Shown: positions 1 through 64,000 of the stretch, one piece after another
Layout: each line of letters begins with the position of its first letter
Numbering within the stretch: the stretch's first letter is position 1
Sequence record: LC768500.1
Strand: one strand, 5' to 3'
Length of the DNA: 64,000 bases
Notes under the pieces: generated by a model
The model's database searches: none
What the model saw: the letters and a program-made list of their open reading frames with translations, nothing else
What the model was told of the DNA's origin: nothing
Position numbers and translations under genes: made by a program

Positions 1-6
1 TTTTTT

Positions 7-72
7 CAAGCAGAAGACGGCATACGAGATAGGCTCCGGTGACTGGAGTTCAGACGTGTGCTCTTCCGATCT
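7..72 (+). other. Illumina P7 + i7 index + TruSeq read-2 adapter (sequencing artefact)
   Basis: Exact CAAGCAGAAGACGGCATACGAGAT (7-30), 8-nt index AGGCTCCG (31-38), GTGACTGGAGTTCAGACGTGTGCTCTTCCGATCT (39-72). Confidence 0.99.
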
Positions 73-83
73 GGCGCGCGCCA

Positions 84-118
84 GCGTGCGTGTGTGTGCG
101 TATGTGCGCGCACGCGTA
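84..118. repeat. 35-nt perfectly alternating purine/pyrimidine tract
   Basis: GCGTGCGTGTGTGTGCGTATGTGCGCGCACGCGTA; adjacent to the adapter so authenticity uncertain. Confidence 0.6.
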
Positions 119-525
119 ATAGAGAAGGGGTTATAAAAAACACAAGATTAAACCTGAGTAATTACCCAGAAAAAATCATACGGAGTAAAAATTATTAACC
201 AGAACGATTCTGAAAAGATTTAACATCCAACCTATGAATTCGTATCAGTCGGATGAAAAAACGTTTTAGAAATCGATACAGGAATTTTTAGAGGGTGTTC
301 TGATCGAGTTCTCAGGAAGGATTATTCACTGAATAAAAATATTTTAATCAAGATAATTAATTTTTACCGCAAGTTAGATTTATCGAGACAAGAAGATTTA
401 ACCGCAAAGTAATATCTTACGGAGAGCATAATCTTCTGAGCAGGACAGAGATCTCGAATTGTCAGATGGCAAATACCCCATCCGTTCGAAAGTTAACCCG
501 AAACATCCCTAAGAGGTGATATCCT

Positions 526-1260
526 ATGCAACCAGCTAACCCATGGAAAAACAACAAGCACGTTAAATCACAAGACTCAGCAAGTGTTGATCGTTACGAA
601 TCCCTGTTACAAGAATTACCTGATGCGTTGAACGCAACCCCTCGAGATCCCGGATATCTTATAGCGACTAAAAAGATTTTATTAGTCCTGGAAATGTCTG
701 AAGGAACCCGACTGACCGTTCGCAACGTGATGGAAAATCCAGACATGATTCGTAAGGTCCACGAGTTGCTGGTGGAGTTAGGCTGGAAGCAAGCGATTAG
801 CCGAGGGACTCAGGTTTTCGTCACTCACCAGGATTTAATTAAACCGAGTATCTACCGCTTAATCGACCTCGACGCTAATGGGATCGGTTACGCTAACGAA
901 CTGCTGAATAATATTTTATTAGAGCGTCGGTTCAGTGCTCGGGTAGACAATAACGATATTCGAATCCTCCCAGGAGACCGTAGCGCAAGTAACCCCTTTA
1001 GCCTGCTGTCGTCTAACGTCGTCAGTGGTTGGCGTAAAGCCATACGGGATTACGACAAAAGCGTGACGGGTAATCTTATTGGACACATGACGGTTGTCGG
1101 CGAAGACAATACGAATATCCCGCTTGATTTAAAACTGGTTTTCGCTCTGCTGGATTACATCGGGTGGCCAGAAATGTATTTTACTGGCGAACAGATTTTA
1201 TTGAGTAACCCCATTGGGGATTATCAAACCCTTGAGGTGAATTTCATCGACCCTGAGTAA
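526..1260 (+). CDS. hypothetical protein (244 aa)
   Basis: Long ORF, SD-like GAGGTG upstream; no motif recognised. Confidence 0.75.
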   Translation: MQPANPWKNNKHVKSQDSASVDRYESLLQELPDALNATPRDPGYLIATKKILLVLEMSEGTRLTVRNVMENPDMIRKVHELLVELGWKQAISRGTQVFVTHQDLIKPSIYRLIDLDANGIGYANELLNNILLERRFSARVDNNDIRILPGDRSASNPFSLLSSNVVSGWRKAIRDYDKSVTGNLIGHMTVVGEDNTNIPLDLKLVFALLDYIGWPEMYFTGEQILLSNPIGDYQTLEVNFIDPE

Positions 1261-1511
1261 TTCCTAACGACAGAGTGATGTTATTAGTAAAGATCTTTGG
1301 ACTCCCTGTTGATTAACTAGCGACCCAACCTCATCTCTTTGAACCTCCTTACCACGAGCGAGATAGCCAAAGTAGCTAGAGATTTTCAGGGGGTTCAATC
1401 CCCATTATTCGTTAATCTTATTAGACCCATTGTCCTTAGCCATGTAGCGACGGCCATTCTCCTGTGACAGACAAGTTTTTGTTCAATGGGATAGATTAAC
1501 GTTTTTCTTCA

Positions 1512-1584
1512 CGTCGTATTATCTGATGAGTCTTCGACGCTAAACAAGACGAAACCTAATGAATCTATTTTATTAGGTCATAAT
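1512..1584 (+). ncRNA. type I hammerhead ribozyme, predicted cleavage after GUC at C1579
   Basis: Core CUGAUGA 1523-29 and GAAA 1551-54; stem I 1518-22/1580-84; stem II 1530-34/1546-50; stem III 1554-60/1572-78; 5-bp pseudoknot CGUCG 1512-16/CGACG 1535-39. Confidence 0.92.
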
Positions 1585-2230
1585 TCAACCTAAGCGTTGA
1601 ACGGGCAGTTAGGGGCAATGGTCCCCGAGGTCTTCAGCTTCTTCGCCTGCCCGCACTAAAAAGTTCTTTCATGATTAGGAGTGCCGCACTCTACGAGCGG
1701 ACAATAAGCAACCGAAAGTGGGAGAGAAAGAAGCGTGTCTGGTCGCTTGCCGGAAAGTTGGTTCAGGCGGGTTTCTTCCCAACCCAAACGACGCTGCCCA
1801 AGATAGGGCTGCAAGTCGTATTAGCGAATTATACCGGTATGCGGGGTTTCCGCGATAAACCGGGTTAGCTACGGGTAAGAAACCGGCCGGAGTAATCAGC
1901 CTTTCGTATTCGGGTAACGTGAGTTATTGTAGAGATATCTCTGAGGGTTAGGCCAACCCCCGACGTTCTCCGAGTCCGAAGGGAAGCTTGCTCAGCTTCG
2001 TAGGAACTCCAAAATCTCAGACGGTCACACCTCGCAATCTTACGGCAGTATGATTGCCTATTCGTCCTTTGTCGCTCACCAAGGGGCGAGTAGGAAACCT
2101 CTGCCACGGCGTTTCGTTTGCCTTTTACCATTGCTTTTGTTATAACCTCTCTGTTTGAGTTGAGTGTTAACTTCCCCAAGAGTGTAACCTGTTATCTCTC
2201 TCTTCGTGAGGAGTCGGAGATAATGGGGTA
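1580..2230 (+). ncRNA. putative large structured non-coding RNA (family unknown)
   Basis: Many nested helices (1602-08/1647-53, 1770-77/1877-84, 1900-06/1977-83, 1908-13/1970-75, 1916-20/1963-67, 2044-49/2053-58); no credible ORF; boundaries approximate. Confidence 0.55.
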
Positions 2231-2249
2231 AATTCTTAGGAGGTTCGTT

Positions 2250-2438
2250 ATGTACACATACCAGTATACCGTGCGATACCGAATACCTAATTCTGTGTTT
2301 ACGACTTACAGCGGAGAAATTACTTCCGACTGTTTGCTCACTAACGCTAATCGCATCTTTGACGTTTTGCGCACTGAGGTTCATAAAGCTACTAACGTTA
2401 ACTCGTTTAGCATTACGAACTTTAAGCTGAAAGAATAA
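2250..2438 (+). CDS. small hypothetical protein (62 aa)
   Basis: Strong SD AGGAGG upstream of ATG. Confidence 0.75.
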   Translation: MYTYQYTVRYRIPNSVFTTYSGEITSDCLLTNANRIFDVLRTEVHKATNVNSFSITNFKLKE

Positions 2439-2606
2439 GTCGAGCTACGCGCTCAACCTACCTTAGGGCCGGAAGTAGTTACGACTTAGGGGGAAAGAAG
2501 AGTCGTGCCTTTAAGTACCCCAACCCAATTCGTGTGGTGATCTCTCACATCATCTCATGAATATCGCCACATCATCATTAAAGTTCTACCATGAATTTTT
2601 ATTCCT

Positions 2607-2638
2607 TCCAGTAGGGTTCGGCCCTACTGGACTTTTTT
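2607..2638 (+). terminator. intrinsic terminator
   Basis: TCCAGTAGGG/CCCTACTGGA 10-bp stem followed by T-tract. Confidence 0.8.
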
Positions 2639-2769
2639 CGCGTTTTTTAAATCGGCAGTTGTTTAATTATGTCAGAACTAGATTTTTTCAGTTCTAAATT
2701 ATGGTAATGTAAAGCAAAAGATAATGCTTTCCATTCCAACTATCATAATTTCTTTTAGGAGCTAGATCA

Positions 2770-3732
2770 ATGAGTACATTACGTGTTTACGCGTGCGGCG
2801 GTACTGGTATTAATATCGCGTCTAAATGGATTGCCACCGGTGCGAATACGCTTATTCGTAAAGCCCAGTTCATTGGACTGGACAGCAGTGAAAACAACAA
2901 ACCGCATAACGACGCCTTTAAGGTCGAACGTCCTGAAGGAACTCGTGGCGGCGGTAAGGAACGTAAGCTGATCGGTAAAATTGCCGCCGGGTTTATTGAC
3001 AGTATTTTGACCAAACATAAACCGGGCGATTTCAACCTGATCATCATGAACGCGGCAGGCGCTACCGGGAGTACGTTCGGCCCGACTCTGATCAACCGTC
3101 TCCTCTCTCAAGGTGTTCCGGTTATCGCCCTGGTCGTAGGCGACCTGACCTCTGAACTGGAAAACTACAACACGGTTAAAACGTTTGAAAGCCTGGACAA
3201 CCAGCGCATCAATCTGAACGTGCCGGTTATCATCGACTACGTGGACAACGCCAAATATCCCAGCCGCGGATTGGCCGACAAATACGCCATCGGCCGTCTT
3301 GATATCCTGAGCCTGTTCTTAACCGACGAACATGAAGAAAGCGATTTCCAAGACATCCGGAACCTGTTCTATTACAACCAGGTTACCAAGGCGGCGCCTA
3401 CTCTTGCTCGTATCGACTTCTTGACCGATACTCAGTTAGACAACGTTACTCCAGGGCTGGTTGCTGAATTTGGTTTGTATCGTAAAGCGGACGATATCGG
3501 CAGTCATATTAAAAATCTGGCATACCGTTCGACCGGCGTTATTCAGGAAGGTAGCACTAACTTCCCGGCTGGAATAGAACATCTCCACATGGTCTTTGAT
3601 CATGATGCGACGATCAAAGATATCCTGGTTCTGGTTCAGGATCTTAAAGATATTGAGATCCAAAATAACGAACGTTTTAAATCCGCTCAGCAGGTTGGAA
3701 ACGGCGGCGATGATTCTGGAATGTCCTACTAA
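2770..3732 (+). CDS. phuZ: PhuZ phage tubulin
   Basis: ACGGTG N-terminal loop, GLDSS, GGGK, tubulin signature AAGATGST, acidic C-tail; size and context match. Confidence 0.93.
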   Translation: MSTLRVYACGGTGINIASKWIATGANTLIRKAQFIGLDSSENNKPHNDAFKVERPEGTRGGGKERKLIGKIAAGFIDSILTKHKPGDFNLIIMNAAGATGSTFGPTLINRLLSQGVPVIALVVGDLTSELENYNTVKTFESLDNQRINLNVPVIIDYVDNAKYPSRGLADKYAIGRLDILSLFLTDEHEESDFQDIRNLFYYNQVTKAAPTLARIDFLTDTQLDNVTPGLVAEFGLYRKADDIGSHIKNLAYRSTGVIQEGSTNFPAGIEHLHMVFDHDATIKDILVLVQDLKDIEIQNNERFKSAQQVGNGGDDSGMSY

Positions 3733-3741
3733 GTAAAACAA

Positions 3742-3776
3742 TACTGCTACAGCCCTTCTATGGGGCTGTAGCAGTA
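3742..3776. terminator. long hairpin terminator after phuZ
   Basis: 14-bp stem TACTGCTACAGCCC/GGGCTGTAGCAGTA, downstream T-rich. Confidence 0.8.
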
Positions 3777-3846
3777 GTTCTTTATTTTTTGCATCTATCT
3801 ATAGGTCTAATTAAAAAGTCGCTTATAAACCTTTACAGGAAGCTTT

Positions 3847-4152
3847 ATGATAAAAACAACCAGAGTGGTTAAAACGTTGAGTTTTCGCGAATATCATTCT
3901 GTGATACTTAATGTCGATAGTAACGTTGCTACAGCAGAAAGGTTGCTCCTCAAGGAGGCTTTAATCGAACACGGTTATCAGATCGACGACGGGTTACCTG
4001 AGAGCTATCCTCTTTATCCAGAATCACTAAGGGAATTCAGAGATATGTTGAAGACCAGTATCGAACACATGACTTTGGGAATTCCCACAAACGCCAAGGT
4101 CGAATACATCAGTCCTACACTTGGACTCTTCAATATCATTTTTACTTACTAA
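3847..4152 (+). CDS. hypothetical protein
   Basis: ORF in co-oriented gene run. Confidence 0.65.
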   Translation: MIKTTRVVKTLSFREYHSVILNVDSNVATAERLLLKEALIEHGYQIDDGLPESYPLYPESLREFRDMLKTSIEHMTLGIPTNAKVEYISPTLGLFNIIFTY

Positions 4153-4168
4153 CAGCAGGTGAGCTAAT

Positions 4169-4738
4169 ATGTACTCAGTGGGATCAGAATGGCTTAAGGA
4201 CCAAATTTTAACATTTGGTTATTCGGTAGGAGAAACTTCTGACGGGGACCCTAAACAGTTAACAAGTTTTATCCGGCCTATTGTAGATGGCGTGGTCGAG
4301 GCATTGAATGCTGACGACCCTGACGACATCTGGGATATCATCAGACGTTTTGAACAAGCAATGGCCGGTAATCACGCCATCGAGCATATCTTCAGTTACC
4401 TTACTACTAACGTAAGAAAGATGGCTAAACAATCTGGTTACGACCCCAGGGTGAAGTTTAGAGTCAGAGAAGTCAGAGTCGGGCACCGGATAAATTTTGT
4501 TTTTGAAATGGACCTCGACGCAACAATAGCCGCGGTTAATTCCCTCAATCAAGAAATGCTGGAAGAAGATCTCGATGAAATTGTTTCCGATCACCCAGGA
4601 GTTGACGTACTTCAAAAACTTGAAAACGTTAGGAAAAGGGAACTACAAGAAAAACTTAATTCCTTTACACGAAATGTACTCGGAGTTCGTGTCGTACCAG
4701 CGGGAGCTAGCAGACGTTACCTTAATAAAGGAGTCTGA
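4169..4738 (+). CDS. hypothetical protein
   Basis: 189-aa ORF, SD-like AGGTGAG. Confidence 0.75.
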   Translation: MYSVGSEWLKDQILTFGYSVGETSDGDPKQLTSFIRPIVDGVVEALNADDPDDIWDIIRRFEQAMAGNHAIEHIFSYLTTNVRKMAKQSGYDPRVKFRVREVRVGHRINFVFEMDLDATIAAVNSLNQEMLEEDLDEIVSDHPGVDVLQKLENVRKRELQEKLNSFTRNVLGVRVVPAGASRRYLNKGV

Positions 4739-5111
4739 TCTAGAAATCGTTTTTGGTGGATTGATACAGTACGTTATGGATGAGTTCCCCTTGTCTACTC
4801 AGTGTATAACTTTTGATCAAACCTCTTTCGATAAAAGGATAGCGAGAAAACATTATTCCTCGGAAGTACTTGAGGAAATATTGGACGCAATGAAATGTGT
4901 AATAGCTAAACATATTTATGCGCTCACTCCTAACACTTTAATTAGAAAGCCAGTGTTCTATCATCTGATTAATACTCGCGTATTGGTGATCCATATAAGT
5001 GATTACGATCTAAGAGAGCCTGACAATGCATCGTATCCTCGTTCCAGTAAAACCCATCGCGGACGCAATGACGACCTTCCAACTCCCCGAGATTGGCGCG
5101 ATGACACATAA
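4575..5111 (+). CDS. hypothetical protein (true start probably further downstream)
   Basis: ORF fills gap in operon; long overlap with previous ORF makes start uncertain. Confidence 0.55.
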   Translation: MKLFPITQELTYFKNLKTLGKGNYKKNLIPLHEMYSEFVSYQRELADVTLIKESDLEIVFGGLIQYVMDEFPLSTQCITFDQTSFDKRIARKHYSSEVLEEILDAMKCVIAKHIYALTPNTLIRKPVFYHLINTRVLVIHISDYDLREPDNASYPRSSKTHRGRNDDLPTPRDWRDDT

Positions 5112-5394
5112 CCAGTTATTAGAAATGATTGTGAAATTGAGCTTAGAAGCTCGTTTTAAATCTTACGGACTTTCTGGTGCGATTGATATCATCAAGGATT
5201 TAATCTACGCGTTTAAACCAAAGGATTCAGTCCCGGACATCCTATTGGGTTTTTATCTCCTCCCGGGAATGGTCGCATTAACGGAAGAAATGACTGCGAT
5301 TGAGAAAGCCAGGGATGTTTTCGGATGGGACCTTTATTGTCCTAACATGAAGTCACAACATATTGTCGTCTATGCGGGAGAACCACGTGCCTAA
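5026..5394 (+). CDS. hypothetical protein
   Basis: ORF in operon. Confidence 0.6.
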   Translation: MHRILVPVKPIADAMTTFQLPEIGAMTHNQLLEMIVKLSLEARFKSYGLSGAIDIIKDLIYAFKPKDSVPDILLGFYLLPGMVALTEEMTAIEKARDVFGWDLYCPNMKSQHIVVYAGEPRA

Positions 5395-5719
5395 GATAAC
5401 TATCCAACTTTCAATACCGCCGGGAACCGATGTGGAAGGATTTGTTTCTGCATATGGCAGTCTCTTAAGAGCACATCGGGTTAAATGTAACATCCCTAGT
5501 CAGGATGTTCAACTTAACCATCCGTTAGAAGAAGCCCGGGAGCAGATTCTGGGAGACTTCCAACGTACCAATTCCCAGCTTCAGTCGATCAGTGCTAAGT
5601 ACGCCGATGTCTCTGTGTCCAACGTTCTTTCAGATGGGCGCGGGCTGACTATCATCTTAGCATGCGACAAACCTAATAGTGAGTTCATCAATGCGGATTT
5701 CTCACACCAGTCTCAATGA
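5363..5719 (+). CDS. hypothetical protein
   Basis: ORF in operon; internal GTG after GGAG is an alternative start. Confidence 0.6.
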   Translation: MSSMRENHVPKITIQLSIPPGTDVEGFVSAYGSLLRAHRVKCNIPSQDVQLNHPLEEAREQILGDFQRTNSQLQSISAKYADVSVSNVLSDGRGLTIILACDKPNSEFINADFSHQSQ

Positions 5720-6008
5720 AGAAGCTTTCCTGGATGCGATTAAACAGATATATCTGAAAGACGATCCCCTACCTTCTGATCAGACAATTTACGAAGTCGT
5801 TTCCGATTGGGTGGATGATCTATTTCAAAATGGTCATGTGGAAGAATATATAGTCGATCTCTTTCTAGACGGTCTTCCCCCTACCGAACTGTTGAGGGGT
5901 GTAACCGTTCACCCTATCTTTAGAAAACGCGTACCGTACGCGGTCAATCCCATTGATGGTATGGTAGAAACCGTAGGGTTCCCTTTAATCATTTTGGAGT
6001 ACAGTTGA
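5679..6008 (+). CDS. hypothetical protein
   Basis: ORF in operon. Confidence 0.6.
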   Translation: MSSSMRISHTSLNEEAFLDAIKQIYLKDDPLPSDQTIYEVVSDWVDDLFQNGHVEEYIVDLFLDGLPPTELLRGVTVHPIFRKRVPYAVNPIDGMVETVGFPLIILEYS

Positions 6009-6009
6009 A

Positions 6010-6423
6010 ATGAGCATCAGTGTGAAGAACGGGGATATTGTTAGTTTTTCCCTAGTCCAAGCAAATATCATCAATAACGATTACACCAACGTAACCGTTT
6101 TAGGCCAAGGAATGTTCGACGTTGCTCGGGGAATTGACCCGGAGCTTCGCAATAAACATTACAACCTTTATCCGTATTTCAAGGATAAAGTTAACAATGT
6201 GGACGATCCTAACTACGCCGATGGCTATCTGATCTTGAAGCTATCCAATGGTGAGCTCAGCGCTATTGGTGTTCCCTGGATCAACGAAGATACCTTTGAG
6301 GTTATCAGCGGAGAAACCCGTGTTTACACATTCCCTACCTGGAAAAGTAAATATGAGTCAAGTCTGCATGAACTCTTGGCTAACCTCGGCGCCGAATATT
6401 CTTATACCAGCACTAAAAAATAA
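6010..6423 (+). CDS. conserved protein, probable SH3-like beta fold (phiKZ gp49-like by synteny)
   Basis: Beta-rich 137 aa with GVPWI motif, immediately upstream of the DNA polymerase gene. Confidence 0.55.
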   Translation: MSISVKNGDIVSFSLVQANIINNDYTNVTVLGQGMFDVARGIDPELRNKHYNLYPYFKDKVNNVDDPNYADGYLILKLSNGELSAIGVPWINEDTFEVISGETRVYTFPTWKSKYESSLHELLANLGAEYSYTSTKK

Positions 6424-6425
6424 AC

Positions 6426-6459
6426 TGTTACCCTCATCCCATTAGGGATGAGGGTAACA
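6426..6459. terminator. long hairpin terminator
   Basis: 15-bp stem TGTTACCCTCATCCC/GGGATGAGGGTAACA, then T-rich. Confidence 0.8.
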
Positions 6460-6542
6460 TCTTTTATTATTATTTTTTTATTGTCATTCCTTTTTATTAG
6501 ACGAAAACAATTTTAAATTTTAAAGTGAAACGGAGCTTAAAG

Positions 6543-8627
6543 ATGACTGAGACTTTTTTAAGTCCGTTTGTTGATGACGATTACAGTGCCGATAGGAATA
6601 TCGTTAAACACTATCATGAACAAATGGCTTTGTATCTTGGTAAAAAGCGCAATGAAGATCCTAAAGCTATTTACGAGGTACTTTCCAAACACATCCAGCC
6701 CAATCAAAACGGTTATAAAGATCGTCGTATGCAGGTTTTAGTAAAAAACAAGTACGGCGATAGAGAAGTTAAAGTCATGACAGCGTCTAATTTCTTTAAT
6801 GAAGTTAGACGTCAGAACTGCCATCTTAGTCCCAGTATGGTTGCTTACAAGAACACTGAAGAAGAGCAATCTGTTAATGCAATCGGGACAGAAAAATTTC
6901 TTAGTCTTCGGTCCCACTATAAAGGGTTAAAACAAAAGGCCAGTGACGAAGGTGATGAATGGGGTAAGAAGGCTTTCCACGAAATTCAAAACGCCTTGAA
7001 AATATTCAACAACGCCCAATCAGGCGCAATGTCATCCCGTGGGACCCCTCTTGTTAATAAGTCAGGTCATACTGCTCTGACTAGTGCTTGCCGTGCTTTG
7101 ACCAGTACCGCTAACATGTGTAATGAAAAGTTATTGGTCGGTAACCGATTCTTTAACTCGTACGAGCGAACGATGGAGAACTTACTGTCGTTGCTCTCAG
7201 TTACTGACATTAAGCGAATGGACGAAGTCATCAAGAAACTGAAGATGAACTACGCGACCATAGACCAGGTTATGGAAATGGTCAAACGTTGTTCTCGTCG
7301 GTATTGGAGAGACGTTAAACAACTCGGCTACATTAAAGAGTTTTTGGAGCAACTTCGTCCGGTTGAATTAACGGCTTTGCTTTGCAATATGGATATCGAG
7401 GGATTGAGGGTTACGAATAAAGAAATCCTTTATAAATTCTTTGATGACTTCTCTCATATACCGGAAGTTCCAGAAGGCGCTAAAGCTGAAGATTATACTC
7501 CACCTGATAACGGAGACCGATACATACTTTGTGTTTCTAAACTCTTAGCGAAACCAAGCAAAGTTCAGTTAAACTTTTTAAACCAGTATCATCTGGAAAT
7601 GGAACATAAATGGAAAGACTTTATTGAAGTCTTCTTTAAATGCTCCATTCCTCCATCGGGCATTTATGAAATCAGGGATATGATCCGAGAGGTAGTTCAA
7701 ACCTCAGATACCGATTCCTCGATTTACACCGTAGATAAAGTCGTAGAGGATTACACCGACGAAAAAGGACAATCGTTGAGATTGAATGGGGTTCTTACTT
7801 ACTTCATTCGAATGATAGCGGTTCATCAGCACGCTCAGTTAAGTGAAAACATGAACGTTGCTAAACGTTACCGTAATCGTCTGACGATGAAGAACGAGTA
7901 CTTGTTTGGAGGATATGTTACAACATTAATGTCAAAACACTATTTTGCCACACAGCTGATGGTAGAAGGGGTATTGAATAAAAATGTTGAAATGGAAATT
8001 AAGGGTGTACACTTAAGGAGTTCTAAAGTAGCTCATGAGATAAAGGATTTTGCACACAAACTCATGAGGGAGATATTGGATTGTATTTATGACAAACGTC
8101 AAATGGATGCAGCCGATATTCTCTTTAGAGCAGCAGAGTTAGAAAGGGCCATCATTAAGGATATCAACGAAGGCCAATGGGGTTGGTTAACACGCAACAC
8201 CATAAAAAGTGATGACGTGTACACATTGCCGGATCAATCTGTGTATCAATACCACTTACTCTGGGAAGAAGTGTTCTCTCCTAAATATGGACATGCACCA
8301 CCACCGCCCTATTCTGCTATGAAAGTTAACCTTTATTTAGGTAATAAAGGTAAGGTCGAAGAGTTTTGTAAGGATCTGGAAGACAGAGAACTTGCAAATC
8401 GTTTATTAGATTTCTTCGTTAAGAAAGAGAAAAAAGAAATCAGTACGTTCTTTGTTCCTGCTGACGTATTACCAAGATTAGGTAAATTGCCCGATGAAGT
8501 TATTAAAGCCGCCGACATACGACAGATCATTAAACAGAACTTGAAATCTGTTTACGCTGTTTTGGAAGCCTGCGGATTGTATATTGTAAACGACAAAATA
8601 ACACGATTAATCAGTGACGAGCATTAA
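6543..8627 (+). CDS. B-family DNA polymerase, C-terminal catalytic part (phiKZ gp50-like)
   Basis: Motif B LKIFNNAQSG, motif C SDTDS; ATG 6543 has GGAG SD. Confidence 0.88.
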   Translation: MTETFLSPFVDDDYSADRNIVKHYHEQMALYLGKKRNEDPKAIYEVLSKHIQPNQNGYKDRRMQVLVKNKYGDREVKVMTASNFFNEVRRQNCHLSPSMVAYKNTEEEQSVNAIGTEKFLSLRSHYKGLKQKASDEGDEWGKKAFHEIQNALKIFNNAQSGAMSSRGTPLVNKSGHTALTSACRALTSTANMCNEKLLVGNRFFNSYERTMENLLSLLSVTDIKRMDEVIKKLKMNYATIDQVMEMVKRCSRRYWRDVKQLGYIKEFLEQLRPVELTALLCNMDIEGLRVTNKEILYKFFDDFSHIPEVPEGAKAEDYTPPDNGDRYILCVSKLLAKPSKVQLNFLNQYHLEMEHKWKDFIEVFFKCSIPPSGIYEIRDMIREVVQTSDTDSSIYTVDKVVEDYTDEKGQSLRLNGVLTYFIRMIAVHQHAQLSENMNVAKRYRNRLTMKNEYLFGGYVTTLMSKHYFATQLMVEGVLNKNVEMEIKGVHLRSSKVAHEIKDFAHKLMREILDCIYDKRQMDAADILFRAAELERAIIKDINEGQWGWLTRNTIKSDDVYTLPDQSVYQYHLLWEEVFSPKYGHAPPPPYSAMKVNLYLGNKGKVEEFCKDLEDRELANRLLDFFVKKEKKEISTFFVPADVLPRLGKLPDEVIKAADIRQIIKQNLKSVYAVLEACGLYIVNDKITRLISDEH

Positions 8628-8629
8628 AC

Positions 8630-8664
8630 TCTACTCCTACTCCCGATAAGGGAGTAGGAGTAGA
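8630..8664. terminator. bidirectional hairpin, CTCCTAC family
   Basis: 15-bp stem between convergent genes. Confidence 0.8.
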
Positions 8665-8673
8665 TAGTCTCGT

Positions 8674-9135
8674 TTACTCAGAAATCTGAATAAATCTAAA
8701 GATATTCAATATCTTTTTAACTATGAGGTAGTAGCTCGAATATGTTTCGATTATCTTATCTTCCGAATTAAGAAATTTCTTAAGAGATGCCAATGAGTCC
8801 TTCAGTTCTTTATCCGCCTCACCGGATTCAACTGTTTTAGAGACTTTATCATACTGTGATTTAACTTCAGGAAGACTTTTCAGTTTATTAATGGACACAA
8901 AAAACTCTTTCATGCCTTTATTGAGAGAATAGATCAACGAAGGAATTTCAGACATTGCTATGTAATCGTCGGTTCTTAAATGCAGTTTTAGCTCCCTCAA
9001 TGCCCCCAACATGGCGTGGACAGAATCACCAGAAGCTTTCATTCCAGGGATAATACGATCCCCCGAATCAAGATTTTGTAAAATAATCTTTAGGTCGTTT
9101 TCTAGGGCCTTTATTCTGGCGAAGTACCCGCTCAT
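8674..9135 (-). CDS. hypothetical helical protein; possibly frameshifted C-terminal half of 9132..9632
   Basis: ATGA overlap at an A6 run, no SD. Confidence 0.55.
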   Translation of the reverse strand: MSGYFARIKALENDLKIILQNLDSGDRIIPGMKASGDSVHAMLGALRELKLHLRTDDYIAMSEIPSLIYSLNKGMKEFFVSINKLKSLPEVKSQYDKVSKTVESGEADKELKDSLASLKKFLNSEDKIIETYSSYYLIVKKILNIFRFIQISE

Positions 9136-9632
9136 TTTTTAGGGAAAGGAACGTCGTACTTTTTAAAAACTGTCAATCCTATTTCTCCTAAGCTTATTTT
9201 AGGTGAAATACTTTGGAGTCTCTCAACCTCTGCTAAAATAGCTGAACGATTAGGGAAGCCTTCATCTCGTTTAATCGCGTCTATCATTCTGGGATAGACC
9301 CTTTGAGCTATTTTTAGATCGGAACTACTTAAGAATCTTTCGATATCAGATTTTAATGAATTAGACTGTTTCTCTATTTCGGATTTTTTCTGTTCGGGTG
9401 ATTTAGAAGAAAACCATCCGAAGATCTTTTTAAATATCCCTTTAATATATTCCCAGGCTTTCTTTATTCCGTCCGAGACGGTATCTACAAATCCTTCGTT
9501 ACCCGAAACGAACATCCGGCTTGGTTCGTTAGCCCAGAGTACACCGCCTAAGTAACGTGAAGCATACGTTTCATTTCCGCTAACGCGGTCATACAACCCG
9601 TCGAAGACGAGTTCAATGTGATCGTTGTTCAT
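9132..9632 (-). CDS. putative head/internal protein with protease-cleaved leader (paralog of 42341..43117)
   Basis: Nearly identical N-terminal ~65 aa incl. two SGNE motifs followed by an amphipathic helix. Confidence 0.75.
   Translation of the reverse strand: MNNDHIELVFDGLYDRVSGNETYASRYLGGVLWANEPSRMFVSGNEGFVDTVSDGIKKAWEYIKGIFKKIFGWFSSKSPEQKKSEIEKQSNSLKSDIERFLSSSDLKIAQRVYPRMIDAIKRDEGFPNRSAILAEVERLQSISPKISLGEIGLTVFKKYDVPFPKK
9565..9620 (-). repeat. 56-nt exact repeat, copy 1 (inverted relative to 42353..42408)
   Basis: Direct base-by-base comparison. Confidence 0.95.
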
Positions 9633-9641
9633 TTAATTTTC

Positions 9642-10754
9642 CTATTTAGAAAGTTTATTTTGTTTTAACATGGTGGTGACTTGTTCTAAGTATTGTACTT
9701 GTAACGGTCCAGGAACGAAATGCTTAATCATTCCTTTGATATCCTGTCTAGCCCAAACATCGATATGACCATTGACCGTCCCCATTGCGTTGAAGCTTTT
9801 ATTATTGAGTGCCAAACTAAGCGTTAATAACTTCATTATTGGGAATTGCCAAATGGCGTTTGTTTGACTATATCGATTGTATCTCTTCGCATCTACAATG
9901 AGAGGGTTGACATCCATCGTCATAAAGTCGCCTATTCTCTGTATGACGTGTTCCGGGGAATAGCTCGGTGTTAGCGTTAAGGTTTCGACCAAGAAGGTTA
10001 AGAATCCTTTGAGCAATTCACCCACTGGATTGATATTAAATTCTCCCTTGATTACGGTTAATTGGTCGTCGATATTCTCTCCGTTAACTACGACGTTATA
10101 GAGCGAATTGAATACGCTTAATTGATGTTGCAAACACCTTGCGTTGATTAGGGGAGTGCCGGCCAAATAACGATGAGGACCTAATCCAGTTTCCGATCCT
10201 TCGGCTAATCGTTCGTTAAGGTAACGCCAATATCCTATACCCAAAGCCGTGATATCCACCCCTATTACCGCAAACCCACCATAATTCATCGGATCGTTTT
10301 TGAGAGAAGTGGTGTTAGTGTATCGGATGTCCGTTTCAGTGCTAATCAATGGGATGATACTGCAAATGTCTCTTTCGTCTAAATCGAAATAATCGTTGAG
10401 GTTATCTTTAGCCGGGTAAGAAACCAACATTTCGGTCAGCCCATTCGCGTACATCACGTTTTGTTTTACGATACCTTTATTGTATATAGACGTGATTCCG
10501 ATAGCGGACGCCCAACTATCTACCTGCATCTCGATCATTGCTTTAAGGTAAGTAGGATCCCATTCTGGCTGAATGTTCATCAATGAAAGCAACTGAACTA
10601 AAGGATGTTGGTTCTGTAAAACGTAGGTGGTGTTGTCGTTCCGTGCTATCCACTGACGACGATTGAAATCCAAGATACGTATTATATTACTGAGCCTACC
10701 ATATTTATAGACGGCAGGACGATGATCAGTTGTTATTAATTTTAAAGGTTTCAT
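9642..10754 (-). CDS. conserved virion structural protein (phiKZ gp52-like by synteny)
   Basis: 370-aa ORF divergent from chimallin, as in phiKZ-like genomes. Confidence 0.6.
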   Translation of the reverse strand: MKPLKLITTDHRPAVYKYGRLSNIIRILDFNRRQWIARNDNTTYVLQNQHPLVQLLSLMNIQPEWDPTYLKAMIEMQVDSWASAIGITSIYNKGIVKQNVMYANGLTEMLVSYPAKDNLNDYFDLDERDICSIIPLISTETDIRYTNTTSLKNDPMNYGGFAVIGVDITALGIGYWRYLNERLAEGSETGLGPHRYLAGTPLINARCLQHQLSVFNSLYNVVVNGENIDDQLTVIKGEFNINPVGELLKGFLTFLVETLTLTPSYSPEHVIQRIGDFMTMDVNPLIVDAKRYNRYSQTNAIWQFPIMKLLTLSLALNNKSFNAMGTVNGHIDVWARQDIKGMIKHFVPGPLQVQYLEQVTTMLKQNKLSK

Positions 10755-11013
10755 TGTAGTCCTGTTAGTAACTCAGTATTATGTTATTACACATATTAAT
10801 TATATGTAAACAAATACACCTCTCCGAAAGGAGGGGAGACCAATGCCGCGGAGTAGAAATCCGTTAAGCATAAAATCGATCAGTTTTTACTACCCCTAAA
10901 TAATTTCAGACCGATATTATTTAATCGGATAAACAACACAAATGTTTATCTGTTTTGATCAAACTTAATAACATCCCCCTTTATAAAAAGCTAATAGCTA
11001 TTAGGAGTTAAGA

Positions 11014-13026
11014 ATGTCCGACAATCAAAATGGCAACAACTGGGAACAAACCGTCCTGAACACCGCTGCTGGTAAAGGAGAGCCGATCGTCTCTGCTTCT
11101 GCCGAGAATTTCGGTTCTCAGCTGCTCGGTCTGCTCGGCCAGGCTTCTCTTCTGGGTTCTTCCAAGAACGTGCCGGAAGTAGAAGAAACCGCGGCTTTGA
11201 TCAAGAAACGCGTAACCGATCTGAAAAACGGTACGCCGGGCGAAACCCAGAAGAAGATCCTGCCGGAAGTGAACATCATCACCAAACCGATCATCTCTGC
11301 ACTGCCGGGCATCGTGCTCTCCCTGCACATGAACAACAACCCTGCGGTATACGTCATGCCGGTGCTGTTCTCTAACCGTCATCTGACCAATACCCTGGAA
11401 GAGATCCAGATCGACAACGGCGTTAACCAACAGCGCAAAATGTCCATGCCGTTTACCCCGGATTCCTACGCTCGTGCTGATCTGTTCGAACAGATCAAAA
11501 TGCACTACAAAGCGATGCTCCAGGATAAAGGTGTGAGCGAATGCGTGATCATCAACGTGATGGTTATCGACCTGGAACAGATCGTTGGTGACGATGTCCT
11601 GAATCAGGGCAAATCGCCGCTGCTGCGTGATGAAATCATGCGTAGCTGGGAACAGGGTCTGATGGTACAGATCGCAAAAATCGCAGCTAACCAGCCGAAA
11701 GCATCTCTGCCTTCTCCGTTCTCTGCGACCGGCGGCAAAGCGTATGGTCAGCACGGTAATGCGATTGCTCGCGTTGAACCGATCCGCGGTCAGTATGTTA
11801 ACGAAGGCCTGCTGTCTCCGGCTAACCTGACCATCCGCATGCAAACTGCTAACCATAACGGTTATCAGGGTAATGCTGAGCAGTCCCGCGAAATCGTCAA
11901 CACCTACGCGACCGTTAGCCTGATGGGTTCTCCGATCCAGCAGTTCAACCCGCAGCTGACCGGTAACATTCCGCAGCCGTACCTGCAGACCCCTAACGGT
12001 CGTCCTCAGGGTTACACCCCGCTGCAGCCGATCGTTATCATGAACCACGCTAAAGCTGGCGAGGTGCTGGGTGATGCAACTGGTCTGTCGACCTACTTCA
12101 TGGGCCTGTTCTCTCTGATGGCGACCAACAGCAACTACCTGTTTGCTGAAGCTCTGCGTTCTAAGAACGTAGGTTCTCGTGGCTCCCTGACTGATATGGA
12201 ACACCGCATCCGTCAGATGGAAAATGGATTACCTCCGCGCACTAAGGGTACTGAGATGACCGACGCTAAACTGTCGGATATCGATTTCACCACTAACTGG
12301 ATTCGCGCCAATATTGGACCTAAAGCAGTCTTTGCTGCTGACCTGATCCAGTTCGGCCCGGATGCGGCAATCTCCAACTTCCTGTTCAACCTCACCTCCG
12401 GTGCGAAAGACTACAGCAAATGCGTGAAAACCGTTATTGCTATCGTCGATTCCATCTCCGGTGATGCGAAAGCCATGTCTGCGGTTATCGCAGAAAACCA
12501 GGCCAACAACAATGGTAACGGCGGATGGATTCCGGGTAAACCGGTACTGCACGTTTCTAACGCGCTGATCCCTGTCGGTACTGCTGTACTGGATAACAAA
12601 CGCATTGCGCTCGGCGAAGTGGACGAGATGTTCCTGTCCAAGCACTACAAAGATCAGATCACCCCGATGAACCAGTACCTGGAAAACATGTACGGGTCTA
12701 ACCCGAACGTGCCGGAAAAACTGCGTCGCTATAACCTGCTCATCCAGCTGTCCACCATCTTCTCTGAAGGTGTAAACCTGTTCGGCTTCGCTCGTCGTTG
12801 CTACTGGGATCCGCTGTTCATGGATGCGTTCACTAAAGCGATGAACACCATCGGTTCTCTGCAGGTTACTGGCTCTATGGGTCAGTTCGCTGCTAACGTT
12901 CAGGTCTTCGCTCCTGGCCAGCAGTATATCTCTCAGGCAACTGCTGGTAACTCCGGTGGCGTCGTTCTGGGTAACGGTATGATGCTGGGTGCAGGTGGCG
13001 GTCTGGTGTTTGGCCCGTCCTACTAA
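11014..13026 (+). CDS. chmA: chimallin, major phage nuclear shell protein
   Basis: 670 aa, extreme high-expression codon bias, directly upstream of nvRNAP beta'; GGAG SD; own terminator. Confidence 0.85.
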   Translation: MSDNQNGNNWEQTVLNTAAGKGEPIVSASAENFGSQLLGLLGQASLLGSSKNVPEVEETAALIKKRVTDLKNGTPGETQKKILPEVNIITKPIISALPGIVLSLHMNNNPAVYVMPVLFSNRHLTNTLEEIQIDNGVNQQRKMSMPFTPDSYARADLFEQIKMHYKAMLQDKGVSECVIINVMVIDLEQIVGDDVLNQGKSPLLRDEIMRSWEQGLMVQIAKIAANQPKASLPSPFSATGGKAYGQHGNAIARVEPIRGQYVNEGLLSPANLTIRMQTANHNGYQGNAEQSREIVNTYATVSLMGSPIQQFNPQLTGNIPQPYLQTPNGRPQGYTPLQPIVIMNHAKAGEVLGDATGLSTYFMGLFSLMATNSNYLFAEALRSKNVGSRGSLTDMEHRIRQMENGLPPRTKGTEMTDAKLSDIDFTTNWIRANIGPKAVFAADLIQFGPDAAISNFLFNLTSGAKDYSKCVKTVIAIVDSISGDAKAMSAVIAENQANNNGNGGWIPGKPVLHVSNALIPVGTAVLDNKRIALGEVDEMFLSKHYKDQITPMNQYLENMYGSNPNVPEKLRRYNLLIQLSTIFSEGVNLFGFARRCYWDPLFMDAFTKAMNTIGSLQVTGSMGQFAANVQVFAPGQQYISQATAGNSGGVVLGNGMMLGAGGGLVFGPSY

Positions 13027-13050
13027 GAGTTCGGCTGTAAGCTCACTAAA

Positions 13051-13079
13051 GGAGGAGGCGGAAGCCTCCTCCCTTTTTT
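13051..13079 (+). terminator. intrinsic terminator after chmA
   Basis: GGAGGAGGC-GGAA-GCCTCCTCC plus T-tract. Confidence 0.85.
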
Positions 13080-13112
13080 ATGCATTTCATTTTTTGAGTG
13101 AACGGAGACGTT

Positions 13113-14516
13113 ATGGATCAGTACGGTGATCGTATTATTGATGCATTAACAGCGCCTGAATTTTCATCATTGCAACCAGAGGCTCAGTTTAAAACTTATG
13201 CCGAACAATACGGTGGTGACCTTTCTGACGACAAACGTTTTTATGAACCCCTTTATCCCGACTTCACTGACTATAACCGTTTGCATGATACTGCTAAGGT
13301 CGATCCGGTTTACCTGAACGATTTCGATTTTTGTTTGGAAGAAGACCGAGAACGAATCGCATCTTTGATTCGTATGGACTTCAACACCGACACATTCGAA
13401 ACCGTCGCGAGATGTAGCTGTGGGCATCTGAAGGGCAACTATTTGTTGGGTCAGAAAAGATCATGTCCCATCTGCCAATCCCTTGTAGAGAAAGTCGTAG
13501 AGACTTCCTTAGATACTAAGGTATGGGTCAGGGTTCCAGAAGGCGTAGTTGGATTTATCAGTCCGGCTTATTACAAAACCTTCTTATCGAAGATCGCGAC
13601 TAATTCTCCAAAGATTGAGATCGTGACTTGGCTCATCGATCCGTCTTATCGTCGGGGAAGCCGAGCTCAGCATACTGAGTCTGGTCGTCGGATGTTGGCT
13701 GAACTCGATAAACTCGGAATAGTGCCCGGGCTTAACAGCTTTATATTGAACGCGGACAGATTCATGGAACACTTCCTTGTTGGTGAAGGAAGAGGTGCCG
13801 TGAGCATGAAGCCGGCTGATGGTAAAAAGCATTTGGATAAGTATTACGAATATCGTCATCTTATCTTCCCGCGGTACCTGTCCGTACCCAATAAACTCGC
13901 TACCATCATCGAGCAAGATGGTAAAGATAAGTACGTTTCTTCAACCCAATTGAAAACCTCGGCAATCTACCAATCTATTGCAGATACGAGAGATTCTACT
14001 GAGTTTTATAAATGTACGATTAAGGACCTTAAAGAGAACGCTGATATCGTCGGGAAGGCGATAGTTCGATTAGGTAAACAGAACTCTGATAACTATAAGA
14101 GTCAGCTGTTTGCTAAATCGAGCCTGATACGTAAACACGTAATCGCGGGATCATTATCTTTATCAGGTCGTGGTGTTATCACATCAACGACTGGATTACA
14201 TGATGCCGGTGTTGCTAAGATACCTTGGATCATGGCAGTGGCTATGCTGAAGAAACACATCCTGGGATATCTTTACCGTTTAGGGTACAGCCCCCTGAAA
14301 GCCGAAAGTGTAATCAGTACAGCAGCACACCAAGTCGTCCCGGTAATCGATCAATTCTTTACCAAGCACGAAAAGCAAAAAGACATTGTCTGCATTTTAG
14401 GAAGAAACCCATCAATTCAGTACCTGTCAGCAAAAGCCTTCTTCATGTCGATCAACCGAGATTTAGAAGACGAGTCGATAAACTTACCAATACTCTCAGT
14501 TAAAACCTTTAATGCT
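13113..14516 (+). CDS. rpoC: nvRNAP beta' N-terminal subunit (phiKZ gp55-like), exon 1
   Basis: Zn finger CSCG..CPIC, SGRGVI, GRNPS, ends FNA (TTT AAT GCT); spliced product ~534 aa. Confidence 0.9.
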
Positions 14517-15946
14517 AAATCAAGAAGTGAGAGTTCCATACTTTTGTGAGAGAAAGCATGAGAACTATTGAGTTTGAAAGAACACCACGTGAAACAGTAC
14601 TTTTTGAAGAAGACGGTTGGGCTCATCACCCGACTATCAAAAACATCCTATTAAAGGAGAAAGGAAACACTTATCGTTTATTTACCGACGGTAAATGGAA
14701 CGAAGTTATTCCCGAACAAAAATCGAGATACATTTATGTATCCTTTGGCGGGATAGAAATACCCCTTCATCAATTAAAGCTGGAAACCTTTTTAGAAAGA
14801 CCAGCTTCTACCGAAGGACTTAAATTGTTAGGCAATCATATCGATGGTGATATCTTTAATAACGACATCGATAACCTTGAATGGGTGACCTACAGAGGAA
14901 ACATCATTCATGCCTATGAATCAGGATTAAGATCAGATAATAAGCCGTTGGTTTTGGTCGATTTACATTCAGGCGAGGAATTTCCGTTCTATAGCCTAAA
15001 TGAATGTGCTAGATATCTGAAACTTAACCCCTCTAAGATAACCCAGTTTTTGAGAAAGAAGAGAAGTTACCCATTCCAGTGGAAATACGATTTCAAACTA
15101 GATGGGTTGTCTCCTAATAATCTGACCTCTAAAGACGTTGGTAAGGCATCGCAAAATAAACCAAGACCTTTTATTATGCGAAACATAAATACCGGCGAAG
15201 AAAGAGAACTTGGGCTCTATCGTTCGATTAGAAGAATTTGGGGCGTGTCGGAAAGAACTCTCCAAAAAGTTTTAAGCGGTAAAATGAAGATAGATGATGT
15301 TTGGGAATTTGTGCCGATTACTGATCCCGACAGACTTATCCATCTTTCTAATACACTGCCAGACATAAAGGAGGCGTTTGATACAACTTCTAATAGAAAA
15401 AATATGGCGGCTAAAAAGTCTAAAGCGATTAAAGTAACGGGTCCTGATGAAACCACGTTCTATTCGTCTATTAAAGACTTTTCACAGAAAAACGGATTCA
15501 ACGCCGCAACCATACAAAAGTTTATTTATAAGAACCCGGGGAAACCCTGGAAGAATTATGTTATCACGTATGTTTAACTCTCACTTCTTTGGCCCAGTAG
15601 ACGCGAAAGCTCTGCTGCGTACTCTCTCTAATTGCTGGAAACTCCTAAAGCTCGTTCACCTCGTATAGAGGGGTCGAAAGACAGAAACAACGAACGAGAT
15701 ATCTCACGCTAACCAATAATGCTAAAAGATAAATAATGGGTTACCTAGCAGCGAACCCTACCTCGGTAGGAGACGTTCAACGACTAGAGCTGAAACGCTC
15801 GTAGGATCCTAGTGTGGATCCGAAATGGGAGAGGACCTAAGTTTGACAGTAGTCAAATATGGTTAAGATATAGTCTGTGCCCTCAGGAAATCTGAGGGAG
15901 GGTGTCTCAGCACACCTGCTCCATATGGAACGGAGTGGACAATCAG
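14517..15946 (+). mobile_element. group I intron A (IA2-like) with HNH ORF in loop L1
   Basis: 5' exon ends in U, omega-G 15946; AAUUGCUGGAAA, GUUCAACGACUA 15775-86, AAGAUAUAGUCU 15865-76; 14-bp stem 14522-35/15576-89 closes the ORF loop. Confidence 0.92.
14558..15577 (+). CDS. intron-encoded HNH homing endonuclease (I-HmuI-like, NUMOD1/IENR1-type repeats)
   Basis: NHIDGDIFNNDIDNLEWVT..N..HA; repeated D..SGE/N.NTGE modules; GTG 14546 is an alternative start. Confidence 0.9.
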   Translation: MRTIEFERTPRETVLFEEDGWAHHPTIKNILLKEKGNTYRLFTDGKWNEVIPEQKSRYIYVSFGGIEIPLHQLKLETFLERPASTEGLKLLGNHIDGDIFNNDIDNLEWVTYRGNIIHAYESGLRSDNKPLVLVDLHSGEEFPFYSLNECARYLKLNPSKITQFLRKKRSYPFQWKYDFKLDGLSPNNLTSKDVGKASQNKPRPFIMRNINTGEERELGLYRSIRRIWGVSERTLQKVLSGKMKIDDVWEFVPITDPDRLIHLSNTLPDIKEAFDTTSNRKNMAAKKSKAIKVTGPDETTFYSSIKDFSQKNGFNAATIQKFIYKNPGKPWKNYVITYV

Positions 15947-15958
15947 GATTTTGACGGT
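15947..15958 (+). CDS. rpoC: nvRNAP beta' micro-exon 2 (12 nt, DFDG)
   Basis: GAT TTT GAC GGT preceded by G and ending in U; restores NADFDGD. Confidence 0.88.
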
Positions 15959-16269
15959 AAACGTATTGCCGCCTAGCTTAGTAATGAGTTAGTGAATAAG
16001 TGCGGAATGAAGCGTAGAAGCTGAAATGCCGATGCGAACCGAAGGTCTAAGAGTAACGTCTTGACCAGGGGCAGAGCGTAGGAGATGAAACCATTTATGG
16101 AATATAATTCTCCCAAGAGGCCGCACCACGATGAGTATTAATCTCATCCGCTCTTTTAGAGCGCCTATCGTGAACGAGGGTGAAAACGTACGCCACACAA
16201 TCCGAATAGAAAGGGTTGAGCTAAGAGATAAAAAACTCTTAGGCGAATAGATCTTTATTCGTAATGATG
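15959..16269 (+). ncRNA. group I intron B, 311 nt, ORF-less
   Basis: IGS GUAUUGCCG 15963-71 pairs 5' exon CGGU (U.G wobble) and 3' exon GAUAC; P3 16000-05/16121-26; P7 GAGCGUA 16074-80/UACGCC 16189-94; omega-G 16269. Confidence 0.85.
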
Positions 16270-16458
16270 GATACCATGTACTGTTATGTATTGAGTGATT
16301 TAAAAGGTAAGGCCAAAGCGTATGGGTCGTTCGGTCATCAGTCCATGCTTGATGAAAACGAACCATTTACAATAAGTCGATTTGCTGATCAAACTTCAAC
16401 GAATTTGATGAACCTCAACAACATGATGAGAGGAACACCAATCAATGAATGCGGCTGA
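16270..16458 (+). CDS. rpoC: nvRNAP beta' exon 3
   Basis: Starts D-T-M, completing NADFDGDTM (cf. canonical NADFDGDQM). Confidence 0.88.
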   Translation, partial: DTMYCYVLSDLKGKAKAYGSFGHQSMLDENEPFTISRFADQTSTNLMNLNNMMRGTPINECG

Positions 16459-17080
16459 CGCGTTTAGCTTTAGTTGTGCCGGCGCTATTGACGAAGGTCG
16501 AATGCGTCAGTATGCCGGCTACGTTCAAATGAATTTTGATAACGTGAAAGGAATGGGAGGTTGGCTGGCGAAAGAAGCAGAAAAAACGTTAGACCGATTT
16601 TCTAACTTCATGAATTCCAGGGCGTGGGAGTTATCCAAAATCCTAACGGGGAATGGCGATGGTGAATACGTAGGACGATTTGACATCGGTTATTTAGGTT
16701 CCCTCAACGCTCAACAGCAAGCCCAGGGTTTCATGCGGGATTACATCATGGCTAACCCATTGGTTATGCAGATGTATCTGGATGGAGGATTGGAAGGCTA
16801 CGGTGGTGAGTTCTCCCCGTTCTGTAATGCCGTTGGTAAGAACAACGTTTTCTATCGTAACGCCACCCATGGTATAGTACAAACTGAAACTAAAGACGAC
16901 GTTCAGAAAACCTGGTTCAGTCACTTTGGTGATGTGCCCGGTACAGGAATGTCCTTTAGGGAACAAGCAGACATCATGAGAACTTGGAAAGCGACCAATC
17001 ACCTGATAGGTTCTCAGCTCTTTGATATGACCTCACCATCGAATAAAAAGATGAATGAGGATAACGAAGAGGAAACATAA
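16445..17080 (+). CDS. conserved hypothetical protein
   Basis: 211-aa ORF, SD GAGGA, core-block position. Confidence 0.75.
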   Translation: MNAADAFSFSCAGAIDEGRMRQYAGYVQMNFDNVKGMGGWLAKEAEKTLDRFSNFMNSRAWELSKILTGNGDGEYVGRFDIGYLGSLNAQQQAQGFMRDYIMANPLVMQMYLDGGLEGYGGEFSPFCNAVGKNNVFYRNATHGIVQTETKDDVQKTWFSHFGDVPGTGMSFREQADIMRTWKATNHLIGSQLFDMTSPSNKKMNEDNEEET

Positions 17081-17492
17081 ACATTTTTTGGGGGAGGAAA
17101 CTCCCCCATTTAACATCGAGAGTAAACTTATGAATAGCGAACAAACCAAACCCATGCATAGTGTTTTTATGCAAATCATCAGTTCCGAAGAAATCGGTAA
17201 TTTGAAGAATGCTGTTCGGAATACCGAATTCCTTTTAGCCGAGTTAGGCGAATCGGAAGACGGCAAACCACTGGATCCATCCAATCTGATCTTTATTGTA
17301 ACCGACATGTCTTTTGACGAACACGGAAACTTGATGGGAAGAGTAACTCCCACCGGCCCATACAAGGACAAGGGACGGGAATGGATTTCGACTAAAAAAT
17401 ATAAAACACCTATTTTTAAGTTTATTCCGAGAGTGGCCACGAATAACCGCAATTGGACCTTCATCAATAAACTCGACGTGGTGGTCAAATAA
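17055..17492 (+). CDS. hypothetical protein
   Basis: ORF in operon; start uncertain. Confidence 0.6.
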   Translation: MRITKRKHKHFLGEETPPFNIESKLMNSEQTKPMHSVFMQIISSEEIGNLKNAVRNTEFLLAELGESEDGKPLDPSNLIFIVTDMSFDEHGNLMGRVTPTGPYKDKGREWISTKKYKTPIFKFIPRVATNNRNWTFINKLDVVVK

Positions 17493-17854
17493 TGGAAACC
17501 ACTCGGGATTATACGGCGAAGATCAAATGGCCTTTTGTTGTTGTGTTTAATCTCAATGATGGTCCGGAGGAAACTTCCTCCGTGATCATTAAAACCAGGA
17601 TCCCTTCTGGCGGATATAAGGAATTCCACATCTACTTAAAAGATTTAATCGACCGTGCTCGTTTAAACGTTCGAGGGTCAATCTCGGATAAAGATTTCTT
17701 AACCGATATTAGCGAGTATTTTATTTCGTCTGTTGCTTCTAAATCGGCGGATAAGAAAACCTTGGCTGAGGCCTGTCGGTCGGTTTTAGAAGGAAACGTG
17801 TTTAATCGTAAAATATTCGTTCCCTTTTACGGACTCGGGCCGAGAGAAGAATAA
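17492..17854 (+). CDS. hypothetical protein
   Basis: TAATG coupling with previous ORF. Confidence 0.7.
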   Translation: METTRDYTAKIKWPFVVVFNLNDGPEETSSVIIKTRIPSGGYKEFHIYLKDLIDRARLNVRGSISDKDFLTDISEYFISSVASKSADKKTLAEACRSVLEGNVFNRKIFVPFYGLGPREE

Positions 17855-17931
17855 TTGACATGCAGATAATTATACATCGATATCATCAGGGTGTATAAAC
17901 AAATGAATATTTTATTTATAAGGAATCTATT

Positions 17932-18057
17932 ATGTCGATCATCGCCTCTATCGCTATCGTTGTTATTATCACCGCAGTAGTTTACACTCTCACCAAAGAT
18001 GCCGTGGAAGAAATCTTCCCGGCTCGTAAAGAAATGGCTGTTCGTAACAAACGTTAA
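17932..18057 (+). CDS. small single-pass membrane protein (41 aa), absent from the ORF track
   Basis: MSIIASIAIVVIITAVVYTLTKDAVEEIFPARKEMAVRNKR; SD AAGGA, optimal codons, followed by a hairpin. Confidence 0.8.
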   Translation: MSIIASIAIVVIITAVVYTLTKDAVEEIFPARKEMAVRNKR

Positions 18058-18067
18058 TTTATTGTTA

Positions 18068-18089
18068 CTCCCCTCCTTTCGGAGGGGAG
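18068..18089 (+). terminator. hairpin, probable terminator
   Basis: CTCCCCTCC-TTTC-GGAGGGGAG; T-run ~15 nt downstream. Confidence 0.6.
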
Positions 18090-18113
18090 CCTAACCATGA
18101 TTATTTTTTTTTC

Positions 18114-18521
18114 ATGAGGTTCATGATGACCGGATTTTGCGTTGCAACAATGTCGACGTTGGGCTTTATAGCCGATGACGTTAAACTCGCTATGGACAGA
18201 CATCTCACTTATTGGTTTGCATCCAGACGCGATCAAAATAAGTTAATAGGTGAAGTCGATTCCTTTGAATATCTTTTGATGACCTATCAAGGTAATCGGA
18301 GCGCTTTGGTCAGTAATGTCGAAAGCTCACTCAGGACTTACTTCCAGCAGATTTTCAGTACTGTAGAAGTTCAAGTGTCAGATTCCGATATGCCGGGTGA
18401 AACAGAAAACTTTACACTGGTCATGGCGCTTAGGGTGACACACGAAGGTGTCCCTTATGACCTTCAAAATGCCGTTATCGTATCCGGCGCTTCTTATACT
18501 CTTCTTCCGAGAGGTAACTAA
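18114..18521 (+). CDS. conserved hypothetical protein
   Basis: 135-aa ORF upstream of nuclease operon. Confidence 0.7.
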   Translation: MRFMMTGFCVATMSTLGFIADDVKLAMDRHLTYWFASRRDQNKLIGEVDSFEYLLMTYQGNRSALVSNVESSLRTYFQQIFSTVEVQVSDSDMPGETENFTLVMALRVTHEGVPYDLQNAVIVSGASYTLLPRGN

Positions 18522-18523
18522 CA

Positions 18524-19285
18524 ATGTCCGACAAAATGCCATCCGAACACTACGCGCTTAAATTCTTAGAGGGCGGTGTCCCTAAAGTTATCAATGGTAA
18601 ACGCTACCTGGAAATGAACGGCGAACTGGTGAACGTCGCCACTTCTATTTCAGAGGCGACCTTCGTCAGAGATTGGCTTCTCGGATTCTCGTTAGGTTAT
18701 GTCGGCGAGAAGTCTTATTTTGATTTTGCACGGTGGATGGAAATTAGTAACGAAGGACGTTCGGCTGTTATCGTCCATGATAACGAAGACGAAAATAAAC
18801 CTATCTTTGTTGTTCCTCCTCTGACCGATACGAAAATGACGGCTCAGGAAATGGAAGTTCTTCAGGTAGCCGCTGGCGTGATGAGCAATGCTTATGGCGC
18901 GCAATTCGGCGGATCGACCAGCAGAAGTACCGAAATACTTTTACAGGGTCTGTCCATTATCCAAAAAGGTCTGCAGTCTGGCGAATACACCATAACTGAT
19001 CTCGTCCCACCCTTCATCTATGAAAAATACTCGATCAATCCTCGAGTATTTAAAAAGATGATGCATTGTAAAAATACCTTTGGGTTGGATACCAATGATG
19101 AGAGCTGGAAAGTTCTAGAAGCTTGTTTCAGAGTTATTGACGAAGGCAAAGTGTTAAAACAACAGCAGTACGACTTCTTAATGGCGATCACGCAAAATAC
19201 AGCAATCGTCCCTGATCAATGTAAACCTGACAGTAAAAATAAACAGGAAGATCAATTTACAGAGATCAACCCATTTGAGTGTTAA
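18524..19285 (+). CDS. hypothetical protein
   Basis: 253-aa ORF, SD GAGGT. Confidence 0.75.
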   Translation: MSDKMPSEHYALKFLEGGVPKVINGKRYLEMNGELVNVATSISEATFVRDWLLGFSLGYVGEKSYFDFARWMEISNEGRSAVIVHDNEDENKPIFVVPPLTDTKMTAQEMEVLQVAAGVMSNAYGAQFGGSTSRSTEILLQGLSIIQKGLQSGEYTITDLVPPFIYEKYSINPRVFKKMMHCKNTFGLDTNDESWKVLEACFRVIDEGKVLKQQQYDFLMAITQNTAIVPDQCKPDSKNKQEDQFTEINPFEC

Positions 19286-19287
19286 GC

Positions 19288-20418
19288 ATGATTAATTCCC
19301 CCAAGAAAATTAGGATGTTGTGGTCAAGTGATCATCACACACTTCATGAAGGAACCCCCACAGTTCACATCTTAAGTAACCTGGGGGAATTCTTTTATAA
19401 GTACAACTCCCTGGCAGAAACAGACATCGTTGTTTTTGGCGGTGATTTTTTTCATAAGTTAGTCGATGCTTCTAACAGCTCGATGCGTTTATGTGAATAT
19501 TGGATTAATAAATTTTTAATCCGGTGTGCTGAAAATAACGTTGTGGTGAGGGTACTGGAAGGGACGAGTTCCCACGATTGGGAACAGCCGGAAATATTTC
19601 AGATACTGAGCCCGGATAACCTTGATTTAAAGTGGGTTAAAGAGCTAAGCATCGAACGTATTGAAAAACTGGACATGACCGTTCTTTACGTTCCGGATAA
19701 CATGGGAGGTAAGAAGCCCGAGGTTATTTGGGATGAGGTCATCGATCTTCTAACTAAGCATAACCTGGAGAAGGTAGATTTTATCTTTTTCCACGGATCG
19801 TTTAAATACCAATTAGACGAACGTTTCAGTAAACACAGTCACGATGAAAAATTGTGGTCGACGATTGTTAACTATTATATCTTTGCCGGACATATCCACA
19901 AACCCTCGGAATGTGGGCCGATCAGATGTTCAGGATCCTTCGATAGAACAGGTCATTCGGAGGAGCATCCTAAAGGCGGATATATTGTTGATTACTTCCC
20001 AGAAGATAAGAAGTGCACCGCCACCTTTTATGAGAATAAAAAGGCGCTGCCTTATATCACCCTGAGAATTACACCGGAAACAACAACAGAAGAACTAAAT
20101 GATAAGCTTGGGTTCCTAATGGATAAGCGATACCCCAAAGCCAGTCATTTTTGGATCAGAGGAGGGAATCCTCTCGTCGTTAATCCGATCATTCAGTTCT
20201 TCAAACAACAATATCCTCAGTATGACTTTAAGAAAGAAAACGTTGTTACTCATGAAGCAGTAATTGACGATGAGCTTTATACTGAAGATCTTTATTCTGG
20301 TATAACGTTAACGAAAGATAACATCATCCCTTCTCTAATGGGCTATTTGAATAAGAAGATTTTGTTAGTGGATGAAGAGTTAGATTCCCTAACAAAAACA
20401 ATGGAGGAGTTTATCTAA
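19288..20418 (+). CDS. sbcD: SbcD/Mre11-like metallophosphoesterase nuclease
   Basis: Motifs SDHH, GGDFF, GTSSHD, FHG, AGHIH. Confidence 0.88.
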   Translation: MINSPKKIRMLWSSDHHTLHEGTPTVHILSNLGEFFYKYNSLAETDIVVFGGDFFHKLVDASNSSMRLCEYWINKFLIRCAENNVVVRVLEGTSSHDWEQPEIFQILSPDNLDLKWVKELSIERIEKLDMTVLYVPDNMGGKKPEVIWDEVIDLLTKHNLEKVDFIFFHGSFKYQLDERFSKHSHDEKLWSTIVNYYIFAGHIHKPSECGPIRCSGSFDRTGHSEEHPKGGYIVDYFPEDKKCTATFYENKKALPYITLRITPETTTEELNDKLGFLMDKRYPKASHFWIRGGNPLVVNPIIQFFKQQYPQYDFKKENVVTHEAVIDDELYTEDLYSGITLTKDNIIPSLMGYLNKKILLVDEELDSLTKTMEEFI

Positions 20419-21218
20419 TGAGGGCGTTAGGGGCGTTAAATATCTCGGTAGGGACGTCTTTAGCATTCGAAGGGGCGGCTAAAATACAGTTGCTCCAATC
20501 GGACTCCTTACTTATCAATCTACGGACGATAGCACGTAATGCCAGGGAGGCTTACGATAAAGATGATTCCGACGGAAAGGATGTCGATCTTCTTACAGCA
20601 GCGGCAAGCGATGATTTGATAGGTCTTATTAAAACCGTTCAGGGATGGATGGGGCAAAAAACGATCAATCTTATCGTTTATCTTCCTTCTTACAGATCGC
20701 TCCCTAAGATTTTTAAAAGGGCGAATCTCTGGGAACCGACAACGGATATCCAGAAAGAAAAAGATAGACTTGATACCGCCATACTGAACAATTTAAAAAA
20801 ACGGTTCGGGGCTAACATTAAAGAGACGGATGTCAACCTTCCTGAATTTATAGGGAATGGTTTGATTTTAACGCATCACCCCATCGATCTTGTTATGACA
20901 GGAAGCGGGACAAGGTTGCGTTTAATCGAATCCTATACTGGGACTTTGAAAGGACATTCTCAGTGGTACACGAAATTTTCCGGTGGGGAAAAATTGTTCA
21001 ATATTCCCCTAAACAAATTAACCATTCAGATATTCGGGGATGGTCCGGTTAATTTTAAATCGGAAAAAAGTCATAAACTTAAAGACCTAATAAAAGATAT
21101 CGCTATTAAAGGTAAATGGACTTCAGTGACCACCCTGGATGGTGTGAGATCAAGTATTAACGCTCACGCCAAAGGATTTGATCGAGATGGATTATTAATA
21201 CTTTTAAACGGCGGGTAG
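20418..21218 (+). CDS. conserved hypothetical protein (phiKZ gp66-like by synteny)
   Basis: 266-aa ORF coupled to nuclease gene. Confidence 0.65.
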   Translation: MRALGALNISVGTSLAFEGAAKIQLLQSDSLLINLRTIARNAREAYDKDDSDGKDVDLLTAAASDDLIGLIKTVQGWMGQKTINLIVYLPSYRSLPKIFKRANLWEPTTDIQKEKDRLDTAILNNLKKRFGANIKETDVNLPEFIGNGLILTHHPIDLVMTGSGTRLRLIESYTGTLKGHSQWYTKFSGGEKLFNIPLNKLTIQIFGDGPVNFKSEKSHKLKDLIKDIAIKGKWTSVTTLDGVRSSINAHAKGFDRDGLLILLNGG

Positions 21219-21258
21219 CTTTATATTAGCACAAACCCAATTTCAAAGGATTTACGTC

Positions 21259-22008
21259 ATGAGTGATTTCAACAACGGTAACAACGGTAACTCCCGTCCC
21301 AAAACTCCACTGAACGATTATCGCTACCCACATCCTAAAACCAAAGAGCCTCTTCCTGGTGGTAAATACCCGGCGCAAATGTACTGGGAGCTGACTGCCG
21401 CCGGCAAGATCGTTTTCAAAGTGCAGGATGGTGTGTTCGGCGGTGGCGATAACGCGTACAAGAAAAAAGAAATTGAAATGATCGCGTTCGAACGCAATGC
21501 CATTTTCCAGCTTCTCAGAGAAGCGGCGACCGATCCTAATTTCACCAAATCCCAATACACGGTTCGTGATCGTCAATTCATTCGTGAAGGTGGTCAGTCT
21601 AAGATGTCTGACAACCCGATGACCATCGGTGTGTTCACAGTCATCCGCGATTCGAACGGTGTTGTTCAGCTCGGATTCAGCAAGTCTGATTTCAAAGCTC
21701 TGTTCGTTTTCGACAATGCCCGCGAATCCACTCTGGTCGATTTTGTCGATGGCGAATTCAAACCGGCTCACGGTCGCATGAGTCGTCTGTACGTTCTCGG
21801 GTATCTTTCGGCCGTGGAAGGTTGGCTTAACGCTGCTGAGTTCTCTCGCTATCAGCCACCTAAACCTAAAAATGGTGGTAATGGTAACGGTGGCGGCGGT
21901 GGCTGGAACAACAATAACGGCGGCAACCGTGGTAACGGCGGTGGTAACAGTTGGGGCGGCGGCGGTAATGCGCCGGTCGATGACTTCGCGGAAGACATTC
22001 CGTTCTAA
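21259..22008 (+). CDS. chmC: ChmC-like ssDNA/RNA-binding protein with Gly/Asn-rich linker and SSB-like DIPF tail
   Basis: Directly upstream of the gp68-like and PicA-like genes; low-complexity C-terminus ending DDFAEDIPF. Confidence 0.65.
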   Translation: MSDFNNGNNGNSRPKTPLNDYRYPHPKTKEPLPGGKYPAQMYWELTAAGKIVFKVQDGVFGGGDNAYKKKEIEMIAFERNAIFQLLREAATDPNFTKSQYTVRDRQFIREGGQSKMSDNPMTIGVFTVIRDSNGVVQLGFSKSDFKALFVFDNARESTLVDFVDGEFKPAHGRMSRLYVLGYLSAVEGWLNAAEFSRYQPPKPKNGGNGNGGGGGWNNNNGGNRGNGGGNSWGGGGNAPVDDFAEDIPF

Positions 22009-22022
22009 ACACAAAGATACTC

Positions 22023-22048
22023 TCTCCTACTCCCTAGGGAGTAGGAGA
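22023..22048. terminator. hairpin, CTCCTAC family
   Basis: TCTCCTACTCCC/GGGAGTAGGAGA. Confidence 0.75.
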
Positions 22049-22126
22049 TTACTTTTCGTTATAATTTTTTAGCACTATATTATTTTACAGTAAACCCCGG
22101 CTAAAAAAATTATTGGGAGTAACAAC

Positions 22127-23713
22127 GTGGAATTTAAACTCAGTTTAAAACAGAGCGGGAAAAGTCCATTTGCTGGAGTTATTGCGCAATATGGCGAAAG
22201 TGTTATCGAGTTCAAAGGCAGTGGCAGATTAAATTGTGGTACGATTTACGATGATCTTTTCTTTTCTTTTAACGAATACGTCGGGCATTTAGAAGAAAAG
22301 AATAAAGCCCGTTTATGGGAACTGATGGTTGCGGGTAAGACCATTTTGGATCCTTCTTATTTCGACATTGATAACGTCGACGAAGAACTGATGTTGAACA
22401 ACCGGGATTATAATTTCCTCGTTAAGAAACTCAAGCCCATCGTCGCTGAAATCTTCGATGTGTTGAAAATGAAGAACTATGAGTACTTCATGGAACAGTC
22501 CGGGTATATCGATCCGCCTAAAGATCTTACCTCGATGTCTGGTCTTGGGGAGTATCCCGCTGAGACAACTATCACCGCCGAAGATTATCGTAATCTGGCA
22601 GCGTTGGTTTTAGGTTTACGCGGCCCACTGCCCATCATCACCGAGATGATTTATAAAGTCGAGAGTATCGCCGGTAAAGCATATAAGGAAGTCGTAGCTG
22701 GGGATCTGATAAACGATATCGAGTGGGTCAAGCAACACGTCGGCTGGAATCGTTTAAACGAGTATATCTCTTTTACTTATAGCGCGAAGGGAAGGGGTCC
22801 TAATGGACTGAGAATCGATATTGTCAGTGACGATCGGTTCACTACTCATGTCGTCTATAAGGCGTTGTTCGGGCGTTTATGTTTAAGTCACGTACCCAGC
22901 AAAGATCCACGAAAGAATTTGGTTAAATCGCTTTATTCCATCGTCAACCAATCCGACAAAGTCCCGAGTAGTGTAAGGGAGAAGAAAGGGGGAGGGAAAG
23001 ATGAGAGTAACGATAGAAGGAGTTCTTACGAGATCTATCAGTTACGAGAAGAAGTGAACGCAACCGATGAAGCGGCTGTGGCCGAGTTCTTTACGTTCGG
23101 TATGTTTGATGAAGATGACAATCCGATTTATAAAGATCGATTCGTACATCAGTGTAACGGTTTGAACATAGCTGATCCTAACAAAGCAGAAATTCTACAT
23201 GATCTTCTGCCGGATAACTGGGATTATGAACCGAGACAGCATATCGTTAAATTATGTCAGATGGCTTTCTCTGACGACATTCCCTTTAACATTTATTATG
23301 CGTTGGATTATCATCAATTGATGTCGGCCATTGTTTTGGCTCAGTTAAAGTTGCATCAAATGGGATATCCTCACCTCGCGGTATTGTTAACGTCGGTTGA
23401 GGATCCTGAAGGTGAGCGAATTAACGCAGACGTAATCTTCTCTTTAAACCAAACAGAACGTCAACGTATCGAATCGTTATGTGATGTAGTTAAAGGAGAC
23501 GGCGCCACATCAACTAATAACGAAGCAGTATCAGCGGCACTTGAGTTCTTTAAGGAACTCGGTAACAGTGCATGGCAGTCAACCATAGAGCTTGGTCTTA
23601 TCGATGACGATAAAGCTTTAGAAAGTGCACCACGTGGTTTTTTATACGAAGTCAATTTGGATATTCAGATTAAAGAAGAGTTCATTCGTCTTTATGAAGA
23701 AATCAACAGCTAA
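22127..23713 (+). CDS. nvRNAP promoter-specificity (sigma-like) subunit, phiKZ gp68-like
   Basis: 528 aa, synteny; GTG with GGGAG SD. Confidence 0.7.
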   Translation: MEFKLSLKQSGKSPFAGVIAQYGESVIEFKGSGRLNCGTIYDDLFFSFNEYVGHLEEKNKARLWELMVAGKTILDPSYFDIDNVDEELMLNNRDYNFLVKKLKPIVAEIFDVLKMKNYEYFMEQSGYIDPPKDLTSMSGLGEYPAETTITAEDYRNLAALVLGLRGPLPIITEMIYKVESIAGKAYKEVVAGDLINDIEWVKQHVGWNRLNEYISFTYSAKGRGPNGLRIDIVSDDRFTTHVVYKALFGRLCLSHVPSKDPRKNLVKSLYSIVNQSDKVPSSVREKKGGGKDESNDRRSSYEIYQLREEVNATDEAAVAEFFTFGMFDEDDNPIYKDRFVHQCNGLNIADPNKAEILHDLLPDNWDYEPRQHIVKLCQMAFSDDIPFNIYYALDYHQLMSAIVLAQLKLHQMGYPHLAVLLTSVEDPEGERINADVIFSLNQTERQRIESLCDVVKGDGATSTNNEAVSAALEFFKELGNSAWQSTIELGLIDDDKALESAPRGFLYEVNLDIQIKEEFIRLYEEINS

Positions 23714-23746
23714 CATCCCCCATTAATCTTTTTAGGAATAATCATC

Positions 23747-25219
23747 ATGTCTACTGAAGGCAAAATCTATCTGGTCCGTGCGCGTTTTGGTTTGGCGAAC
23801 ATCTATCAAAATCAGGTGAATAGAACACAGAGCATGAGTATCAACTCCCAAGATGTCGATCTGCTCAACGTTTCAAAAATTAATGGTCGGGTTAGCCAGA
23901 ACACATTGCACGAAATCGGCGTGCGGACAGGTGGAGTGTCCACTCAAGCCGACGGTTACGCGTTTATCGAAGATGGCTGGGATGCACCCCGTCGTGGTCT
24001 GGCGATGCTTGAATTCGAAATTGAATCAGCAATGAACGTCGAAGAAAAACTTCATATCCTCGGTTATTTAGCTGGCGGTAGTGCGTCTGTTGATGAAGGT
24101 GTTCCGGAAGACGTTATGTTTGTCCCGGTGCGTAATTGGGTGGTTAACAAAACCATGCAAATGTTACACACCGGCATGATGAAATCCACAAGTAATTTGA
24201 CAAGTGCGTCTCAGGTCCTTTTAAACAACCCGATGTCTTCAGGTGGCTCGTTCGCTATTCGTCCTCTGGATATTGTTGACGGCGCCTCAGGTATGGTCGC
24301 TGATGACGTCCAGGACCAATCGATGAATGGCGGGATGGAATCCCAGTATGTCGGAACCAGTAACTCCATCCTTCAGCATACTGGCGCTGCTTACTCTAAA
24401 GCCAAAAACCAATCTCCGGGGGAATATGCGAAACAATTGCTCAAGTCGAGTTTACGAGCCGGGTCCTCTATGGAGACTTCTCGTGATCCGTATGGATCCA
24501 TGGGTGATGCATGCATGGACCCTGGTCTGAGCGAGACGGCCCTGCATCGAGACCCGTTCTTTAAAACCATGCGTCATGCGTTAGGCATGGGTCAGATGCA
24601 AGGATTCCAAGGTTTCTCCGTGGGTCAGATCGCATACGTCTTTGAGAATCTTCCTGACGTTATGGACCTCAGTACGTGTGACGACAATCGTTTCCAGATA
24701 GAGGACCATCGACTGACGACGAATGAACTGGGGTCGTCTAACTATAACGAAATCATCGGCAATGAGTTGAGTAGCCTGGCGCAGTATATCCTCGTTGAAT
24801 CAGAGTTGGGTTATCTGGACATCGTAGCAACTAACAATGTCCAGAATTCCGTCGATAGCATCAATGGAATGCCGGTAGGTTTCATTGTGGGGGAATCCGG
24901 GCTATTGGTTGATGGACTGGAAGGTTCTTTGGAGGAACGTGTAGAGAAAGCAAAAGAGCTCTTCTTGAGCCATTTCTTCTTGAAGTACGCTACTCCGTAT
25001 CTGCACGACCGCACTTTGATCAGCTTCCGTATGACGATGCGTCTCTTCGGCGAAACCGTTATCGAGATCTTCACTAATGGTGATGAAAGCAACAAACGCC
25101 GTATCGCTTTCCCGACCTTCTCGACTAACCGAACCGACCTGACTCTGGCGTCTATGGAATCCGCGGTTAATACCGGGACGACTTTCTTCCGTAACCTGAA
25201 AGACTATTTTAACTTTTAA
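23747..25219 (+). CDS. picA: PicA/Imp1-like nuclear import factor (phiKZ gp69-like)
   Basis: 490 aa, position after gp68-like gene; assignment rests on synteny. Confidence 0.65.
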   Translation: MSTEGKIYLVRARFGLANIYQNQVNRTQSMSINSQDVDLLNVSKINGRVSQNTLHEIGVRTGGVSTQADGYAFIEDGWDAPRRGLAMLEFEIESAMNVEEKLHILGYLAGGSASVDEGVPEDVMFVPVRNWVVNKTMQMLHTGMMKSTSNLTSASQVLLNNPMSSGGSFAIRPLDIVDGASGMVADDVQDQSMNGGMESQYVGTSNSILQHTGAAYSKAKNQSPGEYAKQLLKSSLRAGSSMETSRDPYGSMGDACMDPGLSETALHRDPFFKTMRHALGMGQMQGFQGFSVGQIAYVFENLPDVMDLSTCDDNRFQIEDHRLTTNELGSSNYNEIIGNELSSLAQYILVESELGYLDIVATNNVQNSVDSINGMPVGFIVGESGLLVDGLEGSLEERVEKAKELFLSHFFLKYATPYLHDRTLISFRMTMRLFGETVIEIFTNGDESNKRRIAFPTFSTNRTDLTLASMESAVNTGTTFFRNLKDYFNF

Positions 25220-25234
25220 TAGGAACGTTTAATA

Positions 25235-26623
25235 ATGAATAACCTGAACAAACTTTATCTGTCCATGCTGGAAGCTTGGGGTGCTAAAATGGAACCCGAT
25301 TACAGCCTGGTTATGGTTCTGGATGGAGAGAAGTACCCTATTAAGGTTGATGGAATGAATGTCTATCTTCCGGTAGACGCCGTTCTGGACGGTAACACCA
25401 TGGATAAAGTTTTCTTCCATCCGGCTTGCGAAAGTATTATCAGCCGTGAAACCGAGATCTTTAAAGTCATTCGTAAACTGACCGGGATGAAACTTCTTGA
25501 TACCTTTAAGAAGCTTCCCCTGGTTCTGTTCAATATTGCATCAAAACGTTCCAACAAAAACCTGCGCAGTGATCTGGTCGATATCATCGATCCGTTACGC
25601 GATGTCAAAGAAGCAACGCGTAAAGAAGTGATCAATCTGTTTGAACAAATGCGCGTCGATCTCGAAGAGAACGCAACTGTCGATAATCGTTTCATTCATT
25701 TCCAAACGACCCGTGGCGGCCGTAGTAAAGTAGGTGGGGAAAAGATTTGTTATAAAGCTAAACCCATTTTCCCTTTCTATTCGGAAATGTCTAAAAAGCT
25801 GAATCGCAGCGAAGGTCTTCCGGACAATCAATCCGTTGATGTTAACGGATGTCAGATTAGTGTGGGTGGGCTCCGAATCGCCGTGGGTATCTTTAAAGCG
25901 GTGTTCCCGGAAATCGATACACCGGACTTCTACGAGTTCGAATATCATCATCCGGATGCCGCTCGTCTCTGCGCGTTCTCTGGGGCGTATGTCAACGTGG
26001 CTGAATCCATCAACTCTCTGCAGAACTCGTTCCGTACTGAGTTCGATAAGGTTGGGGTGTATGGGTTGGAAGTGGGCTTCTTTGAGAAGATGGATAATAT
26101 CTCCGAATTCTACAAACAAGTTCCTGCCATGAACTATAACTCCCAGAATACGGTGGCGGATAGTTCATCAGGTAAATCACATTTGATCGACCAGGTGATC
26201 AACACTCAGTCGGTGATTAACCAGAATCAGCCGCAGCAGAACCCCCAACAACATATCGGTGGCGACAGCAACAACGGGTTCCGTTCTGTTGTAGAAGCCA
26301 GTATGCAGCCTGGTGAAGTTTATCAGGGTTGGTATTACGACCAGAACACATCGTTCTATATCCACACCACGATGTCTACTGCCGGTCAGGTAAGCTATCG
26401 GATAACTCGCGCCGGTAACTTACTCAGCCGAGAATATAACGGAGTGCCTCAGCAGCAAGGGATGTATCCGGGATACGGTCAGTATTATCAGCAGCAGTAT
26501 ATGCAACCTATCGCTTACGCTAACGTAGGTGCGCCTCAGCAACAATATGTGGTGGCGACTCCTCAGATGCAGCCGTCGGTTGTGAACACTGGTTATCAGC
26601 AGCCGTCCATTGTGACTTTCTAA
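25235..26623 (+). CDS. conserved protein (phiKZ gp70-like) with Q/Y-rich low-complexity tail
   Basis: 462 aa, synteny; QQQGMYPGYGQYYQQQY tail. Confidence 0.65.
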   Translation: MNNLNKLYLSMLEAWGAKMEPDYSLVMVLDGEKYPIKVDGMNVYLPVDAVLDGNTMDKVFFHPACESIISRETEIFKVIRKLTGMKLLDTFKKLPLVLFNIASKRSNKNLRSDLVDIIDPLRDVKEATRKEVINLFEQMRVDLEENATVDNRFIHFQTTRGGRSKVGGEKICYKAKPIFPFYSEMSKKLNRSEGLPDNQSVDVNGCQISVGGLRIAVGIFKAVFPEIDTPDFYEFEYHHPDAARLCAFSGAYVNVAESINSLQNSFRTEFDKVGVYGLEVGFFEKMDNISEFYKQVPAMNYNSQNTVADSSSGKSHLIDQVINTQSVINQNQPQQNPQQHIGGDSNNGFRSVVEASMQPGEVYQGWYYDQNTSFYIHTTMSTAGQVSYRITRAGNLLSREYNGVPQQQGMYPGYGQYYQQQYMQPIAYANVGAPQQQYVVATPQMQPSVVNTGYQQPSIVTF

Positions 26624-26634
26624 CTTAACCTGTG

Positions 26635-26669
26635 TAGTGAATGGGGATTTCCCCATTCACTATTTTTTT
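26635..26669 (+). terminator. intrinsic terminator
   Basis: TAGTGAATGGGGA/TCCCCATTCACTA plus T-run. Confidence 0.8.
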
Positions 26670-26679
26670 GGGATAAAAT

Positions 26680-27030
26680 ATGCGATCTGTCGTTTTAACT
26701 AAAGATTATTTGCTTTACTGGGAAAAACAAAACCGCATTACGGTCAGAAATATTGTAAAACTCCTCAACGTTAAACCAGTTTACGGGGAGCTTTTATCTG
26801 ATCTTCATGCCAGAGTGGATTCAGAAAGACTCACCGTTGAATTTCGTAACGTCGTGGCGAAGTTTGAAAGATTTAAACTAACCCCCCAATTGAATATTGA
26901 AGCGGACGTTTCTTTCATGGGAAGCTTAAAAGAAAACACGCCTCCCTCCTCCGACGTGGTTTACCACGCCAGAGGATTTTTAATGGGAGACCGTTTAAAT
27001 GTTGTTGCTATTGACGTTTCGTTGAAATAA
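26680..27030 (+). CDS. hypothetical protein
   Basis: 116-aa ORF filling the gap. Confidence 0.6.
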   Translation: MRSVVLTKDYLLYWEKQNRITVRNIVKLLNVKPVYGELLSDLHARVDSERLTVEFRNVVAKFERFKLTPQLNIEADVSFMGSLKENTPPSSDVVYHARGFLMGDRLNVVAIDVSLK

Positions 27031-27064
27031 ATTAAAACTACACATTGTATCTTAAGCGACTATG

Positions 27065-27388
27065 CTAACTTAACCTCTGAGTGTTGGCTTTGGAAATTAA
27101 GTTATCGACGATTTGCTGGTCGACATAAAGAAACGTGGTCATTCCACTAACATCTTGACTCGGATCCGTGATTTTATTTAAAAAACAAGTTATCCATCTC
27201 ATTTCAATGGGTATATTGTGTGCTCTCAAAACACGACTAAAATCGTACTTGTGTGCATTAAGAAAACTTCTATCGGAGATAACCTGGGTCTTAGCCATGG
27301 AAGTTAAATAATCAATGTTGCTGCGTAATAAGACCTTGGTATCCTCGGAGAAGTAAACGTCATCAACGGTGACAAAATTACTGAACAT
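27065..27388 (-). CDS. hypothetical protein
   Basis: SD AAGGAG upstream on minus strand. Confidence 0.7.
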   Translation of the reverse strand: MFSNFVTVDDVYFSEDTKVLLRSNIDYLTSMAKTQVISDRSFLNAHKYDFSRVLRAHNIPIEMRWITCFLNKITDPSQDVSGMTTFLYVDQQIVDNLISKANTQRLS

Positions 27389-27463
27389 AAGCTAACTCCT
27401 TTAAGACCTATATCATCGCGATGTACCACAACTTTAGGAATAACAACGATAGAGGCACATTTC

Positions 27464-28690
27464 ATGGCAGAAAAATTTGTCTATAAGAAACCCATAAACC
27501 AGCTTAAACCAGAGTTGATGTCTATCAATATTAACTTGAACTCATTTCCCTGGTCGGTTTCATCGTCACGTCAATATATGTTGGGTGGTAACGTAGCTAA
27601 AGCAGTTTCCATACAAGGGGCGTCGACAAGACGCAATCCTACCGGCTTCGAACCAGAATATGCTAAGTACGCTCGTAAAGTCGTAGCCCCGTCAAACATG
27701 ACTGTAGAGAGAACATTTTATCAGCGATCTCTACAACCCGGTAGCAATCTTGCAGATGATTGGGCGGAGATCCACGTTATCTTCTTTAATGAAGAACACC
27801 AGCTTTATGATCTCTTAACTATTCCACGATTTAATACGCAGAATACTTACGTTGGGTTTGAGTACAAACTTAACAAGGATAACCTTCGTAAACTCAGTAC
27901 AGAATCACCGACCTTTAAGAAAGGCGATGTGTTTGCGTATTCTCCAAATATCAGCGATACTGGAGAGTGGATGTTTGGTACTGAGGCGATGGTTTGTGGG
28001 ATGACCGCACCTTATACCGAAGAAGACGGCATTGCTATTACTGAGAGCTTTGCTCGTAAGCTGACCAGCATCTTCCAGCATTCTCGTAAGTTCTCCTGGA
28101 ACGAAGCAGAGTACGTCCCCCTGAATCTTTATGGAACATTAGATTCCCCACGACCGTTCCCTGAGAACGGAGAAAGTATTCGTAGTGACGGCATCGTCAT
28201 GGGATTCCGTAGACGTGACACTTCGAGCGCTCTGGTGGGCTTAACCAAAAAAGCACTCATGCGTCCTGATCAAACTTATGATATTCTTTTCTACGCACCT
28301 AAAGATTGTGTTGTTAAAAATATCTCCGTCAAGTCAGATCGTTATAAGAACGTTTCCAATAACAAACGTCAGGAGAAGATTACTCAGCCTCACACTCAGT
28401 TGCTGGAACGTTATGAACAGCGCTCTAACCAAATGGCGTTTGAGGTCCAGGAGTGGTATTACCGGATGGATGCGAAGTTTAAAGATTCCGATCTTCCTTT
28501 CACCCATGCGCTCCAAGAGTTCATCTCTAAACAGTTAGGCGACGTCACTAAAAACTTCGCTACCGGCAAGTATAACCAGGTCAAGCGAACTCACCGCAAT
28601 AAGGCGCTTTTGGATTGGAACGTCGAGATTACTTTAAAGGAAAGAGTCACTGCGCGTAAACGTTTTAAAATTACCGACACTCAAGGTGCT
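27464..28690 (+). CDS. rpoB: nvRNAP beta C-terminal subunit (phiKZ gp71-73-like), exon 1
   Basis: SSSRQYMLG, EDGIAITES, ends KITDTQGA; spliced product ~703 aa. Confidence 0.88.
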
Positions 28691-30515
28691 TCGCCCCACA
28701 AGTATCCGTTATCTTAAAATGATGTTGGGGTTGTAAAGACTTTTTGAAGGAGGTCTTTATGACGGTGAAATTGATAGGAAATCCCGATATAGAAGTAGAC
28801 TTACTCGAAAAGTCTTTATTTATAAAGGGAGAAGAAATTATTGAAGGGAACGCCTTCCGAGTAGATTTATTCGGTGGAAGTTTCCAAGTGACACGGGAAT
28901 GGCTAATCTCGTTCGCTCGTTATAACTTGGATATCCCAAAAGAGCATGTCGATAAAATAACCTTTATTCGATTTGCTAAAACATGGTCTCCGTTTCGTAA
29001 AACCAATAAGCGATACGAAATACCCGTCTTTGACGAACCTATGGTTTCTGAAGACGGATACGCGATCATACCAACCGATTTTGAATATGAAATTAGTCGG
29101 GAAGGAGTTATTAGAAATCGTAAGACCAAACGAATCGCTCCATTGTACGAGAAAGACTACCTTTTTTGTTCGCTAAAGGGAGAGGAAAGGTTACATCGTA
29201 CTGTGGCTCTTGTTTGGTGCTATAACGAGAACTTCGAAACACGACCGATTGTTAATCATAAAGATGGAAATAAGCTTAATCCTCACGCAGATAACTTGGA
29301 ATGGTCATCGTTTTCTTTAAACGCAATTCATGCGTTTAAAGAAGGGCTTAGGGATGATAATAAGCCTTGTGTGATGAGGAACATCTTTACCGGAGAGGTT
29401 ACTGAGTTTTATTCGGTAAGTGCCGTTGCTTATGAATTCGGACTAGGATTTGAGTCAGCCTTCGCGTACCTTAAACGTAAAATGCGGCAATCCCCTTTCA
29501 TGAAAGAATATGAGTTTGTGTTGAAAGGAGATCCTTGGGAAATTCCGTTGGGCGGTATAAAGGGAGTAAGAGGGCGGTATCTCTTCACTATAGAAAAACC
29601 AAATGGTGAAGTGGTATACCGGACCAATATCCCTAAAATCATATCCGAATTCAAGTTATGGAATCTCCCGAGTTGGTCGAAGGATTGCGTTGTAGAAAGG
29701 ATGAAGGAAGAACATCCCGATTGGTCGATTTCTGTTATTGATTACTTTAGGGCGGGCGAGTATCAGGTCAAAAACCTACAAACCGGAGAAGTGATCGATT
29801 TCGTAAAACCCGCCGAAGTATCCGGGTTGATAGGCGTCCCTCGTCAAACCATTAATAAGTGGTTAACCGAAAAACAATTTAACGTCAATCACAACGGTTG
29901 GGTATTCAGGGAGAAATCATCTTCTGAATGGGATGAGGTTTTCCCGAAACCCAATTCTAAGAAAGCGGTATTGGTGACCGACATCAATACAGGTAAAGTG
30001 TCTGAGTTTGAATCCGTAATAGCCGCGGCTTCTCACTTTGGTATTAACAAACGTTCAGTGGGTAGAAGGATACTATCCGGAAGTCTTTTCGAGAGCAAGA
30101 AGTTTAGTTACAAGCCCCAACATCCTTCATAAGACATTTGATATTTGTGAGACAGGGCCGGCTAGGCACGAAAGTCCTAGACCGTTATCTCTTTGAATTG
30201 CTGGAAAAACCACAAAAGTCTGATGCCTGCTTAGCAGGAGGGGATAACCCGGAAATAAGTTCAGACCTGACCTATGCTAACCAATAACGCTAAGGGTCGT
30301 TAAAAAGGGTGGATCAGCAGCGAACCCTACTTCGGTAGGAGGCGTTCAACGACTAAGGCCTAACCAGCCTGTACTGGAGACATGATGTTTCTGGGAAGTG
30401 GAGAGAGACCTAAGTTCGGCTCTAGCCGAATATGGTTAAGATATAGTCTGTTCCCTAATAACACTAGGGCGGGTGTCTTCGCACACCGGGTTCCACGATG
30501 GAACTGGACAAAAAG
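28691..30515 (+). mobile_element. group I intron C (IA2-like) with HNH ORF in loop L1
   Basis: Exon ends GCU, omega-G 30515; GUUCAACGACUA 30344-55, AAGAUAUAGUCU 30438-49; 10-bp stem 28697-706/30140-49. Confidence 0.92.
28759..30132 (+). CDS. intron-encoded HNH homing endonuclease with multiple NUMOD1/IENR1-type repeats
   Basis: RLHRTVA...VNHKDGNKLNPHADNLEW..N..HA; repeats N..TGEV/QTGEV/NTGKV; SD AAGGAGG. Confidence 0.9.
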   Translation: MTVKLIGNPDIEVDLLEKSLFIKGEEIIEGNAFRVDLFGGSFQVTREWLISFARYNLDIPKEHVDKITFIRFAKTWSPFRKTNKRYEIPVFDEPMVSEDGYAIIPTDFEYEISREGVIRNRKTKRIAPLYEKDYLFCSLKGEERLHRTVALVWCYNENFETRPIVNHKDGNKLNPHADNLEWSSFSLNAIHAFKEGLRDDNKPCVMRNIFTGEVTEFYSVSAVAYEFGLGFESAFAYLKRKMRQSPFMKEYEFVLKGDPWEIPLGGIKGVRGRYLFTIEKPNGEVVYRTNIPKIISEFKLWNLPSWSKDCVVERMKEEHPDWSISVIDYFRAGEYQVKNLQTGEVIDFVKPAEVSGLIGVPRQTINKWLTEKQFNVNHNGWVFREKSSSEWDEVFPKPNSKKAVLVTDINTGKVSEFESVIAAASHFGINKRSVGRRILSGSLFESKKFSYKPQHPS

Positions 30516-31400
30516 AAAGGTGTAATCGTTCACATTATACCCGATGCTAACGCACCGCGATACGCCGATGGACGTCGATCAGAAGTCATTATTAACAATA
30601 CTCCTGCTTTTAGACGCCAGATCTTTTCGGCGTTAATAGAAGCTGGGGTTAACTTAATAGGCTTGGAGATCGAAAACAGGATCAGAGTTCTCGTTGCTCA
30701 AAATGGAGGGTATAAGAAAGCTTATCAGGAGCTCATTAAGTTTTATCGTTCTACCGCTCCGGAGTTCGCTGATATCGTTGATACCGCTCTCCCCACGGAA
30801 GAAGAACAATTCGATCACGTTGACTTTGTGTTGAGTGATAAGATCTCTGTTCAGCGTCGAAGCGACACTCAGCTGTATGGCGCGGATATTCTGAGATTGA
30901 TGCGGGAAACCTATCCGGATATCAAACCTCAAAAGGCAATTTACGTTAACGAGCTCGGTCAGGAAATCACCACCATGTTCCCTGTCAGTATCAGCAGCAT
31001 GTATTACATCCTGCTTGATAAGTTCGGTAACGATATGAGTTGCCAGTCATTCCCTAAGCGTAACGTGTACGGTCTGCCGTCTAAGTTGAATCATGGCGAT
31101 CGTTATAGGGATTGGCACCGCGCTCAACCAGGTCGTAATATGGGTGAGGCAGAATCACGTCAGAAAAATACTCAAATGGGGGGAGAGGAAGTTGTAAGGC
31201 AGTTGGCGGCAGCTAACTCCCCTTACGTTTGTATCATGATGACGAAACGTATTATTCGGGCTGATAATCCGTTCCGAATTAAAACCATTATTAAACCTGA
31301 AGAGTATGCGATGAGCCGATCTTTGGGAATGACGATGAATTTACTCAACGACGCGGGTTATACTTTACGTAAGGAAAAAGACAGTGATCTTACTTCGTGA
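30516..31400 (+). CDS. rpoB: nvRNAP beta, exon 2
   Basis: Starts KGVIVHIIPD, giving QGAKG (cf. HGNKG); GRNMGEAESR (cf. GQRFGEME). Confidence 0.88.
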   Translation, partial: KGVIVHIIPDANAPRYADGRRSEVIINNTPAFRRQIFSALIEAGVNLIGLEIENRIRVLVAQNGGYKKAYQELIKFYRSTAPEFADIVDTALPTEEEQFDHVDFVLSDKISVQRRSDTQLYGADILRLMRETYPDIKPQKAIYVNELGQEITTMFPVSISSMYYILLDKFGNDMSCQSFPKRNVYGLPSKLNHGDRYRDWHRAQPGRNMGEAESRQKNTQMGGEEVVRQLAAANSPYVCIMMTKRIIRADNPFRIKTIIKPEEYAMSRSLGMTMNLLNDAGYTLRKEKDSDLTS

Positions 31401-33363
31401 TTATGCGAATCTGACCGAACGAGAGCTCCTGACCAAATGGTGGAAGAATCGTGTTAAAGTTGTGGTTAAGGATGACCACGGTGAAACACTAGAAACCGAT
31501 TCTTACGTGTTGATGGTGAATTGGTATGGATTATCGATTCACCGAGCCTATAACAAAATCCCTTATTCCATACAAGAGATATTCCAAGCCAAAGTCTGGA
31601 ATGATAAAACAATACAGCGACCTATTAACTGGTTCCTCCAAAATCAGTTGATGCCGTTAATTGACGATCCGGTTGAAACCGATCGGATTAAGCAAATGAT
31701 TTACGAGTGGCAGATTAAACTTAATAACTTCCTGCACTTCTTTGGTCAAGGAGCGGAGATATCGGCGCTGGGGTACGATATACTCGACGTCATGGATCAT
31801 CCTTTGATGAGGAGTATCAAAGAACGCATCCATTCTCTCGAAATAACCATCGATGAAGGGGAGGCGGAATTTAAATCGCTTATCCTTGAGCATGAAGATT
31901 TCGATAGCAACACCTTTGCTTTACTCGCTAGGACCGGATCGGTTTCGGTCAATCAGGGCTTCCAAACCGTTATTATCAGGGGATCGGTATTTGACCTAAA
32001 CAACCAGATACTCCCCAATCCTGTAGAAGCATCATTTGCAGATGGTTTGGTTAATTTGGCGGATGCTTTGGGTGAGAGTAAAGCGGCGGGTAAGAGTCTC
32101 ATCAGTAACGGCCGCGCATTGGAAGATTCAGAGTGGTTCCATAGGAAATTGCATATTGTGACTTCCGTGGTGACAGATCTGCATCATCAGACTGATTGCG
32201 GGACAACCTTCACAGTACCGATTAAAATTCTTTCCAGGGATATGCTTTCTGCTATGAAGGGCAAGTATATCGTGGAAGAAGGCAAGTTGGTCTTATTAAC
32301 CGATCAAACCATTAAACGTTACCATAAAGGCGATGTTCTTAATATGAGGTCGGTTAAAGGATGCCTCACTCACACTCCTGGATCTCCCTGTGGGGTGTGT
32401 TACGGCAAGATGAAGGCCTCGATACCGTATAACGTCATCATGATGAAATCTGCGAATCCTGGCATGTATTCCGCCACGGCAATTGCAGAACGTATTGGCC
32501 AGGCTCTTCTTTCGACCAAACACTTCATGAGACACACTCAAACTATTCCGTTCTTTGTTAAGCCAACAGATGCGGATGTGATCTCCTCTGATACGAATTA
32601 CATTTTCTTGAATAAAGAAATGTGTCGTAAAGGAACTAAGGTCATATTGGATGGGTTGATCGGAAGCGAGCTTTCTGACTTCCGAAATCTGGAATCTCTG
32701 GATGAGATCAATTTCGATCAATTGCGGACATTCCCTTCTGTTGCGTTTGAATATGAAACGGAAGACCCGATGACCGAAGGTATTGCGATCACACAACGTA
32801 ATATCACCACGTCTGTATCCTCTCGTAGTGCAAGGATGTCAAGAGAGTTTATCGAGTACGCCATCTCTAAAGGGTGGGAGAAAGATAAAAAGTTGATTAC
32901 GGTCGATCTGTCTGATTATCGTAGTGAGGATCCGTTGTTCTTCCTCCCTTATGTACATGAGGACCTGGATCAGTATCGTCGTCAAATCGAAGGATTTGTC
33001 TCTTTCTCCAATCGTAACAACGCTTGGAAGCAAAGGGAGATAACTCCTGAGATCTTCGGGGAAGTATTAGGCGAAATGTGGAGCTTAGTAAACCGTAAGT
33101 TTGCCGGGATCAACATTATTCACTCCGAAATTATCCTTTACTCCCTGTTAACGAGGGATCCGTTTAACGGATTGTATAGGATACCTAGAGGTGACGAGCC
33201 CCAGTATTTCTCCGCTTTCACGCATTGCATTAACAATCGAGGAATAGGGACCCTGGCGATTTACCAGAAGCAAAATCAGATACTCGAATCCCCTGAGACG
33301 TATGATATTAAAGAACGTCAAGGAGGCGCCTTTGAGTGTTATCTGGCTCCAGCCGTCCTATAG
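31384..33363 (+). CDS. rpoC: nvRNAP beta' C-terminal subunit (phiKZ gp74-like)
   Basis: DCGT, CGVCYG Zn site, AIAERIGQALLSTKH (cf. GEPGTQLTM). Confidence 0.85.
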   Translation: MILLRDYANLTERELLTKWWKNRVKVVVKDDHGETLETDSYVLMVNWYGLSIHRAYNKIPYSIQEIFQAKVWNDKTIQRPINWFLQNQLMPLIDDPVETDRIKQMIYEWQIKLNNFLHFFGQGAEISALGYDILDVMDHPLMRSIKERIHSLEITIDEGEAEFKSLILEHEDFDSNTFALLARTGSVSVNQGFQTVIIRGSVFDLNNQILPNPVEASFADGLVNLADALGESKAAGKSLISNGRALEDSEWFHRKLHIVTSVVTDLHHQTDCGTTFTVPIKILSRDMLSAMKGKYIVEEGKLVLLTDQTIKRYHKGDVLNMRSVKGCLTHTPGSPCGVCYGKMKASIPYNVIMMKSANPGMYSATAIAERIGQALLSTKHFMRHTQTIPFFVKPTDADVISSDTNYIFLNKEMCRKGTKVILDGLIGSELSDFRNLESLDEINFDQLRTFPSVAFEYETEDPMTEGIAITQRNITTSVSSRSARMSREFIEYAISKGWEKDKKLITVDLSDYRSEDPLFFLPYVHEDLDQYRRQIEGFVSFSNRNNAWKQREITPEIFGEVLGEMWSLVNRKFAGINIIHSEIILYSLLTRDPFNGLYRIPRGDEPQYFSAFTHCINNRGIGTLAIYQKQNQILESPETYDIKERQGGAFECYLAPAVL

Positions 33364-33379
33364 ACAATAGGAGTTAACC

Positions 33380-34918
33380 GTGCGTAAGACGGTGGTCATT
33401 AACAAAGCGCACAATTACCTCAGAATAACGGATTATTCTGAGGAGTTTGTGAACAGAGTGATAATGCCGTTCTGTCGACGGTATCTTTATAAGTACGCCA
33501 AAAAACCTATCCCCGGAACAAGAAAAACTCAGAGTTACGTGAGTCATGTGTTCGCTCGTATGAATAATGACAAAACGGAATTCCGTATATCCGCGGGTCT
33601 TCTAAAAGAATTCCTGAGTTTTATGGAATATTGCGGGTACGCCCCCAACAGGGCGGAAATCCGAGATGTCCCTGAAATTATTCCGGCCAAGGTTGACTTT
33701 AAATGGAAGCCGCCTTTTGGTGAACTGAGGGAACACCAGGTGGATTGGTGTGAGTATCAGTTAGCGCCGGGTGGGTTAAAGGTCAATTCGGCTTTAATGG
33801 GTCAGGGTAAGAGTATTATGGCCACGCACACCATGCTTAATATGGGGGTGAGGACGCTGATAACTGCTCTTCCTAGATACATTCCGGTCTGGAGCAAATG
33901 TCTTTTCGAATACCTTGATCTGAAAATAGAAGATGTGATTTATGTCGAATCAGGTCAGATAGAGGAGATTGCTGAAAATATTCAGAATGGGATTATTAAC
34001 CCTAAAATCATTATCCTTCCGTTGACTAGGATCGACACGCACTACAAACGGATGAGGGAGGATGATGCTGTTCCTGACTTAGATGAACTCTATGCTAAGA
34101 TGGGAATCGGGCTGAGGATCATGGATGAAGGACATGAATCTGTTTATCAGGTTTATATGTCCATGCTCTACGGCAATTTCTCGAAGACCCTGGCACTGTC
34201 AGCAACCCTGAAAGCAGACGATGCTTTACAGAACCGTATCTATTCGTACATCTATCCTCAAAGCATTCGGTTAAAAGATGGCGTGGCGAAGAAATACATC
34301 GATGTTTACGCCTACCATCACTGGATTGACATTAGGAAGTTCAGAATTAACCCCAGAGGATTTGGGGGGTATAACCACGTGAAGTTCGAACAAGGGATTA
34401 TGAAGTCCCCTTACCTGCTCGGTAGGTATTACGAACTCTGTAAACAGGCGTTTGAAGAGTTTTATGTCAAAGACTTGTTACCCGAGCAAAAAGCCCTCTG
34501 GTTCTTTGCTACAGTAGAAATGTGTGTCAACATGTTGGAGTTCTTTAAAAGGGACTACCCGGAAATGGATTTCGGGAAATACACCAACGAGGAATCGTCT
34601 AAGGCAGATACCAAGGATAATTACCTCAAGCACCAAGTCTTGATTACCACTCCTCAGAGTTGCAGCACCGGTAAAGATATTGAGAAACTCTACGTGGCGT
34701 TTAGTCCCTATGCGGTTTCTTCTAAACAGCGTAACGCTCAGTCATTAGGGCGTTTAAGGGAAATAACAAAATGGTGGCCTGACCTTTCTCCTAAGTACGT
34801 TTACTTCGTTTGTCAGAACGTCGACAAGCAAGTTGACTACCACCGTAAACGAATGGAAGAGTTTGCGGATAAAGCGAAGAGCATCACCAATATCAATAGC
34901 GGGCATTCTATTCCTTAG
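33380..34918 (+). CDS. superfamily 2 helicase (phiKZ gp75-like)
   Basis: MGQGKS, DEGH, SAT, QSLGRLR motifs. Confidence 0.9.
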   Translation: MRKTVVINKAHNYLRITDYSEEFVNRVIMPFCRRYLYKYAKKPIPGTRKTQSYVSHVFARMNNDKTEFRISAGLLKEFLSFMEYCGYAPNRAEIRDVPEIIPAKVDFKWKPPFGELREHQVDWCEYQLAPGGLKVNSALMGQGKSIMATHTMLNMGVRTLITALPRYIPVWSKCLFEYLDLKIEDVIYVESGQIEEIAENIQNGIINPKIIILPLTRIDTHYKRMREDDAVPDLDELYAKMGIGLRIMDEGHESVYQVYMSMLYGNFSKTLALSATLKADDALQNRIYSYIYPQSIRLKDGVAKKYIDVYAYHHWIDIRKFRINPRGFGGYNHVKFEQGIMKSPYLLGRYYELCKQAFEEFYVKDLLPEQKALWFFATVEMCVNMLEFFKRDYPEMDFGKYTNEESSKADTKDNYLKHQVLITTPQSCSTGKDIEKLYVAFSPYAVSSKQRNAQSLGRLREITKWWPDLSPKYVYFVCQNVDKQVDYHRKRMEEFADKAKSITNINSGHSIP

Positions 34919-35010
34919 AATTTTTCAGTACTAAATTATTATTAGGTCAAGAGCTGGGGGTTTCCTCAGCTCCCACCTATTACGCGTTTACAAATTTAGG
35001 AGGAACGACT

Positions 35011-35460
35011 ATGCGTTCCGTCATGATCATAAGAGCAGGAAAGGAGATCGAACCCTTTGCATTGGAAGCCTTGATCGCGGGCATTTTGGACTACTCAGCA
35101 CATCAGAAACTCGAAGATGCGTACGAGATTATGGATTCTTTGTTATCCAATATTGTTACGGATAGTTTGGATGAACTTAATGACAAAATGCTCGAACCCA
35201 CCACTCGACCTCTTTCCTTATACGAGAAGGAAAAATACCAGCATTATTTGAACGAAAAGAAGAACGAACGTTATATTCGTTTCTTCCAATTACGTCAGCG
35301 TACTCTGAGCGCTTTCTCGACGTTTCTTGAAAACTTTAACGACCCCATCCTATCTATGTCTAAAGGTAATAATCTTTTACCCAAGTTGGAAGCCGAACGA
35401 AATAATATTTTGTTCGTCTCATTAGAGCAGAAGAAGAATGGAACCAAAACAAAACAATAG
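35011..35460 (+). CDS. hypothetical protein
   Basis: SD AGGAGG. Confidence 0.75.
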   Translation: MRSVMIIRAGKEIEPFALEALIAGILDYSAHQKLEDAYEIMDSLLSNIVTDSLDELNDKMLEPTTRPLSLYEKEKYQHYLNEKKNERYIRFFQLRQRTLSAFSTFLENFNDPILSMSKGNNLLPKLEAERNNILFVSLEQKKNGTKTKQ

Positions 35461-35836
35461 CCTGATTTCGGTATTGCGATCTCGCTCCAATTATTCTGAG
35501 GAAGGAGGCTTGGTAGCTGGAGAATATCTGGCGGATTATTTTGAAAACGCCATTATTCAAGAGCATATGGATTTGGGTTATTTAAGAAACATGTGTTATG
35601 AACAGGCGTTAATGGGCAGTCGGTCATTAACAAAACCTGGGTGGATGCATCCAGCCCTCTCTTACGACGCAAGTGACGTCTGCGACGATTTATTTACAGA
35701 AGCGATGGAAATACTCGCTGAAGTTAATAATGACGTCACAGAGGCTCTGAATTGCATTAATTCCATTTCCTTTAAACGTACTTCCCGGCTCCTCTTTAGT
35801 ACCGGAAGTGTAATTATGATAAAAACCCAATGGTAA
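35438..35836 (+). CDS. hypothetical protein
   Basis: ORF in operon. Confidence 0.65.
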   Translation: MEPKQNNSLISVLRSRSNYSEEGGLVAGEYLADYFENAIIQEHMDLGYLRNMCYEQALMGSRSLTKPGWMHPALSYDASDVCDDLFTEAMEILAEVNNDVTEALNCINSISFKRTSRLLFSTGSVIMIKTQW

Positions 35837-36201
35837 ACAGAATAAGAAGTTTGGTTAGGGTCAGTGTCCCAGCAGACATCCCCTGGGCTTCTGATTCGAG
35901 GTTGTACCACGCCAGCGCACTTTTCTTTGAACGCTGGATTTACTATGGTGATTTCTCTCCTGAAGCTTACGACGAACTCTTTATCGATGTCGAATCTTTA
36001 TTTGAGAAACCACCGAAATTAGATGTCAATGAGATGTTTGATGAATGTTTACTCTTAGTGGAAAATATTCGTAATGACGAACTTAACAGTGAAGTGAAAC
36101 ATCTTATTGAGAGCAGTCGTTTTAAGGTATCGGTTGAGGGCACGAAGCTCATCAATTGGGATCATCAACGCTTTTTAATCTTAGTGGAAACTTTAACATG
36201 A
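35830..36201 (+). CDS. hypothetical protein
   Basis: ORF in operon. Confidence 0.65.
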   Translation: MVNRIRSLVRVSVPADIPWASDSRLYHASALFFERWIYYGDFSPEAYDELFIDVESLFEKPPKLDVNEMFDECLLLVENIRNDELNSEVKHLIESSRFKVSVEGTKLINWDHQRFLILVETLT

Positions 36202-36647
36202 GTAGAAAATCTATTGTATTACGTCTTCCGGCTTCAACTGTTGCCGACCTCAAGGAGTTTGACGAAGAAGCGCAACTTCTTATTCTCACAGCCTGCCTCT
36301 CACTCGCCAAACGACCCACTCAGGAACTCGTTAAGGAAGACGAAGACACCGATCCTCGCTCCATCATCTCCAAAGAGGTCGATGATATTCTCGACACCAT
36401 CGACGATAACTTCGAAGAGGTTGACGACGACGAGGATGATGAATCGGCAGAAGCCCGTAAGGATGAACAACGTACGGTGATTCATCAGCAAATGGCTGAC
36501 TTCATCGAAGAGTTTGTTGGGTTGCTGACCGACCCTCAAAGTGAAAACTGCGGCGTATTGGCGGCCATCGCGCTGGAAGAACTCGACACCCCTATCAGCT
36601 GGGCTGCTGATGACAAAACCGGCCTGACCACCATTGTATACGGCTGA
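36198..36647 (+). CDS. acidic hypothetical protein
   Basis: ATGA overlap with previous stop; D/E-rich core. Confidence 0.75.
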   Translation: MSRKSIVLRLPASTVADLKEFDEEAQLLILTACLSLAKRPTQELVKEDEDTDPRSIISKEVDDILDTIDDNFEEVDDDEDDESAEARKDEQRTVIHQQMADFIEEFVGLLTDPQSENCGVLAAIALEELDTPISWAADDKTGLTTIVYG

Positions 36648-36650
36648 CAG

Positions 36651-36683
36651 TAATCCTCCTACCCCAATGGGGTAGGAGGATTA
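36651..36683. terminator. bidirectional hairpin, CTCCTAC family
   Basis: 15-bp stem between convergent genes. Confidence 0.8.
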
Positions 36684-36701
36684 GCTTATTTATTTTTTTT
36701 T

Positions 36702-37994
36702 CTAGAAAAGTGAATCGTAAAGATTGAGCACCGTTGTTTCTACTTTAGAAACGTGGGCGTTTTTCATCTTAGTTAACATAAACCGAGTTGGTATGTTAAC
36801 GACCTCACTACTTAAACGGTTGGCCGATTTACCCAAAGAAACCCCACAACAAACCTTGCAATGGTTATCTTCTTTTGTCTGACACAGATAAGGAACACGC
36901 ATCTTAACCGTACTACCTATCATTTCGGTCTCAGTGCCCTCCAGAACGGTCGGTTTCCCATTCTTAAGGTAATAACCGCCCTTCCAGTTCTTGAGACTGT
37001 AAGGGTCGATATAGACGTCTTCCGTATAGGCCGTCCCACAATCATCTTCGGCCACGATAATTCGTGAGGTTAAGCGCATCAGTTCTTTAACCCCTGCACC
37101 ACCTTCACCTGTCGCTTTACCACGGTCATAAGACGCGGAAACTGCGGTATTGATGTAGTGGGTGATTTGATCGTAATTCCAAATCTCATTAAGAGGTTGT
37201 TTTATCAGAATAAACTCACCCGTGTTAAAGTCCCTTTCCAGACCAAAGACCAGGAACATTTTCTTACGGGCGTTATCGATAAATTTCTTATCGATGAAGA
37301 AGTCAGAAGAAGCGCCGTTCAATTGCTCTTCCATGTCGAGGTCTACGATCTGTTTGATGATGTTCGCTGCGACAATGGGGTCGTTTAACTCATGGGCGTG
37401 TTCTTTAAACAATCTCTCCCTTAATGCGATGACCGCTTTACTTACGGTAACCGCCTGAATACTCCCGGCTTTAGTAAAGATATCATTTAAGCCCATCAGA
37501 TAGTTGGCTTGTTTAGTAAGCTTAAGACATTCGGTCACGCTTGCTTTACCAGCTGGTATCTCTTCACCCGGCTGAGGGTCGTCTACCATTAATTCGGCGA
37601 TGACGTCTTCCACTAATCTACCGGTTATGAGTTTATTGTGATACGGAGTCCGGTTTTGGAATACTTCCCAGAAAAGACATCTGTTAAGCAACAAGATCCC
37701 CATTGTGGTGGTAATGCTCCCCTCAATACTCGGATGCCATTTATTATCTATCACCAACTTTTCGTGTTTATAGAAAAGAGGGTACGCGAGATCCCCTTCT
37801 ATTTCTATCGTGTCCCCATCGTCGTTATAACACCAAAGTCCGTTGGGACTGCGATGAAGGAACCAGGGAGTTTTACCTAACAGAGTCTCGTTTTTTTCAT
37901 TATCAGTAAGAACGGAGAAGGTGCTCAGTATCCAGAGTTTCTTTTGATACATACGCCTTTCAAAACACTGGAAGAGGTAATCGATCTTATTCAT
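36702..37994 (-). CDS. rpoC: virion RNAP beta' C-terminal subunit (phiKZ gp80-like)
   Basis: GKATGEGG..R....EDDCGT, CQ....HCKVCCG Zn site. Confidence 0.85.
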   Translation of the reverse strand: MNKIDYLFQCFERRMYQKKLWILSTFSVLTDNEKNETLLGKTPWFLHRSPNGLWCYNDDGDTIEIEGDLAYPLFYKHEKLVIDNKWHPSIEGSITTTMGILLLNRCLFWEVFQNRTPYHNKLITGRLVEDVIAELMVDDPQPGEEIPAGKASVTECLKLTKQANYLMGLNDIFTKAGSIQAVTVSKAVIALRERLFKEHAHELNDPIVAANIIKQIVDLDMEEQLNGASSDFFIDKKFIDNARKKMFLVFGLERDFNTGEFILIKQPLNEIWNYDQITHYINTAVSASYDRGKATGEGGAGVKELMRLTSRIIVAEDDCGTAYTEDVYIDPYSLKNWKGGYYLKNGKPTVLEGTETEMIGSTVKMRVPYLCQTKEDNHCKVCCGVSLGKSANRLSSEVVNIPTRFMLTKMKNAHVSKVETTVLNLYDSLF

Positions 37995-38871
37995 TGGTTA
38001 ACCCCAGTTTTTTCACTAATCCGTCAGCGTAGTACAGGCTTTCCACATCAGAGAAATCTTCTCCTAAGCGAGCAGAGAGTTTATCGAGGAAACTCTCGTT
38101 GGTAATCCCGCTGCACAGCATCAAACAAATGATCTCTTTAATGTATTTTTTAGGCTCGTTTTCTTTCATCTCGTTGAGGCGGTCAAGATAATATTTATAA
38201 ATGACCAACCACCCGATTCCTAATTTGCCTGCGCTAACTACGTGTTCCCACGCCAACGTTCCGCGTAAGAATTCTTTATTGCCCCTGACTCGGTCGCTGA
38301 CGTATTGAGGGACTTCAACGTCAGCATCAGGGTTAATCAACGACGTCCTTAAAACTTCTAACAGATGTTCAGAGACGTCAGAGATAATCATTTCGTACAG
38401 GCTGGTGTTCTCCAGATCAAGGAGCTTTTCGATCACCACTATAAAACGATCTTTTGTTTCTAAGTCGGTCGCTTCCAAAATAACACTCAGGGACAGAAGG
38501 TCCTCGTAACCATCAAGAATATAGGCGACGTCGATAATATTAGTAAGCAAGGGAAGATGATCTATGGTGATCTGATCTTTATCAATCTCAACGCCAAGTT
38601 CTGTGATGATTTGAATACTATTAGCGATGAGGATATCCCTTATAGCGTTAGTCTGTTCAATGACAGTCATTCCTTCATCAATGAGTATTTCCAGGATTTG
38701 ACTTTGTACGGTTGTTTCTTCCTGACTAATCGCAATTAAATTATACGCTTTATCGAATGTATTGAAATTAAATTCGGTAATAGATTTAGCAAAGGCCAAC
38801 CAGGTTTCTCCTAACTCAGATGTCAGGATACTGGCTTCAGTGAGGTCTATTGCTCGTTTTTCAAAAATCAT
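37987..38871 (-). CDS. conserved hypothetical protein
   Basis: 294-aa ORF co-transcribed with vRNAP subunit. Confidence 0.7.
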   Translation of the reverse strand: MIFEKRAIDLTEASILTSELGETWLAFAKSITEFNFNTFDKAYNLIAISQEETTVQSQILEILIDEGMTVIEQTNAIRDILIANSIQIITELGVEIDKDQITIDHLPLLTNIIDVAYILDGYEDLLSLSVILEATDLETKDRFIVVIEKLLDLENTSLYEMIISDVSEHLLEVLRTSLINPDADVEVPQYVSDRVRGNKEFLRGTLAWEHVVSAGKLGIGWLVIYKYYLDRLNEMKENEPKKYIKEIICLMLCSGITNESFLDKLSARLGEDFSDVESLYYADGLVKKLGLTNE

Positions 38872-38914
38872 GGTTTAACCCCTGCTAAAGGTCGTGGGTA
38901 ATAGGAGACATAAA

Positions 38915-39622
38915 ATGCGTAGTAGCCAGCAGAAAGCCAAGGCTAGTCAAAAGAAAGCGATCAAAAATACTCACCGCAAGAAAAACTGCAGCGGAAAGAA
39001 GATCGTTTTAACTAAGAAACAGAAAGAAAGAAAAATGATTGAAACAGTCACTGCTATGGCGAAAGCCGGGGATGTCTCCAGCGTTCAATTACTGGCTGCC
39101 GCCAGCGCCAAAGATAAGAGCGTTAAATCGGGAGAGCTTAAGACCAAGCAGCTTATCGAGTTGGTGGATGAAAATATTCAACAACTCATTATTTCCCACG
39201 CCCTTGTGGAAGGTGTTGCTGAATGTTTACACGAAGGGCTTATCGAAGATCCTGATAACGCCATCTCTGATAAAGTCAAAGAATGCGACGAATTGACTGT
39301 GCGTTGGATGGAAGACGCTAATGCTGTTATTGCGCTCAGCCACACCGAACTCATTCCGGAAGATTACGTCGATATGGCCATTAGCTTTATGGCCAGCACT
39401 ATCGGTATCATGTCCGATAGCTACCCTCGACTCATCGAATTAACCGAAGACATGAAATCGGTCATTAATAAGAAAATGGCTGAGATCATCGATGCGGTGA
39501 AAGCCGACTATCCGGAATCTACTGAATTCGAACAGGTCTCCAAAATTCACCAGAAACGGATGATGGAAATCATGCCGCTTTACGGGACCCCAGCGCCTGT
39601 AGAAGAAACTGAAACCGTTTAA
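38915..39622 (+). CDS. hypothetical protein with very basic N-terminus
   Basis: ATG 38915 with AGGAG SD; K/R-rich first 40 aa. Confidence 0.7.
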   Translation: MRSSQQKAKASQKKAIKNTHRKKNCSGKKIVLTKKQKERKMIETVTAMAKAGDVSSVQLLAAASAKDKSVKSGELKTKQLIELVDENIQQLIISHALVEGVAECLHEGLIEDPDNAISDKVKECDELTVRWMEDANAVIALSHTELIPEDYVDMAISFMASTIGIMSDSYPRLIELTEDMKSVINKKMAEIIDAVKADYPESTEFEQVSKIHQKRMMEIMPLYGTPAPVEETETV

Positions 39623-39639
39623 TCATAGGACCGATATTT

Positions 39640-41256
39640 ATGTCTGAAGAAAACAACATTCCGGCCCAAGGGACGGCGCACGACAAGAACAACCACACGA
39701 TGAGTCAGTTCCAGGAACCCAAAGATCTCAAGTTGGGGGTGTTCGATCCAAAAGAAGATAATAATTTCATTAAGGTCTTCTTAGGCGTTGACTCAGAAGA
39801 GTACAAGAAACTCTCCGGCCTTATCTCAAGGTGGTTGGAGTACAACTTTACTCTGAACGAACCCAACGCCAAACCGGCCCAGATCAACGCGGTTAAAGAC
39901 AAATACTTCGGGTATCTCAAGGAACAGTACCCGAACAAAACAGAAGAAGAGGTTAACGAGCTGGCGCAGTCGTACTACAGCTTCGCAACCAACTTCACTG
40001 AAAATCTGTACCGCCGGAATGAAACCGTTAATGGGGCGAAAACGACTAACGTCTCTTTAAAAGCCCAGGGTATCGTCGAGGGAGACATCGTTGGCCGTGC
40101 GCCAGGGTTGGGTAAAAAGCTCCCTATGCGCGATATGATGCGCCGCCATTTCCGTCGCACCACTAACGAAGCAGAAAACTTCGACGTTCTCCTGCGTAAC
40201 TCATTTATTCAGTTACGTATTTCTCGCCCAACCATTCTGGAACTGGGGCGTCTGCTGGAAGACATTCAGCTCGAAGTGAAAAACTACGTTCGTCAGGTTA
40301 ACGGTAACTCATTGACTCTCGCTCGTGTTTCTATTGCGCGGGTTATTTGGAAATTCGTTTCTGATCGTATCGTATCCTGCTCCGTCAAAGATACCGACGA
40401 TTATTACGATCTCGCTAACAACATCCTTTGGAGTGACTTCGGCGCGCTCTGTATCTCGTTACTTTCCGCTTCGTCTTCTAAGGGTGTGAATCTTCAACTC
40501 GAGTGTCTCGCAAACAACTGCGACTGGGAAGAGTATCAAGTCGTAGATCCTTCTCTCTTGCTTCGTCCTATTCCTGAGAATCTTTCAGAAGAGCAGTCTA
40601 TCGCTCTGGGTAATATCGTTAACGGGGTTCAGCGTTATTCCCGTGAAGAGATTACTAAGCTTCAGAATAAGACCAAGTACGATTTCGATACCAAATTGAT
40701 GTTCGACGAAGGCCGGCAGTATTTCGAAATCGCTCCTCCAACGCTGTCTGTTGCGTTTGAAACCTTCGACATGTTCGTCGATAAAGTCATCCCTTCGATT
40801 CAGCAATTGCGCGCTAACACCATCAACGATCAGGAGTATGCCGTTGCTCTGGCTAACCTTATCCAGAGTATCGCCGGTAGCGAATACGCCCATTGGGTTA
40901 AATCCTACGTGATTAACCCGGAGAGCGGCACAGACGGCGCGCCTACTAAGTATGATCGTTTAGGCGAAGGTGGGTCTCGTGAGTTTAATGAAGGTCTCTT
41001 TGATATCCTCGATAGCGATGTTGAACTTTCCCAAGAACTCATCAAAAAGATCAACCGTATCGGTCCATCGATGACACTCACCATCATCGGGGTGCCGAAC
41101 TATCATTGCCCTCGTTGCGCGAAATCAAGTTCTGAAAGCGGTATCACTTATAAAGGTATCACCCCTATTGACCCGCTTATGGCTTTTTTTACCCTAACCC
41201 AGTTGATGTTTATGGATCGGGTGGTGAATCTAAGCGGTCTCGACGCAACCCCTTAG
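39640..41256 (+). CDS. conserved protein with Cys pairs, possibly T4 gp26-like baseplate-hub assembly factor
   Basis: CLANNC and CPRC, C-terminal ..AFF; function is inference only. Confidence 0.45.
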   Translation: MSEENNIPAQGTAHDKNNHTMSQFQEPKDLKLGVFDPKEDNNFIKVFLGVDSEEYKKLSGLISRWLEYNFTLNEPNAKPAQINAVKDKYFGYLKEQYPNKTEEEVNELAQSYYSFATNFTENLYRRNETVNGAKTTNVSLKAQGIVEGDIVGRAPGLGKKLPMRDMMRRHFRRTTNEAENFDVLLRNSFIQLRISRPTILELGRLLEDIQLEVKNYVRQVNGNSLTLARVSIARVIWKFVSDRIVSCSVKDTDDYYDLANNILWSDFGALCISLLSASSSKGVNLQLECLANNCDWEEYQVVDPSLLLRPIPENLSEEQSIALGNIVNGVQRYSREEITKLQNKTKYDFDTKLMFDEGRQYFEIAPPTLSVAFETFDMFVDKVIPSIQQLRANTINDQEYAVALANLIQSIAGSEYAHWVKSYVINPESGTDGAPTKYDRLGEGGSREFNEGLFDILDSDVELSQELIKKINRIGPSMTLTIIGVPNYHCPRCAKSSSESGITYKGITPIDPLMAFFTLTQLMFMDRVVNLSGLDATP

Positions 41257-41303
41257 AGCTAACTACCTTTACTAACTCGCCTGATTATCTGCAGGCGAGT
41301 AAA

Positions 41304-41693
41304 ATGTTCTTAGGGAAGTCTATTAAAACGATCACCCGCACAGAACTCAACGTCATCGATAGCAAATTAAATCGTATCGGCATGGGGTATGTGGGGCTGA
41401 GTAAAATGACTCCCTTCGATCCTATCAGTTGGGTAGAGGAAGAGCATGAGTATACTCACCCGTTCAGTCTTCAACGTCGCTTTTACGACTACGGTTATTT
41501 CCGCCTAAAAGAAATCTTTACGTTAAACGAATACTTAAACATGGAAGCTTACCTTTTGGATAAGGCGATGAAGTACATTCGTTTAGGGGCCGATTCCAGA
41601 TTAAAAGATGAAATCAGGCTCAATAAAGATAAAGCTGAGCCGGAAGCCAGTGAGGTCGAAAAAGTCATGAAAAACCTATTAGGTAAAGGATAG
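41304..41693 (+). CDS. hypothetical protein, possibly gp51-like chaperone partner
   Basis: Small ORF following the gp26-like gene; LNEYLNM motif. Confidence 0.45.
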   Translation: MFLGKSIKTITRTELNVIDSKLNRIGMGYVGLSKMTPFDPISWVEEEHEYTHPFSLQRRFYDYGYFRLKEIFTLNEYLNMEAYLLDKAMKYIRLGADSRLKDEIRLNKDKAEPEASEVEKVMKNLLGKG

Positions 41694-41698
41694 CGATT

Positions 41699-42280
41699 AT
41701 GTCTTATTCCAAACCTTCAAGTACTTCTATCACGCCAACCAATAAGGTGATCGAAGAAACCGAAGAAGCCGTTCAGCAACAAATCACCTTAGAAAAAGAA
41801 AATGTTCCTACCGTCGTCCTTGCCAGTGAGATGGTGGGTTCTAAAAGTAACGCAGTGACTGACGTTTTCGTAGAGGCCCTGACGCGCTATAAAAACGTAT
41901 TAGCCGGTAACCTTGTTCTTAACAAATCCCAGCTCAAAGAAGAGCAGGCTGCGTTTATGAACACAGTGAGTAACACGATGAATCTTGAGTTTAAAGATTA
42001 CGTGTTAACCACCGATGCGTTGGTTCTTTTAATGCGTGATAACAAAGAAGCCTTCAACGAAAAGCGTCTGTACGAACTGTTTTATTATGTTCAAGGCGAC
42101 TATTCTAAGAAGGCGGCTGAACGTTACATGCGTTACATGTCGGCTCTGTACACCCTGTCTCAAAACCTCCGTAATCGTTCTCGAATCGGTAAGATGGTGG
42201 ATATTGTTAGCCTATCTTCTGGCTATACAACTAAAGCCGCTACAAATATTCAGAATTACTTTAACCGTAATTACGGGTAA
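41699..42280 (+). CDS. hypothetical protein
   Basis: 193-aa ORF, SD AAGGA. Confidence 0.75.
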   Translation: MSYSKPSSTSITPTNKVIEETEEAVQQQITLEKENVPTVVLASEMVGSKSNAVTDVFVEALTRYKNVLAGNLVLNKSQLKEEQAAFMNTVSNTMNLEFKDYVLTTDALVLLMRDNKEAFNEKRLYELFYYVQGDYSKKAAERYMRYMSALYTLSQNLRNRSRIGKMVDIVSLSSGYTTKAATNIQNYFNRNYG

Positions 42281-42283
42281 CGC

Positions 42284-42317
42284 ATTATCCTCCAGTCCAA
42301 TCGGGCTGGAGGATAAT
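42284..42317. terminator. long hairpin
   Basis: 15-bp stem ATTATCCTCCAGTCC/GGGCTGGAGGATAAT. Confidence 0.7.
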
Positions 42318-42340
42318 ATGGATTAATTAAAGGACATCGT

Positions 42341-43117
42341 ATGAATACTGAACACATTGAACTCGTCTTCGACGGGTTGTATGACCGCGTTAGCGGAAAT
42401 GAAACGTACGCTTCGCGTTATTTGGACGGCGTGATCTGGGCCAATGAACCCAGTAATATGTTTGTTTCTGGTAACGAAGGGTTTCTCGACAACGTCTCTG
42501 ACGCTATTAAGAAGGCTTGGGAATATATCAAGAAATTCCTTGCTTCCATTAAGGAAAAACTTTCTTCCTTTTTTAAGAGTAAACGAATCGAAGAATCCGC
42601 TAAGAAAGTTGACGAAGCTTTGAAAAGCAACGACTTCGAAACATCTCCGGAAGTCAAAGAAAAAATCGACAAAACATCTAAGAAAATAAAACAGATTATC
42701 AGCGTTTTAAATTCTGTATCTGAAGATGTTGATACGATGAAAAGTTACGTCAAGACGGATGATTTACTTTCTAAACTTATTCATCCTTATGTTGACGTGC
42801 TGGTTTCAGAGAAAGATCGTTTAGCTAAATCTCTTGAGATTATCGACGAAAAACTTAAAGATAAAGTAACGAAAGAACTGTTGATGAAATGTCGCAGCGC
42901 ACTTGATGGAATGAAGGGGTTCTCTTCCAAATACGTCATCGCTACTAATGCTTTAGATTTCATCATTTCAAATGTCGAGAAAGCTCCTGAAGCGAATAAA
43001 GAACTCACGGCAGCAAGAATCAAGGCTATTAAATGGACTCTTAGAGGATTGGATATTCTAGGAGAACAGATTGTTGTTGCTGCCAAGTTGATAGAACAAA
43101 TTCCAAAAATAAAATAA
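42341..43117 (+). CDS. putative head/internal protein with protease-cleaved leader (paralog of 9132..9632)
   Basis: Two SGNE motifs, then amphipathic helix IKKAWEYIKKFL. Confidence 0.75.
   Translation: MNTEHIELVFDGLYDRVSGNETYASRYLDGVIWANEPSNMFVSGNEGFLDNVSDAIKKAWEYIKKFLASIKEKLSSFFKSKRIEESAKKVDEALKSNDFETSPEVKEKIDKTSKKIKQIISVLNSVSEDVDTMKSYVKTDDLLSKLIHPYVDVLVSEKDRLAKSLEIIDEKLKDKVTKELLMKCRSALDGMKGFSSKYVIATNALDFIISNVEKAPEANKELTAARIKAIKWTLRGLDILGEQIVVAAKLIEQIPKIK
42353..42408 (+). repeat. 56-nt exact repeat, copy 2
   Basis: Reverse complement of 9565..9620. Confidence 0.95.
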
Positions 43118-43125
43118 CCCACGAC

Positions 43126-43163
43126 ATTACTACTCCTACCGCTAAGGCGGTAGGAGTAGTAAT
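43126..43163. terminator. bidirectional hairpin, CTCCTAC family
   Basis: 17-bp perfect stem between convergent genes. Confidence 0.85.
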
Positions 43164-44884
43164 TATGCTGCAAGTTTTTCGTATACTTGTTCTATTTCAG
43201 TAATGGTTGGGAATCTATGAAGTGTAGTGCAGAGACTCAACGCATTTGCTTTAGGGCTGCTGGCGTAGTTGACTCCGACTTCCCTGAATTGGAATCTGTT
43301 CAATCCTTCAATTTTACACGCTTCCATACGTGTTGTTTTATTTGATACGTTCAGCGCCACTGTAGCTGTAGGATACGCCCCTCTAACGTCGATATCATCA
43401 GTCAAACCACGACCACGACTTCTGATACCCGGCATGCCGATAAAGAGCGCTTTACCCATGTCCTCATTCTTTTCAGTCTCCAACAACGCAATCCAATCTT
43501 TAAGATCTGGTTTAAGATCATCAAGTTCATCTTTGCTTGTCGTTCCGCGAGTACCCCAAACGTAACCGTTATCTTTAGCAACAAAAGACAGTTCATCGGA
43601 AATACATTTCGGCTGACTAGGGTAGTTAAAGAATTCAGACGATTTCAAAAGCATAGGTAGCGAGAGACTTAAGTCGTCCGTCTTTTCGTTAAGTTCTTCT
43701 ATCGTGATGTTATCTTTGATGTTGTATATGCAATATTCAAAGATATGATTCTTTTGCATGTAACGGTGCCAGTCGGGAGAACCTGCTGGTAAGTGACTAC
43801 CCGATTCGGTATAGAGTTTACCTTCTATCCCATTATCTTGAGCAGTGAATTCCAATCCGTAAGAATCCTTCTTACCCTGAGGAGCGCGTTTAATCGCATA
43901 GAAGGATGCGGCGTCCAACCATTGCCACGATGACATAGCCTGAACAGTAGGGAAGCTTTCTTGCCACTCCAAAGGCTGTTTATCGCCATTCTCCTTGACC
44001 TTATGAGTTCTCCCTTTATTAAACCAATAATTTTGGAATTCTTCAGGAACATTTGGGTCGCTATAAACCGCAGCCGGATCAATGTTGTAAGCGAGTAACG
44101 CTTCCTCGTTCTTCTCCATATCGAACTTGGCGTTCCAAGACGCTATCCAATCTGGATGCCAGTCATGCCAACGTGCGACGTTACTTTCCACTACTTGAGC
44201 TTGGTTGTCGAAGAGCTCCCAAATCACAGTCGCGTTACGTCGTTTTAAAACATCTCCTAATAATCGCTCAGCTTCAGATTCTAAAGTCTCGATAATCTTC
44301 TTATCAGACATTCCATTAAAAATCCAACGAACTGCTGAGAAGTAAATCTTTTCTTTAAACGTGGTCGACGCCATAATGATAGAGTCATCATTATTGTTGA
44401 TCATGTTTGTTTCTACGTCATATGCCGCCGTAGTGTAAGATTCAGTTTCTTGGTATTTCGCCTGTGTTCTAAAATAGTAGTTCTTTATGAGCACCGGAGT
44501 GGTTTGCTCACAACCGTAGACATATGGAGAGTTCTTCATAGTCAGCAGGTCGGCTTTTTTATCAGGTACCCCGTAGAGGATTCGGCTGATATTCATCGCC
44601 ATACGAGCACGTGTGCTTTTAAAACTATCGCATAATCGTTTGTCGATGTAGTCTTTCTTATCTTTAAACTTACGGAATTTTTCTTTCGTGATATAAAAGT
44701 CGACAACGAGATCAGGAATACCTATCAGCGAGTCAGATCGAGATCCGTCTTCATGGACATTGGTTATTTTAACCAGGTTATAGTCTTTTAATTTGTCGTA
44801 CCGCGATGTGCTGTAAGCAACTTTTTTACATACTTTTCCAATGATAGGAGAATCATTTTTTTCTCCTGATCCTAGTGTAATCAT
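43163..44884 (-). CDS. B-family DNA polymerase, N-terminal part with 3'-5' exonuclease and motif A (phiKZ gp82-like)
   Basis: YDVET, WNAKFD, YNIKD exonuclease motifs; DIDVRGAYP motif A. Confidence 0.87.
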   Translation of the reverse strand: MITLGSGEKNDSPIIGKVCKKVAYSTSRYDKLKDYNLVKITNVHEDGSRSDSLIGIPDLVVDFYITKEKFRKFKDKKDYIDKRLCDSFKSTRARMAMNISRILYGVPDKKADLLTMKNSPYVYGCEQTTPVLIKNYYFRTQAKYQETESYTTAAYDVETNMINNNDDSIIMASTTFKEKIYFSAVRWIFNGMSDKKIIETLESEAERLLGDVLKRRNATVIWELFDNQAQVVESNVARWHDWHPDWIASWNAKFDMEKNEEALLAYNIDPAAVYSDPNVPEEFQNYWFNKGRTHKVKENGDKQPLEWQESFPTVQAMSSWQWLDAASFYAIKRAPQGKKDSYGLEFTAQDNGIEGKLYTESGSHLPAGSPDWHRYMQKNHIFEYCIYNIKDNITIEELNEKTDDLSLSLPMLLKSSEFFNYPSQPKCISDELSFVAKDNGYVWGTRGTTSKDELDDLKPDLKDWIALLETEKNEDMGKALFIGMPGIRSRGRGLTDDIDVRGAYPTATVALNVSNKTTRMEACKIEGLNRFQFREVGVNYASSPKANALSLCTTLHRFPTITEIEQVYEKLAA

Positions 44885-44962
44885 GGGCTCACCACATTTT
44901 ATGAATGTTGAAGTTCTCTAAACAATTACGCTTATAGTTATTTTTAACAGAGGCTCTATTAA

Positions 44963-46288
44963 ATGATTGACATCAGTTTTCTTCGTCCCGCTAAGGTGGG
45001 TGGGATGGAGTTTATGGATTTCCAATACACCAATTTCTTCGACGAACTCAGCAGGGCCTTTGATGACGTAATTGTCGAGGGTGAATTAAAGGAAATTCCT
45101 GATGAGGTTCTTGGGCTTGTGCGCAAGTATACCGGATTTAGCAATATCGAGATCCACTTGGTCGATGCGGGCAATCTCGCTATTGAAGTCGGATATTTAA
45201 ATCCAAATAACGTGTTCAATATTCAGGATATTGAAAAATATCTTCCTCGGTCTGAGTCTACTTTGTACCGTTGGTTTACCGGAAATAAACAAACGTTCTT
45301 TAAAGGTACAATAGATTATCAAACAGGATCTGTTGGCGGGACTTACGCCGAACTACCTTTCCGCTTATTTGTTAACTCTCGCCTTAACTCGTTTTTATCT
45401 AAATCCTTCCTGGACAAGCATAATGTCAGTTACGGTCAGGCATTAGCCGCGGTATTCATTCATGAGTTAGGTCACGCGTTTGGTGCGGTCATGATGATAC
45501 ACCAATCCGTTTACGACGCCATCACCGTGAGAACAGCGGTAGATTTCTTTACTCGGGCTAAAACCCCTAAAGATCGTGTTACCGTAATAAAGGATGCTTA
45601 CCGTTTACTCGACCCGGATACTAAATCCGATCAGAAAATCGAAAGCGAAATCGCGAACAGCGAAGACAGTAACGAATTTGTTGTTTTTCTGACCAAGGTG
45701 GCGTCGCAGCGTAATCTCAAACGCAGTTTAAGCTTGGGCGTTACTAAGATGAACTCCGAGGTTGTTGCCGACGCTTATTCGGTTAGAATGGGGTGTGGGC
45801 GATCTCTTGCTGTGGGGATAGGTTCAATGACTAGGTCCCTTCATATGAGTCAGGTCGTGTTTACTTTAATGCTATCTCTTATGAGTGCGTTAAACGGCGC
45901 GACGACCTCTCTTATTTTCGGCGGGATAGCGGGTGCCGTAGTCCTGGCAGTCTTCTCCTTGCTTTTCTACATGGGGAACAATACGCCAGGCGGCTATAAC
46001 TCAGAATACCGCAGAATGACCGACATTCTTACCCAGATGATCGGTAAGCTGAAAGACAATAAATTTATCTCGGCGCAAGATAAACAAAGGTACTTGGGTC
46101 AGATTATCAAAACCCAGAAACTCATCGATGATAACAAACCTTTTATTGAAGGTTCGGCTTTCCAATCGATGTGGATGTGGTTGAACAATGGATCTGATGC
46201 TAAGTTAATCAATATCGAGCATTACACTTCGCTTATTGCTAACAGCAAAACGAATGTATTGTCAGAACAATTTAATTCCCTTTCCTAG
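44963..46288 (+). CDS. virion head protein with HExxH motif and hydrophobic segment (phiKZ gp84-like by synteny)
   Basis: FIHELGHAF, EVVADAYS, hydrophobic stretch; GGME candidate cleavage site. Confidence 0.65.
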   Translation: MIDISFLRPAKVGGMEFMDFQYTNFFDELSRAFDDVIVEGELKEIPDEVLGLVRKYTGFSNIEIHLVDAGNLAIEVGYLNPNNVFNIQDIEKYLPRSESTLYRWFTGNKQTFFKGTIDYQTGSVGGTYAELPFRLFVNSRLNSFLSKSFLDKHNVSYGQALAAVFIHELGHAFGAVMMIHQSVYDAITVRTAVDFFTRAKTPKDRVTVIKDAYRLLDPDTKSDQKIESEIANSEDSNEFVVFLTKVASQRNLKRSLSLGVTKMNSEVVADAYSVRMGCGRSLAVGIGSMTRSLHMSQVVFTLMLSLMSALNGATTSLIFGGIAGAVVLAVFSLLFYMGNNTPGGYNSEYRRMTDILTQMIGKLKDNKFISAQDKQRYLGQIIKTQKLIDDNKPFIEGSAFQSMWMWLNNGSDAKLINIEHYTSLIANSKTNVLSEQFNSLS

Positions 46289-46297
46289 AGGTATGAC

Positions 46298-46696
46298 ATG
46301 TCACATTTAGCCCACACCATCACCCTGAAGAGCAAACTCTTAGAGTTGGGGGTTACCGACCCTGCGGATCAAAAACGTATTGTTGAGAACGCTTATGTTC
46401 GTGCGCTGGTAAAATACCTGTTTACCTACAAATATGTTTTCTCCGGATACACCGAAGAAGTCGAATCCAATATTTACCGCCGTCTGGCCAAGTGGAATGA
46501 GATCTCGCCTATTAACGGCCCTTTCATTGTCGAGAAACTCAAAGCGATCGTTCGCAATCTGAAAAACGAAGCGCTGGCTGGCGGTCAGTTCACCCCAATT
46601 AAAAATGCGAACGAAACTTTCGATGAACTGAGTTCGGAAGAGTTTATCAAATTGATGGACTGGTTGTTCGGAGAGATGGTGACCGGTAATGACTGA
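46298..46696 (+). CDS. virion protein (phiKZ gp85-like by synteny)
   Basis: 132-aa ORF in head operon. Confidence 0.6.
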   Translation: MSHLAHTITLKSKLLELGVTDPADQKRIVENAYVRALVKYLFTYKYVFSGYTEEVESNIYRRLAKWNEISPINGPFIVEKLKAIVRNLKNEALAGGQFTPIKNANETFDELSSEEFIKLMDWLFGEMVTGND

Positions 46697-48194
46697 TAAA
46701 AAAGATCCTGTTGTTACCACCTATCCTTTAATTGGAGAAGGTGGTAAAGTGGTCCCGGGAGACCAAGAAGAACAATTGATCGATCTCGACGCCGCCTACA
46801 AGAAGACAGGTGAAACGAAAACCAATGAGCTTGTAGAAGGCCTGGAGCGTTACATCAACCAAAAAATTCTCGGTAAACGGGAAATGGAATTAGCTGGAGT
46901 TAAAGGAGGGGAGAATTTCGATCCCCTCCCATCCAGACGTAATGCCGTGTTGGGAGGAGAATCTTTCCTCACCGCTGTAAAAGACGGTTTTTTGAAGATC
47001 ATTGATTTCATTATCAAGTTTATCAAAGGCGCCGTTAACTGGGTTATCGAACGCATTAAAGTCTTACTGGGCTTTAGTAAGACAAAGGCCGAGATTAAAG
47101 CCTGCGAAGACGCCAGATCTGATATGGAGAAAGAGGTCAAATCCACCCTGTCTGGATTCGGAATCAACCCTTCTTTCTACAGCCTGGATCAGCTGGTTGA
47201 ATCAGCGCCTCGTGGTATCGATCGGGTCGAAATGATTAAATACCTTTCAGCCAAATCTAAAAACGAAACCGAGATGGCGAAAGCACTCACTGGCGTTATT
47301 CCTGACCTGACAACACTGACCCGTAAGTTAAGAGATTCTTCCGATAGCTTGACTAAACGGTACAAGCGATTCAAAGTTGTTCTGGAAGACACCCGTAAGA
47401 AATTGGCCGCTAATAGAGTTGGAGATGCTGACGCTTACGAGCTGTCTAAAGCCATCAAAGACGTCATGGTCATTTCCGAAGACTATGGAGATGTGGTCGC
47501 TTCTTTGTCTGCGGTTGTATCTAAACTGTATGGGGTTAATCTCGATGACTCTAAAATCCTTAAAGAGGGATTTGGGGTTTTACGAGAAAATATTGCCCGA
47601 AATCGTGCGGTTGCAACCAGTAAGCTCAATCCGGAAAAACTGACTGGTCTTTACGCGGAAATCGGAACGTTAAATAACCGGATTATTTCTGAATCGGGTA
47701 ATACGTTCGATTTATCTCACGTCGACACTAAAGTTCTAAAAGAAGTGGTCTCTTTGGATGACGCCAGTTTCATCAATAATTTATCTGATGTGGTCGGTAA
47801 TCGTCAACTCATTGCAGACTATCAGGCTATGGCTGTTTCCGTCAGGGACTTTACTGCGATTCTGGAATCGTCTTCTGCTATTTGTGCTGATATCTCCCGT
47901 GAAATCGCTAATTTCACTAAGTGGAAAAACAACGTAGATATGTATCTCGCCGTAGCGGTTACGGAAGATCTTAAACTGATCGCTTCTACACTGATCGCTT
48001 CTGCGGGAGCCGGGGAATATGATCTCGACAAGTTAGGTAAGAGCAAACCTGTTGTTCTACCTGAACCCGGCCTGGTCAAGAAGACCGGTTTGATCACCCA
48101 GGAAATTCTCGACGCCGATCTCCATGGTGTTACTACCGCTGTTAACAATTTTGCGAAAACTGCGGGACTCAACGTGAGGGTTAAACCACGATGA
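46689..48194 (+). CDS. head/ejection protein (phiKZ gp86-like by synteny)
   Basis: LGGE-SFL site plus amphipathic helix FLKIIDFIIKFIK. Confidence 0.65.
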   Translation: MTDKKDPVVTTYPLIGEGGKVVPGDQEEQLIDLDAAYKKTGETKTNELVEGLERYINQKILGKREMELAGVKGGENFDPLPSRRNAVLGGESFLTAVKDGFLKIIDFIIKFIKGAVNWVIERIKVLLGFSKTKAEIKACEDARSDMEKEVKSTLSGFGINPSFYSLDQLVESAPRGIDRVEMIKYLSAKSKNETEMAKALTGVIPDLTTLTRKLRDSSDSLTKRYKRFKVVLEDTRKKLAANRVGDADAYELSKAIKDVMVISEDYGDVVASLSAVVSKLYGVNLDDSKILKEGFGVLRENIARNRAVATSKLNPEKLTGLYAEIGTLNNRIISESGNTFDLSHVDTKVLKEVVSLDDASFINNLSDVVGNRQLIADYQAMAVSVRDFTAILESSSAICADISREIANFTKWKNNVDMYLAVAVTEDLKLIASTLIASAGAGEYDLDKLGKSKPVVLPEPGLVKKTGLITQEILDADLHGVTTAVNNFAKTAGLNVRVKPR

Positions 48195-48871
48195 ACGAAA
48201 CCCTAGAAAAATTGCTGAGTAACGCGCTGACTCACGATAGTGATTGGGAAGGCGACGCTCAACAATTTAAAGAAGGCATAAAGGAGATTCATCAGCTCCT
48301 GGAACGTCGACTGGATGCCAAGCTTCTGATGGAAGCTCTCGCTTTCTTCGACGCGTGTGAAGAAACCATCATCGACGTAAGAGCCAGGATGGTGACTGGT
48401 CCTTCTAAAGTCAATAACGATTTATTCTATAATTTCTGTAAATTTAAATATACACAGAAAATCATGGGAATCTCGGTATTGGCGGATGGCGTTTTAGTCG
48501 CTAAGGATTTCGATACTGCTATTGGTGCGGTGGTTGATGATTTGTTTAAATCATTTAATCAATCTACTGATAACGATCGTTTCCATAAAGCGATTTGTCT
48601 TCGTCGTGATGTGAAACGACTTAAGATCGCGTTGGAAGATCCTTATACCTTTAACCTGGGTGTGGATTGGACAGCCATTGAACCGAAAGAAGATTACATC
48701 GAAGACTCTACCGATCTTGATTTCTTGAAAGCATCGAGAGAACGTCTTGCTGTTAACGAAACGTCTTACGAGTTCTGGGCGATCGAAAATCGTATCCGTC
48801 AAATTACGTCGGAGAACTACATCCGTCGTTCGTTCTTAGAGCGTCTTGGTCTTTACTACAAAAAAGATTAA
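48191..48871 (+). CDS. hypothetical protein
   Basis: ATGA-coupled 226-aa ORF. Confidence 0.7.
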   Translation: MNETLEKLLSNALTHDSDWEGDAQQFKEGIKEIHQLLERRLDAKLLMEALAFFDACEETIIDVRARMVTGPSKVNNDLFYNFCKFKYTQKIMGISVLADGVLVAKDFDTAIGAVVDDLFKSFNQSTDNDRFHKAICLRRDVKRLKIALEDPYTFNLGVDWTAIEPKEDYIEDSTDLDFLKASRERLAVNETSYEFWAIENRIRQITSENYIRRSFLERLGLYYKKD

Positions 48872-48877
48872 TGTTAA

Positions 48878-48909
48878 ATACTCCTCCTACCCTAGGGTAG
48901 GAGGAGTAT
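48878..48909. terminator. bidirectional hairpin, CTCCTAC family
   Basis: 15-bp stem between convergent genes. Confidence 0.8.
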
Positions 48910-48912
48910 AGT

Positions 48913-51828
48913 TTAGGATTTATGCAATTTAAAGTTTAAAGTAATATCTTCAGCAATTGTCAACAACGTGTTATTGTTGTTGTTCAACACTTTACGAATA
49001 CTGAACCCAGTTGTAGCGTCTTTGTTACTAATGACATCGATGCTAGTAGACCCTGCAAACGATTCCAGTTTTATATCAACCACATCGTCACCAGAAATAT
49101 CTTTAAGTGCGGAGATAAGACTGGAGTTAGAAATGGTTGAGTTGGCCAGCATGTTGTTGATAGTCTCAGGATATGTGTTAGCGAGACTGGTCTGCAGCGC
49201 GTCCGACTCATACCCATTTTTGGTTAAGTAAACCGTAATGGAGAAACTGAGATCGCTCCTAATCGTCGTTTCGATATCAGCGTTGATGATGACATCGATA
49301 TTCCCGATCTTAGCTTTAGGAAGAAACTTGACTTTGGTTTCGTCCAGGCTTCGATTGTTAATCGCTGTCATATCTTGCTTGATATTATCAGTCAGATAGG
49401 TTTTGGTCGACTCATCGAAATCTTTATCGTACGTATCGGTCGTGAAGAAGTAAGAGCCGTCAAACCCTAAGAAGTCGAAGCTGTACTGCAGCTTCCTAGG
49501 TTCAACTTCTACGTTGTTACCGTCGGCGTCTTTAACAAAATCGCCGATGAGATATTTGTACGTCGGATTACCTTGAGCATCCAGAATAGGGTCGCCTTTC
49601 TTATGCAAGAAGATCGGAAGACCATCATTGCCTAAAACCAGTTTCCCTTCGTCATCACGCTGAGGATAATCTTTATCATAAGTATCCGGAACGTTGTAAG
49701 TGTACTTCTGATAACGCGCGTCGCCAGTGATCGGTCGGATACGAGTGTACATGTAATCGAGGCTCTGCCCCAGAGTAATGTTCCACTGCGTTTCGATAAT
49801 CGCTTGCATATCAGCAGAGAAAAGACTAGAGGCGATTTTGTTGTCGCTATCTGATCTGTTCGTTGCATCATCAGTAGTTTTAAGTAGAAGGAAACTGAAT
49901 GCGTTAGTCAGACTACTTGGGATATTATTTGCGTCCGCGTCGTACTGAGTCAGGTTGTTAAGATAAAGCAAATCGTTGTTATCGATGTCAAAGTTGCTCG
50001 ATAATACAAACTGCCAAATCCTTTCACCGGAACTGTTGACCCCTACCAATTCACCCTTAACAGATGCGAGCGCTGCTGCGTTAGCTGGGGTGAAACAGAG
50101 TTGTGCTCCGACCTCACTATCCTCCAAAGCCTTGTACTCTTTACCAGACTTACAAACAAGAGTAAAGACGTAGCCCGTTTTCGTTACGGAGACGTTAATA
50201 CTTGATACACCGAGCTCTATCCCCAGGTTGGTGTTCTCGTATAAGAATCTCTGGTAGTTGCCGGTAGGAGAATCCATCCGGTACATTCTTAACGACGCTT
50301 GATTGTCGGTAAGATCCATGACGTAATGGAACGGAGTGTAAACCAACGCATTCCCATTGACATAGTTGGAAATAGCCTCAAACCCGGAATTCTGGATAGC
50401 GGTTAATTCCGTTAAGGGAACTATCCTGGTCGTCGTTTTCGAAATATCGAATACCGTCCTGCTCGGTATAGTGATCCGTTCGCCATTGTCAAACACCATT
50501 CCTGTCGCTACCAGATCTTCGGCACTTTGCAGAATCGATCCGATGTAGGTGTTCATGCTAGAAACCATCCCGTCTTTATTAGACTGAGCGGGAAGATCTC
50601 TGGACGCCTTGTACAGACGATTGGTGATGTAATCGATAGACAGCACTTCGTCGTAACCACGATCCTCAATATTGTAAGAATATTGATTAGGGGTGATCGG
50701 CAAACTGTCTCGGCGATTACCGTAGATGGCCGCCCGACGAACACTTTCAAAACTACGAGGATTCGCCCCACCCGTTACGGCGTTCACGGTAATCCAGGCT
50801 TGGTTATTCGCTTCCAACAACGGCGAGGAGTATACGCCCAATTGGTTGTTGTCGTAATTATAGTCGAGATATTCCGGTGTGTGATCCGCAACACTAATCG
50901 TTTTAAGATCCTGTTCGTAATAACCGACTGTCGTATAAACGTACAACGCGATCTTACCTACGCCCAACCCACTCGTTATGTAAGCAACCGGAACTTCATA
51001 GGTAAACGAACCGTTATCATTATCCAGGGAGATGACCAAAGTCGGTACAGTCGTATCGAAGTTGGCTTTGTTGTAGCTAATAGCCATCTCGGCAGTACTG
51101 CCGTCTGAATAAGTGATAAAGGCACGGATGGCGTAAAGATAGTTACTGAAATAAAAGGTGTCTTTAGCCAAGCCGGAGGCTGCCGTTGTCGCGATATTGA
51201 ACTTAGGTGTGTTGTTCAATTGACGAACAGGAACGAGGATGCGGAGGAACTTAACGTTGCTGATAACAACGTAGTCGGTATCCAGTACGTTCTCTGAAAT
51301 TGGATTGAGCGGATTGTTGACAGTTGAATCATAAACAACGCTATGGCCGCCATGTTCCATTAAACGAATTTCGAAACCGTTTTCAATACTGAAGTAAGTG
51401 GAGTTAACCAGAATTCGAGTATCTTTAGGAACCAGTAGTTTCCGATATTTGTTTACTACCGCGCCATCTTCTTCCTGGTATTCGACAGCCAGACGTTTTA
51501 TCTCACTCACTGGAATAAGATAAGCCATCGTTGTACTGCTAGGAACACCGAGCAAACCGTACCATTCTTCGTCAGATAGATTACGGCTGAGATCAGACAT
51601 GTTCCTCGCCTGGTTTTTATACATCTGAGCGGCTGCGTCACTATGTCGGCTCAGCAGTGTATACGCCTCACCCACGATCATATCCATAGCCGTGATAAAT
51701 GGATGTGTGGGGCTGTTAAAGGCGATGTTTTTACCTGACCATGCTTCTTCGATCATGGAGAGTACGTTAGGAATAACTCGAGTGGGGTTATTCGATATTT
51801 TTTCTAAGTCGGAGTAGGAATAACTCAT
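48913..51828 (-). CDS. large baseplate protein (phiKZ gp87-like, probably gp6-type wedge)
   Basis: 971 aa, TGGANPRSFESVR resembles wedge GG.D.ES motif; synteny. Confidence 0.65.
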   Translation of the reverse strand: MSYSYSDLEKISNNPTRVIPNVLSMIEEAWSGKNIAFNSPTHPFITAMDMIVGEAYTLLSRHSDAAAQMYKNQARNMSDLSRNLSDEEWYGLLGVPSSTTMAYLIPVSEIKRLAVEYQEEDGAVVNKYRKLLVPKDTRILVNSTYFSIENGFEIRLMEHGGHSVVYDSTVNNPLNPISENVLDTDYVVISNVKFLRILVPVRQLNNTPKFNIATTAASGLAKDTFYFSNYLYAIRAFITYSDGSTAEMAISYNKANFDTTVPTLVISLDNDNGSFTYEVPVAYITSGLGVGKIALYVYTTVGYYEQDLKTISVADHTPEYLDYNYDNNQLGVYSSPLLEANNQAWITVNAVTGGANPRSFESVRRAAIYGNRRDSLPITPNQYSYNIEDRGYDEVLSIDYITNRLYKASRDLPAQSNKDGMVSSMNTYIGSILQSAEDLVATGMVFDNGERITIPSRTVFDISKTTTRIVPLTELTAIQNSGFEAISNYVNGNALVYTPFHYVMDLTDNQASLRMYRMDSPTGNYQRFLYENTNLGIELGVSSINVSVTKTGYVFTLVCKSGKEYKALEDSEVGAQLCFTPANAAALASVKGELVGVNSSGERIWQFVLSSNFDIDNNDLLYLNNLTQYDADANNIPSSLTNAFSFLLLKTTDDATNRSDSDNKIASSLFSADMQAIIETQWNITLGQSLDYMYTRIRPITGDARYQKYTYNVPDTYDKDYPQRDDEGKLVLGNDGLPIFLHKKGDPILDAQGNPTYKYLIGDFVKDADGNNVEVEPRKLQYSFDFLGFDGSYFFTTDTYDKDFDESTKTYLTDNIKQDMTAINNRSLDETKVKFLPKAKIGNIDVIINADIETTIRSDLSFSITVYLTKNGYESDALQTSLANTYPETINNMLANSTISNSSLISALKDISGDDVVDIKLESFAGSTSIDVISNKDATTGFSIRKVLNNNNNTLLTIAEDITLNFKLHKS

Positions 51829-52859
51829 TTAGCAGTCCACCATTCTAATTCCATGGTACTTAGGTTTATCCAAGGATAAACGTTGTATTGTTTTTCTAAG
51901 AATTCACTGGGTTGTATTTGACGATAGTAAGAGGAACGCTGATCATCGCCCATGTTAGGATTAAAGAATACGGTAGCGCCATTAAATCCGTCCACTACCT
52001 CAAACGTGTCAAACCTCGCCCCAACACTACTGAACTGAATTGTCAGTTCATCTTGTCCTTGACCGCGTCTGACAGTACTCTCGTTATCAATCGCCGACAT
52101 AGCACCCATGGGGTAAGTCACGGGGATGGATTGAACTGTCATGTACATGCTCTCTATATTTCGTAAGTTTTTGTTCATAATGAAATGATAGATGCGACAG
52201 TCGAAATCCCAGTAGTTACCAGCCAGCGCCTCAAGAGAAGGCTCCATCTCATTATCACCTAATCTCACTTCGGGAATATAACTTTCCCAAGTTTGGAAGA
52301 TGTAGGGAATGATACCCGGCTTTGGGTTATAGAACGTCGTGTTGATCGTCAGCGGCCCGTTCTCATCCAAAATCCCAACCGGGGCCTGATGAACCTCGTT
52401 ACGAATTCCCGGATTGCTTTTCCTGACTTCTAAATCTAAATCGGGGAACCCGTTACTGGCTTTACACAAGTTAGTCAGCGGCGCTATCCAGGCCAATTTA
52501 TTGTCGAGATCTGGATGCGGATAAAGGTTAGCTGAGCGATAATCCAATAACCCCCTGACATAAGCAGGAAGGCTATCAGTTTGTGCTTTATAGAAAGGGG
52601 CGAATCGAGGAGATTTTACAACGTTATCGTCTTCGAGATTTAAAACAGGGCGGGTGACGAAAAATAATCCTATGACGTTGTCTGCAATAGGCGTCATCTG
52701 TACGCCTGGTCCCAGAATACGGATTCCCTTTAAAGTATTTGCGAGGGGTGATGTATAGGAGGAACCTCCATTTGCTGTAAACACATCATCAAAGATGCTC
52801 AACCTGTCCGTTAGGGCTTCTCCAGTGAAGTTCTCGGAACTATTGAATTTGATATCCAT
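51825..52859 (-). CDS. tail/baseplate structural protein (phiKZ gp88-like)
   Basis: 344 aa, coupled to baseplate gene. Confidence 0.55.
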   Translation of the reverse strand: MDIKFNSSENFTGEALTDRLSIFDDVFTANGGSSYTSPLANTLKGIRILGPGVQMTPIADNVIGLFFVTRPVLNLEDDNVVKSPRFAPFYKAQTDSLPAYVRGLLDYRSANLYPHPDLDNKLAWIAPLTNLCKASNGFPDLDLEVRKSNPGIRNEVHQAPVGILDENGPLTINTTFYNPKPGIIPYIFQTWESYIPEVRLGDNEMEPSLEALAGNYWDFDCRIYHFIMNKNLRNIESMYMTVQSIPVTYPMGAMSAIDNESTVRRGQGQDELTIQFSSVGARFDTFEVVDGFNGATVFFNPNMGDDQRSSYYRQIQPSEFLEKQYNVYPWINLSTMELEWWTAK

Positions 52860-52887
52860 TATTTATTTCCAAAAAAGAGGAACGACT

Positions 52888-54003
52888 ATGATCACCGCTG
52901 TGCTGTCCTGGGCATCCGCTATTATTAGCTTAGCTAAGATGCTTAATCCTGACAACAAAAACTACGATGAGAGCAAAAAGGTCATTGATAAATTGGGTAG
53001 TGTGGCCGGAATCGTCAGCACGAGTTCCGCAGCTAAGTCAGCGCAACGCGCCATTATCAACCCGATGGTTGTGGTGGAGCGGCCGCTCCTCCACCAAGAA
53101 TATATGAATGAACTTTTAACGATCATACAATTACGCGACATCATGAACGTCCTGACCCACCTGAGTTTGCAGGGTGAAGTTGGCGGCGTTAAGATCGCTA
53201 AACTGATCGAAGGCATTAACCCGTCCCGTTCTGGTTTCCTTTCGCTGATGGGCGCCGAGTCTTTTGGTGGAACCAACATTCTTCCACCAGTGGCTGGGAC
53301 AGAAGCCGATCTGGTTACCGTTAAAGATAAAGACGGTGTGATGATCGACACTAAACTTCAAAATACCCTCAACGAATATTCCCCGCTCGCTCTGGGTAAA
53401 GTCGTTGGCGCCGAAGTTATCATCGATGGTAAACGCAACACGTTTCCACTGGTATTCCGCCAGGTACCGGTTCCTGCGGATACCAAACAGCTTGAGAACG
53501 TATTCCAGGTAGCCAAGCCTGAAGACGGCCTGCGCATGCGTATCATGATGCTCAAAACAGGCGAAATCACACCTGCCGAGTTCCTTACCGGTAGCGATCT
53601 GGTTAAGAAAGAATTCGCCGTTCGTAAGAACGATTTGACCGGGTACTACGAAGAAGCGCAAAAACGTGCGACTCGTAATCGTGCTGAGGCTATTCGCACT
53701 GGCGAAGCTTCCATGAACACAATGGCGAACGTCTTCGTTATGTCTTCCGATACCGCTCGTCAGATCGAACTCGAGATCGGCTTACGTTTTGCCAACGCCT
53801 CTTCTCGTGACCGCATTTTCAGCAAAACCGTTGCTAACACCATTGTGGTGGTCAACGAAGGCCGCGGTATATTTACGTTCTACACTCATGGCCAGGATAT
53901 GCCGGAAGTGTACACGCGTTCAGAAATCAAAGTGAAGGCTGCTAAAGATACCTCTTCTAACAGTCTGCAAGATTTGCTTAAACTCTTTAACGGTGGTGTA
54001 TAA
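52888..54003 (+). CDS. major inner-head protein (phiKZ gp89-like)
   Basis: ATG with GAGGA SD; MGAE and AGTE candidate cleavage motifs; synteny. Confidence 0.65.
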   Translation: MITAVLSWASAIISLAKMLNPDNKNYDESKKVIDKLGSVAGIVSTSSAAKSAQRAIINPMVVVERPLLHQEYMNELLTIIQLRDIMNVLTHLSLQGEVGGVKIAKLIEGINPSRSGFLSLMGAESFGGTNILPPVAGTEADLVTVKDKDGVMIDTKLQNTLNEYSPLALGKVVGAEVIIDGKRNTFPLVFRQVPVPADTKQLENVFQVAKPEDGLRMRIMMLKTGEITPAEFLTGSDLVKKEFAVRKNDLTGYYEEAQKRATRNRAEAIRTGEASMNTMANVFVMSSDTARQIELEIGLRFANASSRDRIFSKTVANTIVVVNEGRGIFTFYTHGQDMPEVYTRSEIKVKAAKDTSSNSLQDLLKLFNGGV

Positions 54004-54878
54004 TGGATCTGGTGAAATACGCTAAAGGCGTAAAGTCGCTTAAAAAGAAAGACGTCTACGATACAATCGCGTTACAGAAAGGCATGGTAAGCACGATCAA
54101 AAACATGCTCGCCCTCAACGCCAGTAACGACGTCGGATACGACCAGTACGCTCAGCGCTGGGCACTGACCAAAGGGATCCTCAAAGACGTTGGTCGTCGG
54201 GTAACTAATCCGACCATGACCGACATTTTTGTCGATTCGATTAAAGGGATCGAATTCATCCTGTCTCGTCTGGAACAACAGGCTAAAGGTATCGACGACA
54301 CCATTGACGGAGCAACCCTGACTATCAAAGAAACCAATATCCTGATCATCCTGGATAACATTGGTTATTGGACGGGTTACACTCTGGACCTGGTGGAAGT
54401 CCTTTCTTCTTTTGCGCTGGAAGGCAAAGAAGATGAGCGCGGTATTAATAAAGCCGACCTGACTTTCCTTAATAAGACTTGGTCTTATTATTCCGATCTC
54501 TCGGTTCAGTTCATGGCTGAGCCCGACCAGATCGTTCGTCGTTTAGAGAAACTCTCTGACGTGCCGGCGGATCAGGATAGTGTGGATATTGTTCAGAACG
54601 CCAAAGGTCGTGACGCTGTTAACGCGATGAGAGGGTTCGGGATTCATACCGTTCTGCCGGCCTACTGGATTCTCGATATTAAGAAAAATATCGATCTCGG
54701 TCGTATCAAAGCTAATCAGAAGCGCATCGAAATTCACTCGATGAAACTTGAGCAGCTGATGAACAAACGTAATGGTAGCAACGATCCTCACTTGGATCGC
54801 CAGATTGAAATCTACCAAAACGACATCATCAAGGCTAAGGCTAAAATCGAAGATATCGTTGAAAGCTATCAGGTGTAA
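54003..54878 (+). CDS. inner-head protein (phiKZ gp90-like)
   Basis: TAATG coupling; synteny. Confidence 0.6.
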   Translation: MDLVKYAKGVKSLKKKDVYDTIALQKGMVSTIKNMLALNASNDVGYDQYAQRWALTKGILKDVGRRVTNPTMTDIFVDSIKGIEFILSRLEQQAKGIDDTIDGATLTIKETNILIILDNIGYWTGYTLDLVEVLSSFALEGKEDERGINKADLTFLNKTWSYYSDLSVQFMAEPDQIVRRLEKLSDVPADQDSVDIVQNAKGRDAVNAMRGFGIHTVLPAYWILDIKKNIDLGRIKANQKRIEIHSMKLEQLMNKRNGSNDPHLDRQIEIYQNDIIKAKAKIEDIVESYQV

Positions 54879-54889
54879 GGGAGTTCATT

Positions 54890-55405
54890 ATGCCGAATTA
54901 CCGTTCGAGCAAATACGGTATGGTGAGCGCGGATCTTTTGGATCCCTCCCTTACCGCTGTTAACGATCTATTAAAACTCTATCTCAGAAATGCGGGCCAA
55001 GATTTCGAATTCGGCATTGCGCCTAAGAACATTCAGGAAGTGTTCCGGAACGTCAACACTCTGATGGCTAACGATTTCCGTGCTTGGCTGGCGGCTAACT
55101 ACAACGATGGCGTCGGGCTGCGATCAGATATGGTCCGTCGGGTGCTGGGTTTTCTTTCTGGTGAGCTGACGGGTCAGCTGGTCGTAGAAGGTATCCGGAT
55201 GGACCAGATCAAGGTCAGACATCTGAAACGCATCGGTGGGGAGGCTAAACCTTATCTCCCCACCCCTACCAAAAGAAATGAAAAATGGCATGATGCTCTG
55301 AACAATGTCTTACCTAACGATTTCTACAGTTTGGTAGAGGGTATCGGCTTACAGGCATTAGTTTGTTTAATGCTGACGTTAAGTGGGGAAACAGGCGATG
55401 TCTGA
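54890..55405 (+). CDS. virion protein (phiKZ gp91-like)
   Basis: SD AAGGGAG; synteny. Confidence 0.55.
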   Translation: MPNYRSSKYGMVSADLLDPSLTAVNDLLKLYLRNAGQDFEFGIAPKNIQEVFRNVNTLMANDFRAWLAANYNDGVGLRSDMVRRVLGFLSGELTGQLVVEGIRMDQIKVRHLKRIGGEAKPYLPTPTKRNEKWHDALNNVLPNDFYSLVEGIGLQALVCLMLTLSGETGDV

Positions 55406-56693
55406 TGTCGATAAGATTTCAAAAGAACTTTCGGAGATTTCCATTACTCACTCTTCCGAGTTAATCGAAGCCGCCGAAGAATCCAACCAGATGGCTGAAT
55501 TTGCTGATCGACTCTCCGAGTCGGCTGACAGGGCTTTGGTTATAAAAGAAATGCTTCAGAACGTTAACCCCACCGCGGTAACCGTTTCTTTTGGTTCAGC
55601 CATTGATAAACAGTTAAACCGTATTGGGGTGATGGACGTCATTAATAAGACGTCAGCTGACGTTTTAGGTGCGGAAGCATTGGGAAGAACCCTGATGCCT
55701 TCGGCCTATCTCCAAAGCCGTATAGCCGGCTGTGAGTCTTTTATTGGCGATGCCTTATCCAAGGCTAAGAAAATGCTGATAGCGGCGTCTGAGAGCATTA
55801 GGGACCGCTATATCCTCATTAAGGAATCTAATCGTTCTTTGGCGAGAAGAATTCTCTTAGTAGAAGAGAAGTTGAGTAAAGCCCCAGGTCCTTTAGTTCA
55901 CGGTCAGTTTAAAATTAAACTTGATCGTAATCCTCGGCTTTTCCTGGTTGATGGCGTGGTTAAAGAGCAGTGGGGAGCACAACTTGAGCGAGTGGATAAA
56001 TCCATTTCTGCGCTCATGTCGAACTACTACAAAAATAACCGCAGTTCTATCAACGAACTTCTTTCTTATTTCGGCGGGTTCTCCCATCTCGAAGAAGACC
56101 GTGCTATCGAACGTCTTTTGTCTATGCCGAGTATGATCAGCCATTACACCTTTAAGGAATGCTTATATCCCAACCGGGAACTTTCTAAGGACGGTGTGAA
56201 GGTAATGCAGTCGGTGGAACTTATGGGCGGCCGTCGTTTCCTTAACGCGGTGTATGAGAAGAAACCAAAGCAGCTTGAGTCTCTGGAAGAACTCTCCCGG
56301 TACTTCACCCAGATCCTTGAAAACGAATACGTTAAGTTCGTTGCCACCGAAAAAGTTGAATTGAATAAAGATATTGAGATCTCCAGTCTCTCTACTTTAG
56401 AAATCAAGGTTATTCTTAAACTCTGTTCAGGTATCCTTGATAAAACAGAAAGCCTGTTCAGCGAAGGCGATCAGTATTCGGTGGAAGGAAAGGATTATTT
56501 GGAAATGATTAATGTCATTTCTGATAACAACTGGGATGACAAACTCAAGTCTACCGTCGTCAGGTATTTCGAACAGCTCGCTTTGAAATATAATAAAGAG
56601 ATGCTGAACAACCGTGTGGCGGTGGTGGAATATCTGACCCTGCTTATCAATGGACTGTTAAACATCGCTGAACGCAGCATAGACGGCGAATAG
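55398..56693 (+). CDS. head protein of cleaved paralog family
   Basis: LGAE and AGCE-SFI motifs after acidic leader. Confidence 0.65.
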   Translation: MSDVDKISKELSEISITHSSELIEAAEESNQMAEFADRLSESADRALVIKEMLQNVNPTAVTVSFGSAIDKQLNRIGVMDVINKTSADVLGAEALGRTLMPSAYLQSRIAGCESFIGDALSKAKKMLIAASESIRDRYILIKESNRSLARRILLVEEKLSKAPGPLVHGQFKIKLDRNPRLFLVDGVVKEQWGAQLERVDKSISALMSNYYKNNRSSINELLSYFGGFSHLEEDRAIERLLSMPSMISHYTFKECLYPNRELSKDGVKVMQSVELMGGRRFLNAVYEKKPKQLESLEELSRYFTQILENEYVKFVATEKVELNKDIEISSLSTLEIKVILKLCSGILDKTESLFSEGDQYSVEGKDYLEMINVISDNNWDDKLKSTVVRYFEQLALKYNKEMLNNRVAVVEYLTLLINGLLNIAERSIDGE

Positions 56694-56701
56694 GAGGTAT
56701 C

Positions 56702-57676
56702 ATGTCGCTAGAGCGCATTATGCTTTCTAAAAAGGCACAGGGCCAACATCAGGATTTGATGGATGCGTTGAATCAGTTTAACGTCGTTACGGGAAACGAA
56801 ACCTTATTTGACGACGTTAAGCTTATCGGTACAAACGTTTTATCCCGGACCGCTGTGTTGGCTGGAAAAGGTATAACTGAGTTGAATAATCTCTTTACCG
56901 TTGGTACTCGTAAGGCCATGGTGAAGTTTGGGACTAATCGTCAGGCTATCTCTGTTTTATCCAGGGATGTCCCTAAACGAGAGCTCAAAGAAGAGGTTGT
57001 TCTTCCAGCGTCCTTTGTCAACAACGTGACCTCAGAGGGTGACCTGGGTACGGTTATCGATGATACTCGGACCCTCAGTCAAACACTGGATCTGTTGGTT
57101 CGTCATCTCAATGATATCGACGCATACCTGAAACAGCAACTGGGTTACGTAAAGGACATTGGGAACGTTCGTACTAATGATCAGGGCGTGGCTTTGATTC
57201 AGAAATACGACAAACTATCCTATCCGGCATTACAACTACCTATTCACGCTAATTTTATAGCCTCTTCGCACCCCTTGCCCGGAGGGAAGATTTTAACTTA
57301 CGATGATAAACGTCATGTTTATTCTATGTCTGGTAAAAAGCCCCACGGCGAAGCCCAACCTTATCCTGCTCAATTAGATACGGTTGGATGGTTACGAGCG
57401 GTTAATGGCGTCAACGATCATTTACAGCGCTTAATCAAGTATATGTACGAGTACAATACTTTTGTTAAGAACTGGGCTAGTGCGGTGAAATCAGCGTACC
57501 CTCATCTCGAAAGAGAAGATAACCTGAGTGAGTCCGTTTCTAAGCAGCTCGAAAGAATGCTTGATGGTAACGTCAACATTATGCAATTGTATAGCGGATT
57601 ACTCCCTCGTCTTATTGGATACACGGATAAGTATATCCAGGATGTGTTAGGGTCCGTCAACAAACTTCTTAATTAA
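56702..57676 (+). CDS. head protein of cleaved paralog family
   Basis: TGNE-TLF motif; SD AGGAGG. Confidence 0.65.
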   Translation: MSLERIMLSKKAQGQHQDLMDALNQFNVVTGNETLFDDVKLIGTNVLSRTAVLAGKGITELNNLFTVGTRKAMVKFGTNRQAISVLSRDVPKRELKEEVVLPASFVNNVTSEGDLGTVIDDTRTLSQTLDLLVRHLNDIDAYLKQQLGYVKDIGNVRTNDQGVALIQKYDKLSYPALQLPIHANFIASSHPLPGGKILTYDDKRHVYSMSGKKPHGEAQPYPAQLDTVGWLRAVNGVNDHLQRLIKYMYEYNTFVKNWASAVKSAYPHLEREDNLSESVSKQLERMLDGNVNIMQLYSGLLPRLIGYTDKYIQDVLGSVNKLLN

Positions 57677-57713
57677 TAAGTTTTACATCAAATCTCTCTA
57701 GAGGATTTAAATA

Positions 57714-58979
57714 ATGAGTAAATTGTTTCTGGATCTGCTGGCTCGTCAGGGCAACGAAAACCTGGAAATCGAACTGGGTAATGGCGATACCGCTGTAATC
57801 GTTCCTGAGTCGGCCGAAGAAATCGCTGAAATGGCTGCTGAAAACGTTGTTGCCGAAACTTCCGAAGCGCTGGAAGAACACGCCGGCGACGTTGAAGACC
57901 TGTGCGACAAAGTTGAAGAACTGGAAGAGCAGGTTGAAGAACTGCAAGAAGTCGTTGAAGGCGCCGAAGCCCTCCTGCAACCGGGTACCCAGTGGAACCC
58001 TGCTGCGTTCGCTCTGCTGTATGCTCGCGGTGAAAAACTGAACGCCAAAATGAGCGATGCTGTCGTTCCGGTTATGGGCGCGGAATCTCTGGCTGACGCG
58101 ACTACTGCCGAACTGTCTGCTCGTGAAGGCCTGGAAGCTATGGGCGCAACCGTGAAAAAATGGGGTTCTCAGGCGATCGCGTTCATCAAGAAAATCTGGG
58201 ATAGCCTGATCTCCTTCATCAAAGGCCTGTTCTCCAAAGCCACCGCGGTTAAGAACAAAGCGAAAGCGGTTGCCGCTCGCCTGGAAAAAACCAAAAAACT
58301 GAAAGAAACCATCAAGCTGGGCAAATGGAACGCGTTTGTCGGTGTTGGCGAAGGTCAGCCTAAATCTGCAACCGGTCTGTCCACTCTGATCGGCGCTGCC
58401 GGTAAAGTGGTAGCGGGTTCTGAAGCTCTGCTGTCTTCTCCGGGTAACGCCGCTGCGCTGGCAGGTCCGGTTAAAGAACTGAGCTCCGCTGCAGCTGGCC
58501 TGGACTCTGTTTTCGGCCCGGCTAAGAAAGCTGGCGGCGACAAAGCCGTTGCTGCTCACCAGTGGCGTGGTCTGACCATCGCGGTCGGTTATTACGCTGG
58601 TAAAGTCGAAACCTTCGAAGATGTTGCGAAAGCCGCTAAAGCCATCCGCATCTCCTGGAAAGTTTCCGGCGGTAAAACCTCTGGCGAACACAAAGTCACC
58701 GACGGCAAAGACGCGCTGAAAAAATACATCAGCGACGCCAACGCTCTGGTTGACTCCATCGCTTCTTCCAAAGTTGAAGCGCAGTATGGCGCGGCTAAAC
58801 GCGATCGCATCATCGGCCTGCTGAAAGCAGCTGATACCAAAGACGGCGAAGACGTGGGTAAAGCAGTTAACGCAGTGAAAGCTGCTCAGACCGCTCTGTC
58901 CTCTGTAACGACTTCCGCGACCCGTCTGGGCCTGGCTATCGCTAACGGCGAACTCGACTACGTACGTGCTTGCCTGTAA
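57714..58979 (+). CDS. high-copy inner-head/ejection protein (phiKZ gp93-97 / SPN3US gp53-54-like family)
   Basis: Acidic propeptide, QGNE/MGAE/EGLE motifs, amphipathic helix, extreme codon bias. Confidence 0.75.
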   Translation: MSKLFLDLLARQGNENLEIELGNGDTAVIVPESAEEIAEMAAENVVAETSEALEEHAGDVEDLCDKVEELEEQVEELQEVVEGAEALLQPGTQWNPAAFALLYARGEKLNAKMSDAVVPVMGAESLADATTAELSAREGLEAMGATVKKWGSQAIAFIKKIWDSLISFIKGLFSKATAVKNKAKAVAARLEKTKKLKETIKLGKWNAFVGVGEGQPKSATGLSTLIGAAGKVVAGSEALLSSPGNAAALAGPVKELSSAAAGLDSVFGPAKKAGGDKAVAAHQWRGLTIAVGYYAGKVETFEDVAKAAKAIRISWKVSGGKTSGEHKVTDGKDALKKYISDANALVDSIASSKVEAQYGAAKRDRIIGLLKAADTKDGEDVGKAVNAVKAAQTALSSVTTSATRLGLAIANGELDYVRACL

Positions 58980-59007
58980 TCCCTCGGGATGGTTGTTTAA
59001 ATCAAGA

Positions 59008-59033
59008 GAGGGGAGTCCTTAGGGGCTCCCCTC
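59008..59033 (+). terminator. hairpin terminator
   Basis: GAGGGGAGTCC/GGGCTCCCCTC followed by T-rich sequence. Confidence 0.7.
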
Positions 59034-59057
59034 CCTATTTTGCATTTGAGAGGATTT

Positions 59058-60131
59058 ATGTCTACCCCTTACACTCAAAAAGGCATGTCCATGTCTCTCG
59101 CAGAAGAATACGAGGGAGATAAAAAGAAATTAGATCGTTACATTGAAGGTACTCCTGATAACGTAGGGCGGTATAAAAAAGTAGCGTCAGTTATTGGTAA
59201 AGAGCCCGGCCATCTTACTGTCGATAAAGATACGGGAGACAATACCGCCGGCACAGAAGAATTTGATATCGACGAAGCCGTTCTTAATTTCCCAGAAGAT
59301 GAGAATGTTGCTGGGATGGAAGACTTCGTAGAGTTTGCCAAGAAGGCAATAGTTCGATTAATGCGAATGATCAAGAATGCAGCTATCTTCATCTACGAGC
59401 TCGTCTTTAACAAGATTAGCCGCATTAAACACATTGCTCGTAAAGCAGAATATCAATTAAGAACACAGAGCCTAATACCCACTACCGTGCCTTACCCCAA
59501 AGGGACGCGTAAGATATTCATAGGACCGGCTTTACAGCTCAATGCTAACTGGACCCTTAAAAGCATTCAACAGGTCCAACTGTTTTACACCAGACTGATG
59601 AAAGCGCACGGTAATTTATTGGATGCGGCTAAATCGGGTAATTGGAGAAACAACCCTAATTTCATTTTTGAAACAGCGGCGACGTTCGCCAATGAAATTT
59701 GCCAGAATCATCACAGTGATTATTCTGAAACCCAAGTTCTCCCAGGCGGGAAAATCTACAGAGTGAATTATTCCAAAGGCAGTGGAAAAAATCGTCCTGG
59801 CGTTTCCCTTAGCCAGAAACTCTCCGTTCAACTTAATGATAAATCCTTTAAGCCGGATAGAGCGATTGCTGACGACCTCATGACGGCCCTGCAAGGATTC
59901 GCAGATAAGATCGGTAACGATCATCGCAGTCAAACCAGCACTTCCAGAAAAATGGAAGCGGCGATAAGAGACCTGGAACGTTATTATATCGATCCTGAGG
60001 CAAAACGCCATGCGGCGGCTTACTTCACTTGGTTGATTGATTTCCAACGTACGGTTCTGAGCACCGGTCTTCAGTATGTTTTCGGAACCCTGTTCGGTTA
60101 TGCTGAATTCATTTCGGCTAATGTTAAGTAG
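59058..60131 (+). CDS. head protein of cleaved paralog family
   Basis: AGTE and AGME-DFV motifs plus amphipathic helix. Confidence 0.65.
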   Translation: MSTPYTQKGMSMSLAEEYEGDKKKLDRYIEGTPDNVGRYKKVASVIGKEPGHLTVDKDTGDNTAGTEEFDIDEAVLNFPEDENVAGMEDFVEFAKKAIVRLMRMIKNAAIFIYELVFNKISRIKHIARKAEYQLRTQSLIPTTVPYPKGTRKIFIGPALQLNANWTLKSIQQVQLFYTRLMKAHGNLLDAAKSGNWRNNPNFIFETAATFANEICQNHHSDYSETQVLPGGKIYRVNYSKGSGKNRPGVSLSQKLSVQLNDKSFKPDRAIADDLMTALQGFADKIGNDHRSQTSTSRKMEAAIRDLERYYIDPEAKRHAAAYFTWLIDFQRTVLSTGLQYVFGTLFGYAEFISANVK

Positions 60132-60139
60132 AGGTAGTT

Positions 60140-60550
60140 ATGTCAGCTGGTGTTATTAGCAAGAACATGTGGGTGAGTCTACTCTCTAAAGCCCTCAACG
60201 CCGATGCAAGTGTATTAGAATCTCAGACGTTTGTTTTTTCGCCGAGTAGCTCTGACGACCTAGTTAGAATTAGCGACGTTAGAGGTCCCGATTCCCCCGT
60301 TGTAATGAAGAAGTTTGATTTCGGCAAACTCACCTACGGGAGAAAGTTCGACGTTCGGCACATTCTTCAGGATTCTGAAAACAAAACAGCCGATGAGATT
60401 TTTGACTATTGGAAGAAATTGGTGCGACTCGATGACCTTGATCGCGGCGAGGTTGATTTGGTTAAAGACGAGTCGATCCTTTATATCTATTTCAAATCTT
60501 CATCTATCTGTTTCAAAGGAAGCGTTGAGGTGACGTATGCGGATCGGTAA
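60140..60550 (+). CDS. hypothetical virion-associated protein
   Basis: SD GAGGT; C-terminus resembles N-terminal region of 61884 ORF (S.L..KGS). Confidence 0.6.
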   Translation: MSAGVISKNMWVSLLSKALNADASVLESQTFVFSPSSSDDLVRISDVRGPDSPVVMKKFDFGKLTYGRKFDVRHILQDSENKTADEIFDYWKKLVRLDDLDRGEVDLVKDESILYIYFKSSSICFKGSVEVTYADR

Positions 60551-61877
60551 TTATTTATTTCAAAACATACGTACCGCTTTGACCCTATTAGGTATTGTGT
60601 TTCAGATTCAAACGAGGAAACCTACTCAAGAAGAGTCAGATATTCTCGTTAACGGATTCAGGGAACTTGACGTTTCGCCTGCAGTTTATCAAGAAAACGC
60701 ATTACTGGCCTTACAGCTAGTGATTAAACGTTATATAGAGGATCTGGAAGCGTCCTTCTATGAACTTAGTCAATTGCACGGATTAGTCCCAAAATCTCTT
60801 CATAACGTGTTAGGGGAGCTTATAGAGGGAATTAGGAAAACAAACAGCGACGACCTTGTGGAATATTTCGATGAGGGGTTGTTAAAAGAACAATCCATTC
60901 GTAGTTTGTTTACACCTATCCCTGAAGACGAACTGGTCGAATCGGAACATTACGAGACGCTCAAAAGCATTTATAACGAAACCGTTACCAATCTCCTCAA
61001 CGAATTGGAAGAGGACATTGATCCTTCGATTCTTCCGGTAATAGAAGATGGAGTACGCGATCTTAATTTGATCGAATTTATTTTACAGTATTTCGAATTG
61101 TCTAATTACGACAATGTCTCGGAGGAAGAGATGAAATATAGTCAGGTTAAAGCCAAGCTTGATGAAATTGAAACTGCGGTCATTAGCGGGGCGGAAGAAT
61201 TCAAAACGCTCATTAATGATTCTCCAGTATCGGGAATGGAAGCGGGGTTCGTCGATACCGTTAAAGCCGGGATTGCCAAAGTCGTTGACACCATCAAAAC
61301 CGCACTGAAAACCCTTCTCGATTTCTTTGCTGGACGTAAGAAAGATGCTGCTAGTCAGATCGCAGATATCAAAGAGAAGTTCAATAAACAAATCGAAGAT
61401 CTAAAGGCCGCTGGTAACGATAAGCTTGAGATCGATCAAGAGAATATCAAGAAAACCATTGATATGTTGGAGAAGGCTGATCTTAGCGAAGTCGCCAATC
61501 ATTTCAAAGGGGTGAACGATGCAACAGGTGCTATCTCAGCGTACACCGCGGCATTGTCTGATCTGGAAAAACTCTGCAAGCCGGATGACGCCGATAAACA
61601 ATTGGGGGATACGCAAAGTAAACTCAATGAACTTTCCGGGACTCAGGTCAACGTGAACAACGACGCGCCAGCAGAAGAGAAGTCAACCCTGAAAGAGGTC
61701 GTTGGTGAGCGCACCAAAGCTCTACAAGAGAAGTTCGCAGAAGCCAAAGAGAGTGTGAAGAATTTTATCAAACCTCTGTCCGCTATGGAGCGTCTCAATA
61801 GTACTCTGGGTAAAGTCATCAAAAAGAAATCAGAGAAGGAAGAAAAAGTCTCTGGTAACGAAGCCTGGATGGAGTAA
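60537..61877 (+). CDS. head protein with long acidic N-region and SGME cleavage site
   Basis: SGAE, SGME-AGFVDTVK, C-terminal VSGNEAWME. Confidence 0.65.
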   Translation: MRIGNYLFQNIRTALTLLGIVFQIQTRKPTQEESDILVNGFRELDVSPAVYQENALLALQLVIKRYIEDLEASFYELSQLHGLVPKSLHNVLGELIEGIRKTNSDDLVEYFDEGLLKEQSIRSLFTPIPEDELVESEHYETLKSIYNETVTNLLNELEEDIDPSILPVIEDGVRDLNLIEFILQYFELSNYDNVSEEEMKYSQVKAKLDEIETAVISGAEEFKTLINDSPVSGMEAGFVDTVKAGIAKVVDTIKTALKTLLDFFAGRKKDAASQIADIKEKFNKQIEDLKAAGNDKLEIDQENIKKTIDMLEKADLSEVANHFKGVNDATGAISAYTAALSDLEKLCKPDDADKQLGDTQSKLNELSGTQVNVNNDAPAEEKSTLKEVVGERTKALQEKFAEAKESVKNFIKPLSAMERLNSTLGKVIKKKSEKEEKVSGNEAWME

Positions 61878-61883
61878 AGAGAA

Positions 61884-62672
61884 ATGATTAATTCTGCTTT
61901 CACTCCCGGATTTTTAGCAGTGTTGGGTTCGCAATACACTCTTACTGATATCCAATCTGTAGACGACACCACGAGTGAACTCAAAGCAACTTTAGGGGAA
62001 ACTCCAAAAACCTTTAGATTCCCAAAAATGGATATTGGGGATATGTTTGTCGGCGCTCCCCTTATCAGCTTTGGCACTCCCGGTGAGCTCATTAACGACG
62101 TGATCGCCAGAGCCATGAACCATCATGAAGCTGGATTAGTTAGCGGCGTGGATTTCGATTTAGGTGAAGAGCAATTAGATTTCCAAGAAGGTACAAGCGT
62201 TTACCTTAATGTTAAGATACTCTCTTCATCTTTGATGTACAAAGGGAGCTTCGGACTAACCATTTATCGTGCTGACCTGTCGCCGCTCACCCAACCCATT
62301 GAACGTGATCTGACATCAACGATTCCTGATTACTCTTCACTGGACTGGATGGTGTATCTCAGTACTCGGATTTTTAATGTCGAGTACGATATTGAAATCG
62401 GCGATGTCATTCCTGAGTCTTGGAAAACCCCACTGTGGCCATTGCTTTACACCATGGATCAGGCTTTCAATATCGACGATGTGTTGGACGCGATTACGGG
62501 TTCCGAAGTGCTGGAAAAATACACGGATGAAATTTCCAACCTGTCGGTGATCAAGTTAGAGAGCGGAGAACTCACCCTTCGGTACACCTTTGACAAGACC
62601 CAGACCGTAACCTACATTACCGATTTTGAACTCCCCGGCGACCCAGCTATCACTGACGCGTTACTCCCTTAA
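61884..62672 (+). CDS. hypothetical protein
   Basis: 262-aa ORF. Confidence 0.7.
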   Translation: MINSAFTPGFLAVLGSQYTLTDIQSVDDTTSELKATLGETPKTFRFPKMDIGDMFVGAPLISFGTPGELINDVIARAMNHHEAGLVSGVDFDLGEEQLDFQEGTSVYLNVKILSSSLMYKGSFGLTIYRADLSPLTQPIERDLTSTIPDYSSLDWMVYLSTRIFNVEYDIEIGDVIPESWKTPLWPLLYTMDQAFNIDDVLDAITGSEVLEKYTDEISNLSVIKLESGELTLRYTFDKTQTVTYITDFELPGDPAITDALLP

Positions 62673-62677
62673 CAACG

Positions 62678-62706
62678 AGAATCTGGCCCCAGAAAGGCCA
62701 GATTCT
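62678..62706. terminator. hairpin
   Basis: 11-bp stem AGAATCTGGCC/GGCCAGATTCT. Confidence 0.65.
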
Positions 62707-62741
62707 ATGACCTTATATTTTTAATAGAAGAGGACGTTATT

Positions 62742-64000
62742 GTGCTCAGAACGTTTGTAAAGGCAGGGGAAACGTACCGTAACGCTCTTTATCCTGCAAT
62801 CATCGAATCCCTTCGTCGGGTTTTAGAATTCTACTCGCTGACAGGGATTGACAAAGTGTATTTCAACGGCGATGCAGAAGTCTCTAAGCAACTTTTTTCT
62901 GACATCGATAGTGGAGTAAGGGCGGACAGACAAACCGATTTCAAATTAATCAATAAACTTTATATCGTCACCGAAGAGCAACCTTCCGTCTTTAACAATG
63001 GTTACGGTAATGCCCAGAGAACGATTACCAACAGACCGGTGTGGAAGACGGACGACGATAAAGTTATGATCATCCCTACCTACGATGGAAGAGAGATCAC
63101 GGTTGATGTTAACGCCCACTTCAGGACAAGGCAAGAAGCCCGTAATTTCCGTAACAGTTTAGAGCAGGCTAGAAATCGTCAGGCTAACGACCTTAATTTC
63201 AACGCCCACGTCCATTACCCGCTGAACCTGGAAATTATCTACTTCCTTACCACCATTCACAAACGGTTAGTGAACGCAGGCCAGGTTACCGATGAGTTTG
63301 CCCCATGGTTCTTTAAGAATGCGTGCATGCCATTCACCACGATAACTAACCCGGCCGGGAATAACACTCAGGTCGTTTTACAACAAAGACGTGATGAGAT
63401 TGGGATATTCTTTGAAGAACCCACTATTGCGTTGACCCGTAAATCCAACGAATATCTGGGCCGGTACGAAGTTTCTTTCCGTTATAAGTTCTACTGGAAC
63501 GAACAGACCGATTGGGACTTGCGTTACCCTCTAATGATCTATCAACAGCCGTTAGATCAAATGTACATGCCTAAACCTCAGTTGGGTTACCGGAATGGGT
63601 TTAACCCCCATGCTTTTGTAGAGTTGGGTATGATTAACTTGTTGCTGAAAAGCAGGACAAAACATTCACCTTACTATCAGCGAATTCCGGAATACGACAT
63701 GTGGGTTCCACCAGGACAACGTTGGTTAGACACGCAGTTAACAATCGCGATTACGGTTCGAGACGAGGCGAACGTCCCTCTTATTAATATCGTTAATGAT
63801 ATTCCTAATTGGACCTGGGATGACGACTTCTTGGAACACATGTTAAAGTATCGCGAAAACCTCTTCACCCGCCATGAAGACATTTTCCATATTCAGGTTT
63901 ATTCTGATGACATTTTAGTGCTTCCAGAACAACTCAGTATGGATGAGGAAGGGAACATACTTCTTAATCGTAAACCGACGATGGGTAATGTATATCGGGT
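62742..64000 (+). CDS. probable virion structural protein, runs off the window end (not in ORF track)
   Basis: GTG with GAGGA SD; translated start and end are in the same open frame (MLRTFVK...MGNVYR). Confidence 0.75.
   Translation, partial: MLRTFVKAGETYRNALYPAIIESLRRVLEFYSLTGIDKVYFNGDAEVSKQLFSDIDSGVRADRQTDFKLINKLYIVTEEQPSVFNNGYGNAQRTITNRPVWKTDDDKVMIIPTYDGREITVDVNAHFRTRQEARNFRNSLEQARNRQANDLNFNAHVHYPLNLEIIYFLTTIHKRLVNAGQVTDEFAPWFFKNACMPFTTITNPAGNNTQVVLQQRRDEIGIFFEEPTIALTRKSNEYLGRYEVSFRYKFYWNEQTDWDLRYPLMIYQQPLDQMYMPKPQLGYRNGFNPHAFVELGMINLLLKSRTKHSPYYQRIPEYDMWVPPGQRWLDTQLTIAITVRDEANVPLINIVNDIPNWTWDDDFLEHMLKYRENLFTRHEDIFHIQVYSDDILVLPEQLSMDEEGNILLNRKPTMGNVYR

Follow-up and report, generated by a model that had tools for sequence, protein, structure and literature searches.

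Hammerhead ribozymes have been known from phage intergenic regions since 2011, and their purpose there is still largely guesswork. Many were described in the intergenic regions of phages and prophages (PMC3088659), and it was estimated that approximately 40% of hammerheads use a pseudoknot of the type considered below (Perreault et al. 2011, PMC3088659). The same work indicated that fast hammerheads need pseudoknots (PMC3088659) and proposed a role for hammerheads in cutting phage transcripts down to mRNAs of gene length (Perreault et al., PMC3088659). In Caudoviricetes, theta (minimal HDV-like) ribozymes immediately follow tRNA genes on their 3' side (Kienbeck et al. 2024, PMC10879173) and have been proposed to free RNA processing from host RNases (PMC10879173). 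In addition, phages encode ROOL and GOLLD, large structured noncoding RNAs of unknown function that are "often near tRNA islands" (bioRxiv 10.1101/2024.12.08.627333).

The locus described here is located in the Klebsiella jumbo phage phiKp_32, whose genome is 251,460 bp (~251 kb). The window, i.e., the whole stretch of 64,000 nucleotides that was analyzed (record LC768500.1), is part of this genome. phiKp_32 is a relative of phage Miami, and the annotation of Miami lists PhuZ and a nuclear shell protein. This agrees with the sequence-only reading, an earlier interpretation of the bare window, which had assigned the DNA to a jumbo, nucleus-forming phage. The following parts of a hammerhead were identified:

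1512-1584, + strand: complete type I hammerhead with a loop II pseudoknot (from sequence and descriptor)
1512-1516, + strand: 5' arm of the pseudoknot, CGUCG, pairing with 1536-1540 (5 bp)
1518-1522, + strand: 5' strand of stem I, AUUAU, pairing with 1580-1584 through five A-U/U-A pairs
1523-1529, + strand: catalytic core CUGAUGA (C3 to A9), unchanged in all 16 lineages
1530-1534 with 1546-1550, + strand: stem II, 5 bp, opening with the G10.1-C11.1 pair
1535-1545, + strand: loop II, 11 nt, with CGACG (1536-1540) as the 3' arm of the pseudoknot, plus a conserved YUAA
1551-1554, + strand: catalytic core GAAA (G12, A13, A14, A15.1), invariant
1554-1563 with 1569-1578, + strand: stem III, ten pairs with loop UCUAU (hairpin 1554..1578), opening with A15.1-U16.1
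1577-1579, + strand: cleavage triplet GUC, with the predicted scissile bond C1579/A1580
1580-1584, + strand: 3' strand of stem I, AUAAU, which would become the first five bases of the downstream RNA after cleavage

The core that defines hammerheads (C3-U4-G5-A6-N7-G8-A9 and G12-A13-A14) was present at 1523-1529 and 1551-1554. It is surrounded by three helices of 5, 5 and 10 bp, with G10.1-C11.1 and A15.1-U16.1 as closing pairs and N1.1-N2.1 paired, and GUC at 1577-1579 is an N-U-H triplet (H not G). The complete hammerhead (CUGAUGA, GAAA, GUC site and three stems) and the 5-bp pairing of CGUCG with CGACG of loop II thus lie where the sequence-only reading had placed them. A type I descriptor had a single match in the window when both strands were scanned, against a chance expectation of 0.003 per window; this rate was derived from 300 Markov-simulated copies of the window, none of which had stems as long as those of 1512-1584. 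A relaxed scan for all three topologies revealed no second convincing hammerhead in the 251,460-bp genome. The minimum-energy nested fold is more stable than the pseudoknot-free hammerhead fold (-17.6 versus -10.2 kcal/mol), although it contains the pseudoknot helix and stem III, both of which are parts of the active fold. Stem I, consisting of just five A-U pairs, is weak.

Relatives were recovered with DNA patterns built from the ribozyme. We identified 16 homologous copies in other phage genomes and metagenomic contigs, with an invariant core in 16 lineages. No family member was detected among 185,579 cellular genomes; members were found solely in free phage genomes and metagenomic contigs. 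The family spans Schitoviridae and several jumbo-phage genera, infecting Klebsiella, Erwinia, Pseudomonas and probably Salmonella, and is not specific to nucleus-forming phages. It includes Erwinia phage RAY and Pseudomonas phage ZC08 (70.8 kb, Schitoviridae), where the ribozyme resides inside a tRNA array. Given its occurrence in ZC08, the suggestion of the sequence-only reading that the ribozyme is linked to RNA export through a protein shell is not supported. Searches of IMG/VR for relatives by the single proteins PhuZ and gp267 found nothing, BLAST of the noncoding block against the phage collection returned only seven Miamivirus-like records, and BLAST between lineages detected the ribozyme alone.

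Conservation in related phages, which the sequence-only reading had offered as a check, was observed: the motif was unchanged in five related phage sequences except for A/G at 1518 (a stem I pair of A-U or G-U), and the ribozyme is invariant across Miamivirus, within the most conserved part of the region. In the whole family, CUGAUGA and GAA(A) were invariant in an alignment of 15 sequences and also in lineages L066 and L067. Every lineage had GUC, GUA or GUU as its cleavage triplet; GUG did not occur. Stem II was closed by G-C in 15 of 15 sequences, stem III opened with A-U followed by C-G in 18 of 18 rows, and the 2.1-1.1 pair of stem I was also present in 18 of 18 rows; positions 2.1-1.1 and 2.2-1.2 were always paired, with three and four pair types, respectively. 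Three to five pair types per position were seen in stems I and III, and the base of stem III covaries in relatives in which this element ranges from 13 to 108 nt. For stem II, changes on both sides occurred in four of five pairs. Cells of stem II and the pseudoknot were 92% paired, compared with 21-53% when the partner strand was slid; both-side changes were found in 22 of these cells versus 7.0 in shuffles, and the covariation score was 0.383 versus 0.156 in shuffles (0/500).

A pseudoknot of 5-6 bp was present in all members, and two of its positions covary among the homologues. One pair was C-G in 10, U-A in 3 and A-U in 2 sequences and unpaired in none, and a second position was G-C in most members and U-A in L066. 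The two arms were complementary in five lineages found without specifying either arm (L037, L039, L040, L045 and L047), and also in L066, a member found through PhuZ. Because compensatory changes affect every helix as well as the pseudoknot among 16 distinct homologues, which provides the decisive support, we conclude that 1512-1584 is a genuine hammerhead, with predicted self-cleavage; it represents a phage-only subgroup overlooked by standard RNA databases.

With gathering thresholds, an Rfam search for hammerheads, also proposed by the sequence-only reading, returned nothing for the window or for 13 loci of the family. Under permissive settings, Hammerhead_3 (RF00008) scored 24.2 bits (gathering threshold 48.5) with the wrong topology, and RAGATH-1-hammerhead (RF03152) scored 21 bits (threshold 56.3) with the topology that the sequence-only reading had proposed. 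The gathering threshold is a cut-off set by curators, not a biochemical criterion, and the missing match reflects limits of the models rather than absence of a ribozyme. A well-defined phage-only subgroup therefore eludes curated models; as a result, annotation pipelines leave "empty" gaps of 0.3-1.3 kb or spurious ORFs at such loci, as in the cultured phages Miami, RAY and ZC08.

The second component of the locus is located immediately downstream of the predicted cleavage site:

1580..2116, + strand: conserved structured RNA of ~537 nt, with its predicted end at a variable patch (2117-2158)
1755..1760, + strand: motif M1, AAGUUG, leading a series of three collinear motifs common to other lineages
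1893..1913, + strand: 5' strand of a conserved helix with motif M2, CAGCCU (outer part 1893-1897, loop AG 1898-1899, inner part 1900-1913)
1970..1990, + strand: 3' strand of this helix with motif M3, GGGAAGC (inner part 1970-1983, loop AA 1984-1985, outer part 1986-1990)

Positions 1601-2050 were 97-99% identical to KPN8 and VB_ZK_P1, compared with 73-88% for the neighboring gene. The folding z score of this block was -3.2 on the + strand versus -2.1 on the - strand, and 9 of 10 variable paired positions stay paired, including a double change at 1838/1859. At every locus, 190-670 nt following the predicted cut contain no plausible ORF. M2 and M3 form one covarying helix with a conserved AG/AA internal loop in 10 lineages, the window included. 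This helix was 90.9% paired in register versus 41-64% when slid, and at most 78% paired after strand swaps between lineages (0/2000 permutations), with at least three pair types at 10 of 11 positions. Within Miamivirus, C1970U retains a G-U pair and C1976A converts a U.C mismatch to U-A. In L065 (PhuZ homologue at 74% identity), the contig starts 243 nt upstream of the small ORF and holds only 36 nt of the RNA; its bases 1-36 match 1964-1999 at 97%.

M1, M2 and M3 occurred in this order in 6 of 13 lineages, compared with 0.009 in shuffles, for motifs that were picked after inspection of the data. L008, L022 and L039 lacked the three motifs and had a protein gene ~200 nt downstream. Because a covariance model of the L004/L037/L047 downstream RNA detected only its own group, what we claim across lineages, from sequence comparison, is a shared core helix and motifs, not one family alignable over its full length. 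There was no relevant Rfam match, ROOL and GOLLD included, in the downstream RNA (searched as 1261-2800) at E-values up to 10, and no match at gathering thresholds in 13 loci; the compact ZC08 RNA (~250 nt), searched up to an E-value of 10, matched nothing but miRNA models, and these as generic hairpins.

Several other interpretations of the downstream block were considered. A protein-coding function of 1580-2116 is unlikely: ORFs in this region, including minus-strand ORFs annotated in Miami and KPN8, had no Pfam match and are unannotated in VB_ZK_P1, and the substitutions keep G-U pairs of the + strand. As for RNA excision or circularization by a second ribozyme, a single hammerhead is present at each locus, and the searches matched no further ribozyme family. 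A consistent protein partner was not found either; neighbors are an amidoligase-like gene or genes of unknown function.

The wider surroundings of the ribozyme in phiKp_32 contain five additional features:

1389..1403, + strand: T-arm-like, terminator-like hairpin GGGGG-UUCAAUC-CCCC, ~120 nt upstream of the ribozyme (terminator scan)
1487..1511, + strand: conserved leader adjoining the 5' side of the ribozyme (conservation profile and list of variable columns)
2250..2438, + strand: first plausible downstream gene, an ORF of 62 aa with a strong ribosome-binding site
2607..2631, + strand: strong intrinsic terminator, an 11-bp stem followed by a T run (terminator scan)
2770-3732: PhuZ, located after the terminator at 2607-2631

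Neither the window nor the rest of the phiKp_32 genome contains a tRNA gene according to ARAGORN. The hairpin at 1389-1403 gave no cloverleaf in the same searches, and the Rfam tRNA model had no match in 1261-2800 even at E-values up to 10; this hairpin may be what is left of a tRNA-like element, or else a weak terminator. The conservation profile revealed a poorly conserved patch, 1445-1486, between the 526-1260 gene and the ribozyme, and the highly conserved unit starts past it, at 1487. No promoter was definable near the ribozyme: k-mer counting yielded no promoter motif and placed none of the seven + strand occurrences of TATATTAC close to the ribozyme, and a sigma-70 scan had no match upstream of it. 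The sequence-only reading had supposed that the ribozyme separates the 526-1260 mRNA from the downstream RNA. This view is weakened by the intervening hairpin and variable patch and by the lack of a definable promoter, and also by the other phages, in which a tRNA or tRNA-like element, not an mRNA, lies upstream. Downstream, homologues of the 62-aa ORF occupy the equivalent position in L031, L065 and L066, and the terminator at 2607-2631 is the likely end of a transcription unit with ribozyme, RNA and small ORF.

Our main reading, to which we assign a probability of roughly 0.7, is that the ribozyme gives the structured RNA (1580 to ~2116) its freed 5'-OH end. A transcript of the + strand, from a putative start ahead of the ribozyme, would fold into the hammerhead, with the active fold presumably locked by the pseudoknot that joins loop II to the bases immediately preceding stem I, and would cut itself between C1579 and A1580. 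The upstream fragment would keep the ribozyme body and end in a 2',3'-cyclic phosphate, and the downstream fragment would begin at A1580 with a 5'-hydroxyl. What is cut away upstream would be a tRNA or tRNA-like element in most lineages, of which only a T-arm-like remnant may persist in phiKp_32. The released fragment is predicted to be the conserved, highly structured RNA of ~540 nt whose core is the long helix with the AG/AA internal loop. The role of the ribozyme would then be to provide a precise RNA 5' end without host nucleases, detached from the upstream transcript. A defined 5'-OH on the downstream RNA, anticipated by the sequence-only reading from the cut at 1579/1580, is predicted by hammerhead chemistry and fits the presence of a conserved RNA partner; its further suggestion, protection of this RNA from RNase E, is plausible.

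An alternative, which we consider unlikely, is that the hammerhead serves mRNA or operon processing, i.e., that the cut gives the 526-1260 mRNA and the downstream message (the 2250-2438 ORF, perhaps PhuZ) independent stabilities, with 1580-2249 being a long regulatory 5' UTR. Processing into gene-length mRNAs is the role that Perreault et al. proposed for phage hammerheads (PMC3088659). All genes around the locus in the window are on the + strand, and because the downstream RNA continues into the small ORF with no recognizable terminator between them, a long processed 5' UTR would explain it equally well. The order of ribozyme, long noncoding stretch, small ORF and PhuZ is kept in L031 and L066 (PhuZ 47-49% identical), PhuZ lies 3 kb downstream in RAY too, and M3 of L066 can pair over the start codon of the small ORF; in L008, L022 and L039, the gene ~200 nt downstream is amidoligase-like. 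However, the next genes are tRNAs in ZC08, L067 and L040, directly following the downstream RNA in the first two, and the RNA of the L004 group ends at a terminator before any ORF; L004 has an intrinsic terminator ahead of any gene, as does, less cleanly, L055. The covarying helix is kept whatever gene follows. Within the window, the terminator-like hairpin and the variable patch part the 526-1260 gene from the ribozyme, and the strong terminator at 2607-2631 parts the small ORF from PhuZ.

It is also conceivable, and in our view rather improbable, that the family evolved to cut 3' trailers of phage tRNAs or tRNA-like elements, in which case the phiKp_32 copy would have been left behind next to a decayed tRNA, with the downstream RNA being incidental. 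A tRNA or tRNA-like element is indeed the usual upstream neighbor of the ribozyme. The CCA end of a tRNA-Leu runs straight into the pseudoknot arm in L039, a tRNA-Arg ends 7 nt ahead of this arm in L067 and a tRNA-Met ~15 nt ahead of it in ZC08; acceptor/T-arm minihelices or a cloverleaf are located immediately upstream in L040, L047, L004 and L037. The T-arm-like hairpin at 1389-1403 of the window and the precedent of theta ribozymes (PMC10879173) point in the same direction. On the other hand, cleavage by a type I hammerhead falls at the 3' side of the ribozyme and would leave its entire 65-150 nt on the tRNA, so that host nucleases would still be needed for its removal. Moreover, the ribozyme is invariant throughout Miamivirus although phiKp_32 lacks tRNA genes altogether, and in L008 and L022 a protein gene, with no tRNA, is directly upstream.

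Finally, a chance match or a dead relic without present function, which would fit the scores below the curated Rfam thresholds and the weak stem I, is close to refuted already by the 0.003 matches expected per window, the confinement of the triplet to NUH, and an invariant core with compensatory changes in four helices across 16 lineages from Schitoviridae and several jumbo-phage genera.

Release of a structured RNA with a ribozyme-made 5' end can be extended to the family as a whole. We tentatively propose, at somewhat less than even odds, a previously undescribed phage module in which a tRNA or tRNA-like element is followed by a type I hammerhead with pseudoknot and then by a structured RNA of 210-540 nt as the functional product; it would be common to nucleus-forming jumbo phages (Miamivirus, and Agricanvirus with RAY) and to N4-like Schitoviridae. 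If so, the module RNA would have its own role in infection and would be a third kind of tRNA-island-associated phage RNA beside ROOL and GOLLD, and the first such RNA with a ribozyme-made 5' end. The hammerhead itself belongs to a known class, and it is the combination of ribozyme and RNA that appears to be undescribed; our searches of the open-access literature (PubMed Central and bioRxiv) revealed no earlier description of hammerheads from jumbo or nucleus-forming phages, or next to phage tRNAs. The recurrent arrangement, in which the ribozyme is preceded by a tRNA or tRNA-like element and followed by a structured RNA, makes the purpose of the ribozyme testable. The structured RNA is itself a candidate for a new family, marked by its conserved internal-loop motif, and is found in experimentally tractable phages that grow on laboratory hosts. 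If this RNA is functional, phages would make an RNA with a defined 5'-OH without host nucleases, which bears on RNA stability and RNA repair and is possibly relevant to defense and counter-defense.

The ribozyme shares with the pseudoknotted type I hammerheads described previously (PMC3088659; Rfam clan CL00010, Hammerhead_1 RF00163) its 11-nt catalytic core, a three-way junction whose stem I is open, an NUH site and a pseudoknot of 5-6 bp in place of a loop-loop tertiary contact (PMC3088659). Unlike known type I hammerheads, the phage subgroup scores 21-24 bits, far under the Rfam thresholds of 48.5-56.3, and has one copy per locus rather than several gene-flanking copies. Its signature is a GUCG(U) arm at a fixed spacing of 6 nt from CUGAUGA (5 nt in L037), together with a stem II of 5 bp and a loop II of 11 nt with the sequence CGAC-N-YUAA. 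RAGATH-1 (RF03152) is the sole Rfam model with the correct topology (CUGAUGA, stem II, CGAAAC, stem III, GUC, stem I); however, only its positions 25-77 match, and the 5' part of the model is lacking in the window ribozyme. The downstream RNA resembles ROOL and GOLLD in being phage-encoded, structured, noncoding and found in a similar tRNA-side setting; it differs in that it matches neither model and that its conserved core consists of one long helix interrupted by an AG/AA internal loop. Theta ribozymes are likewise a small self-cleaving class found directly 3' of phage tRNAs, with cleavage of the hammerheads being predicted. They have been described in gut phages of Bacteroidota and Bacillota, whereas the hosts of phages with the hammerhead family are Klebsiella, Erwinia, Pseudomonas and probably Salmonella. 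The two also differ in geometry: the HDV-like theta ribozyme cuts at its 5' edge and frees the 3' end of the tRNA, whereas the type I hammerhead would cut at its 3' edge and free the RNA downstream.

A pseudoknotted hammerhead had been proposed in Klebsiella phage phiKp_32 (251,460 bp, LC768500.1) from sequence alone, and on inspection of the sequence all of its elements were found at the coordinates proposed:

1512-1516, + strand, 5′ arm of the pseudoknot (CGUCG)
1518-1522 with 1580-1584, + strand, stem I
1523-1529, + strand, core CUGAUGA
1530-1534 with 1546-1550, + strand, stem II
1535-1545, + strand, loop II, containing CGACG at 1536-1540
1551-1554, + strand, core GAAA
1554-1563 with 1569-1578, + strand, stem III
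1577-1579, + strand, GUC cleavage triplet

Because the GUC triplet occupies 1577-1579, cleavage is predicted between 1579 and 1580. The 64-kb window covers positions 1-64000 of this genome. The complete genome was pieced together from the window and four more stretches, and a relaxed scan of it for all three topologies detected no second convincing hammerhead; the remaining matches rely on stems of 3 bp combined with very long loops, and one that was compared with the annotation lay within a gene. The window ribozyme was not reported by Rfam at gathering thresholds. At a permissive threshold, Hammerhead_3 scored 24.2 bits with a wrong alignment topology and RAGATH-1-hammerhead scored 21 bits with the correct one.

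Homologues were recovered from IMG/VR and metagenomes with a DNA pattern that specified the core and CGACG in loop II and left the 5′ arm unspecified. In every match with a real stem II, a complementary arm, GUCG, lay at a constant distance from CUGAUGA, and chance matches lacking stem II also lacked this arm. A second pattern, in which neither pseudoknot arm was specified, yielded members with arms UGUCG/CGACA and AGUCG/CGACU, and L066, a sequence reached via PhuZ homology alone, carries ACGUCU/AGACGU. In total, the family comprises sixteen distinct lineages: the window group (including the 253-kb metagenomic contig L026) and the phage genomes or contigs L004/L006, L005/L032, L008, L022, L029, L031, L037, L039, L040/L041, L045, L047, L055/L059, L056/L057, L066 and L067. 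In a 15-sequence alignment, stem II and pseudoknot cells were 92% paired, compared with 21-53% when the partner strand was slid; all but one of the five stem II pairs showed two-sided changes, and one pseudoknot pair occurred as C-G (10 sequences), U-A (3) or A-U (2) and was never unpaired. Stems I and III covaried likewise across the family, and the A15.1-U16.1 pair and the C-G pair following it were invariant. Cleavage triplets were GUC, GUA or GUU, never GUG, and stem III accepted insertions, the element reaching ~108 nt. Rfam also missed every family member, and two patterns run against 185,579 genomes of bacteria and archaea found no copies. Diversity of the family is under-sampled because homologues were gathered with exact-match patterns; most contigs were covered over their first stretches. 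At the sequence level, the window ribozyme and its homologues have everything that defines a hammerhead, and pseudoknots of this sort are required for fast hammerhead cleavage (PMC3088659). We consider it very likely that the window element is a functional hammerhead.

Over the non-coding query 1261-2780, YC1, BUCTxx100 and Miami were 99-100% identical to the window, and KPN8 and VB_ZK_P1 were ~93% identical. The phage had been taken for a jumbo phage with a protein shell, correctly, since the Miami RefSeq annotation lists the tubulin PhuZ (2770-3732 in the window) and a nuclear shell protein. Erwinia phage RAY (L057), a nucleus-forming Agricanvirus that has been studied well, carries the ribozyme in the 1,268 nt that separate gp203 from gp204 (L068 3531-4798; record about 167689-168956). 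This stretch has no annotation and contains a T-arm-like hairpin, the hammerhead (stem III element ~106 nt) and ~510 nt of RNA with the three motifs described below; the sole annotated tRNA of RAY lies 2.5 kb upstream of the ribozyme and PhuZ 3 kb downstream. This region is also present in Ea35-70, Special G, Deimos-Minion and several other phages, and the L004 group is similar to Erwinia phages pEa_SNUABM_37 and pEa_SNUABM_48 and Salmonella phage SA002. The family is not bound to the phage nucleus, since a member occurs in Pseudomonas phage ZC08 (L045; Schitoviridae, 70.8 kb), where ribozyme plus downstream RNA occupy the 323 nt, left without annotation, that separate tRNA-Met from tRNA-Asn.

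Several other features of these genomes were observed. Over the same non-coding query, the record OR529409.1 (named Stenotrophomonas phage BUCTxx100) shares 99.7% identity with phiKp_32, YC1 and Miami, and identity across the first 12 kb is ~96%; Stenotrophomonas is an odd host assignment for genomes so alike. Within window 1-79, the first ~75 bases match, at 90-97% identity, terminal or internal parts of many unrelated phage records (phages of Bacillus, Staphylococcus, Enterococcus, Caulobacter, Mycobacterium and others), and this segment looks like residual adapter or library sequence, not phage DNA. Two group I introns (15572-15898 and 30118-30469, + strand; 58.6 and 51.3 bits) exceeded the Rfam gathering threshold. 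Directly 3′ of PhuZ, a perfect 15-bp hairpin (3742-3776) scored as an intrinsic terminator on both strands, and the Miami annotation likewise marks a terminator directly after PhuZ. Outside the window, the phiKp_32 record also annotates two IS200/IS605-type TnpB RNA-guided endonuclease genes (119897-121033 and 147036-148172; L062) and a HigA-family antitoxin gene (163811-164101; L063).

In every lineage, the predicted cut is followed by 190-670 nt without a plausible ORF, and a hairpin begins no more than a few bases from it. In the L004 group, the RNA is ~210 nt long and has two hairpins, the first of them long and irregular, followed by an intrinsic terminator; it shows 15 compensated pairs. 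In the window, a ~630-nt conserved unit is flanked by variable patches (1445-1486 and 2117-2158); 1601-2050 is 97-99% identical to KPN8 and VB_ZK_P1, and the neighbouring protein gene shows 73-88% DNA and ~83% protein identity to these phages. The predicted fold of 1580-2120 has z = -3.2 (-195 kcal/mol) on the + strand and z = -2.1 (-181 kcal/mol) on the - strand. Pairing was kept at 9 of 10 variable positions within predicted helices, mostly by C/U changes opposite G, which works on the + strand only, and 1838/1859 shows a full double change. The Miami and KPN8 records place hypothetical minus-strand CDSs over the block (1609-1788 and 1865-2179), and VB_ZK_P1 annotates no CDS on it. These CDSs are probably spurious because ORFs inside the conserved block have no Pfam matches and the substitutions are consistent with an RNA on the + strand.

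Neither BLAST nor a covariance model built on the L004-group RNA connected the lineages. Three short motifs were found in constant order, AAGUUG, CAGCC(U/G) and GGGAAG. The full ordered set was present in 6 of 13 lineages, one of them the window, whereas shuffles averaged 0.009 and never exceeded 1; the motifs (not their order) had been picked after inspection of the data. The count was 0 in each of the reverse-complement, upstream and further-downstream controls. Independent single-sequence folds placed motifs 2 and 3 on the two strands of one helix in 5 of 6 lineages; for contig L031 the minimum-energy fold differs, and a register table gives the same pairing. The element was aligned in register for ten lineages:

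Part 1, outer helix of 3-5 bp
Part 2, internal loop, with 5′-strand AG facing 3′-strand AA (replaced by AU or GU in the L004 group and ZC08)
Part 3, inner helix of 12-14 bp, always opening C-G, C-G, U.G (G.U in ZC08)
1893-1913 with 1970-1990, + strand, the element in the window

Beyond its opening, the inner helix is freely variable. Its positions 4-14 were 90.9% paired in register versus 41-64% when slid; strands swapped between lineages gave at most 78.2%, none of 2000 permutations matched the observed value, and at least three pair types were present at 10 of 11 positions. Within Miamivirus, C1970U retains a G-U pair and C1976A converts a U.C mismatch to U-A; more compensated pairs were contributed by ZC08 and L067. 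No Rfam family was found for the downstream RNA, even at permissive thresholds.

Type I hammerheads cleave at their own 3′ side, leaving a 2′,3′-cyclic phosphate upstream and a 5′-OH downstream. Because of this geometry, the ribozyme would be retained on the upstream fragment, which would end in the cyclic phosphate, and by the same chemistry the downstream RNA would begin at A1580 with a 5′-OH. The downstream RNA would be the product whose 5′ end the ribozyme sets; this fits the cleavage geometry, the structured non-coding RNA that constantly follows the ribozyme, and the conserved helix. Its 3′ end may be generated by RNase P at the next tRNA in the tRNA arrays of ZC08 and L067, and by the terminator in the L004 group; in the window, the conserved block stops near 2116 and the next strong terminator (2607-2631) lies past a 62-aa ORF. 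Judged from sequence, we assign a probability of about 0.7 to the hammerhead defining the 5′ end of a structured downstream RNA.

Processing of an mRNA or a 5′ UTR is an unlikely alternative. Three related contigs (L008, L022 and L039) are without the downstream motifs and have a conserved ORF of ~200 aa, about 190-215 nt past the cleavage site, with a weak amidoligase match (PF12224, phrog_2443); there the ribozyme may serve another downstream partner.

tRNAs or tRNA-like structures precede the ribozyme in several lineages. A tRNA-Leu gene ends against the first base of the pseudoknot arm in L039, tRNA-Arg ends 7 nt ahead of it in L067, and ZC08 has two tRNAs before the ribozyme and seven after. 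Acceptor/T-arm minihelices lie 2-3 nt upstream in L040 and L047, and T-arm-like hairpins ~100 nt upstream in L055 and RAY. Directly 5′ of the ribozyme in L004, a 273-kb viral contig, 2803-2905 (+) folds into a cloverleaf-like element: its acceptor stem has 7 bp, D- and T-arms are present, and an inserted hairpin enlarges the anticodon arm. ARAGORN did not call it as a tRNA; it may be a tRNA mimic or a tRNA of unusual type, for instance one with an intron. The possibility that the ribozyme processes tRNA trailers, the window copy being a relic, is slightly less probable than mRNA processing. No tRNA genes were found in the entire phiKp_32 genome, and the sole upstream tRNA-like feature in the window is a T-arm-like hairpin (1389-1403), also in the terminator scan list. 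Chance is very improbable, a type I descriptor matching the window once (both strands) versus 0.003 times per window in simulated sequence.

The 13-nt ACCTCCTTACCAC (1343-1355) is identical in the distantly related L066 (470-482), lies upstream of both ribozymes and resembles 16S rRNA at its anti-Shine-Dalgarno end. In the window, GAACCTCCT (1341-1349) is complementary over all 9 nt to AGGAGGTTC (2238-2246), the ribosome-binding site of the 62-aa ORF; this complementarity is absent in L066.

Phage intergenic hammerheads with pseudoknots were described in 2011 (PMC3088659), and the window ribozyme is an ordinary member of this known class in every defining respect. What is new is a hammerhead subgroup overlooked by curated models, its occurrence in nucleus-forming jumbo phages (no earlier report was found in the open-access PubMed Central and bioRxiv papers searched), its position next to tRNAs or tRNA-like elements, and its constant pairing with a structured RNA having a conserved core. 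The nearest analogies are theta ribozymes and the ROOL and GOLLD RNAs. ROOL and GOLLD are large phage RNAs without known function, often near tRNA islands (bioRxiv 10.1101/2024.12.08.627333). Theta (HDV-like) ribozymes, which occur in gut phages, also follow tRNAs on their 3′ side but have their cleavage site towards the tRNA (PMC10879173), whereas the hammerhead described here would cut at its own 3′ side.

Follow-up and report, generated by a model that had tools for sequence, protein, structure and literature searches.

Hammerhead ribozymes occur in the intergenic regions of phages (Perreault et al. 2011, PMC3088659), and in the haloviruses HF1 and HF2 such a ribozyme lies 13 nt upstream of the helicase start codon, with the 5' end of the transcript mapped at the cut (PMC3088659). 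Phages also encode the large ornate RNAs ROOL and GOLLD (PMC12286853). The RAGATH motifs are structured RNAs from the gene neighborhoods of hammerhead and twister ribozymes, one of which, RAGATH-18, was later recognized as a TnpB guide RNA (PMC11061315). For Miami-like or other nucleus-forming phages, we found no hammerhead or structured RNA described in the literature, nor did these searches turn up a transcriptome of a Miami-like phage.

Unusual RNA 5' ends are known from other settings. The lariat-capping ribozyme GIR1 is located upstream of the homing-endonuclease mRNA in twin-ribozyme introns and provides this mRNA with an unusual, protective 5' end. In enterobacterial mRNA decay, a 5'-monophosphate promotes the entry of RNase E, whereas a stem-loop at the 5' terminus prevents it, and the 5'-terminal stabilizer hairpins of the ompA type are tens of bases long.

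The DNA analyzed here, referred to below as the window, comprises 64,000 nt and corresponds to bases 1-64000 of Klebsiella phage phiKp_32 (LC768500.1; 100% identity, identical coordinates), a Miami-like (Miamivirus), nucleus-forming jumbo phage. What is new in it is a long, strongly conserved RNA fold between a hammerhead cut and an ORF, phage intergenic hammerheads as such being known already. As in the hammerheads of PMC3088659, the ribozyme lies between phage genes, is stabilized by a pseudoknot-type contact, and is predicted to set the 5' end of the downstream transcript. In the usual cases, however, some tens of bases intervene, whereas here 350-670 nt of conserved RNA separate the cut from the ORF.

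With ROOL and GOLLD the RNA shares its phage origin, a size of 500-800 nt, a multi-domain architecture, and the lack of an ORF, but no covariance model matches it, a ribozyme stands ahead of it, an ORF is contiguous with it, and it is confined to one narrow phage lineage. Moreover, while ROOL and GOLLD are found in phage DNA often beside tRNA islands, the 64-kb window holds no tRNA gene. Like the RAGATH RNAs, it is an unassigned structured RNA whose locus, in phage-like DNA, is linked to that of a self-cleaving ribozyme, but its body matches no RAGATH model, and no nuclease gene is adjacent. The predicted formation of an unusual, protective 5' end for a downstream mRNA is reminiscent of GIR1, although the ribozyme is of another class, would leave a 5'-hydroxyl instead of a 2',5' lariat cap, and does not share the eukaryotic intron context of GIR1. 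Finally, as in ompA-type leaders, the 5' end, predicted not to be a monophosphate, is followed within about 4 nt by a hairpin, yet the structure is an order of magnitude larger and is conserved far beyond the needs of stabilization.

Comparisons were made with two clades of close relatives, one consisting of Miami, YC1, and BUCTxx100 (99.4-99.8% identity to the window) and the other of KPN8, VB_ZK_P1, the Logan contig L013, and the 252-kb metagenome contig L040 (93-95% identity). A protein search with PhuZ in Logan assemblies provided two intermediate relatives. In L010, PhuZ is 74% identical, and the contig begins inside the RNA at a position equal to 1964 of the window, so that its unit is partial. 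In the metagenomic L011, PhuZ is 49% identical and the complete unit is present, in the order GC-rich pre-leader, hammerhead, RNA, 63-aa ORF, terminator, phuZ. The ribozyme and the region before it comprise the following elements in the window:

1277-1429, plus strand: conserved pre-hammerhead block, 2% divergence between clades
1343-1355, plus strand: 13-mer ACCUCCUUACCAC inside this block, 9 nt of which are identical to the 16S rRNA 3' end
1389-1403, plus strand: T-loop-like hairpin or weak terminator inside the same block, picked up by the terminator scan
1430-1486, plus strand: fast-evolving linker before the hammerhead, 28% divergence between clades
1512-1584, plus strand: type I hammerhead ribozyme, read directly from the sequence
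1512-1516 with 1535-1539: 5-bp pseudoknot of the 5' flank with loop II
1518-1522/1580-1584: stem I (open)
1523-1529: core CUGAUGA
1530-1534/1546-1550: stem II
1551-1554: GAAA, with the pair A1554-U1578
1555-1563/1569-1577: stem III
1579: cleavage site, after C1579 in the triplet GUC and before an A
2770-3732: PhuZ tubulin gene (phuZ), downstream of the unit

The catalytic core, which is identical in L011, is complete, and stem III is followed by a UH cleavage site. The three helices show covariation, all pairs being retained in six of six sequences; among these, pair 1518/1584 occurs as A-U, G-U, and G-C, and pair 1520/1582 as U-A or C-G. The pseudoknot pair 1516/1535 is either G-C or U-A, and L011 carries compensatory changes both in stem I and in the pseudoknot. 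The Rfam gathering score was not reached: the best match, Hammerhead_3, scored 24.2 bits against a cut-off of 48.5 (E = 0.024), and the RAGATH-1-hammerhead model was likewise sub-threshold, with 21 bits against 56.3. A long loop II and a permuted topology lower these scores. Although it stays below the Rfam cut-off, the ribozyme belongs to the hammerhead class by every criterion of sequence and structure; a second hammerhead was not found in the window. The core places the cut between C1579 and A1580, so the 3' product begins at A1580, which agrees with the sequence-only reading, an earlier interpretation of this DNA in which a large RNA started at the hammerhead cut.

Downstream of the cut, the following structural elements were identified:

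1580-2116, plus strand: conserved, multi-domain structured RNA body
1584-1601, plus strand: 5' hairpin of the RNA body
1602-1653, plus strand: branched domain, with CGGGCAG/CUGCCCG at 1602-1608/1647-1653
1684-1700, plus strand: hairpin
1738-1754, plus strand: core hairpin, followed by AAGUUG
1766-1888, plus strand: three-way domain
1770-1777/1877-1884, plus strand: helix GGUUUCUU/AAGAAACC, enclosing ACGAC/GUCGU and CCGGU/ACCGG
1834-1838/1859-1863, plus strand: helix CCGGU/ACCGG
1889-2010, plus strand: domain with the stacked helices of 1901-1982, including GGGUU/AACCC
2034-2057 and 2058-2093, plus strand: hairpins

All helices that had been listed in the sequence-only reading were found at the places given there, being recovered by both single-sequence and alignment folding. 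The candidate pseudoknot CCUAA/UUAGG is invariant in the close clade and is without counterpart in L011. RNAalifold further suggested that the hammerhead core pairs over a long range with the region around the start codon; this pairing was dropped, since it has no counterpart in L011. The conserved block as a whole extends over 1487-2116 and is followed by a linker (2117-2158) and an RBS-proximal module (2159-2249). The RNA region is indeed GC-richer, as had been claimed, with 52.5% GC versus 44% for the window, and it is one of six stretches of at least 300 nt in the 64 kb that lack a 90-aa ORF; group I introns account for two of the other five.

Between the two clades, the RNA body diverges by 1.9-2.0% and the hammerhead by 0-1.4%. 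For third codon positions, the corresponding values are 9-19% in phuZ, 10-15% in the 62-aa ORF downstream of the RNA, and 38% in the upstream 244-aa gene (orf244); the linker at 2117-2158 diverges by 38-48%. In the RNAalifold structure, 11 variable pairs are retained via G-U states, every one of which corresponds to a C-A mismatch on the minus strand. Three further pairs display double compensatory changes (1838/1859, from U-A to C-G; 2148/2158; 2149/2157), and two are broken by substitutions. When the structure was predicted from the window alone, pairing was kept in 11 of the 15 paired-site substitutions (null mean 8.0, P = 0.007), whereas only 2-6 were kept in controls in which partners were slid by 1-3 columns or the minus strand was read. 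Nearly all substitutions in helices thus keep the pairing, and do so on the plus strand only, from which we conclude that a plus-strand RNA structure is under purifying selection.

Folding energy, which had been proposed as a check, turned out to be uninformative. The z-score of 1580-2116 is -3.4 for the plus strand and -2.6 for the minus strand, yet ordinary coding windows reach the same values: in 30 control windows of the phiKp_32 genome the mean was -1.8 (s.d. 1.6), and 6 of the 30 were as low or lower. The z-score is therefore within chance for this genome, and it is conservation, not folding energy, that is the evidence for the RNA.

The same conservation might be ascribed to a protein gene on the minus strand, such as is called as a CDS in the Miami and KPN8 records, or to a DNA-level element, for instance an origin or a packaging site. 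A 104-aa minus-strand ORF is intact in eight of eight close genomes, the 9-nt indel in the linker keeps its frame, and in its conserved part the ratio of synonymous to non-synonymous changes is 5:4. However, this ORF has a TTG start, belongs to no Pfam or PHROG family, and has no equivalent in L010 or L011 apart from 36 identical bases. Its N-terminal part overlaps the highly divergent linker, where nearly every change is amino-acid changing, and the G-U-mediated substitutions fit a plus-strand RNA only. As for a DNA element, neither iterons nor an AT-rich unwinding element was evident on reading the sequence, and we consider both variants highly improbable. On the plus strand, a 65-aa ORF is interrupted by stop codons in two relatives, VB_ZK_P1 and L013. 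The earlier statement that the region holds no credible ORF stands. The coordinates of the CDS annotations over the RNA region conflict between records (Miami gp268/gp269, KPN8_253/254), and for none of them was a conserved protein or a family match found. The annotation is corrected accordingly: these CDS calls are probably not genes.

In L011, the hammerhead cut lies after C594, and the RNA is only 350 nt long (595-945). The motifs CGAAAG, CUGGUCGCU..CCGG.AAGUUG, GCGGGU, GCCUAUU, and UAAUGGG are colinear in the RNAs of the window and L011 and served as anchors for a manual correspondence of the two structures:

5' hairpin right after the cut: UUCAAC/GUUGAA in the window, ACGAC/GUCGU in L011
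closed domain: 52 nt in the window, 21 nt in L011
hairpin followed by GAC: CCGC/GCGG in the window, CAGGC/GCCUG in L011
core hairpin: 1738-1754 (6 bp) in the window, 714-730 (6 bp) in L011
stem after GCGGGU: base GGC/GCC with a 110-nt three-way junction in the window, base AGC/GCU with a simple hairpin in L011
terminal hairpin starting with CCUAUU: present in both

Different sequences thus form the L011 versions of the 5' hairpin, the core hairpin, the terminal hairpin, and the base of the three-way domain. In the core hairpin, one pair changes from U-A to C-G and another from U-G to U-A between the window and L011, and within the close clade a third pair changes from U-G to C-G. L010 has hairpins at the places of 2034-2057, 2058-2093, and 2191-2224 that differ in sequence and lie between conserved flanks, the one at 2191-2224 with compensatory pairs. 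A covariance model of 1697-1781, built from the close clade only, found its best match in 61.7 kb, searched on both strands, at the syntenic site 683-744 of L011 (16.7 bits, rough E about 0.05). Given the corresponding helices and this match, the evidence for a shared fold is consistent helix by helix. Covariation among homologs, which had also been proposed as a check, was accordingly seen as compensatory changes in several helices of L010 and L011, but with three independent lineages, one of them partial, it is suggestive for each helix and not statistically rigorous over the whole fold.

Between the RNA body and phuZ, the unit continues as follows:

2117-2158, plus strand: fast-evolving, U-rich linker, containing a 9-nt indel
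2159-2249, plus strand: conserved RBS-proximal module, 3-4% divergence
2191-2202/2213-2224, plus strand: RBS-proximal hairpin; the module contains a UAAUGG motif
2238-2243, plus strand: Shine-Dalgarno sequence AGGAGG
2250-2438, plus strand: 62-aa ORF, conserved in three lineages
2607-2640, plus strand: intrinsic terminator from the terminator scan, with an 11-bp stem (2607-2631) and then a U-run, ending the unit

The order RNA, RBS hairpin, ORF, terminator is the same in all three lineages. The strong terminator of the window has equivalents after the ORF in both relatives (L010 589-630, L011 1269-1310), and none is present between the RNA and the ORF in any of the three. In the window and in L011, the last hairpin, which carries the conserved UAAUGG, ends 22-25 nt before the AUG (22 nt in L011). 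The window and L010 possess an additional copy of a similar hairpin and the freely evolving linker, neither of which is present in L011. In three lineages, therefore, the RNA lies on the same strand as the ORF, is contiguous with its RBS, is not separated from it by a terminator, and is linked to it in a conserved manner. From its sequence context, it would at least physically be a giant 5' leader of the small-protein gene next to phuZ, and the predicted mature RNA, running from the fold through the ORF to the terminator, measures about 1.06 kb. The sequence-only reading had proposed a ribozyme-matured large non-coding RNA. Its core, a conserved, multi-domain plus-strand RNA that starts at a well-formed cut site, is borne out, but the independence of this RNA is called into question because it abuts the RBS of a 62-63-aa ORF and, in three lineages, meets a terminator only after that ORF. 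The roles suggested in the same reading, as a scaffold, a decoy, or a component of the phage nucleus, are conjectural.

The proteins encoded by the 62-63-aa ORFs share 18 invariant residues, those of L011 and L010 being 34-63% identical to that of the window, and no homologs of the 62-aa protein were found beyond this phage lineage. An AlphaFold2 model (pLDDT 92.7) predicts a compact strand-strand-helix-strand fold, the best PDB matches of which are to the rRNA-binding ribosomal protein LX/eL20 (TM 0.6-0.72, E 0.03-1). The likeness of the model to LX/eL20 is weak and generic, many unnamed small phage proteins matching equally well.

We propose, with a probability of about 0.5, that the stretch is the body of a ribozyme-trimmed, stabilized giant leader RNA, possibly partnered with the 62-aa protein. 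The structure, its strand, its conservation, the geometry of the cut site, and the physical linkage to the ORF are the observations behind this proposal, from which we infer transcription, cleavage in vivo, stabilization, and any regulatory action. A plus-strand transcript would run through the conserved pre-leader and the type I hammerhead, which the pseudoknot between its 5' flank and loop II would stabilize. Self-cleavage after C1579 would remove the upstream RNA and leave a 5'-hydroxyl end, with 3-4 unpaired bases followed by the hairpin 1584-1601. In L011, the 5' hairpin overlaps the 3' strand of stem I and would therefore form only once the ribozyme has released its product. Since a 5'-hydroxyl end and a 5'-terminal hairpin slow RNase E decay, the downstream RNA should be long-lived. 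It would comprise the 540-nt fold (1580-2116), the freely evolving linker, the module of hairpin and RBS, and the 62-aa ORF, and would stop at the terminator 2607-2640. The fold would act in cis, protecting the message of the small protein and setting its translation, and the 62-aa protein may in turn bind the fold, either for feedback or as an RNP. Phage hammerheads are common, but here very strong selection acts on a long RNA fold that is coupled to the ribozyme, and the locus thereby lends itself to measuring ribozyme cleavage, RNA stability, and the expression of a defined small protein side by side.

The region before the ribozyme offers another way in which cleavage might matter for the small protein. 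The anti-Shine-Dalgarno-like sequence ACCUCCUUACC in the pre-hammerhead leader could clamp GGUAA...AGGAGG at the RBS of the ORF until cleavage frees translation, the ribozyme thus gating a translational switch. The pre-hammerhead leaders of the window and L011 resemble each other significantly only in the 13-mer concerned (1343-1355 in the window, 470-482 in L011), with a chance expectation that we estimate at about 0.001, and for its pairing with the RBS region RNAduplex yields -18.5 kcal/mol (window) and -19.6 kcal/mol (L011). However, any anti-Shine-Dalgarno-like sequence pairs with any Shine-Dalgarno sequence, and the best duplex partner of the 13-mer in the window lies elsewhere, at 1743-1768. 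In the KPN8 clade, moreover, G2228A and a 1-nt deletion in the Shine-Dalgarno sequence weaken the duplex without a compensating change in the 13-mer. For this reason we consider such a switch unlikely; it would also leave 540 nt of conserved fold unexplained.

The trimmed-leader reading faces a related difficulty, as a simple stabilizer would not need 540 nt at 2% divergence, and selection this strong is more easily reconciled with a molecule that has its own function than with a passive leader. On this account we retain a minority chance, well short of even, that the fold itself has a function, in trans or in an RNP. The RNA would then be a free-standing large non-coding RNA or RNP resembling ROOL and GOLLD, with a hammerhead-made 5' end and a nuclease cut in 2117-2158, and its 540 nt would act in trans as a scaffold, a cage, a sponge, or a partner of the 62-aa protein, with the ORF merely sharing its promoter. 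A 3' processing site in the linker, which would free such a separate RNA, is possible. Very strong purifying selection acts across the 540 nt, whereas the linker behind them evolves freely, and the architecture is modular, its short conserved junctions being surrounded by variable peripheral domains, a pattern also seen in known ornate RNAs. ROOL and GOLLD, too, are phage-encoded (PMC12286853), the confident model of the adjacent protein has an rRNA-binding protein as its best match, and in L059, a distant chimallivirus, tRNA genes occupy the equivalent place upstream of phuZ. These points are countered by L011, which has no linker and in which the last hairpin comes so close to the AUG, and by the lack of a terminator or conserved processing signal after the fold. 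Nor does any covariance model of a large RNA family match, the window is without tRNAs, and the LX-like fold is common to many unnamed small phage proteins.

If the fold nevertheless has an independent action, it would join the few large bacterial and phage RNAs of the kind of ROOL, GOLLD, and OLE as a member from a jumbo phage, distinguished from them by a candidate protein partner and a defined 5' end. No nucleus-forming phage would have provided such an RNA before, and these phages raise the question of how RNA passes between the phage nucleus and the cytoplasm. A new class of large ribozyme-matured RNA specific to this nucleus-forming jumbo phage lineage, expressed just upstream of the PhuZ gene and a molecule in its own right (e.g., an RNP with the 62-aa LX-like protein, or a self-assembling or sponge RNA), is accordingly a tentative, though serious, alternative to the trimmed leader.

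The earlier failure to assign the RNA to a class was confirmed by the family searches. For 1250-2800, Rfam returned no RNA family for the body, either at gathering thresholds or at E ≤ 10 with permissive filters; the models without a match include ROOL, GOLLD, OLE, raiA, HEARO, RNase P, tmRNA, 6S, riboswitches, and introns. In L010 and L011, no large RNA family of Rfam matched at E ≤ 0.1. The RNA thus represents a genuine structured RNA family that has not been described before and is narrowly distributed. Alternatively, it might be a decayed intron, what is left of a mobile RNA element, or a further ribozyme belonging to an unknown class, and two group I introns do exist in the phiKp_32 genome. 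Both lie in the window outside 1250-2800 (58.6 and 51.3 bits with Rfam covariance models), however, and were detected by the very scan that found no intron at the locus. There is also no interrupted host gene, purifying selection is strong, and a single hammerhead does not permit excision and circularization. An origin of this kind therefore seems to us quite improbable, even though the unit is absent upstream of phuZ, as judged by nhmmer and a hammerhead regular expression, in the nearest isolated relatives Aphrodite1, PDCC-1, and RisingSun, whose PhuZ proteins are 35-43% identical.

Searches of IMG/VR with the 244-aa protein or PhuZ as anchors, or with DNA patterns of the core motif or the hammerhead, returned nothing, and the six matches of the core motif in GTDB genomes were all rejected as chance hits in GC-rich coding DNA. 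Across IMG/VR, GTDB, JGI, and phages, no homolog of the RNA was found outside the lineage of Miami-like phages, L010, and L011, and the RNA and the small protein were found only together and only in this lineage. A blastn search of phages with the L011 unit matched only the hammerhead of the Miami clade. Among more distant PhuZ contigs, L057 and L058 have no gap upstream of phuZ. The hammerhead pattern matched 37 loci in JGI metagenomes, only one of which, the Miami-like contig L040, is related; the other 36 represent an unrelated hammerhead family from gut and rumen that is located just upstream of start codons and shows the short distance between cut and ORF usual for such ribozymes.

Coding sequences have been annotated across the RNA in two close relatives of the phage, in both cases on the opposite strand:

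L001 (Miami) 1860-2431, minus strand: gp268 and gp269
L003 (KPN8) 1925-2420, minus strand: KPN8_253 and KPN8_254

These are probably spurious ORFs, and they probably arise because the GC-rich structured RNA on the opposite strand creates them. A third relative, L006 (OR529409.1), is named 'Stenotrophomonas phage BUCTxx100', a host label that is surprising given its 99.7% identity to the Klebsiella phages over the region compared.

Upstream of the hammerhead and close to the start of the 62-aa ORF, three short elements are seen:

Window 1343-1355 (L011 470-482 and 519-526): ACCUCCUUACCAC, in the pre-hammerhead leader
Window 1389-1403: GGGGGUUCAAUCCCC, hairpin resembling a T-loop, with a U-rich run after it
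Window 2223-2231: two-codon mini-ORF, AUG GGG UAA, within the conserved UAAUGG motif

The first of these matches the 3' end of 16S rRNA (the anti-Shine-Dalgarno sequence) with 9 nt identical, and it is kept in the Logan contig L011 despite a PhuZ identity of just 49%. It is able to base-pair with the ribosome-binding region of the 62-aa ORF. The hairpin possibly serves the 244-aa gene as a weak terminator; ARAGORN called no tRNA there. A GGAG lies a short way 5' of the mini-ORF; the counterpart of the mini-ORF's AUG starts a 4-codon ORF in L010, the Logan contig with 74% PhuZ identity, and in L011 (at 919) lies in the same frame as the 63-aa ORF. For the product of the 62-aa ORF (2250-2438), which is restricted to this phage lineage, structure prediction gives a confident fold (pLDDT 92.7), and the best PDB matches of the predicted model are ribosomal protein LX/eL20.

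The hammerheads of the metagenome loci L014-L050, other than the Miami-like contig L040, are a type I family unrelated to that of the window, found on rumen, gut and marine contigs. Their stem II starts in the same way as that of the window hammerhead, and in most of them the cut falls 20-60 nt 5' of a start codon. They appear to be processing sites of mRNA 5' ends. In the distant chimallivirus contig L059, whose PhuZ is 35% identical, an ORF-free gap of 2.1 kb (1902-4000) lies upstream of phuZ, in the same place as the RNA of the window, and contains two genes:

L059 2525-2596: tRNA gene
L059 3062-3133: tRNA gene

Elsewhere in the window, two further structured elements score above the Rfam gathering score:

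Window 15572-15898: group I intron, 58.6 bits
Window 30118-30469: group I intron, 51.3 bits

Folding across the whole genome is more favourable than in its shuffles (mean z −1.8), with strongly negative values in the control windows 17000-17536 and 33000-33536 (−5.5 and −5.3) and values of about −4 in those at 11000, 19000 and 29000. Another stretch lacking any ORF of at least 90 aa, 1.3 kb long with a GC content of 44%, occupies 62673-64000 and reaches the window end. At the other end, the first 72 bases (1-72) are Illumina adapter, an assembly artefact present in the deposited LC768500. The phage sequence proper begins at 73 and opens with an alternating CG/TG tract of about 45 nt (73-115), which is also kept in Miami (L001, from 329).

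Follow-up and report, generated by a model that had tools for sequence, protein, structure and literature searches.

In the genome of Klebsiella phage phiKp_32 (251-kb), the catalytic NADFDGD motif of the nvRNAP beta'-N gene is very probably split by two tandem group I introns, whose splicing out would restore an open reading frame of 534 codons. NADFDGD is the Mg-binding motif that carries the three catalytic Asp of the RNAP beta' subunit. Between the two introns (A and B, respectively) lies an exon of only 12 nt, which encodes D-F-D-G and, as proposed by the first-pass annotation, two of these three Asp residues. The features of the locus are collected in Table 1, with coordinates referring to the window, that is, the whole stretch of 64,000 nucleotides of record LC768500.1 that was analysed.

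Table 1. Predicted features of the nvRNAP beta'-N locus of phiKp_32 (window coordinates)
Feature	Position	Strand	Detail
Nuclear shell protein (chimallin) homologue, gene upstream of nvRNAP beta'-N	11014..13026	+	ORF and synteny
Exon 1 of the nvRNAP beta'-N gene	13113..14516	+	468 codons, end ...K-T-F-N-A
Intron A, group I, td-like, subgroup IA type	14517..15946	+	1430 nt, inserted between NA and DFDGD
Intron A, P1 5' strand	14514..14535	+	exon GCU + A1 (14514-14517); ORF-stem arm of 14 nt (14522-14535)
HNH homing endonuclease gene	14558..15577	+	339 aa, within the intron A P1 loop
Intron A, catalytic core P2-P9	15572..15898	+	Rfam RF00028 alignment
Intron A, extended P1 3' strand	15576..15593	+	includes internal guide sequence U15590 G15591 G15592 C15593
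Micro-exon GAT TTT GAC GGT (D-F-D-G)	15947..15958	+	12 nt; same sequence in VB_ZK_P1
Intron B, ORF-less group I, subgroup-IA-like 'B-type' family	15959..16269	+	311 nt, inserted between NADFDG and D
Intron B, internal guide sequence GUAUUGCCG	15963..15971	+	
Intron B, P3 5' strand GUGCGG	16000..16005	+	partner CCGCAC 16121-16126
Intron B, P7 5' strand GCGUA	16076..16080	+	partner UACGC 16189-16193
Exon 3, D-T-M-Y-C-Y...E-C-G	16270..16458	+	62 codons + stop

Specifically, exon 1 closes with AAT GCT (14511-14516) and exon 3 opens with GAT ACC ATG; both upstream exons end in T (14516 and 15958), while both intervening segments end in G (15946 and 16269). Excision of the two segments gives a 534-aa protein containing ...FNADFDGDTMY..., and only when both are spliced out is the motif complete. 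This combination of boundary pattern and exact restoration of the reading frame is far beyond chance. The boundaries could be compared with three intron-less relatives, BUCTxx100, YC1 and KPN8, in which the uninterrupted CDS reads ...SVKTFNADFDGDTMYCYVL...; the megablast match to them amounts to 1622 nt, equal to 3363-1430-311. The tandem introns and boundaries put forward by the first-pass annotation thus agree base for base with the relatives' uninterrupted gene, and the alignment that it had recommended shows that exact excision would restore the ORF. The joined exons encode a protein identical to that of the three relatives (100% amino-acid identity), and all of the 42 nucleotide differences are synonymous. 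Fourteen of them are found within spliced nucleotides 1407-1458 (window 15949-15958 and 16270-16311), with dense clustering over the first 42 nt of exon 3; the last 147 nt are free of differences. At the micro-exon, the intron-less alleles read GAC TTC GAC GGC, and GGC is replaced by GGT wherever the intron B site is occupied.

No Pfam family was found for exon 1, exon 3 or the downstream ORF, and the identity of the gene was therefore taken from PDB and PHROGs. Exon 1 matches PHROG 2987 'RNA polymerase beta subunit' (E=4.8e-123) and is 100% identical to residues 1-468 of the BUCTxx100 protein, which in turn matches phiKZ gp55 (PDB 7OGP_A; E=4e-36, residues 46-508). In addition, the intron-less orthologue aligns with bacterial beta' at E about 1e-5, and the alignment runs through NADFDGD. 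By these similarities, the gene is identified as that of the phiKZ gp55-type nvRNAP beta'-N subunit. As for its context, the gene syntenic to the upstream ORF carries the annotation 'nuclear shell protein' in phiKZ, EL, USC-1, PDCC-1, PS1, HHBS47_1 and FishSpeaker, and the predicted chimallin homologue marks phiKp_32 as a nucleus-forming phage. For this locus, the deposited annotation lists a truncated CDS (13113-14549) and the endonuclease CDS, and contains neither the micro-exon nor exon 3, in agreement with the claim that ORF callers miss the structure. A second copy of the motif, which would have spoken against the split gene, was searched for through the 251-kb genome: no other NADFDGD-encoding sequence was found in any frame, and the further comparison pointed to two places only. 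The motif of the phiKp_32 virion RNAP is likewise cut.

The first-pass annotation had taken both segments for group I introns, and this was borne out on separate grounds, by RF00028 for intron A and by family covariation for intron B; of the Infernal search with group I models that it had suggested, the part concerning intron A succeeded, while intron B was not recognised by Rfam. The core of intron A aligns over the full RF00028 model with 58.6 bits (cutoff 50) and shows the canonical AAUUGCUGGAAA, GUUCAACGACUA and AAGAUAUAGUCU blocks, by which we assign it to the group I introns. Its predicted P1 pairs GCUA with UGGC (15590-15593), including the wobble U14516.G15591, and is extended by an inverted repeat, the sole one in the region, in which 14522-14535 faces 15576-15589 with 14/14 pairs. 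P10 comprises 2 bp only and can be formed by bases 1-2 of the micro-exon, which at its start serves as the 3' exon of intron A, as had been anticipated. The ORF enclosed by the stem matches PHROG 59 'HNH endonuclease' (E=4e-30) and carries NHIDGD...NN...NLEW...N..H, and its Pfam matches are both below the cutoff (HNH_3, 22.4 against 24.8; I-HmuI NUMOD-like, 21.1 against 27). Among the endonucleases compared, its closest relative is EL gp25 (36.7% identity, E=1e-58), located in an intron at the same site between NA and D. On this basis, the ORF is predicted to encode an HNH homing endonuclease.

Intron B was not matched by Rfam at the gathering threshold, at E<=10 on 2 kb or at E<=10 on a 356-nt slice, with only chance-level snoR26 and PutA matches emerging, nor did RF00028 at gathering match any of 10 loci of the B family; this threshold is a detection criterion, and not a defining property of the group I class. 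A sub-threshold alignment covers the whole model with a family member, L104 459-699 (30.8 bits, E=8.2e-5), and maps P3, P4-P6, J6/7-P7, P3', P8, J8/7-P7' and P9 as proposed for intron B. All the proposed helices are complementary in phiKp_32. P1 is formed by CGGU/AA (the slash marking the splice site) and UUGCCG with 6/6 pairs, the guide CCG facing exon CGG next to the wobble U15958.G15968, and the participation of micro-exon bases 9-12 (CGGU), claimed beforehand, is thereby supported. P10 pairs the guide GUAUU with GAUAC of the 3' exon (5/5), the last intron base being G16269. P7 and P3 make a pseudoknot, and P7.1 (16081-16113) separates P7 from P3', the arrangement seen in subgroup IA; P7.1 covaries, and an insert occupies the same position in the Rfam alignment of the td-like intron A. 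Upon folding, the MFE has z=-3.5, and the centroid gives the P1, P2, P3, P7.1 and P8a/P8b hairpins.

The family of intron B, to whose profile it matches with E=3.6e-40 (nhmmer), is abundant. The 16-mer CAGGGGCAGAGCRTAG has >111 matches in IMG/VR, of which the 81 that passed a filter of two further conserved blocks are true family members, so that most are not chance matches. Relatives occur in phages ROSA and JCL1032, in tape-measure-like and terminase-like genes, and, at the same boundary between DFDG and D, in the virion RNAP gene of three Aeromonas phages. Covariation was assessed across 56 non-redundant members, aligned by MAFFT without structural information; P1 and P2, unalignable across the family, were excluded from this test and examined sequence by sequence. 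Overall, 95.0% of the cells are paired, compared to 76.3% in shuffled and 28-44% in slid controls, double changes appear at 30/42 pairs, and none of 500 shuffles reaches these values on any of the measures. All six pairs of P3 covary (99.7% paired), and P7 column 195/321 is AU in 48 members and GC in 8, with no broken pair. Family-wide covariation, the sub-threshold full-length RF00028 alignment and the relatives in another RNAP gene together lead us to class intron B, from its sequence, as a group I intron with a subgroup-IA-like P3/P7 pseudoknot, belonging to a large conserved phage RNA family. In phiKp_32, its P5 has only 2 bp and its P8 carries an insert of ~45 nt with two alternative base pairings, so that the intron might be less active or depend on a protein cofactor.

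The same micro-exon and both introns are present in Raoultella phage VB_ZK_P1, separately isolated in another country. Its intron at site A is ORF-less and 365 nt long (RF00028, 63.8 bits), and its intron B is 98% conserved with that of phiKp_32, a rearrangement in P6a being compensatory. Site A is empty in BUCTxx100, YC1, KPN8 and Miami; site B of Miami contains a different intron, in which GUGUU faces exon GACAC, a compensatory change of guide and exon. In addition, Aeromonas phage PS1 has an independent exon of 9 nt at the same motif of nvRNAP beta'-N, and the phiKp_32 micro-exon is therefore not unique. All 17 introns delimited at NADFDGD are preceded by U and terminate in G, the HHBS47_1 and FishSpeaker junctions having been read by eye. 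A strict regex for 'td-like' cores missed the introns of EL, USC-1 and PDCC-1, which Rfam does call, as well as those of Miami and phiKZ, and such misses are not negatives. Across jumbo phages, the motif is interrupted at five different positions. Its introns represent two ribozyme families and at least three lineages of endonuclease, and there are two independent cases of double occupancy. None of the proteins annotated for phiKp_32, VB_ZK_P1, Miami or PS1 contains the catalytic motif, as exons of 9-12 nt escape gene callers.

We propose that, in the pre-mRNA, each ribozyme folds independently. Intron A would pair exon GCU with the guide UGGC, the perfect 14-bp extension of P1 looping out the endonuclease gene, while intron B would pair CGGU of the micro-exon with GCCG and the exon 3 start GAUAC with GUAUU. 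Both presumably self-excise through guanosine-initiated two-step transesterification, by which the three exons would be joined into a single ORF of 534 codons with an intact Mg-binding motif. The predicted spliced junction is ...TTTAATGCT/GATTTTGACGGT/GATACCATG..., and the predicted tryptic peptide of nvRNAP is TFNADFDGDTMYCYVLSDLK. During co-infection, the endonuclease may spread intron A to empty alleles, and intron B, 12 nt away and devoid of its own nuclease, would most likely move by co-conversion. Self-splicing, inclusion of the micro-exon and homing in phiKp_32 are all predictions of this kind. By analogy with phiKZ, middle and late transcription would depend on splicing. Both phiKp_32 and VB_ZK_P1 are isolates that have been propagated; provided that nvRNAP is essential to them, as in phiKZ, the gene has to be functional.

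It is conceivable, nevertheless, that the micro-exon is skipped, since both downstream exons start with GAU and P10 of intron A has only 2 bp; the skipped product would be 12 nt shorter, in frame and without DFDG. In one alternative, intron B is a relic, degenerate or dependent on protein, that has lost efficient self-splicing, and either functional mRNA is rare or both introns are removed jointly, yielding mainly this beta'. Exon-skipping by tandem group I introns is known, and the lack of an Rfam call, together with a P5 that is short and a P8 that is expanded compared to relatives, would suit a relic. However, the conservation of intron B in two isolates and its compensatory P6a change are not those expected of a relic; it retains all conserved blocks and helices of a family under strong structural selection, its P1 and P10 are textbook-like, and the phage is viable with no other copy of the motif. 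We consider this alternative improbable, and correct splicing of both introns remains the preferred reading.

Even less probable is an assembly at the protein level, without splicing, of a 483-aa product (to 14549) and a 64-aa product. At 16264, just 5' of exon 3, an ORF does begin with two ATG codons, the exon 3 piece is annotated as its own CDS in Miami and VB_ZK_P1, and jumbo-phage beta and beta' are naturally split; yet in that case D-F-D-G would not be translated at all, with the loss of two of the three Mg-binding Asp, the protein is continuous in the intron-less relatives, and the intervening segments are Rfam-called or covariation-supported group I introns with correct U/G boundaries. 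That the structure is an artefact of sequencing or assembly, or a dead gene whose function another copy supplies, is scarcely credible: nothing except its unusual appearance suggests it, the occurrence of the architecture in VB_ZK_P1 shows that it is no assembly artefact, PS1 has an analogous 9-nt architecture, and the genome offers no compensating copy. An intein or a translational bypass was rejected on account of segment lengths that are no multiple of 3, in-frame stops and ribozyme structure, and a group II intron on account of the wrong size and the presence of group I boundary rules and core.

Beyond the preferred reading, a far more speculative view, to which we give little credence, is that the 21 nt of NADFDGD are an arms-race hot-spot of stacking introns, where the ratio of inclusion to skipping sets or times nvRNAP. 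If this were so, endonuclease-bearing introns of different lineages would pile up at the motif, skipping in stacked alleles would delete exactly the micro-exon (9 nt in PS1), and the resulting beta' without catalytic Asp could assemble into dead polymerase; either ribozyme-level alternative splicing would regulate a viral RNAP, or a measurable cost would limit the stacking of introns. Independently of this, the locus may serve as a compact natural system for studying the competition between mobile introns over the most conserved DNA of rival viruses, and their stacking there. An exon shared by the 3' exon of intron A and P1 of intron B could test the minimal exon need of two group I ribozymes, and also how in-frame, inactivating skipping is avoided. 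The Rfam group I model seems to overlook an abundant phage intron family, and this, along with the misses of gene callers, implies that jumbo-phage pipelines under-report introns and intact RNAP subunits.

Mitochondrial mini-exons, a lone intron in the motif (phiKZ) and short exons flanked by tandem group I introns were known before. New are the double intron occupancy of the catalytic motif, the five insertion positions among jumbo phages, the independent 9-nt exon of PS1 and the cut in the virion RNAP motif of phiKp_32. The statement of the first-pass annotation that no such case had been described holds, in the searchable literature, for the motif and the exon size, but not for the kind of arrangement, described in Twort, Coxiella and mitochondria. 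Literature searches returned no paper on phiKp_32, only unrelated papers for NADFDGD together with introns, and no description of the B-type family in jumbo-phage RNAP genes. PMC2504315 lists ROSA and JCL1032 among homologues of the IA1/IA2 group I introns found in tape-measure and terminase genes of Firmicute (pro)phages; these differ from intron B in residing in Gram-positive phages and in other genes.

As summarised in PMC10136302, introns 2 and 3 of Twort orf142 similarly flank a very short exon within a phage ORF, with 23 nt between near-identical IA2 introns and exon-skipping demonstrated (Landthaler & Shub 1999). Whereas orf142 has no known catalytic motif, phiKp_32 combines a 12 nt exon, two intron families and two catalytic Asp. 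Tandem group I introns of different subgroups surround a 34-nt exon in the 23S rRNA of Coxiella burnetii (PMC10136302), and tandem group I introns are found in phiNIT1 RNR and SIOphi terL (PMC11878797); skipping is documented for the Coxiella introns (PMC10136302) and for SIOphi terL (PMC11878797) as well. These resemble phiKp_32 in having tandem introns round a short exon that was overlooked until cDNA was read, but they lie in rRNA or other genes, their exons are longer or of unstated size, and their splicing is experimental where ours is predicted. In fungal and protist mitochondria, group I/II introns enclose mini-exons of under about 4 codons, which gene callers systematically miss (PMC10352661); these cases differ in being organellar and in maturase- or host-factor-assisted splicing.

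Introns in phiKZ RNAP genes are known in the literature. In phiKZ gp55/gp56/gp56.1, the orthologous gene has an intron inside the NADFDGD codons, placed after U, ending in G and carrying an HNH endonuclease related to that of phiKp_32; unlike in phiKp_32, the intron is single, lies one codon upstream (between N and ADFDGD) and leaves no micro-exon. EL gp24/gp25/gp26 shares the site of intron A and has an Rfam-called core (54.9 bits), but it contains one intron only, with DFDGD unbroken in exon 2. Another parallel is PS1, in which a micro-exon separates two tandem group I introns in the same gene and motif; its sites differ (between D and F and between G and D), its exon encodes F-D-G, its endonuclease is in the second intron, and both introns are td-like, as judged on visible core blocks. 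Finally, PhiPA3 gp210 (PMC11620839) is an HNH endonuclease whose group I intron interrupts a jumbo-phage RNAP gene at conserved catalytic residues, and interference between phages mediated by an intron endonuclease has been shown in a related phage. Although this single intron lies in the beta subunit of another RNAP, by analogy it offers a plausible selective rationale for the phiKp_32 arrangement, namely interference with co-infecting phages.

The window corresponds, position for position, to the initial 64 kb of Klebsiella phage phiKp_32 (LC768500.1). A Pfam search of the interrupted gene matched no family. Its intron-less orthologue aligned over residues 46-508 with 7OGP_A, the phiKZ non-virion RNA polymerase (nvRNAP) chain 'PHIKZ055 / PHIKZ056.1' (E=4e-36). 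Many bacterial beta' chains also matched (about 1e-5), the NADFDGD motif being aligned, and exon 1 by itself matched PHROG 2987, 'RNA polymerase beta subunit' (4.8e-123). Since the gene upstream is, in all relatives, a homologue of the nuclear-shell protein chimallin, phiKp_32 belongs to the nucleus-forming jumbo phages, with the split gene as its gp55 equivalent. The first-pass annotation had named an intact NADFDGD copy elsewhere in the genome as a finding that would speak against its reading; a six-frame search of the whole 251 kb genome found no such copy. Apart from the micro-exon, DFDG occurred at three unrelated places, none with a following D, and tblastn in the same genome returned nothing beyond the two exon places.

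The proposed splice points agree with the sequence: exon 1 ends in AAT GCT, the micro-exon reads GAT TTT GAC GGT and exon 3 resumes with GAT ACC ATG, each intervening segment being preceded by T and ending in G. The predicted spliced junctions are ...AATGCT/GATTTTGACGGT/GATACC... (exon 1, micro-exon, exon 3; slashes mark insertion points throughout), and the predicted junction tryptic peptide of the exon-included subunit is TFNADFDGDTMYCYVLSDLK. That ORF callers are blind to this structure is borne out by the LC768500.1 annotation, which lacks both the micro-exon and exon 3. In addition, the final six bases of intron B are two ATG codons in the reading frame of exon 3, so that exon 3 can be called as a free-standing gene; it is annotated as a separate 60-64-aa 'hypothetical protein' in Miami and VB_ZK_P1.

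Coordinates of the features discussed (phiKp_32 numbering unless a fetched locus is named: L126 and L124, other parts of the phiKp_32 genome; L128, phage PS1; L044, L104 and L116, IMG/VR contigs)
Feature	Coordinates	Remarks
nvRNAP exon 1	13113-14516	
Deposited CDSs at the locus	13113-14549; 14558-15577	first one shortened
Intron A	14517-15946	1430 nt, site A (NA/D)
Intron A, Rfam group I match	15572-15898	58.6 bits, cutoff 50
Intron A, P1	15590-93 with 14514-17	UGGC with GCU/A; wobble U14516.G15591
Intron A, P1 extension	14522-35 with 15576-89	perfect 14-bp helix
Micro-exon	15947-15958	12 nt, D-F-D-G
Intron B	15959-16269	311 nt, site B (G/D)
In-frame ATG ATG	16264-16269	
nvRNAP exon 3	16270-16458	
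Synonymous tract 3' of site B	16270-16311	shared with Miami and VB_ZK_P1
Second split RNAP gene	27464-31400	
Its ORFs	27464-28717; 30498-31400	PHROG 3295 positions 3-402; 403-696
HNH endonuclease ORF between them	28744-30132	462 aa
Group I core between them	30118-30469	Rfam, 51.3 bits
TnpB genes	119897-121033 (L124 5897-7033); 147036-148172 (L124 33036-34172)	IS200/IS605 type, annotated
Virion RNAP intron	218606-218985 (L126 4606-4985)	380 nt, outside the window
Further group I match	223354-223690 (L126 9354-9690)	Rfam, 51.9 bits
CDSs around it	L126 5156-8323; 8360-9412; 9713-10846	first and third large
PS1 double-intron region	L128 5387-7021	phage record NC_070998
PS1 9-nt exon	L128 5861-5869	
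B-family member aligned to RF00028	L104 459-699	30.8 bits, E=8e-5
Terminase-like genes	L044 452-1749; L104 25-756; L116 2927-3657	one or two Rfam-called group I introns each

Both sites are empty in Stenotrophomonas phage BUCTxx100 and in Klebsiella phages YC1 and KPN8. The comparison with these relatives upheld the exon assignment: 1622 nt of the 3363-nt query were matched, which is what remains after subtraction of 1430 and 311. Specifically, BUCTxx100 carries a single annotated 534-aa CDS, with ...SVKTFNADFDGDTMYCYVL... in the motif region; the joined phiKp_32 exons are identical to it in length and translation, and all 42 nucleotide differences are synonymous. In Miami, site A is empty and site B holds a different 1415-nt intron carrying an ORF, and VB_ZK_P1 combines an ORF-less, 365-nt intron A with the 311-nt intron B. 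VB_ZK_P1 being an independent isolate, an assembly artefact is excluded.

As proposed, intron A is recognised as a group I intron by model search. Its P1 brings the 5' splice site to the guide sequence, UGGC. The helix extending this P1 loops out the intron ORF, and no other inverted repeat occurs in the region; the corresponding loop of VB_ZK_P1 is AACAU alone. The ORF encodes a 339-aa HNH endonuclease (PHROG 59, 4e-30; HNH_3 and I-HmuI NUMOD-like in Pfam, each slightly under cutoff). Of the endonucleases compared, EL gp25 is nearest to it (E=1e-58) and is located in a phage EL intron at the same NA/D site.

Intron B had no match in Rfam, even at E<=10 with a 356-nt slice. Its RNA is strongly structured (z=-3.5), and the centroid fold, computed with no constraints, recovered P1, P2, P3 with its long-range pairing, and the hairpins of P7.1 and P8a/P8b. 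In P1, UUGCCG pairs with CGGU/AA and the splice site carries the U.G pair; P10, of 5 bp, pairs GUAUU with exon GAUAC. The two helices are contiguous within one guide sequence, GUAUUGCCG. The unrelated Miami intron at site B has GUGUU facing exon GACAC, a compensatory change relative to this P10, and the Gly codon before the site is GGT in all occupied alleles and GGC in the empty ones. By blastn, a 93-nt core of intron B matched three Aeromonas jumbo phages, in which B-type elements, likewise preceded by GGT and ending in G, interrupt the paralogous virion RNAP beta'-like gene at the same codon boundary (...GGDFDG/DQLSAN...).

IMG/VR was searched with a 16-mer spanning J6/7 plus the P7 5' strand, and contigs were kept if they also had a J8/7-P7' block and a GAUAAAAAR loop; among more than 111 contigs matched, at least 81 members were retained. 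They are ORF-less, measure about 250 nt, share the invariant blocks GAACCGAAGG, CAGGGGCAGAGCRUAG, GAUAAAAAR and AUAAC, and interrupt tape-measure-like, terminase-like and other genes. In the terminase-like ORFs listed in the table, a B-type intron lies a few hundred bases beyond the Rfam-called ones, giving up to three successive introns. For a covariation test of P3, P4, P6, P6a, P7 (pseudoknot), P7.1, P8, P9 and P9.1, 56 non-redundant members were aligned with MAFFT without use of structure. Paired cells reached 95.0%, against 76.3% in shuffled alignments and 28-44% when partners were slid by 1-3 columns; double changes occurred at 30 of 42 pairs, with a covariation score of 0.535 versus 0.180, and none of 500 shuffles reached any of the observed values. 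P3 covaried at 6/6 pairs, and the variable P7 pair is AU in 48 members and GC in 8, with no break. The fold has the topology of subgroup IA: P7.1 is placed between P7 and P3', at precisely the position of the insert in the Rfam alignment of intron A. RF00028, the Rfam group I model, called none of 10 family loci at its curated threshold; one member aligned to the whole model with the same element-by-element mapping. The family also matches phages ROSA and JCL1032, listed as homologues of IA1/IA2 prophage introns (Tourasse & Kolstø, PMC2504315). On the basis of structure, guide pairings, the Aeromonas elements, covariation, IA topology, the model alignment of this member and the ROSA/JCL1032 link, we classify intron B as a group I intron missed by the curated model. 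All together, these data support the first-pass interpretation of the locus: very probably, each of the two segments is a group I intron, and the functional subunit is made by removing both while keeping the micro-exon.

In a tblastn survey, many among the 60 records listed end at residues 468-477, the motif itself. Junctions read in 14 loci define five insertion points: N/A (phiKZ); A/D (EL and intron A of phiKp_32 and VB_ZK_P1); D/F (PDCC-1, CF8, AVP1 and PS1 intron 1); D/G (phiKp_32 virion RNAP); and G/D (USC-1, Miami, HHBS47_1, FishSpeaker, PS1 intron 2, intron B of phiKp_32 and VB_ZK_P1, and the Aeromonas virion RNAP). All 17 script-delimited introns have U before them and G at their end, and the endonucleases group by site (phiKp_32 intron A with EL; Miami with USC-1, E=9e-71). 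Aeromonas phage PS1 presents a second, independent double occupancy of the orthologous gene, NAD/FDG/DNMY, absent from its annotation, in the order AATGCCGAT, 474-nt intron, the 9-nt exon TTCGACGGT, 1152-nt intron carrying an HNH ORF, GATAACATG; its genus-mate AVP1 has the first intron alone. As judged from sequence comparison, the motif is a hot-spot for intron insertion.

The virion RNAP beta'-like gene of phiKp_32 is also cut in its catalytic motif (GGDFD/GDQL), as seen against the intron-less Miami gene (GGDFDGDQLN). This intron is ORF-less and td-like, with canonical GUUCAACGACUAG and UAAGAUAUAGUCU blocks, and was not called by Rfam at gathering. At least five group I introns are present in phiKp_32, and all four with an identified host gene lie in RNAP genes. 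The second split RNAP gene in the window, whose ORFs match 'RNA polymerase beta subunit', is the analogue of phiKZ gp71/72/73. The further group I match, which follows one CDS and lies between two large ones, is probably an intron of another split virion RNAP gene. Two TnpB genes are annotated in phiKp_32, and in Miami a 'putative transposase' is annotated directly downstream of the nvRNAP locus.

Concerning mobility, the phiKp_32 and empty alleles differ by 42 synonymous changes, 14 of which fall in a 52-nt span that covers the micro-exon and extends 42 nt into exon 3, a rate of 27% versus 2% upstream and 0/147 downstream; a similar burst lies directly 3' of the virion RNAP intron. Such a tract is the pattern produced by co-conversion, or by selection for endonuclease-resistant sites. 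Miami carries the same tract, with site A empty and a different ribozyme at site B (td-like, its HNH related to that of USC-1), which suggests that an intron may have been replaced at a fixed, already converted site, or that exchange there was repeated.

The pre-mRNA would contain two ribozymes that fold independently, are separated by 12 nt and have their own guide sequences, using the micro-exon without overlap (P10 of intron A bases 1-2, P1 of intron B bases 9-12); two guanosine-initiated reactions, in either order, would produce the mRNA of 534 codons. Middle and late genes of phiKZ are transcribed by its nvRNAP; by analogy, the later programme of phiKp_32 would require both reactions. Both downstream exons begin with GAU and the micro-exon length is a multiple of three, so that an exon-skipping product would stay in frame and lack two catalytic Asp. 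Exon-skipping is documented for Twort orf142 and Coxiella 23S (PMC10136302), and for SIOphi terL (PMC11878797).

The first-pass remark that no described case came to notice holds in part: our literature search found no paper on double intron occupancy of the RNAP catalytic motif, but a single intron in the same motif is already known in phiKZ, and short exons flanked by tandem group I introns are described for phage Twort (23 nt) and Coxiella 23S rRNA (34 nt) (PMC10136302). Moreover, a 'small exon' of phiNIT1 was revealed by cDNA alone (PMC11878797), and mitochondrial mini-exons of less than about four codons are described as regular (PMC10352661). The phiKp_32 locus is therefore an extreme instance of an already known arrangement and not a new kind, and as a single case it is less surprising than first assumed. 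What merits experiment is the comparative picture, with insertions at five sites, ribozymes of two families, micro-exons in two independent cases, introns in both polymerases of a single phage, and an intron family that is abundant yet unseen by Rfam.
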